Part shown: piece after piece, positions 1-52,003 of the stretch | How positions within the stretch are numbered: position 1 is the first letter of the stretch | How the letters are laid out: each line of letters opens with the position of its first letter | Assembly (NCBI GenBank): GCA_021432655.1 | Contig: MU271263.1 | Location: 62,001-114,003, forward strand | Origin: Atractiella rhizophila | Taxonomy: Eukaryota | Length of the DNA: 52,003 nucleotides | Direction of reading: 5' to 3' | Program-made: the position numbers and the translations under genes | The notes under the pieces: generated by a model | The model's database searches: none | Seen by the model: only the letters and a program-made list of their open reading frames with translations | Told to the model about the DNA's origin: nothing

Positions 1-218
1 TTCTTCACATTGTCCGCTGAGGTCGATCAAAGGAATAGAACGATAACAACAGCAAGACGATTGTAACGTGTTTCTAAAGCGAGATCGACGCAACACACAA
101 TCCCGAAGTAGCACATGTGCTTATCGAGTATAAGAGGAGGCGTCCCCTTGAGGTTTTCCTTCAACCAAGTTTTCACTCACCTTACTACCTCGAAGTTTTC
201 GGTAGATAATTTGAGAGC

Positions 219-2090
219 ATGGCTGCAATAGATCCGACGCAAATTCCAGACTACATTCCCTATACTGATTTTCTTTATGTTTGTCTTTTGCTCAACATCT
301 GAATCAATTTCGTTATGCTGACTGGATTGTCAGAGGGATACGATATTACCGCTCACGATAGGCCTCTACCTTGCGTTGACGTACGCATGTCTAGTGCATA
401 AAAGATTGATAACGGAGTCTGAGTAGGCTGTTTGGAATCGGCCTTCTTCAATTTTACAATTGCTTCCGGTATGTCACCCAGTACATCTTAACGAGATGAT
501 TGATTTTTGGGACAGATTGCTGCAGCAGTCAACTGAGAAGGAGACCTACAACCATGTCTTCCTCATATCGTTCCTTATTTTGGATCTGGCAGACACGTAT
601 GTCGTTTTCGTCCAAGCGAATATTCTGCTGCTGATTCCCCGCAGTGTGGTCAAATGCATTTATTTCAGTGACAATTCGCGAGCTGCCGCTGTACATGTAT
701 GATTTTTCTCATCGTGTAAAGTATTGGAATGTGGCTGAGACGTGTTCCAAGGGTCTGGCAGCAGCATATATGCCGAGCCCTAAATCAGTCGCCGCCCTGG
801 TTGCGTTTGGTGAGTAACTCTCTGAAGTTGACATCCCCTAAATACCTCTCATCTGCAGGCGCTTTCATTCCTTTCGGTTTGTGCACTTCCTGTTCGTTGA
901 GTTTTGACCAAACTTTGCACCAAGTCACGCACCTGTTCTATATCAAGCGAATCTACACAGTTTCTCGGCGTTGGCAATATCGCTATGTCGTGTGGGCCAT
1001 TCTCGTCCTCTGCTTCCTCACGGGTTGCGTCACTGTGTGCCTCCATTTCATTCAGGTTTAGATTCTTATGCCTGCTTCAGCTTGTCTTCGCCTCCTTATC
1101 AGCACGGGTCGGCCTCCGTCCAGCCGTTTGTATTCTTCCGCTGCTGTGGGGTTGTCTGAACGACTCCGCCCTAGGTGGATTATTTTCCTGCCATCAAAGT
1201 CCTCCCAGTTCCGTGGTTGATGGGAGAAGCAGTAATAGATTTTCTTCGTTAGCCTCTTTATTCCTTAGGTAGCACGATGTTAAGTGCTGAGACAGTATGC
1301 GGCACCCTTGTTGTCTACCTCTACAACCAAAAAACAGATTTCTCGGTCACCAACGACCTATTACACAAAGTATGCGCTACGTTATTAACGCCCTTCGAGG
1401 AAATGCTGACCTGCATCAGTGGAGTACGTAGCCCCGAATCTTTGCGTCGCTTCCTAACATCACCTGCATCAAGTTACAATTACAGTCGAAACAGGTTTAT
1501 CTTTTCTTCGACAAAGAAGAAAACTAAATCCCTCCTAGGTCTTTTTCCAGCTACTGCGTCTTTAACGGACGTGGTTCTTGGCTTGTGCTACCCTGAAAAG
1601 TCATACTAGTGCGTCTCATTATTGAACGTCTGGGAAAGTTTGATGGACCTGCCTTTGAGCCAGTTTTGCAGCAAATTACATCGTTACAAAGGTGGGCATA
1701 CAATTTGTTTTATATTCACCGAGCTCACTCGCCGAGCAGGCTTATATCAACTCCGTCCTTGTGCTCTTCACCAATATTCAACGTGGACGCGTGCGGCAGA
1801 TGCTTTCAGAAGGCAGTCTGGGGAGTCGGACTGGACAACGTCGTCCCATTGATACATACGCGAAGAGCCTTGCGAGCGGAGTGATGGTGCGTCGGCATCG
1901 ACCTGCTTCGCTTGCTAATATCGCACGGCGGTTATGACAGGTGAAGTCACAGATAGATACCTTGCGAGAGCCAGCAATTCCCGACAACTCAGCACAGTTC
2001 GTCGATTTGCGACGAAGTCCGCAGGAAACTGAGGCGGGAACGAAGGGTCTTGGATATGAGACGTATGAGGAAAGACATTATAAACACTAG
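219..2090 (+). CDS. DUF6534-type multi-pass membrane protein (multi-exon)
   Basis: ATG at 219 (MAAIDPTQIPDYIPY). Many short GT-AG introns separate hydrophobic exons: HLFYIKRIY, ETGLFPATASLTDVVLGLCYPEKSY, AYINSVLVLFTNIQRGR. This matches the basidiomycete DUF6534 pattern. TAG at 2088-2090. Confidence 0.7.
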
Positions 2091-2616
2091 CTCTACTAGG
2101 AACTGTGCCAAATATCCTACTCTATGTGTTGATGTATCAGGCGTATATCATGATTCAAATGGGTCGAAGTAATCATTTCAGTGGTTCGAATGATTGCACT
2201 TGACTCATGGATGTAGTAAGCATGCCTTCGAATGATTTATTGTTTGTCCCTAATGTATTTGTCAGTCCGAAGGAGTTACCACCAAATTATACGCAACCAC
2301 TGATGAAATAAGAAATAAGATGAGCCCTTGTTAGACTTAAATGTGCCAAGCAATTGATGAGATCGCTGACGGGGCGGTACCAGTGGTTAAAGGACGAGGC
2401 CATATTTCGCCTCTTCCTAGGGCGAGAAAACATGGAATGCTGTGGTCATCGGGAAACCGTCACCTAGATAGCGACGGCAATACGTTCGACAATGATAAAG
2501 CATAGGCACGTTGTGCAAATCATGATTGATTGCACTGTTACAAATGATAATATCCGGCGTTGACGAACGTAAAGCCAAGCCATGTTTCATTAAAGCTGAT
2601 CGCGAATAAATGATTT

Positions 2617-5033
2617 TTAAGCAGCTTGCTCGTGAGAAATCTTCTTCTCTCTCGTTCGCTCACGAGACAGCCTATCTTGAGCCTGAATCTCCTGCCCGAT
2701 CTCGTAGAGGGGACGAAGAGTAATGTCACGCCTCCAAAGAACCCAGCGCTTGAACCAGTAGGGGAGGGCTTCAGTGATGTTGTACTTCATGAAGGTTCGG
2801 GTTGGCACAGAGAAAGTCTGGTCCAGTTCTTCAAGGGTAAGCTGCTTCGTCTCACTGTGAAGATGTCAGATAAGAATGCAGAATCAGCTGAAAACCTACG
2901 GAAGCCAGAGGAAGATGAAGACAAAAGCGAGAAGGTTGAGACCGGCGTAGAAACCGAAGGCTCCCGTTGGAGTCCTGTTGATCGTTCAGCTTTTGACTGT
3001 CCGATGCGGTAGTACAAGTACTTACAAAGCGTTCAGCATACGTGGAAAGGTAATACTTAAAACAGCAGCCCAGCCCAGACAGACAGACACCGCCCACGCC
3101 ATTCCGTGCTCCCTGTGAGAGAGAGGGAATACCTCCGCAGAATATGCGAAAGGCACAGGCCCTTCTCCTGGAGAATAGAAGGCAGCAAAGATGTAAATGA
3201 AGGTTGCGATGAGACCGAGGCGGGCCTTGTTGTCCCCACCGTCGGAAGGGATCAAGAAACAGAGACCAGCAACCAGAAGGGACCAAGCCATGTTCGGGAA
3301 GGTGAAGAGAAGTAAGGTTCTTCGTCCGAAAGTATCGATCTGCAATAAAACTCAATAAACGAAATGCGTCACGTGATGAACCACAAAAACATACTGTGAT
3401 CAGAGCTGGGAAAGCGAAGACGAAATTAATAGCTCCGAAGCCCAAGGAGGCATAAAGAGCTTCCCTGTCAGTTGAGCCGGATTGACGGAAGACGGTGGAG
3501 GAGTAAAAAGCGATGACTTCAGGTCATATCAGCGATTTAGTCAGTGAGATGGTAACATGAACATACTGTTAATACCACACATCTGCTGAGCCAACATGAC
3601 GATGCCCGAAGCCAGGGTTGCCCTTCGAAGACGGGGGATGGTGAAGAGTTCGCCAAATCGGGTGAAGTAGCTTGCTCCCCTCATGACCTTTTGCTCCTCC
3701 GTGATTTGGACGTGGATGTAGTAAAGATCCCTGGCGGCCTGTAACTCAGTGAATCTGAGTTTGACGAGGGATGCCCATGCTTCCTGATACCGATTCTTTT
3801 TGATCAACCAACGAGGCGACTCTGGGCAAAAGTCAGACTAATATCGCCATAACTAGAAAGGCAGAGACAAACCTGGGCAGAAATAGATTCCGATAGCAAG
3901 AGGAAGAGCAGGGATGAAAGCAGATCCGAGCTGGAGCCTCCAAGCAATCTTGCCAGTATCAGCGACGACGACGTTGGCGGCATAGCCAATAAAGATGCCG
4001 AAAGCAGTCTATTGGTCAAAACCAATATTAGATGGTGAGTGCTCAGAAAGTCGAGGACTAACCCAGAGCTGCCAACCCATGACGAGAGCGCCACGGATTT
4101 GTGCTGGCGAGTTCTCGGCGGCAAAGATTGGTACAGTAGATCCCTTTGCACCCATACCGAAACCGAGGACGAGACGGACGACGAAGAGAGCTCTCCAAGA
4201 GTGAGTGAAGGCCGATCCAATGGGAGTAGCAATGAGAACGATAGCAGTGATGAAAATGGTGCCACGGCGACCGAAGTAGTTGTTTAAGGGATCAGAGAGC
4301 CAGCAACCACAGAAAGCAGATCCGAGGTAGGGTGCTTGAAGTTTAGAAAAAAATGTTTAACACGCAGCCTAAGTGAAAAATAGATATGGATGACTGACCA
4401 GCATTAACAATGCCCACAATCCATTGGTTCTTCGCGCTCGCGTCCTCAGGAATACCGAATTCTTGAGGAAACGACAAGTTCGCTCCGTTTGAACCAGTTT
4501 GGTCCCAGCCCCTTCAAGAAATGGTCATGCTCATGTTCGTAGACAAGCACAGACGCGAGGAGGGACCACTCACTGTGTAGCGGCGCCGACGGAGCAAAGG
4601 AAGATTGTCACATATCTGTACGTTTCCCCGCCTGTCAGCTATTCGCGTCATCCGTGAGACGGGACGAGAGCAAAACATACAATGTAAGAGGGTGGGACCA
4701 TTTGTGAGTAAGCTCGTGATGGATGACTTTCCTGTCCTCCGCGTTGAGCTCCTCGATGTTATCGTAGTCGAGAGGACGTTGAGCGAGGATTGCTCCTTTC
4801 CTCAGGATCTCGATGTGCCCCTCGAGCCCTTTCTCGCGAGCGAATTCATCAACGTCCTTTAGGAGACGAGCCTTGGGAATACCGGCGAGAGGATTCCTGA
4901 TTTTGGCCTCTACGTTCCTGTTCAAATCGAGAGATTTGGGCTGGTCGATTTGCTGTTCAATATCTTTCTCATCCTTCAAGTCCTCCTCATGAAGGGAGTC
5001 TCGCTTCTCGTTCTTCTCGACGGTCTGTGTCAT
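2617..5033 (-). CDS. MFS sugar porter family transporter (inositol/hexose-like), multi-exon
   Basis: Exons give [65 protein letters not shown] and [12 protein letters not shown], all sugar-porter motifs. Splicing appears to restore a continuous frame. Confidence 0.92.
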
Positions 5034-5754
5034 CTTGACTCTACAACTTCTAGACTCTTTCTTTCGAGAATGAAGCAGAGAATACAGGCGAGGCTGAGAA
5101 CAGAGCGAGGGAATCTGACTGGACGATCAACCTCTTTTAAGGGAGAGGCTAAAGATTAAGGTTGCACCGCGGCAGGTCCTACACGGGCACCCCAGAGCGG
5201 ATGAGTTTAGATCACACGCTACTCCACATTCGCTTGGCCGCGCTAGAATTACTCCATACTATTTGTCAGTCCTGCGATGCCGTTGAGATGTCATTAAAAT
5301 TTTCCTGACCATTTAGACGTGCGCCTGCTTTTTCCTGAAGCCAGATTTGCCACAATTTCTTGCAAAGCAGACCAGCAAGCTTCACAAGCTTCAAATGACG
5401 GCGGGCGACAAAAGAGAGACTAGTGAGGTGAGCGCAAATCATCAACCGATGACATCATAAGGATCAACAACCTCAGATCTGTCCCGTTGTTCCCCGGCTC
5501 TCAGGCATCCGGAGCTGGTCCGGCTAGCAAAGTCGTGTGCTACCACGAAACTCAAGCCTCGACCTGCTGTACATTCAAGTTCATTCTGCTGGCAAAGAGG
5601 CTTCACCGGATAAAAGGAGTCTGGATGCATGAGTAGAGAAAGAATCAAGCTTGCTCTTGCACAGATGTTCAGGAAAGTTTATGCAAAGGTGAAACGACTC
5701 TCTCCAAATCAAGACATTGTGGTCCGGCAGTAAACAATATGAGGATGGAGCTGC

Positions 5755-7680
5755 ACAGCTCCCCGCATCGATCCACGACCTCATCTACGAGATCCAACCT
5801 TTTGCTTGCGCTGCCACGCCCGAAACGGCATGGAGCAAGGTGAAAGTAAGTAAAAGGAGAAACGGATGAGTTGATCGATCGAAAACAGCCTGGAAATGGA
5901 CAAGCATGGAATGAAGTCGGAAGAGGATCATTGCCGACCTCCTTAAGAGCTCACACAGTCAGCAGATCCACTTGTAGTGCAACATCTAGCCCTAGGATCA
6001 AAGTTCAATCTGCTTGCAACAGCTGTGGCTCCATCTGCCGCGGAGGTCGTTTGTTCCCCTGTCGATGGAGCCATGCTACGGCCCATCATGCTCCTTTTGT
6101 GTTTGTGGTATTTTGATTGTTGGAAAAGAGGGCAATCGTCATAGGCTCACCTCTGAGCTGTCCTTCGAGATCGCTTGACAGTACCATCTCTGTTCTCTGG
6201 TTTCTGTCCTTCAATCTCTTCTTATCATCGTGATCATGATCGCCGTCGAAATTTGCGTGTGCAGTGCTACTTGGGATGGAAAGGGAAAAAACGGCGTCCC
6301 TCTCTCTCCACCTCAAGTCTCCTTTTATGGAGCGGGTGACGTCTACGAGCTAACTTTTTCTAAAACTTGTCATCGATTCTTGGTGCATGCGCCTTTCAAT
6401 CGTTCAAATTGAATCGATGAAAGCTTACATTGCTTGAGTCCCTGATCCAACCCAATCATGGAAATCGGGTGGAAAGAAGGAAGCAGAAGCGGGGACGACA
6501 AAGCAAGTTTATATTACATCCCTGTGGGAAAGAGTGTTGGTCAGGCGGTTCCTCCTACCATGTGTAGCAAGAAGTAACAACTCGAAGGCCCTTTTTCGAG
6601 CGAAACAGCCACTTCCCTCGCCCTTGGTGGAGCGCACGCAATTCAGAACATTTCAACACTCTTCCTCAAGTTTGATTGTCTCACCATGTTAGCGGCTTTG
6701 CTTACAGCTCCCCGCATCGATCCACGACCTCATCTACGAGATTCAACCTTTTGCTTGCGCTGCCATGCCCGAACGGCATGGAGCAAGGTGAAAGTAAGTG
6801 AAAGGAGAAACGGATGAGTTGATCGATCGAAAACAGCCTGGAAATGGACAAGCATGGAATGAAGTCGGAAGAGGATCATTGCCGACCTCCTTAAGAGCTC
6901 ACACAGTCAGCAGATCCACTTGTAGTGCAACATCTAGCCCTAGGATCAAAGTTCAATCTGCTTGCAACAGCTGTGGCTCCATCTGCCGCGGAGGTCGTTT
7001 GTTCCCCTGTCGATGGAGCCATGCTACGGCCCATCATGCTCCTTTTGTGTTTATGGTATTTTGATTGTTGGAAAAGAGGGCAATCGTCATTGGCTCACCT
7101 CTGAGCTGTCCTTCGAGATCGCTTGACAGTACCATCTCAATTCTCTGGTTTCTTTCCTTCAATCTCTTCTTATCATCGTGAGCATGATCACCGTCGAAAT
7201 TTGCGTGTGCAGTGCTACTTGGGATGGAAAGGGAAAAAAAGGCGTCCCTCTCTCTCCACCTCAAGTCTCCTTTTATGGAGCGGGTGACGTCTACGAGCTA
7301 ACTTTTTCTAAAATTTGTCATCGATTCTTGGTGCATGCGCCTTTCAATCGTTGAAATTGAATCGATGAAAGCTTACATTGCTTGAGTCCCTAATCCAACC
7401 CAATCATGGAAATCGGGTGGAAAGAAGGAAGCAGAAGCGGGGACGACAAAGCAAGTTTATATTACATCCCTGTGGGAAAGAGTGTTGGTCAGGCGGTTCC
7501 TCCTACCATGTGTAGCAAGAAGTAGTGGGTCAGGCTCACGTTATTGTGTGAGCAACTCGAAAGGCCCTTCCTCGAGCGAAACAGCCACTTCCCTCGCCCT
7601 TGGTGGAGCGCGCACAATTCAGAACATTTCAACACTCCTCCTCAAAGTTTGATTGTCTCACCATGTTTGCGGCCTTGCTT
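5755..7680. repeat. Tandem direct duplication, two ~950-bp units (5755-6703, 6704-7680)
   Basis: Both units begin acagctccccgcatcgatccacgacc and end ...ggc(t/c)ttgctt and are near-identical. Unit 2 has ~28 extra bp near 7525-7551. Confidence 0.95.
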
Positions 7681-9136
7681 CGTCCACCTATATTTGAGCA
7701 AGACATATCGCGAACAACATGTAAGAGAAGCAATAACTTTCAGCCTGCCTTCTCGCTTCGCACTTTAGGAAGTGACAAAAAAGCATATGAATGATATTCA
7801 AGCACGCCGAGGAGGCAAGAAAGGAACGCTTAGTAAGAGAAGGAAAGACAGACTTGAATCCACCGTACTTTTCGATGTTGTTACTTTCATGAATGACTCT
7901 ATTTTCCATCCTCCCATCCATATATTTCCTTTTTTCATTTGGACACTCCTTCGTCGTTGTGGTGCTCGAGATGTAGATGCAAAAGAGGGAGAGAATTAGA
8001 ACTTTGGGAACGCTTTATATGTCCATGCCAGCGCCGCGCCGAAGTCCGGGTGGGAACCTTAGCCAGTTATTCCAGCTTCTCATACGTGATCCGAGAAGTC
8101 TTAAGCTCTTCAAGTTTGATGATCATATGAGCTGTGTGGAACAACTGTCTCATGGACAAATATTCCATTCGGGAGAACGACGGAGAAAGTGAGGAAAGGA
8201 AGAGGTTCCAAAGATAAGTTCGCCCATGTCATACTTGCGCAGAGGCTTGTCGCCCTTGTTATCGGGTTAGGACCTAGTAAACTTCAACTTGAAGTTTGAA
8301 GTGTTGCAGATTGAAAAGGGCATATGCGGCAGACATGATGAATGTCACTGGCAGTCCATCCAAGACATTCTTTGCTGCGTTGCGTTCTTGTGGCGACTGA
8401 GGCAATGTTCGGCATCCTTGTCGAGTGGGAAGTCACTTGGCCCTTTGGGGACGTGCCTTCGACAGGTGAGAACAGATGGGCCATAAAGCTTCTGAGGGCA
8501 CAGTTGGTAGTAATTGTCTAGTATTTGAATTTATTTCTTGTCTGTCTTGTCTTGACTGGACTGGAAATTCATAACACACAGAATAACACAGGCAAAACGG
8601 TGATGCAGCAAGTTGCTGACGTTGTCCAAAGTCATCGAGAACTTGAAGGTTGCATGCTGGGCAATCGGCACTCTAACGTTCGGCATTCACATTAAAGAAG
8701 CCGCTTTTTTTTGGAATTCTTGAGATCAATATCTGTTTTGCAGATGTTGGTACGAACTAGGGCTTGGTGCAATGCTCCCTCCCTGTCTTCTTCTAGTTGT
8801 CAACCTCTTCTCAGCGAACCAACATGAGAAGTAATGACTTACCATGACACAACAAAACAGCTCGCTGCAACTCCCGAACTGGTGAGCTCAAAACATATCA
8901 AGACGTGTAGCAACTGCTCAATTCAAGTACTTTCGTGGAAATGTTGATCTTCAAATCTAGTCAAACTCACGATAGGAGGTGGAACAATATACAATTCCAA
9001 TGTAAGAAGCCCCTTTCCCACCTTCCCGCAAAGGTTTCCTAATTTATATTTTCTGCCACCTTCTTCTCTCCATCTACCAACACCCAACAATCACTAGGAG
9101 GATTTCTCAGACGCCTGAGCTGTCTATCGTGGAACA

Positions 9137-10810
9137 ATGGCCATCGCGATGTGCCGAGTAGCCTCCTGTCCTCCGTTGACCAGTGCAGGTAATAGGTTTG
9201 TCCCATCTCTCCTCTCTGCTATTATTGTGCCCTCATTATTATCACTCAGTGCATCATCCCATTGGCAAATTTACTGCAGTCCTAATCTTGGCCTGGCCAA
9301 GAGATCTCGTACTAGTTGTCCTGGTGCTGTTGCCTACACGAACTCCAGCAGTCCTCAATCCAACCAAAGCTTCAGTCGCCCTTTTCTGCCGGAGATCCTG
9401 CACATCATTATTTCTCACCTCTGCCCAGATGAAGATTGGCTCAGCCTCCTGCATTGTCAACGAGCCTGCCGACTCTTTCTCTCCATCAGCCGCCCCTATT
9501 TCTATAATTCTATATTCCTGCACGATGATCGAGTTCAGCGATTTTCGGCATCCATCATGGGGGACGGATCCAGTGTAGGTCAGTATGTGCAGCATTTAAC
9601 GGTTTACGATAAGAAGGCGGGCCTATCGTATCTCTACTCCGATTCGATGCATGAGAGCTGGGTGGAAACGGCATCGATTTGGCCGTTACTCTCTCGCGTA
9701 CGCTCTTTGCGACTCGGGTCCGTGTACATCACCGCATCCCCTGGATTTCTCAAGTTCCTCTCCTCCTTCCCATCCCTTCAGCGCATCCACTTCGATAAAA
9801 TGGACTTTGCCTCCTTCAAGCTTCTTTCTCACTTTGTTCGTAGCCATCCCCATCTCAGAGACGTCGAAATCAGTGACTCAACGGTTTTCGATATTTATAA
9901 TTCTGGAGAGGAGATCGTTCCCTTGCTTTCAAAGATACAAGCTTCCGCCGACTCACCATTTGCGCGGGTCTCTAACGACCTTCATACCTTGCATTAAAAG
10001 CTTTCTGCCTCGAGCTCACTTACTACGGTATCCTCCCACTCACTGGCCCTATTCACGTCCGATCTTTGCATCTTTCTTCATTGATTTCGCGTGAGATGCC
10101 TGTTGCAGCGCTCGTTTTGGAATGCATCGGTGGGCAGTTAGAGGAACTGTTGCTAGGCGTGGTGTCATCCACCAACCTCGTCGTGCGTCTCTTCTTTCTC
10201 CCACTTCTTTTCACAATCAGGTTTACCTACCTCGATTTGATAGAATTTCAAGGCGGCTGCTAAACATCTCTCTCTTCGATACAACACTGGGCTGAAATAT
10301 CTTGCCTTCGTTCCTTCCATCCTTACTTCCAAACCCGACATCAACTACAGCGCAGAGTATACCTGGATCGATCGATATACTTTCACACCCGCTCCCCTCT
10401 CCGTCGGCGTCTGGATACCTCCGTTACTTTCGAGTCTGACTTCCCGAGTACTAGAGAGCATTTTTGTTCCATTCCGCTTTTCTGAAGTGGATGACTTGGA
10501 TCATCTTCGTTTCACCCATTCTTTCCAAAAGACTATCTCCAAGCATCGCTTCCCTGCTTTCAAGTTCGTGAGACTCGGCATTCCTCAAGGGGAGCACGAA
10601 GCATCCCTCATTCCTTTGATAGTGGAAAAATTCAAGGTGTGGGACCAGGAAGGAATGTTTATGTGCTATTCGCATTGGGATTGGATCCAAATTGGCAATG
10701 TCCAACAACTATGTGAGCTTCATTGGAGAGATCTGTTTGCCGCGGAGAGGAATGGAGGGTTTGATAGTGGCGGCGATGCTTACATGAGGTTTAGTATCGC
10801 GTCTTGGTAA
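9137..10810 (+). CDS. F-box domain protein with LRR/RNI-like C-terminal region (multi-exon; start and exon structure uncertain)
   Basis: FLPEILHIIISHL...LLHCQRACRLFLSISRPYFYNSIFL is an F-box-like motif. It is followed by YVQHLTV and LxxLxL-type repeats (FPSLQRIHF, HPHLRDVEI). Confidence 0.7.
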
Positions 10811-11344
10811 AACTTCTTGTGAAATGTTGTATATTTTCTTGGATGTGGAGTTGACCAGTGACCTCTCAAATTCGAGTGAGCGATGTGACGCAACTGTACA
10901 TTGAGAAAGTTATTAAGAAGGTCTCAGATAGCCTGGTAGAACATGGATACCTGTACTGGTTGCTGATAAACTTCTGTTACAATAAGTAAGTCTAGAGTAA
11001 CGACAGTGGACGACAATTGTGATGGTGATGGTGATGGGAGGTAATGAAACGAAAACTTAAAGAATAACGGCAAGAAACAACCCAGACTCTGAATACTTGC
11101 AAACAAGTACTAGATCCCAATAAGACGATTTCTAAAAGAGACAGTAGACGTTGGAAGCCGGGTCAGGGTATTGTTCTTTGAGAAGGAAGGTATGATGAAA
11201 TATTCTGAACGATGATAGGTATGAAATCCAATGGTGATACCTTCGTGAGGTGCTCAGCACGATGAATATGGCAATATTGTCTGAGGTGGCATTCCCATAA
11301 TGGAATCCTCGTGCTAAGTCTTCTCAAGAGGAGAGGCCATTGCC

Positions 11345-14026
11345 TTAGAACCTCTTATTGGCAGGGTATTCGCTTCCCACGCATCCAGTGCCTGTCATGT
11401 GCTCAGTCTTTATTGGCGTCCTGGCAAGAGAGAGGAGGCACATACAGGTAAAGTAGTGGTTCGGGTCATACTTCTTTTTGATGGAAAGTAATTTCTGGTA
11501 GTTCGCATCGTCTCCAAAATAGTTGTTCGGCCACGAGAGATCTTTGTCCGATGACATGTCAGCACACAGAGATATAGTCACTCAGAGAGAAGTAGCATAC
11601 CATCGGGGTCAGATTCTAGATTCCCCATGATCAATAAATAGGGAAAAAGGTCAACAGCAAAGCAGCCTACCGTTGATATAAGCAGCCTCAGAGCCAATGA
11701 TGTTGGTAAAGTCATTCAGCTGGATGGATCCAGTGGCGCGAATGGCAGTTTGTTGAGCCAGGGTGGCGCCTTGGTCCCAATTGGCGTACCAAACTGTGTG
11801 GGAGATAGCTGTGATGAGGTTTTGTCAACTTCTTGCGTTATGCATAATGAAGCGACATACCAGTCCTCCACGCCTGTTAAATGGATAAGATATTCGATTT
11901 ACAGGAGATAGCAGAGGAACGTACCGGATTCAAAGCCATCGCGCTCGACGGCTGATTCATGACAGCACCTCCAGGGACTTTACGGAATTCTCAGTTCCAC
12001 TCCTGTGTGATGAGATGACATACCGTTGAGGAAGTTGACGCTAGGGAGAGCACCGAGGAACTCGGCAGCCTGATGAAGTTTGTCGTCGTCGTTGAAGAGG
12101 GAAGCTTGCAGCAGACGGCTCATCATTTTCTGGGTATCTGAGGGTACTTCGTGTTGGTTCTAATCCACACCATTATTGCTTTGCGTTGACAATGGACTGG
12201 AAATGGACCCACAGCGAAAGGTTCCCTAGTGGACACCTCGTATTGGCTCGAGTACATAGTGCTGGGAAACAATGTTATGAGCGAGGAACGGGTCATTGCT
12301 GCTGAGGACTTACAAGTTGGTGACGACGGTGACATTGTTAGCAGCAGCCCAATCCTTAAGAGGGTCCCAAAGTGCCTCTTCATCGGCTTGAGAGGTAACG
12401 TTTGGCTTGAAGGCGGCGCCAACGATGAGGTTGGCGGACTGAGTAGCGACGACGAGATCGCTCCACCGTTCGTTCCTCCAAGTCGGTTCAAGCTTCAAAA
12501 ACTGATAGAGTGCTTCAGTATAGCTCTGGTCGTGATTGTGTCAGCATTCGCGTAGGAAAGAAAGACGAAGAGAAGCCGAACCTCTTGTGAGTTCGTGATG
12601 ATCTGGAAATTGTTAACCAGCTCGTTTTGGACAAGAGGGTGTGTTTTGATGGTCCAGGAAGTGATGATCTATTCATTATACCGTTAGCGCTGTTGGCGAC
12701 CCAGTAACTGCTAAGTAGAACAGCGCACCCCGAATCCAGAGCCACCACCTCGAACGGCCCACCAAAGATCGGTGTTGTAGTACTACACAGTCAAGCTCGT
12801 AAAGAGGATGCCGGAAATAGCGACGCGTAAACTCACCTCATTCACGGTCAAATAGAAACCTTCAGCAGTTAAGATCGTAAATTCAAGGACGTTGTCGACT
12901 TCTAAGCCAAGGGAAGGGGAGTAGCGGGAGTGTCCACCTCCCTTTTAAAATTGTCTCAGTCCTTGTCCGGGTTACAAAAGCATGACAACTTACGAGGGTA
13001 TAACCCGAGATGGAAACAGAATCGCAGCCTCCACCGACGACAACGACTCCTTCCTGGTGGGCAGCCTCGTAAAGCTCGAAGAACTGCACTCCAGCACCGA
13101 TTGTTACGGCAGGGCCGACCTTCTTTAGCGTTCCGGTCAGACGGTAGTTGTCGCTAAAATCAATATCCTATTATGAAAACAATCTATAAGCACCAGACTC
13201 CTGCAGTTGGAAAAGCAAACTTTGAGCCTATGGACAGAGATACCAAATGCTCCTTTTGCGGCGGATCCTGTTCAGTGGGTCAGTTTTTCGCGTTCATGGT
13301 AACACCTAATTCATGACAGATAGGCTACCTACCACCAGTAAGCGAGTGCCCAGTGCTCTTGATCCTCACTCGAAGGTTGTGGAAACGAACGAAAGCCATA
13401 ACTGCGAGGAGGTCTCCGATACTCTCGATGTCTGCAAAGACAGGTGGTACCTTTCATCACCTAATCAATTTACGAAGGATTGGATGAAGAGATGAGACCA
13501 ACTCGTCCTTGACCACACGACCCGCTCCTCTCCGTCAGAGTTGAGCAAGAATCGGTACCGTATCCGTCACCCCAAGCTGCCCTTCGCTTAAATGGACGTG
13601 CAAACAGAGGAAAGGAAGGTAGCGCACTGTGAGAAGGATATCCACCGTCGAACTGGGAGATGTATTCGCCAATGGCCCAGTTGTTCGTCAAGTCTGCACA
13701 GGCTGCGGCATCGTACTGTCCAAACTGGTCGTGGCACACAGAGGCGACTGGGGTGACCTTCTTGATTCTTCCACCAACGGTGAAGTTCAAGAGCTTGTGT
13801 GATATTGAGGTAAGCGCGTCGGACTTGACAGAGGAATGATTGGAAAGCATACCGCCCACTCCCAATCTGCTGGCCAACAGCTATCTCCATAACCACAACC
13901 CACGTCAGTTGCCTCGCGGATCTTGAAATGTGAGACTGCAGAAGCTGAAGCCTGGGCGTAGGCGGAGGAGGCGGAGAGGGAGAGGATGGAAAAAACGAGT
14001 GAATGTAATTTTGTTGATGTCTTCAT
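11345..14026 (-). CDS. Secreted FAD-linked oxidoreductase (FAD_binding_4 + BBE domain; berberine-bridge/AA7-like), multi-exon
   Basis: Signal peptide [24 protein letters not shown]. Motifs [59 protein letters not shown] and [14 protein letters not shown]. Confidence 0.92.
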
Positions 14027-15568
14027 CGCTCCCGTCTCTATAATCTAGCTAGGAAACGAAGCTGGAGGATGAATTGGGAAAGGCCTTCTTGAAATCTATC
14101 TCTAAACGAAGACACGAAGACTGGCGGGCTAAACAGGGGCAGCAGACTTATAAAGCTCCTCGCGCGTAACCAACTTGGCCTAAACAGATCTAACCCGTCT
14201 CCGCCGTCGGCAGGTCTCAGCCTGTCTGTGCGCAGTGACATCGAAGCAGGGAGAAGCATTCGGATTCTCTCCGGGTTGATTATTCCTTGACGCACAGGAA
14301 GAGAACATCGCGCCGAAAGAAAGATGGAGCTCTTCTTGTGTGTTCTCTGCCTCAGCCTGCTCAACTGCAACTGCAACTGAGATGCCGTGACGCTGGCCTG
14401 AAGTCTGCCTCCGTCGTTTTCGGACTCAGCGACATGGAGGAAATTAGATCCCTTCTGTTGCAGGGTTCGGAGAACGTTCAATTCTTTCCACGCGGACGAA
14501 TCACTCGGAACATTCAATCGTCCACAAACTTTGAGAATCCACACTGGCGGCTTTTGGACTCCATAAAACGGGGATCCCACTTCTCCAACCTGCTCCAATG
14601 CTTCAAATCTCGAGCTCTTCAGGTTCCCTGAGAAGACATATTCTCTTTAGGCGTTTCTACTACGCAATCGTGTATGATCTCGGGATGTAACCAGTTATCA
14701 AAGAACGATCGTCCATACATCATCCAAACGACATTTTGAGTATGTTGGACCTCTTCGTCAAGTATGAAAACTGAATATTATTGTACTCGGTTGCTTGCCC
14801 TGAGAGAAGGATTTCTTGTTGATAACTGCATGGTCCTGAGAATGTTGACGCGACACGATGCACAGATGATATCAGCGTCACTGGAGTGCTCTTAAGAACT
14901 ATGCTTCCTTTGGCAATCATAATCAAGCTTATATGTCTCCTCATTGTCCAACAGCTCACCTCCTATGACGGCTACTACCTCTAAAATTCCGTCTTTCTTG
15001 CTCGTGGTCCCAACTTTGAAGGGGTGGCCATTGACATCTTTACGATCTTACGCAGGTTAAGCAGTGGTTAAGAGTCGTCATCCTTGCTCCACACAACTCA
15101 AGGCATCTTCTTGGGGTTGCTAAAATGCAACCTCCAGAGTTTGATATAAGGAGAGAACATTTTGCGCTTTTGTAGTTAATAGTTCTCCTCGTCCAGTTTG
15201 CTGCCGACACGTAAGCCCGACATGCTCTTCCTCCTGGCCTTTGAATTTCTGGCATTCTGGCATTTTTAACACACGGTTCAGGCAGCTATAAGCATCATCA
15301 GGATTTGATTCCAACAAACGAGTACATCATGATTTCGTTCGTTCACAACACAAACGTGAACAACAAAGGGAGACAACGAGAGAAAAATAGAGATGAAACA
15401 GCTGGTGAATATGCTCAGAGAGCTCAATCTTCGCACGAAAAAAAAACAAAGACGCTATCTGTAGACGGTTGAATATAAGTAGTGAATACGTGCGCAGGGT
15501 ATCAAGGAACAAGGAAACTAGCCCAAACGAAAAACAGAACGACCAACAGAGCCTCAGACGAAAACTCT

Positions 15569-17210
15569 CTATGGACGATTATTGCCCTTCTCCAAATCGA
15601 CGCCGTAACTCGGATACTTCTCCGTGTAGTCAAACTCATCACGGTTTCTCTGAAGGTTGACGACTTGATGAGGCAAATCGTGGGGTTCCTTGGCCGTCTC
15701 GATTTGTGATCGAACCTAATGGCAATGGTTCTCTCTTCAGAAAGTTGTAACGAAGGGAAGGAGAACTGACCAGGACGCCACTGGCGACAGGGTTTCCAGG
15801 GATAAAATTGCTACCAATGTACTTTGGGCCAGGTCTCGACCCAGAGCTGACATGGGAAGCAGCATTCATGTCTTTAATGCGGGCTTGTTGAATGTTGCTG
15901 AAAAGCACGAGGACAGAGTTGACATAAGCTTTCGTGACAATCAAATTCGCAGCGAAACTGGGATAACGTGAGCACAAACAAAGGCAGGCATGGATAACGC
16001 ACTGGTATGTCTTCTCAGGATAACGAATCCCAAGACAAAGATCTGTCAAAGCGACTACGGCTGGGAACAGTCCGGTCTCGACCGTAATGTTGATCCACTG
16101 ATCATCTGCTCAATAGAGGTACGGAATTAGATATCCCAGTTTACCTTTGTTAACAAATCATTCGTGTGACTGAAGTCAGTCCTCTGGCTGTAGAGGTAGA
16201 AGGAAAGGGTAGCGCATACTATGCACATCTTTAGATGCCCATGGTAGATGCGAAGAAAGTGGTGCGTACGGATGATGTCGATAGCTGCCTCTCCACCGAG
16301 CCATGGCACAGGGTACGTCTTGATATCAGGAAAGTATTGAATGGCAGGACGCAAACCGATTCTCGCCGATAGAGCTGCGAAGACAAGCTACCCGGCAAGT
16401 TGGCGTCGTGTTCGAGGCGGGAGAGAGTTAACCTACAGTCATGAATCCTGCAAGCAAACAAAGGACCAAGACGACCCAAACGATGTAACGATAGGTCCAG
16501 TTTCGTGAAATACGATGAATCCGTTGGATATAGTAGATGTGGGTACAAAAAGGAATGAATGCACCTTTGTTGGCGAAGTCAGAGGGAGAGCTCAGACACG
16601 GATGAAGACACATACCAAAGATCACAAGAGCGGCGGTAGATTTAGGGGAAGGTAGATAAGCTGCTGCCAGTCCCTGCATTCAGCTCAGTCTCTGCCTTGC
16701 CTGCCACTAAAGCAGAAAAATGCGCACGTGAACGGCAACTCCACGTTGATTGTCGACAAAAAAGATCGCTTTAACCGCTCTTCAGGCATGAGCATTAGTA
16801 CTGGCTGGGCGATGGAATAAGAGCCGCCCACTGGTCACCAATATCCAAAAGCAGTAAAAATGATAGGAGAATGAAGTTAACAGTCTCTTTCTCAGTGGAC
16901 TGTGCCAGCAGCCTTTTAATTGCCTTCAGCTAGGTCATCCACGGAAGATAGATGGCACCAACCGGAAACAGTGGTAGAATTGGAGCAGACCAATTCCAAA
17001 AAGCCTTTGCTTCCTCACTTCAGCTCCAATGAGGAAAGGATGGAGTTAGGCGTACGTGAATGAAAGGTAAACACCAATCATCAAAGGCACCACCGTATCG
17101 GTCTATTGGACTATTCAGCCTGAACCCAAGAAAATATCCAGAGCAAAACATACGAAGAGGGGGCTGGTGTATGGAACCGAGCTCGGGATTTGAGTGGGAT
17201 CGGTAGCCAT
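15569..17210 (-). CDS. DUF6534-type membrane protein, paralog of 219-2090 (multi-exon)
   Basis: Starts MATDPTQIPSSVPY. Exons HIYYIQRIHRISRNW, ETGLFPAVVALTDLCLGIRYPEKTY and AYVNSVLVLFSNIQQAR are clearly homologous to the first gene, with similar intron positions. Confidence 0.72.
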
Positions 17211-20153
17211 CTCACAAAAATTTGACGAAAAAGTTCTCTGCAAGCTGAATTGGCAAGCAAATTGGGCCAGCAGAGCTCACCTTTGAGGCTCTTATACCCC
17301 TCTGTGTATCTCGGTCCACAAACCCTGTCACCAAACCCTGATACACGATCAAATTTGTACATGTGGGCTCTTTCTGGCTCGTATTCTGGTCCGAACCAGA
17401 TCTTCGGCATGTCGATCGTGCGTAAGGAAAAAGCTGCTCGTCGCTTGCCGACCGACCAGACCTTCAATCGCGGTGAGCCAGGATGAAAGCCGAACGTTCA
17501 ACACGTGCGCTCACATGTCCACAGAGAGTTCAACGCTACACGTGCAACTTTGCTTATCACCGCAGATTTAGGTCGAAACTCGCACCACACTTCAGCGGAA
17601 TCGCGTTTCGCTTCTTTATCATCATCAGGTCCAAAACCCTCGCACGGTATCTTTCAGTACCCGCAGCTTAGTGTATCGTTGCCGTCAATCCGAAACCAGA
17701 AACCTGCTGACAATCTGAGACTGTTACTGCGCTGGCAACTGAGTCCTAAATCTCCTTGCCTTGAGGATGAGCGCTAGTTTGAGCCTGTCCTTTGGACGGC
17801 TGGTTCATGGCTCCGGCTCCTATGGCCGTTTCCCTGCAAATGCACATTCCTTCCGATGGAAAGGAACATCAGTCCATTCCTGGCGCAGCTTAGGTCTGGT
17901 ATTCGGCATTAATTTTGCATTGGTGACGTGAAATCTTTAATAGTGTATTTAAACAGATGCACTGCTACACTGGCACAAAGAACGGCAGTCTCCGTTGTTT
18001 ACAGCTGCATCCTCCTTTATCCTCCTTTATAAAAACCCAACTTCATTTCCCATTGGCATCTGCGGCAGAATGAGGGATGTCCGGCGGCCCCAAACGTGCT
18101 CACCTAAGTAATAACTGAAAGACTGCCGCTTTCCCCGACCTTGCCCTGCCCCCTTTCCATCTTCCACCGTTTTGCCATTCAAAGCTTCGGCCTTGAGCTA
18201 AATTCTTTACGAGTAGGTCAGGTCGAGGCGCTGAACTCCTCATGAACTTGATGCTCGGGTCAGAAGCAGAAATAGATGGACGAGGATGGACGAGGTGGCA
18301 CCGGCAATCATGCAGCCCTAACCCTGATTCGCACATGCAACTGAATGTCAGCGTTTCTGGACTGGACTTTTGCAATTAGTCAAGAGGAGAGGGAAATGAA
18401 TGCGGTGAGAGGAATGAATTAGCTGTGATTATATCACTCTTGACCTAAATTCTTGAGATGGCATTGAGGAGAAACGTGAAAGGGACCGTGTTGTCGATGT
18501 TATCTTTGACATTACTGATCCGTCGTTCATCAGCAACATAAAACCTCAGGCTGCTCTTTGAGTCAACACGTGTGCAGGTTCAATAACTACACATTCAAAC
18601 GGGCGTAAGCAGGCTCTACAGCTCCCTTGCTGCAGAAGTGAATTGTTTTGTCAGCTGCCCTGGAAATAATATGGCTCCATTGATTTTATACCTAAGCTGC
18701 ACCTTCCTCCAAGTGAAAGTAAGCACCATGCCCAAGACTTTCTTTCGCGACGGTCTGCGCCAGTGCCAAATCATTCGGACCCCAATCTCCATAAAACAAG
18801 TCACAATGAATTGAGCTATTCTGTCTCGACAATGCGCGTGTAAGGTCGGTAAATCCCGTGGCTTGTACGGTACAATACTGAACTCTCAGGTGTTTGATCT
18901 TTCGGAGCTGCGGACAGGTGAAGAAATCTGACGGGATCAGATTGCTGTTTGGGTGACCTCCGTCAATGGACAACTCGAAGAGCCCACTGAAGTTGGAGAT
19001 ATCCAATGGTGTTTCAAGTCGGAAGCCCCGAAAATAGTTCCCTCTAAACCATTCAGACTTTTGAAACCACAGTCTCAAAGTGATGATGAAGGGGCGTGAT
19101 GTTGAAAGGTCAAGGTCCTCGGGAAAACAACTATGCAGCTGCAAATGAAACAAATTCGGAGCATCGAACATGATGAGTAGAAGAGGGGTAATATGAAAGT
19201 TTCGAAGCGAGAACCAATAAAGACTGGCTGGTCGCCAAGCTTGTGCAAGCGCAAGCGAATCGTGGTTCCACTTGCCAGCCTTCATCACACACTCATCAAT
19301 GGACGGAGAAGTAGAAGGGTTTGCATCCAAGTCGATATATTTGAGGTTATGCCACGACTGGGTATGCTCTAGAAAATTGAGTAAAGCTTGCTGGGACCAG
19401 GAGCGGAGAATAAGGCTTTCCAATGTCGTGCACTCTGCTAAACCATGTAAAATGTCCTGCGGCTCTGATTTCCATGGTGGACACCACAACTCAACGCGTG
19501 AAACAAGCTTCTGAAAAGTCCTCACATATCCAAACAGCTCGACAGGGTTTACCTTTTGATTCGCATCTTCCCATGTAAATTTATAGGACTGCCACAACCT
19601 CATTGGAAAAGGAAAATTTAGCAACTTTTCCAACTTTTTCAACGTTTCCAACTTTTCCCGTCCAAAATCGGGTTCAAATTGCAATGTTCTCAGACGGATG
19701 TGCCAATGTCGACAGACTTTTGAACACCGATGCCAAGTCAAAGTCTCTCGCCTTTTGTGCATCTGGTCCATTTGGAATATAGGATCGACGAGGCTCGACC
19801 TTGGTGCAACAGCCATCTCGAGAATATTATCCAAAAGCTCGTCGGGCAATTTTGAGATAAAAGCAGCCGATGGAAACGTAGAAAGCTGAATAACAACAAT
19901 ATCACCATTGCGGTTGAGAGAATCGTTGAAGAGATCAACATCGAGCACGATAACCTGTCCCTTTTCTTTGAAATTGAGGTCGACATCTGTGGTTTCTAAG
20001 TACAGGAAACGGGCTGCATCAGAAGTGAGTATGATCGGAGGTTCTTCGACAGGTCCGGGGATTTGCATGTACCCATCAAGGAAATAGATATGCAAGATGT
20101 CCGCGTAAAGAATCTTGGAGTGAAGATGAACCTGGGTCTTCAAAATCCCGGCT
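16874..20153. repeat. Segmental duplication copy A (copy B at 23688-26978), direct orientation
   Basis: Both copies begin aagttaacagtctctttctcagtgg and stay collinear up to the N gap. The same ORFs are duplicated in the track. Confidence 0.95.
18692..20153 (-). CDS. F-box/LRR-like protein, copy A (5' end lost in the assembly gap)
   Basis: Open frame of more than 480 aa containing ISKLPDELLDNILE...CSKVCRHWH. Paralog of 25517-27205. Confidence 0.75.
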
Positions 20154-20178
20154 NNNNNNNNNNNNNNNNNNNNNNNNN
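20154..20178. other. Assembly gap (N run)
   Basis: Run of 25 n characters; the true length is unknown. Confidence 1.
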
Positions 20179-23100
20179 GTAAGAGGATAGTAAAAATGAC
20201 GAAAACCTATAACCACTGGTCACCCGCCGAGAATAAGGTAGCGGGTCGGTCATGATTACGAGTACGGACTTCTCGCCAATTTCGCTAGAAAAAACAGCTG
20301 TTAGTTGCACCTCAACGGCAAGTGCACGCGTAAAAAGACGAAATCACCGTCCGTTCCGTCTCTGACTCGACTTACGTCCCTGACCGTCGTCGAATAGATG
20401 GAAGGGGATTTAGATGGCGGCGAGAACACTAGAAACCATACACAGAAGTAGGCACAGACTCGAGAGGGAGACTGAAGCGGTTGTTTCCACGTAAGTAAGG
20501 AAAAACATGGGTGTAGATGATATAGGTTGCCTAAGTAGCATAAAGTGCTTTGACCTGGATAGCAATGTAGCAAACCCAGCAGAACCAGGAAACAAACGAA
20601 CGTCCTAAGTACTGACATCCAATTGAGAGAGGGCGGAGCTTGTGCTGTGGTTGAACGGGCCATCGAACAGAAGCGTCGAGATAGCCGCTCTTAGCCAAAC
20701 GCAGGACGGTAAGTTATGAAAGGACTATAGTTCTGCATGGGACACGGTACCGAGCCACCTCTCCGTCGATAGCTGTAGTAGGCATGCGTGGTGAAAGAAG
20801 CGTAGATGGTACCCGTAGATTTCTACACGTATCATACGCGATGGGAAAGGAAGATGGAGATGTCGGTCTCCTGACTGAAGTCAGTGTGCTTACTAAACAA
20901 TTGTTTCCATTTGACCCTATAGATTAAGGCATGGAGATAACTCGTCTACTAGTCACCTAGTTGTAATGCCACGCTCTGCCCTGACAAGGGTCGGCATCAG
21001 CGAAACTGTCTAGAAACAGAACCCTAAGCAATAGGACTCTTCTGTATGGTCACGCAATAGGTACGGACGGAAACAAACACGAGTGCAATAGGGTCAAAGC
21101 GACGCTTAAATTAACAGTGCTTTCGAATACAGTTGAGACAGGAGCACGAAAAGTCGTTGTAAGTTGTTCGGGCGTAATTTCTGTACTTACGACGAAGGGT
21201 ACAGTCGAGACCCAGCTCTGGACCGGGTTTCATGTAACCATCGTTAAAATAGGGACCTTTGGGACAGCGGTCACCGCAGGACCAGTCAAGAGGAAGGGAA
21301 GCAATGTTGAAAGACTTCTCTCTTGGTAACGGTAATCCAAGCTAGTGTTTAGCTCTGCCGGTTCCTTGGGGTGCTAAACGGAGTAGTTCAGCAGTTGGAA
21401 GTCTCTTTGGCACTACTCAAACTGATGTGCCTCTTCATAGGCTCAATGCCGCAGCTAAACCTCTTCCCGTTATTAGCAGGTATCTCTCAAAAGCAGACTC
21501 CGAGACAACCAGCAAGACAAAAAGCAAACCCGATCAAAGGAACAAGGAACTATGGGACGCGTGCATAAGTGATGAATATAAGTTGGCAGATGTCTATCGC
21601 AGAAACAAAAAAAAAGCACGCTTCTAACTCGAGAGACTCGTATAAGTGGTCGACAAAGTAGAGATAAAAAGAGAGCAACAGAGGGAAACAACAAGTGCAA
21701 ACACAACACTTGCTTGCTTTAGTACTACATGAGCAAACAACCTTAGTTTAGGACTACTACGAATATCGACGGACTTGGCACACAATTTTTACGGTCTTAC
21801 GGTCTTTAAGTTTCCGGTCCTCCTTCTCGTACAGCCCGAATGCACAGCCGTCGTTTGACCTGCTCCTCTTGATAATTGATGTTTTCGCGTTTTACAAGAG
21901 AGGAATATAGTTTGAGACCTCCAACGTAAAATCGTTGGGGTTCTTCTACGGAACTCAACACACTTCGTTCCTACTGCTGAGAATTGGTGACGAATTGGAC
22001 GCATTCTAGCATTTCTACAGTTACCGGTGGGGAAGTTTCAACCCTGTTGCTCGTTCTTTCTGCCTTAAAATCTCCATCATCGGCAGTATCCTCCACTCGA
22101 CAACCTGTTACTCCTCTGTATATTCGAACTAATACTAACGGTTTCCTTCGTATCAAGAATTCTCGTGAGGTCACTGCGACTATAGTAGACACGTAGCACA
22201 GCGCAGTTGTAAGAGTCCTGGTACGTCAATAGTTGTTCTTTAGGAAGAGAGTCCCGTTCGTTGGCTCATGTTATTATAAGTCAAAAGTATGAACTGCTTC
22301 TCCAGGTTGTATGAGTTTTACAGCAAACCTACTACATACCTGCTAGCAAGAAACTATTGACCAATGTAGGGCTCTAGTATGTGCTAACGCATCATCTTTG
22401 CGGATTTCTCTTATACAGAAGAGTCCCTTGGACTTCTCGAGCTCTAAACTTCGTAATCTCGTCCGACCTCTTCACCCTAGGGGCAAAATACCTCAGGTTT
22501 TCGGCGGTCACACCTAAGAGTTTCAAACACCTGCTAACTTACAAGGCTCACTAAGCAGGCGCACCTTTCTTAACTTGCAAGAGGCTTGGGACGTTGTCTT
22601 CCCTAGATAAGGTGAGGTACAGCGACTCAGGCTTTGCTGCCTCCGTCTGAAGTCCGGTCGCAGTGCCGTAGAGTCAACGTCAACGTCAACTCGTCCGACT
22701 CCGTCTCTTGTGTGTTCTTCTCGAGGTAGAAAGAAAGCCGCGCTACAAGAGAAGGACACGCAGTTCCTTATTAGTTGGGCCTCTCTTAGGCTTACGAAGA
22801 GGGACGAAGCTACAGTGACGCGTGTCTGTCCGACTCTGGACGGCTGCCCCTCTGCCCAATCTAGACAAATCCGGTTCAACCAATGCGCGCTCCTCGAAAT
22901 ATTCAGACGACGGGGACAAATCGGGCGGTCAGAAGCACAGAAGCAAATCTCTATCTAAAGTTCTTCCGGAAAGGGTTAAGTAGGAGGTCGAAGCAAAGGG
23001 TCGATCTAATATCTCTGCCCTCGCTACTTCTGTAGTTGTTTTAATGTAAGTGAGCAAAAAAGGTAGAGAGGGAGAGGCGGAGGAGGCGGATGCGGGTCCG

Positions 23101-23687
23101 AAGTCGAAGACGTCAGAGTGTAAAGTTCTAGGCGCTCCGTTGACTGCACCCAACACCAATACCTCTATCGACAACCGGTCGTCTAACCCTCACCCGCCAT
23201 ACGAAAGGTTAGTAAGGAGACAGTTCAGGCTGCGCGAATGGAGTTATAGTGTGTTCGAGAACTTGAAGTGGCAACCACCTTCTTAGTTCTTCCAGTGGGG
23301 TCAGCGGAGACACACGGTGCTGGTCAAACCTGTCATGCTACGGCGTCGGACACGTCTGAACTGCTTGTTGACCCGGTAACCGCTTATGTAGAGGGTCAAG
23401 CTGCCACCTATAGGAAGAGTGTCACGCGATGGAAGGAAAGGAGACAAACGTGCAGGTAAATTCACTTCCCGTCGAACCCCACTGCCTATGCCATGGCTAA
23501 GAACGAGTTGAGACTGCCTCTCCTCACCCAGCACACCAGTTCCTGCTCAACCAGAGTAGAGAAGTAGGTTAGGAAGCATTTAACTAATCCACTACTTTCC
23601 ATGGTGGACAGAAACGTCTGCAGCTCTCATAGCCTCTAGAGGAGCGTCAATACCGAAAGCAAGCAAAGGTGTTGGAAGCTCACTCCT
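20179..23687 (-). mobile_element. Heavily decayed LTR-retrotransposon relic(s); copia-like RT/RNase H remnants at ~20400-21450 and possibly gypsy-like integrase-region remnants at ~22150-22900
   Basis: No long ORFs and many stops. Weak minus-strand remnants occur in the expected copia order: YEEA, GYMKPGP, SYCLG, RSKHF...LTYVET. Further remnants are TSPY and EIRKDD...IQPGEAV. No LTRs or TSD were recognised. Confidence 0.45.
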
Positions 23688-24025
23688 AAGTTAACAGTCT
23701 CTTTCTCAGTGGACTGTGCCAGCAGCCTTTTAATTGCCTTCAGCTAGGTCATCCACGGAAGATAGATGGCACCAACCGGAAACAGTGGTAGAATTGGAGC
23801 AGACCAATTCCAAAAAGCCTTTGCTTCCTCACTTCAGCTCCAATGAGGAAAGGATGGAGTTAGGCGTACGTGAATGAAAGGTAAACACCAATCATCAAAG
23901 GCACCACCGTATCGGTCTATTGGAGTATTCAGCCTGAAGCCCAAGAAAATATCCAGAGCAAAACATACGAAGAGGGGGCTGGTGTATGGAACCGAGCTCG
24001 GGATTTGAGTGGGATCGGTAGCCAT
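23688..24025 (-). pseudogene. 3'-truncated copy (first exons only) of the DUF6534 gene at 15569-17210
   Basis: ATG at 24025 (MATDPTQIPSSVPY). Homology ends abruptly at 23688, where the relic sequence begins. Confidence 0.85.
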
Positions 24026-26978
24026 CTCACAATAATTTGACGAAAAAGTTCTCTGCAAGCTGGATTGGCAAGCAAATTGGGCCAGCTGAGCTCACCTTTG
24101 AGGCTCTTATACCCCTCTGTGTATCTCGGTCCACAAACCCTGTCACCAAACCCTGATACACGATCAAATTTGTACATGTGGGCTCTTTCTGGCTCGTATT
24201 CTGGTCCGAACCAGATCTTCGGCATGTCGATCGTGCGTAAGGAAAAAGCTGCTCGTCGCTTGCCGACCGACCAGACCTTCAATCGCGGTGAGCCAGGATG
24301 AAAGCCGAACGTTCAACACGTGCGCTCACATGTCCACAGAGAGTTCAACGCTACACGTGCAACTTTGCTTATCACCGCAGATTTAGGTCGAAACTCGCAC
24401 CATGCTTCAGCGGAATCGCGTTTCGCTTCTTTATCATCATCAGGTCCAAAACCCTCGCACGGTATCTTTCAGTACCCGCAGCTTAATATCGTTACCGTCA
24501 ATCCGAAACCAGAAACCTGCTGACAATCTGAGACTGTTACTGCGCTGGCAACTGAGTCCTAAATCTCCTTGCCTTGAGGATGAGCGCTAGTTTGAGCCTG
24601 TCCTTTGGACGGCTGGTTCATGGCTCCGGCTCCTATGGCCGTTTCCCTGCAAATGCACATTCCTTCCGATGGAAAGGAACATCAGTCCATTCCTGGCGCA
24701 GCTTAGGTCTGGTATTCGGCATTAATTTTGCATTGGTGACGTGAAATCTTTAATAGTGTATTTAAACAGATGCACTGCTACACTGGCACAAAGAACGGCA
24801 GTCTCCGTTGTTTACAGCTGCATCCTCCTTTATAAAACTCAACTTCATTTCCCATTGGCATTTGCAGCAGACCGAGGCATGTCCGGCGGCCCCAAACGTG
24901 CTCACCTAACTAATAACTGAAAGCCGAACCCTTTCCCCGACCTTGCCCTGCCCCCTTTTCCATCTTCCACCGTCTTGCCATTCAAAGCTTCGGCCTTGAG
25001 CTAAATTCTTTACGAGTAGGTCAGGTCGCGGCGCTGAACTCCTCACAAACTTGATGCTTGGGTCAGAAGCAGAAATAGATGGACGAGGATGGACAAGCTA
25101 GCACAAGCAATCCAGGCAGCCCTAGCCCTGATTCGCACTGAATGTCAACGTTTCCGAACTTTCCCAATTAGTCAAGAGCAGGGGGAGAGGAATGCGGTGA
25201 GAGTAATGAAATTAGCTGTGATTATATCACTCTTGGTCTAAGATTCTTGAGGGGGATTGGGGAGAAACGTGAAAGGGACCGTGTTGTAGATGTTATCTCT
25301 GATGTTACTCATCCGTGTATTTATTTCATCAGCAACATAACACTCAGGCTGCGCTCTAAGTCAACACGTGTGCAGGCTCCAGAACTATACATTCAAATGC
25401 GCGTAAGCAGGCTCTCTGAGCTCGACGCTAAGCACTTGGTGTCTACAACTCCTTGCTGCAGAAGTGAATTTTTTGTCAGCTGCCTTGGAAATAATATAGC
25501 TCCATTGATTTTATACCTAAGGTGCACCTTCCTCCAAGTGAAAGTAAGCACCATGCCCAAGACTTTCTTTCACAACGGTCTGCGCCAGCGCCAAATCAGC
25601 CGGACCCCAATCTCCATAAAACAAGTCACAATGGATTGAACCATTCTGTCTCGAAAATGTGCGTATAAGGTCCGTAAATCCCGTGGCTTGTACAGTACAA
25701 TACTGAACTCTCAGGTGTTTGATCTTTCGGAGCTGCGGACAGGCGAAGAAATCTAACGGGATCAGGTTGCTGTTCTGGTGACCTCCGTCAATGGACAACT
25801 CAAAGAGCCCCCTGAAGTTGGAGATATCCAACGGTGTTTCAAGTTGGAAGTCCCAAAAGGAGTTCCCTCTAAACCATTCAGACTTTTGAAACCACAGTCT
25901 CAAAGTGATGATGAAGGGGCGTGGTGTTGAAAGGTCAAGGACCTCGGGAAAACAACTATCCAGCTGCAAATGAAACAAATTCGGAGCATCAAGCATGATG
26001 AGTAGAAGAGGGGTAATATGAAAGTTTCGAAGCGAGAACCAATAAAGACTGGCTGGTCGCCAAGCTTGTGCAAGCGGAAGCGAATTGTAGTTCCACTTGC
26101 CAGCCTTCATCACACACTCATCAATGGACGGAGAAGTAGAAGGGTTTGCATCCAAGTCGATATATTTGAGTTTATGCCATGAGTGGGTATGCTCTAGAAA
26201 ATTGAGTAAAGCTTGCTGGGACCAGGAGCGGAGAATAAGGCTTTCCAATGTCGTGTACTCTGCTAAACCATGTAAAATGTCCTGCGGCTCTGATTTCCTT
26301 GGTGGACACCACAACTCAACGCGTGAAACAAGCTTCTGAAAAGTCCTCACATATCCAAACAGCTCGACAGGGTTTACCTTTTGATTCGCATCTTCCCATG
26401 TAAATTTATAGGACTGCCACAACCTCATTGGAAAAGGAAAATTTAGCAACTTTTCCAACTTTTTCAACGTTTCCAACTTTTCCCGTCCAAAATCGGGTTC
26501 AAATTGCAATGTTCTCAGACGGATGTGCCAATGTCGACAGACTTTTGAACACCGATGCCAAGTCAAAGTCTCTCGCCTTTTGTGCATCTGGTCCATTTGG
26601 AATATAGGATCGACGAGGCTCGACCTTGGTGCAACAGCCATCTCGAGAATATTATCCAAAAGCTCGTCGGGCAATTTTGAGATAAAAGCAGCCGATGGAA
26701 ACGTAGAAAGCTGAATAACAACAATATCACCATTGCGGTTGAGAGAATCGTTGAAGAGATCAACATCGAGCACGATAACCTGTCCCTTTTCTTTGAAATT
26801 GAGGTCGACATCTGTGGTTTCTAAGTACAGGAAACGGGCTGCATCAGAAGTGAGTATGATCGGAGGTTCTTCGACAGGTCCGGGGATTTGCATGTACCCA
26901 TCAAGGAAATAGATATGCAAGATGTCCGCGTAAAGAATCTTGGAGTGAAGATGAACCTGGGTCTTCAAAATCCCGGCT
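23688..26978. repeat. Segmental duplication copy B
   Basis: Collinear with 16874-20153. Confidence 0.95.
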
Positions 26979-27205
26979 AGTATAAGTGCCTGCCGTTGCT
27001 TTTGATGCAATAGATGTAGACAAACCCCCTGTACAGGCGTGTTATCCAGGAAAGATTCTGTGCAACTGATGTACAAGCGCCGACCAGCGTCATCAAAAGT
27101 CGAATCTCTGGGACTTTGATACAGGTGAACTAGAGGGTCGGGGATTCGAGTTTTGGACTGCATCGTGGCAGGACCTGCTGTGAGCAATTCAGTTTCTCTC
27201 AGCAT
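25517..27205 (-). CDS. F-box/LRR-like protein, copy B (562-aa uninterrupted ORF; possible upstream exons up to ~27871)
   Basis: F-box motif KLPDELLDNILE...CSKVCRHW. LRR-like segments LESLIL, LKYIDL and LFHLQL. C-terminal motifs IDGGHQNSNLIP and LFYGDW. Confidence 0.8.
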   Translation of the reverse strand: MLRETELLTAGPATMQSKTRIPDPLVHLYQSPRDSTFDDAGRRLYISCTESFLDNTPVQGVCLHLLHQKQRQALILAGILKTQVHLHSKILYADILHIYFLDGYMQIPGPVEEPPIILTSDAARFLYLETTDVDLNFKEKGQVIVLDVDLFNDSLNRNGDIVVIQLSTFPSAAFISKLPDELLDNILEMAVAPRSSLVDPIFQMDQMHKRRETLTWHRCSKVCRHWHIRLRTLQFEPDFGREKLETLKKLEKLLNFPFPMRLWQSYKFTWEDANQKVNPVELFGYVRTFQKLVSRVELWCPPRKSEPQDILHGLAEYTTLESLILRSWSQQALLNFLEHTHSWHKLKYIDLDANPSTSPSIDECVMKAGKWNYNSLPLAQAWRPASLYWFSLRNFHITPLLLIMLDAPNLFHLQLDSCFPEVLDLSTPRPFIITLRLWFQKSEWFRGNSFWDFQLETPLDISNFRGLFELSIDGGHQNSNLIPLDFFACPQLRKIKHLRVQYCTVQATGFTDLIRTFSRQNGSIHCDLFYGDWGPADLALAQTVVKESLGHGAYFHLEEGAP

Positions 27206-27922
27206 CCTCTATGCACATATTTCTAAACTTAGAGTTATCATCTCTCACGTCTATCAGTGCTCCTTGAGAGGACTTTGGCACTAACCTGGCTCAATCACGA
27301 CTGCGTTCGCGATTTGTGCCGAACTTTCCAAAGGAAGCAAAAAAACGAGCACACATGGGGCAATACGCTTTCAGTATAAGTGCAAAGACTCACAAAGTAG
27401 CAGTCTAGAAAGGGTTTTCGCAACGGTCGCCAGTCGTCCGTACGACTCCAACTTGAATCCAGGCGCGAAAAACTAAGGAACAGAGGTCGAAGGAGAAGCG
27501 GTGAGGGCGACCTTCAGACAGTGGGATTGGGGAGTTCAGAGCGGAGGTGGGTGAACACTAGTAACTTGCGTCCGAACGAACGACCTTCAGTTGGGGCGAA
27601 TTTTGACTGCTTTTCGGCTACGGGAATTCCGATCAAGGAAGTCAACGTTCGAAGAACTCAATCTGGCTCGATGCTCAATTGTTTGATCCCGTCTGAGGAT
27701 ACAGGCTTTCTCTAGTTCATTACATAATCGATGAAGCCATCCAACTATTGCCTTACGCTTAAGCGAAGGAGGTCTTTCAGTATCTCCTTCAGGGCCTTTT
27801 GGGGTGCCTTGGTATGGATAGTCATGATTTTCAAATCTTTCTTTGAGATTTGTCAGTTGGAAGAAATACATAAACGTCGTCAGCATCGTCAGAAATTCGA
27901 AATCACGTGTGCAGGCAGGGGT

Positions 27923-29131
27923 TCAGCTGCAATAGGGAAGGATGGCAAGAGTGTTGTAGTACTGCATCCCAGATCATATCCTGTCAGCAAGCAAGCGAAG
28001 TGAAGCAAGAGAGGCAGCTGACAGTGGTGTGAGCAAGATTGATGCCGTGAGTCAATATGGATGCTGAGCAGTTCGGATCCTGCAAAAGCGGGTCAGGTCG
28101 CGTGCGATGAAAATGGGAACAAACCTCTCCGTCTGCTGCACAAACGACAGTGTTTGCTGCAGTTGCTGGGAAACCCTTCGTCCAATATTCAACGCCCTAC
28201 AAACAACTGGTCAGACGGCGGAATGAATGCTCCAGTATCAGTGCGTACGTGATGTCGATAGCCTAGGAAAGTGAACAAGAGAGTCGGCACGCCGTCGTCG
28301 ACATTCACTCCTCGTTTGGCATCCGCTCCAAACAACGAATTGACCCAAAGAGCGTATTCAGTGTTTCCAGTTCGAGGTTGACCATAAGTATACATCCGAA
28401 CTTTCCTAGACAATCGTCACGCCAATTGCTACAGGAAACCAAAGGGATACGGACTGTTGAGGGAAGTTGTACTTCATTGATACGCCGGCCAACGAACTGA
28501 GAGCGCCTCCTAAAGAATGGCCCGTCGTGACTATGGTGTAGTCAGGGTGGGCTGCTACCTGCGTCTTGACACTAGCGATGACGGTTGAAGCAATTGAGTT
28601 CCAAGCGTCCAAGAAACCTGGGATGGCCGTCATAAAAGGAAAAAAAGATGAAGGGGATATACCAGAGTGAACCCAAACATTGTTAGCAGGTGTAACTCCG
28701 GGGGACGAGTAGCGCTTCTGGAGAATGTTGATGCTGCAACGTTCGCTTCAGTAAGATGGCAGACAGAAGAGTTGAAAAAGACACACTCTGTGAAGGCATC
28801 ATCGATTGTGTTGCTTCCTCGCAGAGAGATCACTATCTCCTTGCGAACGTCGTCGCGTGCCACGAATCCCTCGGTGTCGGTGTTGAGGTTTTCAAGATGT
28901 AGAACGAGAGTGTTCCCATTAGGCTTGGCGCACGAATCGCTGTATGCGGAGGAGGCGTAGCGAAAGTAAAATTGCAGCTCGTTATACACCGCTGCAGAAA
29001 CCATCGATTCCTAACACTTAGAGAGAGAGAAGAAACGCACAAGAAGACACCCGCTTTTGCAAATCATGAACGGGAGCAGCAAAGGCGGCTGAAAGGAGTG
29101 AGAAAGTTGTGATACCAGTGAGGAAGCGCAT
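27923..29131 (-). CDS. Secreted class 3 lipase (alpha/beta hydrolase), multi-exon
   Basis: Signal peptide MRFLTGITTFSLLSAAFA. Motifs IVISLRGS, GFLDAW, TGHSLGGA (catalytic Ser), YTYGQPRTGN, DGVP, GYRHH and AHTTYY...CS*. Confidence 0.93.
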
Positions 29132-31948
29132 AATCGCAATTCTTGACGCTGACAACTTTCTCCTTGCTGCAGGCTTGGGAGATCCAGGGAGCTCTCAAGG
29201 AAAGACACGAGTACGAGCTCCTTTTAAGAAAGTCCCCTCAATCGGGGAAGGTGCTGGTCCTCATGCTTCCTTATCACCCGACCCTCGAAAGTTGTGGACT
29301 GACAATATGGAAAGACGTTCGATGAAGCTAGCCAGAAGCTTGGTTGTGGGGGTGGCGCGTACTCATGAAGACGCGGGGAGAGACTGAGCGCATGGCTCGG
29401 GTTCGATGATCAAGGGAGGGCGGGGTAAATGCCGTGCAGGGTTCATGTGAGTCCGCCTCGCCGAACGATTTCTCTTGCTCGCTCAACGCGAGGGAAGCGA
29501 GGAGGTTCAGAGGAACAAGTGATCAGGAACCTGCATTTCCAGCCCCCGACACCAGAGTGCATCCTTTGTGTTGGTGGAGATCTTGCAGAAGGCGGAGGTG
29601 GAGCCGTCCGTCCCACCAGTTTGACAAAGCTGTATGGCAAACTAAGAACACAATGATTATGTGTTGGCCTAGGGATAGCAACAGTGAAGAAGATCGGAAA
29701 ACCTTTGCCTCAAGACACCATGCTCGGCTGGTCTTACATGGTAACTGGCCGGGTCTGGCAAAGGAATAGCGCGAGGAGGCAGCAATATTGTCTAATTTGC
29801 AGGGGTATCCCACCTTGCAGGAAAGGTCAAAACTGCGATTTCTGAGAACAAACCGAACGAAGAGAGGAGCATGGTGGATGCCTCAGGAGGAAAATGACAT
29901 TCGGGAAGCTCTGCATAAAAGGAATCGTCTCGCTCGTCCGAAAGCGGGATGACTGTCTATGGTCACATGATGTCCTTCAGGAGTACTTGTGCAAAACGGA
30001 ACGCATGGGACGCAGCGTGCACAGCGATGCTTTCGTAAAAAAAGCCCGCTAGATAAGGCTACATGGCGAAAGGGAGAAAGATGTCCTGGCTTATATAGGC
30101 GTAGGCTAGGACAACGACTTCTGCGATCCCAAGGCCACAAGGCCGACTTTCCATCTTGAGTAAAGAGCAACATCCAACGGCTAGCGGTGAAATTCAATGA
30201 GAAAAAATTCAATGGCGAGGAGAGATCTCCACAAGGCTCCTAAACACACCCTACACGAATATTCCAAGAGAACTTGAAATGCCTCTACTTGCTAGTATGG
30301 AGAGAGACTCGGAGCACTTGGAAGCTGCTTAGCGAACACTGAACACGCACATTTCTTCCCCTTCGCTCACGGTTCGGTCTCACGCACTGCTTCAATCCAA
30401 CGTTCAGCCTATCCCAAACAGCGCAAAAGCCATTACATGCTGAGATGCAGTATATTGGAGGAGGATGGTTGTCGAAGTCGAAGGAACTGAAGGAACTTTC
30501 GGATGCTTCGGTGCATGTGAAATATGGGTACCACGCACGTGATGCAAGCGCGTTCCCTCTAGCTTCCTTGGCTTCCCTTTCATAGATTATCGACTATGGT
30601 TGTCAATGTACAGATCACTTATCCAATCGATCAATCGTTCAATAGAGAGTGCTAGCGAACGCCAGCAACCACTGAAACAAAATGCACACACACTAAATAA
30701 GACTGCGGATCCGGCGGTCGGGATGTGACGAACTTTTTCTGTTATTGTCGCTTCTTTCTGTGTCTTCGTGCTCTGCTCCGTCTATCTCGCGTCTTTTATC
30801 GCCAGGAATAACAAGAGAGCAGCCATAAAAGGCTATAGTTGACGTGGTTATGCACGTCGCGTCCTGATTTCAATAGCAAGCCTTCGCGAAGCAGAGCCAA
30901 ACAACTCTGAACTCTGTTTTATTGATTCAAGTCCTTCAGAAGGGGTATTATATCCAAGAAGATTCTGGGAGGGAAGTAGACATGGATGCCCCATCTCTTC
31001 CTGCGTCGCGAAAGGGGCATCAAAAGATCACTGGTGTAGTGTCACAGAAGGCACCGATCATCCTGAAGGAAGAGGTGGACGATGTCACGGGATGTCAAGA
31101 CGCGAAAACAAATCCAAATATGGGCGCATGTTTTCACGTCTCAAGTCTGCGCGCTCATCACATCCCTGCTTTTCAAACGGCCGTCCCTGCAGCATCATCC
31201 CCATCTTCGACTTCTTCGAGTCTCTTCCACGGAAAGCCCGCCAAACGACACCCCTTTGGAGGAGAGAGGACCAACGACTACCGGCCTCCCCCTCGCCTTG
31301 CTTCTTCCAAGACGGCACTCACTAACGCGAGGACGCTCCACGCGACCGCTCAGACAAAAAAGGTCCAAAGGACGCAAGACCGCCCCCTGCTCCTCTAAAG
31401 CCCACAATATCCCTCCTTGGACCAGATACCGAACTCGAATCGCTCCTTCACCAGGCAGATTCTTTTCTGTCAAACGTCCCGGCATCCTCAACTTCAAACG
31501 CGCCATCACACTCAGCCCAGAACTCGAGAGACGGAAGGAAGAAGTTACGGATCTCGATACCCCCTCCTCTCTACGTCGACGTCAAGAAGCCGGATCGTCG
31601 AGGAGAGCCAGAGAAAGAGAACATACCCCCGAGTCCAGCACCAAGTTGGACGTCCGGATTCTCGTTTACGAGCTTCAGCAGCTTTGCGAGTGTCAAGAGC
31701 CGCGTAGAGGGGAAGGTAAAGAGTTTCTTTGGTACTGGGAACCCGAACGTAGGTAGGAAAGAAGGATTGGAGAGAAGAGAGCGGAGGAAATTGAAAAAGA
31801 AGTCGAGGAGAAAGAAGGAAGAAAATCCAAACAGAGGTTCGTCTCATCTTGTTATCGCGACGGATTTCTGGGTGCTTCGGCGCGTCTCGCATTCTTCATT
31901 CCTTTTCTCGTATCCGATGGAGCAATAGCTGAGTCCGTTGTCATTCAG

Positions 31949-34900
31949 CTGCAACCCCGCGCGCTTCACACCAGTCAAATCGCATCACCCCCGCCCCTTT
32001 ACCTCCCTTCTCTGCGGACGACTCTCCCACCTTACGCCCATCTCCGTCTTACTCACCATTTCACTCCCCCATTACCTACCCCACCATATCCACCCCCAAG
32101 AAATTCTCTACTCACCTGCTGAACGCCCACATCAACGATTCCCCTGCTGCTTTTTTGGGTGACGAAACCTTCGACAGTTTAGAATATACCTTTCATCAAG
32201 ACCCGGACGAAGAGGACGTTACGATTACTTTTATACCTGTGGAGAGTAAAGGAACAGAAAAGGGCGAGATGACCAACCGCGAGGCCTTCAAACCTGTCAA
32301 GCGAAATATCGCCCTCACCAATACAAATACCAATGCTGACCACTACGACATGTATACAACCACGACAAATACCAACGCCAATATCGTCACGACAGCCAAC
32401 CCGAATACGTCAATGATCAATACAAAAGGGACGGAGAGAGAAGCGTATAAAGAACGAGAACTAGAAAGGGGTGTGAAGAGGAAGGAAGTGCCAGCGTGGA
32501 ATCCAAGCCCTGTTAAACCGAAGAAGGGGAAGATGAGGACTTCTGGATCGATGGAACGAGGACGGGAGGAGGAAAGGAGACAGGGGTTGGAGGTGGTGGA
32601 AGGGGCGAAGAAGAATGATATTTGGAGTTGGACAGATGAGGTCTTAGCAAGCAAGTACGAGGTACGTGTTTCAGTATTTATTTCCTTTCTGTGCAGGAGA
32701 AGCTGATGTGAATTTTGTGGCAGTTTTGCAAGGAGATTGGATTCGGGAACTGGGTACGTCCATGCTCGTCGACGTGATGGGGACATTGTTAACATTGAAG
32801 GTGACAGGGCTCAGTCTGGCAATGTCGACTGAAGCCAGGTCCATCTCCACTTGCGGATGACACGCTCCGTCTCTCCTCACCTGAACCAACCCTCAACCTC
32901 TCCCAGCCCGTGAAGGCTTTAAAGCTGGTACATCGTACGAAGACTCCGACCACTGCAGCAAGGATAAGGAGCCTGTGGACTGAGTTCAAGGTGATTCGAC
33001 GCCTGAAGGAGGTTGGAGACGGGAAAGGTCATCGAAATGTGGTGAAGTTTGAGGAATTCGTCATCACCCCTAGCTATGCCATCATCGTTATGGACGTACG
33101 TGTCTCTATTTTAATAGGTTGCCTTCCTGATCAGAATCGATAGTACCATCCGAAACTCATGCCCGTGTGCCTACCCGAGAATGTGGCTAGGAAGTACTTC
33201 GTCGGTTTGCTGTCTGGGCTGGAATTTTTGCATGCGAATGGGATATCTCATAACGATATCAAGCCTGTATGCCACCTCTTGTCTCCCTTCACCTATTCAC
33301 CAGAACTACTCTAGGCCAACATCCTCCTCTCTGAAGATGACGAACCTATTCTCGTCGATTTCGGCTTCGCGCAATCGTACGACCTTTCGGGTGAAGGCGC
33401 GAGGGAGAAGGCTTTCAAGTCGTCCCTTAGCTGGGGTACACCGGAATATCTTTCCCCAGAACGGTGTCGAGGTGAATTGCATGACGAAGCCTTAAGCGAT
33501 ATTTGGAGTTTGGGAGTAACGATGTACGAGATGGTGGTCGGAAGGACGCCTTTTGAAGTTAACGAAGAGGAAGAGTTCTTGAGTAAGGAGCAATTAGATG
33601 AGTACTATGATCGTACAAGGAGAGGGGAATTTTTGGGACAGATCCAAATCTCGAAAGGTTTGCGCTTCGTCCTCATGTTTTGGGAGGATTGTTGACAAGG
33701 CTGCAGAGTTTACGCATCTCATCAAGAGGATGGTAGAACCAAACTCACTATTCCGCATCAAGTCTTGCGCCAGGTGCTTAAGTCTCGGCTTTTTCACTCA
33801 CAAAGCGACGCCACAGAAGCGCCAACGTGCGTTCCTTTCCCCTTTCACCGTCAGAGTTGATCGTCGCAATAGCCTCCTCATCCAATCTACCACAATCTCC
33901 AGCGACACTTGTCAAAAAGATAACGCACCCTTTAGCAAGCCCTACCAACACTGGTGGTGCCACCCCGACGAAATCTAAGTTCCCTGGGGCAGGTACTCCT
34001 CCCAACAAACGTGGTATTAAAGTGTGGAAAGACAAGGATGCAACAGGTCAGTCTATCCATGTTTCTTCTCCGCTCGAATTATTAAACTAACAGGTTGCGT
34101 ACTGAAGACACACCGAAATCTTTCGTTGGCACGCCGAAACGGGTCCTTGCTGACCTCACGTCTTCAAAGGCCAATGCATCTCCCGCTCGCTCCATCACCA
34201 GAGCTGAGATCTCTACTCCTCTCTCAACCAAGCGCCTCAAGCAAGTTCCTCAGGATTCGGCCAAGAAGTCAAAGATTCCTATGCGAAAAGGCGCTTCGCC
34301 TATTAAGATGCATCCTTATCCCAACAATATAGTCGTCGGCGCGGTAATGGTCGAGAGCCCGTTTGGGGTTAATGTAAACAAGGAGAGGAAAAAGAGGAAA
34401 GCTGCCGACGACAATGGGAAGGAAAATACCGATGGAAGTAGAGCAGCTTGGAATCGATCTCCAACAAAGTTCGGGAGGATGCCAGCGAGAGCAAAGAAGA
34501 GCTTGAGTATGTTCACATCAGTATTCTTGTGATATCCTAATCACTCTTTAGCTGATCCCCAAACCTCTAAAATTTTTGTGCCGACTGAACCTGAGCAGCA
34601 TGGCGTCCTCTCAGGGTTGGCTCAGTTGAAAGATTCATCGCAGACCCGCACAAACAAACTTACAAGTATGTTTACCAAGTTCACTTGTATCATTTTTCAC
34701 AATCCCACTGTAGAAACACATCCCAACTTGAAGGAAAAACCGTCGACGCAATCCATCACGAAAGCATTTAAGGAGTCCATTCGCTCCGCCTCTCGCAACC
34801 TGGCGCGGTCCCCAACCGACGATCACGGCTTACTGACCGCTGGGGGGAGCGAGTTAAGGTCACCTTCGCCAACAGGTTCGTTCATGTGATATCTAGTTCC

Positions 34901-36396
34901 AGGAAACGAATAACATGATGTTCAGACATGCTTGATGCTCCATCCTGCACTGCCTCAGAGGGTTTGCAAACCCCTCTCATCAGCCCGGAAGATGTTCGTC
35001 GCATCGATTACGAGAGTGAGCCTTACCTACGTCTTTCCCGTTCTCGTTCACGCTAAACTATGGCGTAGTTGACCAAAAAGCCTTGTATGAACGCAATCGA
35101 ATAGCATCTGCACAGAAGCAAGATATTCATCTCGCCCACTCGTCCCGTCGACGAACTGCAAGCCCCCCACCAGCAGACGACACGACTGACAACGTCGTTG
35201 TGCGAAGGATTCGGCCGTCTCTCGTTCCAAGTTTCGTTCAAGCGTCTTCCCAGCAAGCGGTTGTTGACTCTATGCAAGACCGGCAATCGTTGCGTGATAG
35301 TCGTAGCATGCTACAGTCTTCCGATGGTGACTCCAGTTCTGCCTCCGACCTATCAGAGGATGACAGAGAAGGAAGACGATCTTGTCTGTTTTTTCCTACA
35401 ATGACAAACGTATTACTGACCACGGCTGCAGCATGTCCAATACCTGTTCCTATCCGACGAGCCTCTGTCCGCCGCCTTCCCTCCGTTGTACTTGATCGCG
35501 ACCCTCACATTCGCCGCCATTCACCATGCACTTTCTCAGTAGATGACATAGACGATGAAAACAATGACACTGTCACATTCCCTCGGTTAGTTGTATTTCA
35601 TTTTCTTCTTTTTGGTGCTTAGCGAAGTTCAGTGTAACATCGCCTGTGTCTCAATGGTCTCCCGATACAGAAGAGTTTGACACGCGAGAGATCCCATCTG
35701 CTCCGATGAATACTAGTCAGAGCACATCTAGCAGCCGTGGCATCTATGGGCGGTTCGTTTCACTCTTTATGAAAGGACTGAAACTCAAGCCGTCTGTCTT
35801 AGCTTCATCCAAGCGACCCCCGGCGTGGATCGTTCACATAGTCCATTTGTCGTAAGCAACGACGCCCTCTCCGCCATCGTACACAACGGGGATGATAAAC
35901 AGGCTTCGTCCCGACCTGTCTCTCCTAATGGACCGCACATTGTCTCTCGCCCAAAAACCCCATTTGCGATGTTGCGTTCGCTCTCCCGCGCTCCACGTCA
36001 TTATCGCACTGCGTCCGCAGCCGTCCCAAAACCTGAACAGACGGCGAAGCGGCCCACGCATCATAGATACGCAACTGGAGACTGGAATATGAGGGAGTTG
36101 GAGCGCCTTCACCTAGGTCCATCAGATGATGACGACGAGGAAATGGTGGATATCGAGGATGATCCACCCCGAGATGTCCGTGCACAATCGAGAGCTTCCC
36201 AGCGGTCTATTAGTAGCAGGGTATTCAAATTCTTCAAGGGTTCCGAAGGTGAAAGCCACAAGTTTGTCCATTTATTCCCCAAATGAAGCACTCAACTGAC
36301 CGATGCATTTATTGCAGTGCCACAATTTTGGAACCCCCCAAGAACAAAAAAAGCTTTAAATCGCTGAAACGGATGGTCAGCAAAATTGTAAAGTAA
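31949..36396 (+). CDS. Ser/Thr protein kinase with long low-complexity N- and C-terminal regions (multi-exon; true start probably upstream, possibly ATG 30982)
   Basis: Motifs [46 protein letters not shown] and DIWSLGV. The last exon ends SKIVK* at 36396. Confidence 0.85.
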
Positions 36397-36580
36397 CGCC
36401 TCAATACCTTGATCCTTTTCTCCCATGCTTGTTTCTTGTCTAAATGAAAGCTCTTTAAGCTTCTTTCACCTGTTTTACGAAGCTGACGTTTGATTTGACG
36501 AATTATCATGCCTGCCACATGTTTCTCTGGCTTTCTGGCTTTGTTTCTTTGTGACACGAAATTTTGAATTGTTGATTATT

Positions 36581-38297
36581 TCAGCGGAAAGTTCGTCTTA
36601 TGCCATCACTAACCCTCACGATATTCATGAGTCTTCCCTGTTCAGTTGTTGCCATACGCCAACAACTAAAGCAAACGGTAAACCTCACTCGCTCCCTAAT
36701 ATATTTCAGCAAAAAAATTGAATTGTCCAACGAAGCATCCATCTTCGTTGGAAGGAGGTTTGAGCTTCCTTTGTGAAAATAACCTATGTTAAAACAACGG
36801 AGCTGTTCAGCCTCAAAAGGCAATGTTCGGAATGTCTGCTCCAAAGCGTATGAGGTTAAGGGGAAGTTGAATCATCCGCTTCCAGTCTGCGATCCAGCTG
36901 TTGCGATGTGCAGTTTCATTACTGATAACAAAGCATGTGAACCCTCTCACTTGGCGAGTCTCAGATTTCGTCCCTGGATTTGCATTGCCGACAAAAACTG
37001 CGCCAAGATTTGGTAATGTTGTGCGCTGTAAGGATGAAACGACCGTCATAGTCGCTAACAGGGCGCACGCAGAGATACCGAAGCGTGGATTCCAGTTCGT
37101 GAATGTAGGAGGCTCGGGAACGTCTCGGATGTAAGAGCGCCTCCAGCATTTAGATATTGCCTAAGACGCTGATTGCAAGATGTGTCAAGATTTGTCGGAA
37201 GCGGAGTATAAGGTCGCGCTGTTCTTCCTTAGGATGGAATGATACTATGTCATGCCACTGGATCTCAAGGTTTTGCAAAAAGCCTTCCTGAATGAAGTCG
37301 CCAAAGGTCTCCGGAATCACGCCGCAATCAACCAAGGCAAGATGCCTTTTTCGAAGAAGTCACGTTTTGGAATTGAGAGAGTTCAGAGACAAGGCTTATG
37401 CACCGCAATTCTAGCAAAACAAGATTTCGGAAAATGGTGATGTCTGGCCCGATTGCGTCGAAAGCTACCCTCCTCAAAATGTTTTCAGAACCATGATCAT
37501 GGAACACAAAAAGCCGCTCCAAATTGAGCAAATGAGGCAGCGGATACATCGTGGAACAGGCATTACATCCCAAATATTGGAGGTTAGAACATGCCTGGAT
37601 AAATTCATTTACTTGAGATGTCTTGCGGAACAGGAGTTGCGGCAGAGAAAGTCTGCGCAAGGTTTCGACACTATTCCAGAAGCAATAAGAAAGTAGAGGA
37701 TGTGAATCGGGACCGTCCTCTCCAAGGATTTCAAGTGTGAACAGGTTTGCAGATAGGCAACAGGAGTCTGGAATCCGAAAATACCGGAAGAGCAAAGAGA
37801 GGTGTCGTAGTGCTTGCAGGGATGACAAACCGAACAGAGCGTGGCGACCTTCTCCAGTGAAAAATTCGTGATTAATGGTACGAGTTACTGCGACAAGTCC
37901 AAGTGTAAGTGCTCTGGAGAAGCGAAAAGTCGCCCAAAAGCTTTGAGAGCGAAGATTATCAGCGCTCCACAGCATATGTAGCGACTTCAAGCCAGGAGTC
38001 TTGTCCAGAACTTGGAGTAATTGGCTGGGTTGCTCGTGCTCGAGGTTTTTGACGAAGAGAGGTTTTCAGACGTGCACAAATGGCTGGCTGTTTAAGGAAG
38101 ATAAAAGCAGATGGAGATGTCAGAAGTATCTTCCTTCGAAAGATGACAAGGTCGAGAATGTCGCGGAAAGAACGACAAGTTCTGCGGAGAGCGACAATGC
38201 TGACATTGTCAAGATTTTCGTCCATGCAAACATGGGTCAGTATTAGTTCAAGTAACTAGGGTGGCAGCCAGTGTATGTCAGTCGCTCCTCGTGGCAT
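36581..38297 (-). pseudogene. F-box/LRR-like pseudogene
   Basis: MPRGATDIHWLPP*LLELILTHVC...ALRRTCRSFR has a TAG at 38256-38258 inside the F-box LPxE motif. Further frameshifts and stops fragment the downstream LRR-like segments (LRHLSL, LRRLSL, LQYLG). Confidence 0.75.
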
Positions 38298-38841
38298 ATT
38301 GCTCTGCAAAACCGAGAATCAGCGTGTTAACCGAATCGATGGAGCAACGCTTAAGCATGTGCTGAGAGGACTTTGTGCTCCCTTTGATCAAACGCAGCTC
38401 AAGGCAGCTCTGATTCTCTTTGGATGTAGAGCACGGTAACCCAATGCGTTGACACTTAGCAACCCGTTCTCGTGATAGCGAGCCTGGGCCGCTCTTTCAG
38501 GGATTGATTCGCTTGGGAGGATAAAATTATCAAGATGGAAGACACAGCTACTGGGCATAGCTGCCATAGCAGTGTATCTCTATCTATCATCAAAATTCAA
38601 GAATACGGAGTAATACTACTACTAGTGAGTTAATCGTAATAGCAGCTGCGCTCACAGGCAATTTTTGGGCAAAACAAACTGAGGACTTCGAATGACAGAA
38701 AGCAGAGAGGGAAAGGGTGGAAGAGCACAACCGGAACTTTAGTCAGGCTACCAACTCTTAGTTCATTCTCTGACATCCACAAGACAAGACAACACTGTCC
38801 TCCAATTGGCCACAAAGTAGTTCCCTCAGACTCACTTACCA

Positions 38842-41711
38842 ATGGCCACCGCTGCCAATGCGACAAACGGAGTGAATGGCGCGAATGGACATGCGAATGG
38901 AGCGGGAGTTGCTGAGGTGAGCCTTGGTTGTCTGAACACATGAGTCGTAACGCTTTGGCACGGTGTTTTTCGATTTAATATCTTGCAAATGTTAATGAAC
39001 TATATGGTCATGATGTTTTTTGTGTGGTTGATGCCAGGTGTAAACCTTCGTTACATTTTGGTATGCCTGATGGGAAGAAATGATGTTCCGTAGAGGCGAG
39101 CGCAAAGGACGGAGGGCTGCGTTGACAGGCTCCCTACTGACATTTATCCAACACTTACTAACCAGCGCGATTGGAACAGGACGACAATCTGATTTACCCT
39201 CCACCAGAGATTAAAGTAATTGTCGACAAGACTGCTGCCTCTATTGCGGCAAACCCCAATCCACAGTCGTTCGAAGCCAAGGTTCGAGAACGAGCACGGA
39301 CTGACACTCGCTTTGCCTTCCTCCTTACCACAGATCCCTACTATGCTTACTATCAGAAGAAGCTGTCTGACTTGAGAGAGGGAAAGACGGAGGAGGCCAT
39401 AAAGAAGGTCGAAAAAAAGGCAGAGGAGAAAGCGGAGGAGGATGGTGACAAGGAGCCCTCGAAGCCGGAAAGAGATTTGGAATTTATCGTTGAGAGGGGG
39501 TTACATATTAATCATGTCGATTTGTGAGTGACTCTGAACTACATTTAAGGGGTTCTGTGAATTGAACCTTGTCGTCGCAGAGACATTATCCATCTCACAG
39601 CCCTTTTTGCCGCCCGTTCAGGAAGGCGATTCGTTTCCGAGCTCTCGCAAAGGGAGCGCCAAAACTACCAATTCGACTTTCTCCGCCCCTCTCACAGTCT
39701 CAATCGTTATTTTAATAAGCTTATCGAATTGTACACCAAGATTCTCATTCCGGACAAGGCAACTCTTTCCATGCTCGAACGTCGAGGAGGCGTCAACTTC
39801 TCAGGTTCTGAGGAAGAGAAGAGCCTTGCTGCGAGGAAAGAATTGCTGACGGATATCAACAAGCGCGTCGAGCACACGCGTTTTCAGCTAGGGAGGATCA
39901 AAGCCATCTCAGATCTGGAAGCAAAGGAGAGAATGGAGTTCGAAAGCATCGATTGGCAGGATTTCATCGTAGTATCTTCCGTCGAGTTTACAGAGGGAGA
40001 AGAGATCGGAATCGTTGAGCTCCCGCCCCCAATGAGCGTACAGGAGATAGAGAATATGAGTATCAAGGAGAAGAGGATGGCGGCGCTTGTCATGGAAGGA
40101 AAGGACGAAGAGGTAGCACTTGCGCAGAAAGCAGAGCAGTTGGCGGTTGTTGAAGAAGAGGAGGAGGACGAAGGTGTAGAGATGGAAGACGAGGTCAGGG
40201 AAGAGGAAGTTATCAAGGTGGCTGATACAAGTGGTGGTGTGGTGAAAGTGCGGAAAGACTACGTCCCGAAGTGTGAGTATAACTGGTTTTTTTTGTACGT
40301 TTTTCGCGTGCTGAAAGATACTGTTTGCTAGCAAAACGGCAGCCGAAAGTCCCCATGTCTCTCTGCCAAATTTGCGGACAGCAAGTACCCGATGCAGAGT
40401 TCGCGGAACACGTCCGAATAGAGCTCCTGGATCCTCGTTGGAAGGAGAAGAAGGCTGCCTTAGAAGCTCATCGAAGTGCGGCGAATCTGGCGACCGCTGG
40501 TTGGTTCTCCCTTTGCACAGTTGAAGCGTCCAATTGAAATCGAAATGTTAGGTACCGATGTTACAAAAAATCTGCGAGAGTTTGCAGCTGTGCGAACGGA
40601 TTTGTTCTCAACAACTGCAGAAGAAGAGGCGAAGAGGCAGGAGGCGGAAGCCAAAGCAAAGCAGAGGGAGAGGGAGAAGGTTGTCTGGGACGGTCATGCT
40701 GCCACGAGGGATGCAGTCACGGAACGATTCCAAACAGGTGTAAACCTGCAAGAACAGATCGAGGCCCTTCACAAGGCCAAAGGTCTTGTTCCGACGTGCG
40801 TCTTCCATGTCACCTTTTGACTACACTAAGTGATCATGGTTGACTGTCTGCTTAGGGAGGACACAGGCCTCCCAAAGATAGGTCCCGCCCTCCCTGGTCA
40901 ACCTCAAATTCTGGATCCCTCAGCCCCTATGCCGCCCCCTCTGCTTGCCTCCTCCGGGGCATCTTCCGGTGCGACCATGTTCGCCGCTCCCCAGCCAATG
41001 GCGGCTCCACCCTCGATGTCTGGCCAAGGAATGCAGCCTGCTCCAATTCATTTGGGTGGGATGGGATTCCCCACGCTCCCTCCTCAAGCGCAAGCCCAGA
41101 TGCAGTATCCCACTGTACCGCATGGGCTTCCTGCGCGGCCACCAGTCCTCAATCCTGGAGAGGGCATGCAAGGCCCTCCACCTCAGACACTCCCACCAAT
41201 TTCGTTTGCCAACTATTCAGGGCTTGGCGTGAGGCCTGCTGAGGGTCCGCCGGACGATGGCCCACCAGTGAAGAGAATGAAGGTGATGAAGTTGCCGCCT
41301 GGTCAATTTTATCCAGAGAGTGACTGGTTAACCATGAACCCTGTTTGTTCTTACCCTTGTCAACACGAAAGGAAGCTAATTCGCTTATCGTAGGATCCCG
41401 TCTCGATCGTTATCAACCTACCAAGCTACCCTGAGAAACCTGAATGGGGATGTAATGGGAGTGCGATTGTGCTGGACGACGTACCACTCAATCTGATGGC
41501 TGGTAGTTTAAGAGACAGGATTATGGTATGTGTTTCATCCACTTCCATTCTTGCTACCACTCACTTTGGTGTTCCGTAGCACAAAACTGGTTGTCCAGTT
41601 GCAAAGCAGCGTCTGCTATATGGTGGAAAGATACTCAGTACTGGTATCACGCTGGCGAGCCTCAACATTGACGATGGAGATATTATTACGTTGCAGCTCA
41701 AGCAAAAATGA
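38842..41711 (+). CDS. SF3A1: Splicing factor 3A subunit 1 (Prp21/SF3A1/Sap114): SURP domains, PRP21-like domain, C-terminal ubiquitin-like domain
   Basis: Motifs IYPPPEIKVIVDKTA, QFDFLRP, ESIDWQDFIVV, EHVRIELLDPRWKE and KVVWDGH, then a Pro-rich tract and a UBL C-terminus ending QLKQK*. First exon MATAANATNG...VAE splices in phase 0 to DDNLIY. Confidence 0.95.
39079..39144 (+). ncRNA. Candidate intronic box C/D snoRNA
   Basis: C-like ATGATG and D box CTGA, preceded by CAGGCTCCCT, which is complementary to the conserved 18S rRNA sequence AGGGAGCCUG. It lies in an unusually long (263-nt) first intron. Confidence 0.35.
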
Positions 41712-41861
41712 TGTACTGTCACTGGAATAGTAAATAACCTGTGAAGTTGAACATTGATGACACTTAGTTTCTGATTGACTGTGACGCGAAAACCTTCGAC
41801 ATCGTTGACATCTTGTCCTCGTTCGTTGGTTCCTGTGTGTGTTTCCCATGCGCAAAAACTT

Positions 41862-41934
41862 CGCCCAACGTGGGGCTCGAACCCACGACACTCAGATTAA
41901 GAGTCTGATGCTCTACCGACTGAGCTAGCCGGGC
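41862..41934 (-). tRNA. tRNA-Lys(CUU), intronless
   Basis: The reverse complement GCCCGGCTAGCTCAGTCGGTAGAGCATCAGACTCTTAATCTGAGTGTCGTGGGTTCGAGCCCCACGTTGGGCG folds as a canonical cloverleaf with anticodon CTT. Confidence 0.97.
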
Positions 41935-42809
41935 TGAATTGCACGCATAGCCTTTGTTTATACTTATCCAAACAAAGCAACAAAGTCTTTGTTTAACCCT
42001 GACTTGTGCCACAAGAAAAAAAAATAATGACTACATTATGCTTGCGTTTTTTTTGGTGCTATGAGGATTTGAAGAAGCTTCTTTGACCATCTCTAGAGGT
42101 CATGTGATGAATAGAGACCACTGACAAGACGATACCAAATTGAGTTAACCGTTTGGAGAATGGTCCGCAGAAAGGTTGGGTTGCGACGTTAGGCTACAGT
42201 GGGTAGGAAGAAGCCTCCTTCCGGGCCCATGAAGTGGCGTGTTGTTGTGTTGAAGGGCTTACTGACAGAATTCTAGAAGAGGCAGTAGAACAAAGAGGAG
42301 CGCTCGGTTTGATCATGGCCGGTTATGAGGAATGGAGGCTGGAGATTGAAGAGGAAGATGATTGAGAAGGGATTTCGAAGATGTCTGCCAGTGATCGAAG
42401 TAACCTCCGTCTCTTGGGTTGTTGCCCGCTGCCTCATGTGCCCTGTCAAAGATCCTATGCACATTCAGGATGGAGACCGAACCAGGCGCTATGCCGTTCT
42501 AGTTGAGACATTGGCGGAAATCAGCATCTGGATGTTCTGTATCTGACAACGTGCTCGTGATCTCCTCCGGAGGACCATCGAACTAATGTCATCCTCCTCT
42601 CGTCTTTCTCTCCTACATCAAGAACCAATCAGCAACAGCTCAATCCGTGCCAGGAAGAATAGGATAGACGGACCTTCCACGCTGCTTCCCAGTCTTCTCT
42701 GCGAGGTCTTCTGTGGCTCGATCTTCCCACAAACCTCCTTAAACGCTCACGTACCTCTCGCTTGTCTATGGGAGCGTAACAGCACAAGCGCATCTGCCCC
42801 ATCTCTTCA

Positions 42810-44588
42810 TCAAAGAACAGTTCCGGCTCCTCCTCTTTCTCTTTCGCATCCAGCTCTCCAGCTGCAAGGATCCCCGTCACTTCCTGGAGAAGCAGCTCCA
42901 CTCAGTCCCAAAATGACCCTCGCTTCCTCTATCTCATAATTCATGTCACTCTGATGATCGCCACAATCGCAAACTCGTGCATGCGAAAAGTCAAGGAGAT
43001 AAACTCTTTCCGATCCGAAGTAAAAGTTTTGAGTTCGAATATCGCCGTGAAGGACGCCGAATTCGTGCACTTTCTTCAACGCCACCACGGCTTTTTCCCT
43101 AGAAAGCGAGATAAAATATGCGTCAACCGATCAGTGACAAACCTACCTCGATGTGAATGACATCTTCTCGACATCCTGGTCGAAAGCACCTTTCAGTATT
43201 TCCATCAATATGACCCCGAACCGTTCCTCCACTCCTTCGTAGCTTCCATAAACCTTCGGGATATACTCCCCTTGTAGGTTCGAAAGTCGCTCGTATGCAG
43301 CGACTTCTTGTCGAAAGTAGTCCATATCGGTTAGGCTTCGATCTTTCATCCTTCTCAAACCTTTGTAGTACTTGACCGCTAACTTCTCACTGCCCAAGGT
43401 TGCTTCGAAAACCGTTGCGAATCCTCCCCACCCAAGGGCTTCGGCGACTTCCAACCGCTTCTCCCCCCAGAGCTTCGACTAGAGGTAGACATCAATAGCT
43501 GGCAGCTAGATGAGAGGAACAAACAATTATGCCAACTGGGCGGACTGGGTAAAGCTTCGAGTTAAGAACGGACAAAGTGAAAACGACATCCAGACCACAC
43601 TGAAAGGCAACGATTAGCGATCGTACCTACCGCGGAATGAGACCACTTACCGCAATGGCCAGGTTTCGTTGTTTGACGTCTGTGCGTCCTTTCTCCTTGA
43701 TGCCATGTAGCCCAGAAAGAGACTTCGTAGCAGGTGGAATTTGAGGTGCTGACGAGAGGGGAGGGTGATCGGAAGGCGGAAAAAGGATTGCATCGTCCAA
43801 ACACATGCCGACGATCGTTTTGATAACTCGAGAACCGACGACATTGTACCTATCGGAACACAATAGGTAGGATCGATCGGATGTGATGACTCGCTGGAAA
43901 AAGATGAAAGACGTTCCACCAAAGAGTAGGCCAAAGGTCGCGTTGTTTATGGACATCTTTTTCCCTAGCTTGGGAAATTGTTAGGTTGGTGAGAGAGAAG
44001 GACTGGACGAACTTTTGTCACTATTGAACGTGCTCCAGCTTCAGTTGCTTCGCCCGCGTGATACAGGTTGGTGCCATAACCATCGTCGCTCTTGCCCATG
44101 GCAACAATTTGGTCTCCATAGTTAGTAGAAATGCATAGGCTTTTGAGTTCGACTTGGACCTTGGTGTCCTGATCGACCGCGAACCTGCCGTCGGTGCGAG
44201 CACCTTGATTAGCGGGATCACGTTCAAATTCTAGGATCAAGTTAGTCGCTTCTTCGAAAGCATCCGTGATAGCAAGCCGCCAAGAGGCGAACGCCTGAGT
44301 ATTAGCGATGCTTTCGTCTCCGACAGGGTTTCGAGCGATAGCGCGCAAGTGAACGCGCAAAGACGTTTGAAGCTGATTTGAGGCGAGTTTGGATCCCAAG
44401 ATACGCTCTGTGGCGTCGCAAACGTCTTCGAGGAAGCGAGGTCGATGGCGGAGGTGATAGGGACGAAGTCTCGCATGCTCCGCTCTGAAGTTTTCGAGGC
44501 TGGCGGTTGGAGTCGAGTCTGGGACTTTCCTGAGTCGAGTATCCAAAGGAAGGACAGTGCGATCGAGGAGGTCGGCTATGGTGGACAT
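42810..44588 (-). CDS. PD-(D/E)xK-like nuclease + atypical kinase fusion protein (Crinkler-REase-kinase/Spok-like architecture), 5 exons; 3' end uncertain
   Basis: Nuclease-like part: RTDG...VQVELKS then SIVTK|LGKKMSINNATFGLLFGGTSFIFFQR. Kinase part: LGWGGFATVF, LAVK, QEVAAYERL...IPKVYG, HGDIRTQNF, LLDFSHA. Four GT-AG introns keep the frame. Confidence 0.75.
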
Positions 44589-44816
44589 GGCGACTCCAAC
44601 AGATTGCTTCGCATCGGGGCGGATACTGTGAGCAACAGGGTCCTTGTGGTCATCGGAGATCCTTACACGAGGAGGTTGTCGCAGGCTTAGTAATCAGTCA
44701 TCTCAACCCTCATGCCTCCAACATTGCAGTCAACCTGGAAAGCAAAACTCTCAACATGGAAGAAGGCGGCACTGTACAAAGAGACACTACTCCGATTCCT
44801 ACTTTTGTCGCAACTA

Positions 44817-47212
44817 TGCCTCACGCGACTCCTTCTAACAAGAGGAAGGCAGATAAGTCAGGGTTCACATCAAACAAGCGGATTCGCATCTTTCAGCGCG
44901 TAGCACGCTATCAGCAGCTCGATAGTCGCATCCAGGCTGAACCTCGTCCCACCCTAGTCCCAGTTCTGCGCCGCAAGGTACCCAACGGTAGCTATACCGT
45001 ACTTTCCGAAGAATTGAAGACGTTTCATGAGGAGGATTGGGAGGATGCGCAGACGCTCGAAGACTTTATGAAGCGCATGTACGAAGTAAGTGAACTCGTG
45101 ACGTTCTTAAGATAAAGAGCATGACGAAGCCTTCAGGACGTTTTGCCGAACTCAGTCGTCAGATATCACGTAGTGGACGAACCGTTGCAGTTATGGGGCA
45201 ACGTCACCCAAAAGGATTCCCTCAACATGGATGGAATGGTGACTCCTGCAAGTTCGAGGCAAAACCTGCGTACTCTAGTGCAACTTGTGGAGTGGAAGTA
45301 AGGACTGGGCGAAAGAGTCAAGTCGCAAAGGGGAAAGGCAGGTAGGCGGAGGCGCTGTCTATCCGCTCGCGGCGAGACCTCGCCTTTTTTTCTGGGGTTA
45401 TTTACTCGATGGGCCTCTCAACAACAAGAAGTACTGCTGGAACTTTCATTCCCGTGGATTGAAAGCGAATCCGAGAGTCGCCGACTGACTCTTCCTCTGA
45501 GGAATCACCGTCGCAAGCCTCTAAGAAGTCGCTTTCGATTGCAGGATCAACTATGTCACCGTCAGCATCCCTAACGAACCAGGCAACGTCCGCACAACCA
45601 GGATTCAAACTGGATCTAGGAGGTCGTTTGAACGGCTTCCAAGTTACGGAAACCGGGCTCCGCTCCAAGATCGTGGCAACGGTGCTATTCCAAAGTACTC
45701 AATCACGGAGACCGGAACACAGGTTCGGGCGTGCAAAAAGATTATCTGACGGGAGGGGATACAGAGTCATCAAGCATGTGTGGCTGGACAAGGAAGGATG
45801 AAGAACACCGTTGAGCGCTTTGCCAAGTGGAGACAGAAACTCAAGGAAGGCTCTTTGGATCTCCAGGGCCAATACTGGGAGTGGCTCGAACACGCTCCCC
45901 GTTCCCTGCTTTCATTTCCCCAGTTCTCGACGAGCAAGATATTCGAGGAATATGCTTCGTGGGACAAGGAAACACCCGCAGATTCAGGTGAAGGAGCTGA
46001 TTCCCGTTCTAATCTTCCACTCTATCATCGGCCTTCCTCTTGGAGCAGCGACGAAACTGCGAGGTCCTAGACACTTTCATTGGCGTTCTCAGGCGTGAGT
46101 CCCTCGCTTAACCCCGGTGACCGCGCTATCTGATGATTTCCGACAGAGTTAGGAACTCTGAATGATCACAACTTCGCACGTCGCGATGTCTCCCATGCGA
46201 ATATTTTCATGCGGGAATGGACACCGGAGCAAAAATAAACTGATACGACTCTTGGTTGGTTAAACGATTTTGATCTCTCAATCGACGTGGCCCAGTCGGG
46301 GGACACTGGCTCTGTTGAGGGTACACGGGGCGGTAACGAAAAGCAGCACGTTGAGATATCTGTGAGTAATATCTGACGTTGCATGGATTTCCTAATGTTT
46401 AGCAAGGGTACCTTTATTTTTCTGTCTCGAAGTGCACTACAGGCTATTTGGGACATCATGTGCAACCTAGGTAAAGACCATGGCATCATCTGGGGGGTCG
46501 TACTAGGTAAGTGGACGAGGTTGGTGACGACGACACGATCATGGACGATGCCGAAGGCGGAGATACAGTCATAGATGATGTCAGCGTCACCAACGACGAC
46601 GACATCAAAGGTGATGACGACATGGTAGAGGAAAGCAGCGAATCGTCTGGTGTGAAGTCTCCCCCAACACCTCCGAATCTATCCGACCTTTACACCGACA
46701 AACCATTGTTGACGACGTCGAATCGAATCCGTTCTCTTCTGCATATTTTACGGTTTCTGCCGTTTCGTCCCCCAGGAGAGCCGACCAATCCAGAGGACTA
46801 TGGAGACGTCCATGGCGCAAGGCTCTAGGAGGATCTATGATAACAGTGAGCTTTCTTTCGTCTTCGGTGTCGGACCTCTTCCTCGTAAAGGAAAGATTCC
46901 TATCCACTGGCTGATTGCGACGGCACTCCTCAAACTGCCCTCGTGAACAAACGTAATCTCCTTAGCTCTGCACTTCCATCAAGAGAATTCCACGCGGACG
47001 TCTCTGTGCTTCTAGGCAGTTACGCCGTCGCATAGAGAGAGGACATAAAGAAGGTATTGTCGTTACTCTGGGAAGTATCCCAACCACTTCGGCTCAATAT
47101 GGCAGAAGGCAGACATCGTGAAGCTAGTGCTCCGAAGGCCGAGGTTAGCAAGATCCTCGAAAGCATGATAGACGCGTTGCAAAAGGGGAAGAAGAGCTTC
47201 GGGAAGCCATAG
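44817..47212 (+). pseudogene. Fungal-type protein kinase (FunK1/Pkinase_fungal) pseudogene
   Basis: Motifs RPRLFFWGYLLDG...WNFHSRG, FGRA...VIKHVW, RRDVSHANIF...GWLNDFDLS and GTFIFLS. In-frame stops at ~45486, ~45799 and ~46235. HRD is changed to RRD. Confidence 0.75.
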
Positions 47213-48593
47213 CGGGGACGGAGACATTGTCACGTGATCCCACCATCTGCCACAATTTCATTTCGATTTCACGGTCACCTTGATGCTTTTTCTGTGAATG
47301 GACTGCTGCTGTGCGAAGTTATTACAGTTTGCTGTTGCATTTTGGAGCTTCAAAGTTAGTCAATGCTGCAGCATCATTTGATCAGTTTGATTTACTTCAT
47401 ACCTAGAGACTTCCTGAGATGAGAGGGATTGAGCCGAGTGACAGAAGTGAGCAGGAAGTGAAAGCTTTCATGATCAGGGAATGGGAATTGAGTGGGTAGA
47501 AGTAGGTAGTAGGTGCGTAAAGAACGAGCATGTGGCGGCTTCAGCAAGAGGTTGCCAAAGAAAGGAGAAGAGATTCCCATCATGTCAAGACTGCTTTCAA
47601 GACGAGAGAGGAGAGGATTTTCGTCAGTACCTCCCGTTCAATCGACCGACAGAGGGCACTCTTGATCAAATGGCGCTAATTGATCCGCCTATTCATTGCA
47701 ATTCATGATATTTCTGTTCTCTGAGGTAGTTCCATTCCCTTTTCGAATACAATCGGTCTTTAGAACGGAACAACAGCGTCCTAAATCATCCAAACTTTGG
47801 CATTCTCGGCGGTGGGGTGCTCCTTTGAATTGCAGAGTCTATCTCTAACACGGAATACGGGGAGTGGTTGTTTGGAAGTGGTTTGCTCATGAAAAGGGCT
47901 GGTGACAGTGCTCGTGTGAGGAGCATCTTTGGAACCTGAAGATTAAGGGTAGAATAAAGTCAATTTATTCGACGGATGGAATAATAAAGGGAAAAGAATG
48001 GAGATACGAGAACAGGGCAACAGAAGAGACTTGGAAGGTTAAAGATAAAACAAACACAGCCAAATCGAGACCTGCCATTTCGGTGCTCGTTGACCACGAA
48101 CGTCTGTTGGTGAGATTGCCGACGACCTGTGTCCAGAGTGGAGTTTGAACGCACCTTGAAGAAATCATTGTTAGGAAAAGTCATTTCGAATATCGTGCGA
48201 GTAAGGCCATTTTATGAGTTGGACGTCGCAGAAAGTAAGTTTCAATTCCCTCTCAAAAGGTCAAGATGTTGTGCAGGAAAGGCTGCATGTAGAAGTAAGA
48301 GAGACGGGGTTGTGTGGTTGTTCTTGGACTTCATGAGAGGATTGAGATCTACATTCACAAGTTCCATCCATTGCAATGGTGGACGTACGTGGCAGAGCAG
48401 GGATTCCAAATAGCCTTCACACGTATATTAGGTGAAGGATAGACACATAGCCGTGCTCTCTGTGAAGCCGCATATGAGGAAGCGGCAAAAATAGTGATGA
48501 GCTTCCGAACGCGATTTCCAATTGATGATCATAAGCCTTTGTCTCCTTGCTCTTGACAAAGCTAACACGCCGACCATTCATTTAGATTGCATC

Positions 48594-48600
48594 TATATAA
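48594..48600 (+). promoter_or_regulatory. TATA-like box upstream of the patatin-NLR
   Basis: TATATAA ~100 bp upstream of ATG 48702. Confidence 0.35.
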
Positions 48601-48701
48601 CCCACAGAATCGTTGATGAAATTGGTCTTGGAAACCCATTTGACTTCAGAAACTTTTCTCCTTCCTTCAACAACCGCATCGCAATACATCGCTTTACCTA
48701 C

Positions 48702-50470
48702 ATGTCTAAAAATCCGGTCAAGGTCTTTGAAGTGCCCGAAAATATCAAGAAGGCCAATCCGTTAGGATTGCGGGTCCTTTGCATTGACAATGGCGGCATC
48801 CGCTCCTTTTCCGCTCCGTACATGCTTGAACAAATTATGCTTCAAGCCAGGCACCTTCTCAAGGTGCCAGAAGGCAAAGATCTTCGTCCCTGCGATGTTT
48901 TTGATCTAATCTGTGGGACTTCCACTGGTGGATGGATCGCACTCATGCTCGGCAGACTGGGAATGACTGTTCGACAATGCATTGCAGCGTACGAAGAGAT
49001 CATGGAGAACGTGTTTTTGAATAACGCCTCAAGCTCCAGCGACGAGCACGCTTACTCAGCGAAAAAACTCGAAGAAACTACTACTATTCCTTCGCGACGG
49101 CCGGGTCAGTACTCGTCGTGGCGCATCGTGGAGATAAAGTGGAATATTTGGGCGTGAAAGGAAATGGTCCTGTGAAGTTTGTGAAAGTCTCAGTGGATGG
49201 GTTACCGAAAGACTGTGCGCTTGCACTCTTCAAGGATTCATATCAGAGAGCGGATGGTTTCTCGCTACTGCTTGTTGAGTGGCTGGTTGAACAGCTAGAC
49301 TTCCATGCTCTATCAATCAAGCTATTCGCTCTGCGTGCTGATGAGGATCCAGTTATGACACTCGAAGACTTAGTAGACAACTGGAAAAAGAAAAAGACAG
49401 ACGTTTTATGGGATGAAGATAGTGAAGAGATACCCACCCTCCAAAAATCCATATCGTTCTCCCTCCATTCTCCTGCTCTCAAGAAGCAGGGGGTGTGTGC
49501 TGTCTTTGCACTTGCACTACTTTCTTGGGTGCCAGACGGTCTAGCCCACAATGACCTGTCAGCACTCATTTCCAGGTCTTACGAATCTCAGGATATCTTC
49601 AAAGTCATTGCTGTGATTTCAAAGATTGGACTTGCCGATAACATCAAAGGTAGGATCCATATGCTCGCTCCTATCCGTGAATACCTCAACGAACTTGTCT
49701 CTCAGTCCAAATCACCATTTTCAAGGGATGTGGCTTGGTCGCTCTTGCCTCTCGGAAACCATCTCATGCAGAAAGCTGAGTCAAACATCAAACAGTTCGA
49801 AGTCGGCAAGAATCATTTTGCATTGCTTCTCTTCCGTGAACGGTATCCGAATCTTGAACATGTCCTTCTCAAAAGCATATCTAACCTGCCGGACCCTTTA
49901 CCAATCCTTCACCACTTGGAGAACACGTCTGAGTTCCTATGCCTGAAACATCGGCTCTCAACTGCACTCTTCGAGCAGGCGATGTTTGTCGTGAACTTGG
50001 GGCTGGGAATGCTGCTCTCTCTAGGTCACAGAGAGTCTGAATGGTTAAGACTAAAGTGTTCGCTGAGTATGTCTCTTGGCCAAAGTTTTTACAACCAAGG
50101 AAAGAATGGGGATGCTGTCAAGGTGTTCAAGGAGGCAAAGGTGCTCTACATTGAAGTGGGAGATCGACTGGGTCAAGCCCACTGCATTTGCAACATTGGG
50201 GAGATTGATTTTCGATGTGGGCGGAATGATGATGCTTTGAAGGCGTACGAGGAGGTGAAGGAGCTCTACATAGAAGTGGGAGATCGACTGGGTCAAGCCA
50301 ACTGCGTCCGGAACATGGGGGCGATTGATTTTCGATGTGGGGGGAACGATGACGCTCTGAAGGCGTACGAGGAGGCGAAGGCACTCTATGTGGAAGTTGG
50401 TGACCGCAGAGGTGAAGAAGTCTGCTGGAGATCAATAGCTGATGTATGGTGCATTGTTCAAGAGCAATAA
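48702..50470 (+). pseudogene. Patatin-(NB-ARC)-TPR NLR-like gene with an internal deletion and frameshift
   Basis: Patatin motifs LRVLCIDNGGIR and DLICGTSTGG stop near 49080. The next frame begins at a sensor-1-like VLVVAHRG, followed by ALALF, LDFHALSIKL, MLAPIRE and TPRs. There is no Walker A/B or patatin DGG. Confidence 0.78.
50101..50460 (+). repeat. Three 120-bp tandem repeats encoding 40-aa TPR units
   Basis: ctcta(c/t)...gaagt(g/t)gg recurs at 50144, 50264 and 50384, giving LYIEVGDRLGQA repeats with high DNA identity. Confidence 0.92.
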
Positions 50471-50521
50471 CCGCAGTGGATGGTGGTACTACAGGCTACA
50501 GGTAAGTGGAACATAAAGCTA

Positions 50522-51910
50522 TTATTCATGATACGTATAGGCTGAGATCCAATCTATGTCTAGGGCATCCTCATACCACATCAGAGGAAACTGCTGCTTG
50601 TCGTTCTCGGTGTTATCCCTGCTGTACCTTCCAGCATGAAAATGCTTCCAAGGGTGAAACCCGAAACATGAACTTTGAGGTTTAAATGCAAACCCAGTGT
50701 ATAGCTGCCGGCCAACCTCTATCACACGCAGTTCTTCGACTTCTGTCCATTGTCCGTAGAAGAGCCTAACACGAACAGAAACCGTCCGAACACCAACATT
50801 CCGGTGTTGAACGAAATCAAGGAACCCGTGAAAATCAAATAGGCAGTAGTTCAAATCAAGACAATCCAGCTGAGTGATGTTAACCAGTTGAAAAAAGTTC
50901 TCTGGTAAGATATTGCTGTTTTCGTGTCCTCCATCAACATATAGATGGGAAAGCCGGGCGCAGCCGGATAGTATTAAAGGCTTGTCAAACACAACTTGGT
51001 TAACGTTAAAGATCCGGTTCGGTTCATAACGTACGGAGAATGCTCGCAGTGCATGTTGTTGTTGGGCAGAGAATTGAGGAACTGGGCCACTAGGGCAAAT
51101 ATGTAGGTTAGCTGTCTGAACCGAGATATTAAAGAAAGAAGTCATGAAAACTGGGCTGGCATCCTCGACCCGCAGCTGCCTAAGTTTCATGCGTCCGAGG
51201 TCGTGTTCTTCGAAAATCACTGAACAAAGAGGTGTATGCAATTGTCCTAGTCTAATGCTGATAAGATTTGGACGAGATCGGCTATTGAGCAAGAAAGAGA
51301 TGACCATCAACTCGTCCCAACCAATCAGGGTCAAATAGTTGATGTCGTACAGCTGCGCCAGTTCCAGCAATAACGAACGTTCCTGAGCCATGGGATAAAC
51401 GAGAGTCAAGCAACACACTGACTGTTGATAGATTCTAACATTTGAGGTCAATGTATTGAGAGAGATGTTTTCCTCCAAGTCGGAATAGGTGTAGTCCATG
51501 CGGAACCAATACCTTTGAATAACGGGGTTTCGCTTCAAAAAATCAAGCTTTCTGTGTGCATTAGGCAAATCAGGCGTTATTGACCTCAGATGCAGCCACC
51601 AACTCCTGCATACTAACCTGTAGCTCGACAAATCATAGTTGGCATCGGCGGCGGCATGACCAAAAATGTTGGCAGCGGCGGCGGCATGAACAAAAATGCG
51701 GTCCAACAGCTCAGGAGGCAGAGTAAGGATAGATCCCGCTGCCCCCACTGTAAATAAACCAATAATAATTGTGGCGCCCTTTCCCCGTCCCCAGTGCACA
51801 CGGTGATGACCGGAACTTGTCAATGGAAAAGAAGCAAGCTCCCGCCAGCCTTCGAAGCTGCATCGATGCCTCGACCCAGTTACCGGAACAGAAGTCACTT
51901 TCCACAAAGG
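50522..51910 (-). pseudogene. F-box/LRR-like gene of the same family as 25517-27205, 5'-truncated at the telomere
   Basis: F-box motif LTLPPELLDRIF...YRLVCRSW and family motifs VDGGHENSNILP and LFYGQW. The frame is open to 51910 and there is no in-frame ATG before the F-box. Confidence 0.72.
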
Positions 51911-52003
51911 TTAGGGTTAGGGTTAGGGTTAGGGTTAGGGTTAGGGTTAGGGTTAGGGTTAGGGTTAGGGTTAGGGTTAGGGTTAGGGTTAGGGTTAGGG
52001 TTA
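51909..52003 (+). repeat. Telomere (TTAGGG)n
   Basis: GG followed by 15 perfect TTAGGG units and TTA at the window end. Confidence 0.99.

Follow-up and report, generated by a model that had tools for sequence, protein, structure and literature searches.

Our analysis of a 52,003-nucleotide stretch of Atractiella rhizophila DNA (hereafter the window) points to a real, transcribed and spliced gene, probably encoding an intracellular protein of 529 amino acids in which an orphan N-terminal domain is joined to a truncated but, as predicted, catalytically complete kinase. The gene lies 7-9 kb from the end of a chromosome and would belong to a small multicopy family confined to Atractiella. We give this reading as a whole a probability of about 0.6.

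The gene is on the minus strand at 42810-44588, with its ATG at 44588 and its TGA at 42812-42810, and its five coding exons form one open frame. Contigs of four public runs were aligned to positions 42500-44900. Contigs of the run X3, whose kind is unstated and whose contigs are spliced, have GT..AG joints (minus strand) for all four coding introns; the joint of intron 4 is also present in the runs X4 and X5 and that of intron 3 in X5, and the intron 4 junction is further implied by a spliced public paralogue (P0005). Contigs from X4 and X5 share 95-99% identity with the window and may therefore derive from alleles or close paralogues. With the intron borders taken from these RNA-derived contigs, the spliced product is 529 amino acids long. 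The initial annotation had described a five-exon gene that splices without stops between these same ends and had suggested RNA-seq as a check, and both its exon count and its end coordinates stand. The coding part of the gene is laid out as follows.

44013..44588, minus strand: coding exon 1 with residues 1-192, first part of the orphan region; donor at 44012, joint 43968 to 44013 in X3
44190-44192 and 44142-44150, minus strand, in exon 1: codon of D133 and codons of E147-L148-K149, respectively
43969..44012, minus strand: intron 1, 44 nt, GTTCGT..CCCAAG
43651..43968, minus strand: coding exon 2, residues 193-298, the remainder of the orphan domain and a Pro/Ser-rich linker
43600..43650, minus strand: intron 2, 51 nt, GTAAGT..TTTCAG; joint 43599 to 43651 in X3
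43525..43599, minus strand: coding exon 3, residues 299-323 (25 aa); X3 joints on both sides, the 3' joint also in X5
43479..43524, minus strand: intron 3, 46 nt, GTTTGT..CTCTAG; joint 43478 to 43525 in X3 and X5
43147..43478, minus strand: coding exon 4, residues 324-434 (last codon split), kinase N-lobe
43099..43146, minus strand: intron 4, 48 nt, phase 2, GTAGGT..TTCTAG; joint in X3, X4 and X5
42810..43098, minus strand: coding exon 5, residues 434-529 and TGA; catalytic loop, DFS and tail

A splice model built from the sequence only (donors at 44021 and 43536, product of 522 aa) differs from the RNA joints at the donors of introns 1 and 3. The protein has neither a signal peptide nor a membrane segment (maximum 19-residue hydropathy 1.47), and no hydrophobic N-terminal segment was found in its first 40 residues (maximum 12-residue hydropathy 0.99).

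The fusion of the orphan domain to the kinase depends on the 44-nt form of intron 1, a form whose support is real but slight. This intron has two acceptors 4 nt apart (..CCCAAG/CTAG/GG..), and use of the downstream one gives an intron of 48 nt (43965-44012), a frameshift and a 197-aa product ending in GKRCP. Both forms occur in X3, in one contig each: the in-frame joint of exon 1 to exon 2 is found in a single contig at depth 60.6 whose shorter side spans 20 letters, and the 48-nt joint in a contig at depth 34.2 whose shorter side spans 25 letters. A full-length relative is annotated nowhere, and the architecture is documented by this locus and by paralogue fragments only. It could be that the functional product is the 197-aa protein, that is exon 1 followed by GKRCP, and that the kinase exons are untranslated or the relic of a fused or decayed gene. 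The public models take this form: P0006, an Atractiella rhizophila hypothetical protein of 197 aa, is identical to exon 1 at 192 of 192 residues and has the tail of the 48-nt product, and a model of the same form exists for P0001, a 91% paralogue. The presence of the 48-nt joint in X3 agrees with these models, but the frame-keeping joint is found in the same run in a contig of higher depth, splicing of each of introns 2 to 4 preserves the frame, and the resulting kinase has all of its catalytic residues. Moreover, a transcript with a stop five codons into exon 2, followed by three spliced introns, would normally be subject to nonsense-mediated decay. We thus regard a functional 197-aa product as improbable, and favour the 529-aa protein made from the 44-nt form.

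Profile matches and motifs show the C-terminal residues ~326-478 to be a predicted, truncated Hanks-type kinase domain in the short format of Bud32 and RIO. The exons, queried separately, match consecutive segments of the Pfam Pkinase profile (PF00069), exon 4 at profile positions 2-85 of 263 (E 6.7e-4, 19.6 bits) and exon 5 at positions 108-151 (E 3.4e-3, 17.3 bits), each alone being below the Pfam cut-off of 31.7 bits. Bacterial Ser/Thr-kinase models of PADLOC match as well, mad6 (7.6e-9) and PD-T4-6 (3.1e-7) in exon 4 and PD-T4-6 (2.5e-5) in exon 5. The paralogue P0005, a spliced, partial A. rhizophila protein that is 59% identical to exon 5 and aligns along the whole of the window kinase, scores 38.2 bits against Pkinase (profile 3-153 of 263), above the cut-off, and also matches Bud32 (1e-7) and RIO1 (1.5e-4). 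The predicted domain keeps every residue for ATP binding and phosphate transfer: a glycine loop (GWGGFA, 339-344), Lys359 in AVK (357-359), a non-RD catalytic loop of the HGD type (H451-G-D453-x4-N458) with Asn458, and the Mg-binding Asp470 in D470-F-S472. The glycine loop, the lysine, the HGD..N and the DF residues are all conserved in P0005, and Glu381 in exon 4 is the probable glutamate of helix alpha-C. What is missing is the distal C-lobe: the Pfam match stops at profile position 151-153 of 263 in both exon 5 and P0005, only about 57 residues follow the DFS, and no [AS]PE motif was found in the window protein. The initial annotation had proposed a minimal kinase in this half of the protein, which the consecutive Pkinase matches, the PADLOC models, the score of P0005 and the motifs together support. 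In JGI metagenome contigs, exon 4 matched six loci, all of them generic kinases matching at the glycine loop region or over a short stretch only.

The likeness to Bud32 and RIO lies in the short format itself, an N-lobe, catalytic loop, metal-binding Asp and brief tail. P0005, however, scores far under the cut-offs of these families (31.7 bits against 125 for Bud32) and has generic Pkinase as its best match, and the window protein has the HxDxxxxN spacing of Hanks-type kinases and is fused to an orphan region of 300 aa. The best E-values of the window kinase exons are those to the bacterial defence kinase models mad6 and PD-T4-6, but because these matches cover the generic kinase core only, and there is no common architecture or context, they are no evidence of a shared function.

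The N-terminal ~300 amino acids are, by sequence comparison, an orphan region, the domain itself being placed at about residues 1-250 in exons 1 and 2. Intron 1 interrupts this domain, so that the searches that follow used it as two single-exon pieces, at a cost in sensitivity. An exhaustive phmmer search with exon 1 among 1,835,955,588 representatives gave three matches at E <= 0.001, all from Atractiella rhizophila. In word-based searches, exons 1, 4 and 5 found Atractiella proteins only, and none of 1659 candidates was related when exon 1 was compared with longer proteins. Pfam held no family for exons 1, 2 or 3 at E <= 10 (the one match to part of exon 1, at 0.11, was irrelevant), PADLOC and NCBIfam none for exons 1 and 2, and the PDB nothing relevant, either by phmmer or by the profile of a four-sequence alignment. 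Among 249 pattern matches to exon 1 in JGI metagenome contigs there was no relative. AlphaFold2 gave an unusable model of exon 1 from the four-sequence alignment (pLDDT 36.3); since P0005, run as a kinase control with three alignment rows, was equally unusable (pLDDT 40.6), the low value for exon 1 says nothing about its fold, and the low confidence reflects the shallow alignment. In the ESM Atlas, the best score of exon 1 was 0.90, to unnamed bacterial clusters (recognition 2172, below the mark of 2300), and that of exon 2 was 0.88, to unnamed Ascomycota clusters, a sub-threshold lead; a second sub-threshold lead for exon 2, at rank 9 with a score of 0.84, was a cluster in which 24% of the members have SPOK2_N.

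These searches bear on the proposal of the initial annotation that the N-terminal half is a PD-(D/E)xK nuclease and the gene a relative of the Podospora Spok meiotic drivers or of the Crinkler effectors. Every sequence string that it had quoted is present in the spliced protein, those of the kinase half being GxGxxA, VK, HGD and DF, and those of the N-terminal half T132-D133 ... E147-L148-K149 in exon 1 and KKM...GLLFGGTSFIFF, with which exon 2 starts. When the N-terminal 300 aa were shuffled 5000 times, 67% of the shuffled sequences had one or more D-x(8-25)-[DE]xK patterns, and the D...ExK of the window protein is no more than chance. The motif QxxxY is absent from the whole protein, and no Cys/His cluster was found before the kinase, the sole close Cys pairs (477/479 and 512/518) coming after the kinase core. 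The nuclease assignment is unsupported by the motif, by QxxxY or by any profile or sequence link for exons 1 and 2, and we consider it doubtful that the N-terminal domain is a PD-(D/E)xK nuclease.

What the initial annotation said of Spok and Crinkler architecture agrees with the published accounts (PMC6660238, PMC5289972). SPOK3 is described as having a coiled coil, a domain whose function is unknown, a PD-(D/E)XK domain with QxxxY, a Cys/His cluster and a kinase resembling eukaryotic-like kinases; the K240A mutant of Spok loses killing and the D667A mutant is toxic (PMC6660238). A kinase mutant of SPOK1 is reported to be toxic in E. coli and in yeast via DNA damage (PMC9972908). Among the Crinklers, about one in six C-termini is of the REase-kinase type (PMC5289972).

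In the same way, the window protein could be a REase-kinase conflict protein, in which a PD-(D/E)xK nuclease (D133, E147 and K149) damages DNA and the kinase restrains it, whether in cis or in trans; the gene would then be a single-gene toxin/antidote, a driver or a nonself killer. A putative D...ExK strand pair comes first and a short kinase after it, as in the published Spok and Crinkler layouts, and in V-Q-V-E-L-K hydrophobic residues take turns with polar ones, as expected of a beta strand bearing (D/E)xK. All four aligned family members agree at every position of T132-D133-G134 and of the FEEAT..L.LEF helix block before it, although this says little because the four sequences are close paralogues. 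The family is also multicopy, lineage-restricted, decaying and subtelomeric, and the SPOK2_N cluster of the ESM Atlas is a weak lead in the same direction, its score being under the threshold at which the tool gives more than a lead. Against these points stand the frequency of the motif in shuffled sequence, the lack of any nuclease family for exons 1 and 2 in Pfam (E <= 10), the PDB, NCBIfam and PADLOC, the exhaustive exon 1 search that found nothing outside Atractiella, and the missing QxxxY and Cys/His cluster. A Spok- or Crinkler-like mode of action is thus possible but unsupported, and we judge a REase-kinase conflict protein of this kind to be unlikely.

Like SPOK1-4 (PMC6660238, PMC9972908), the window protein is a single polypeptide in which a putative D...ExK region precedes a short kinase resembling eukaryotic-like kinases, and both families are multicopy and patchy in distribution. 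Unlike them, it has no detectable sequence similarity to Spok (phmmer with exon 1; word-based searches with exons 1, 4 and 5), and neither QxxxY nor the C-x3-C...H...H cluster before the kinase. It is also only 529 aa long, whereas the kinase domain of SPOK3 alone reaches residue ~700, and it comes from a basidiomycete, whereas the 282 Spok homologues analysed are from Ascomycota (PMC6660238). With the Crinkler REase-kinases, such as Phytophthora CRN8, it has in common the proposed order of REase and then kinase, the kinase there being thought to regulate the nuclease (PMC5289972), but it has no N-terminal header or secretion signal and no REase profile match, and would, by prediction, remain inside the cells of a root-associated fungus. 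The window protein cannot be filed in either the Spok or the Crinkler family, the apparent common feature being the proposed D...ExK-then-kinase order only.

The surroundings of the gene are those of a chromosome end. The initial annotation had placed it in a basidiomycete subtelomere, and indeed the window ends in (TTAGGG)n and all of the relatives found are from a basidiomycete. The neighbouring features are given here in order of position.

41862-41934: tRNA-Lys gene
44756..~46500, plus strand: broken FunK1-like (Pkinase_fungal) gene, divergent neighbour, with an in-frame TAA at 46236-46238
48501-49157, plus strand: Patatin frame, 218 aa
49025-50470, plus strand: TPR_12 frame, 481 aa
50522-51910, minus strand: open frame, 462 aa
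51910..52003: (TTAGGG)n telomere repeat that closes the window

The three open frames of 218, 481 and 462 aa are nearer to the telomere than the gene itself, and the earlier description of it as the only evidently intact gene in the terminal 10 kb is unsupported. No terminal or inverted repeats were found to flank the gene, and there is thus no sign that it sits in a transposon. The divergent neighbour matches Pkinase_fungal (PF17667) at profile positions 305-356 of 387 (E 0.0016, with the stop read as X). FunK1 kinases are, like the present family, lineage-expanded kinases of fungi, and a broken member lies directly upstream on the other strand, but P0005 has only E 0.15 to Pkinase_fungal and the window exons have no match to it. 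One paralogue contig spans 44325-44604 and 44709-44900, that is the 5' end of the gene together with the start of the divergent neighbour, indicating that the 5' part of the FunK1-like gene was co-duplicated with it.

The six public relatives (P0001 to P0006) all carry the name of Atractiella rhizophila, a basidiomycete of the Pucciniomycotina, and are on six contigs, all of different size. The family has at least seven loci, several of them decayed or mis-modelled; no second copy of the gene was found in the window by tblastn. Exon 1 is intact in P0001 and P0006. P0002 is without the stretch that bears D...ELK, P0003 has deletions, P0004 uses frames that are non-coding in the window model, and these three are either decayed copies or mis-modelled genes; P0005 is more diverged and is a kinase-only fragment. 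In the DNA run X1, one and the same stretch is covered by an exact contig and by another that has 5 gaps besides 44 differences. The initial annotation had named a single-copy syntenic orthologue as a finding that would tell against its proposal; the relatives instead form a multicopy family, found in Atractiella only, which fits a conflict gene and equally well any subtelomeric family. The literature covered, which leaves out most subscription journals, gave no description of the family, nor of a Spok-like gene in Pucciniomycotina.

The state of these relatives raises the question of whether the window gene is itself a functionless, transcribed copy of a decaying subtelomeric repeat family, its open frame being that of a recent survivor. 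Three of the six public relatives look frameshifted or deleted, the paralogous DNA contig has its 5 gaps within 433 nt, and the adjoining FunK1-like gene is broken. The 529-aa frame, however, is open over four introns with its catalytic motifs intact, and expressed, spliced copies of close relatives occur in three runs, different studies being named for two of these. A loss of function also fits poorly with the 8 synonymous changes among the 16 coding differences listed against related contigs, in what is a small, selected sample with 40 of 148 differences shown. Taken together, these observations make a functionless copy quite improbable, and we return to the reading of a functional, 529-aa orphan-domain kinase.

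In this protein, the kinase would be an active phosphotransferase that may have no need of phosphorylation in its activation loop. The orphan N-terminal domain may serve as the effector or targeting module of the kinase, or may be its substrate in cis. The pattern of the family would fit a function that evolves fast and can be dispensed with, for instance one in nonself or conflict biology, given its restriction to one lineage, its co-duplication with the FunK1-like gene, its several frameshifted copies and its subtelomeric site beside a patatin/TPR gene. It is conceivable, although very improbable, that the gene is a basidiomycete single-gene killer, in which a divergent nuclease-type toxin is joined to a kinase antidote. 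The choice of acceptor in intron 1 would then set the ratio of a kinase-less 197-aa form to a self-protected full-length form, such that a 4-nt splice choice would yield both poison and antidote from one gene, and the copies and their decay would be the trace of a past drive or allorecognition conflict.

Taken as it stands, the identification of the orphan-domain kinase corrects the public gene model, from a hypothetical protein of 197 aa to a locus that can encode 529 aa, and defines a small subtelomeric family found in Atractiella only. Were the N-terminal domain to prove a nuclease that the kinase restrains, the Spok and Crinkler logic of a toxic nuclease and a regulating kinase would be extended to the Basidiomycota, in a compact system for tests in yeast.

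The transcript evidence also places an intron downstream of the stop codon, in one X3 contig that carries the intron 4 joint too.

42613..42673, minus strand: 3' UTR intron, 61 nt; joint 42611 to 42673 (cut +1)

In the public A. rhizophila annotation, the locus of the five-exon orphan-domain kinase gene is represented by a 197-aa protein (P0006), as is its 91% paralogue; both models use the acceptor 4 nt downstream (window 43965-43968) and leave out the kinase exons. The other features around this gene are as follows.

25517-27208 (-): 563-aa frame with an F-box-like match
39561-40331 (+): frame with Surp and PRP21-like domain matches
41862-41934 (-): tRNA-Lys(CTT) gene, about 0.9 kb downstream of the stop codon of the orphan-domain kinase gene
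44756-46500 (+): FunK1-like kinase gene, divergent from the orphan-domain kinase gene
48501-50470 (+): Patatin frame and overlapping 481-aa TPR_12 frame, from profile matches
50522-51910 (-): 462-aa open frame adjoining the telomere repeat

The FunK1-like neighbour has a Pkinase_fungal match (E 0.0016) that was obtained with X in place of an in-frame stop; this TAA (46236-46238) separates the catalytic loop from the DFD motif, and the frames upstream of it are fragmented. As a paralogous contig shows, the 5' end of this neighbour was co-duplicated with the orphan-domain kinase gene.

On the side away from the telomere, the Surp/PRP21-like frame is a housekeeping gene of the splicing-factor type, and its presence suggests that ordinary core genes start about 12 kb from the telomere.

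On the telomeric side, the Patatin frame (Patatin E 6.9e-9) overlaps the 481-aa frame, which ends in TPR_12 repeats (E 5e-18) and has a 120-nt tandem repeat at 50104-50343. Fungal genes of the NLR type have a similar layout, but the 352 aa separating Patatin and TPR_12 gave no match to a nucleotide-binding domain. The sole match of the 462-aa frame is a weak F-box-like one (E 0.015); the 563-aa frame at 25517-27208 has a comparably weak F-box-like match.
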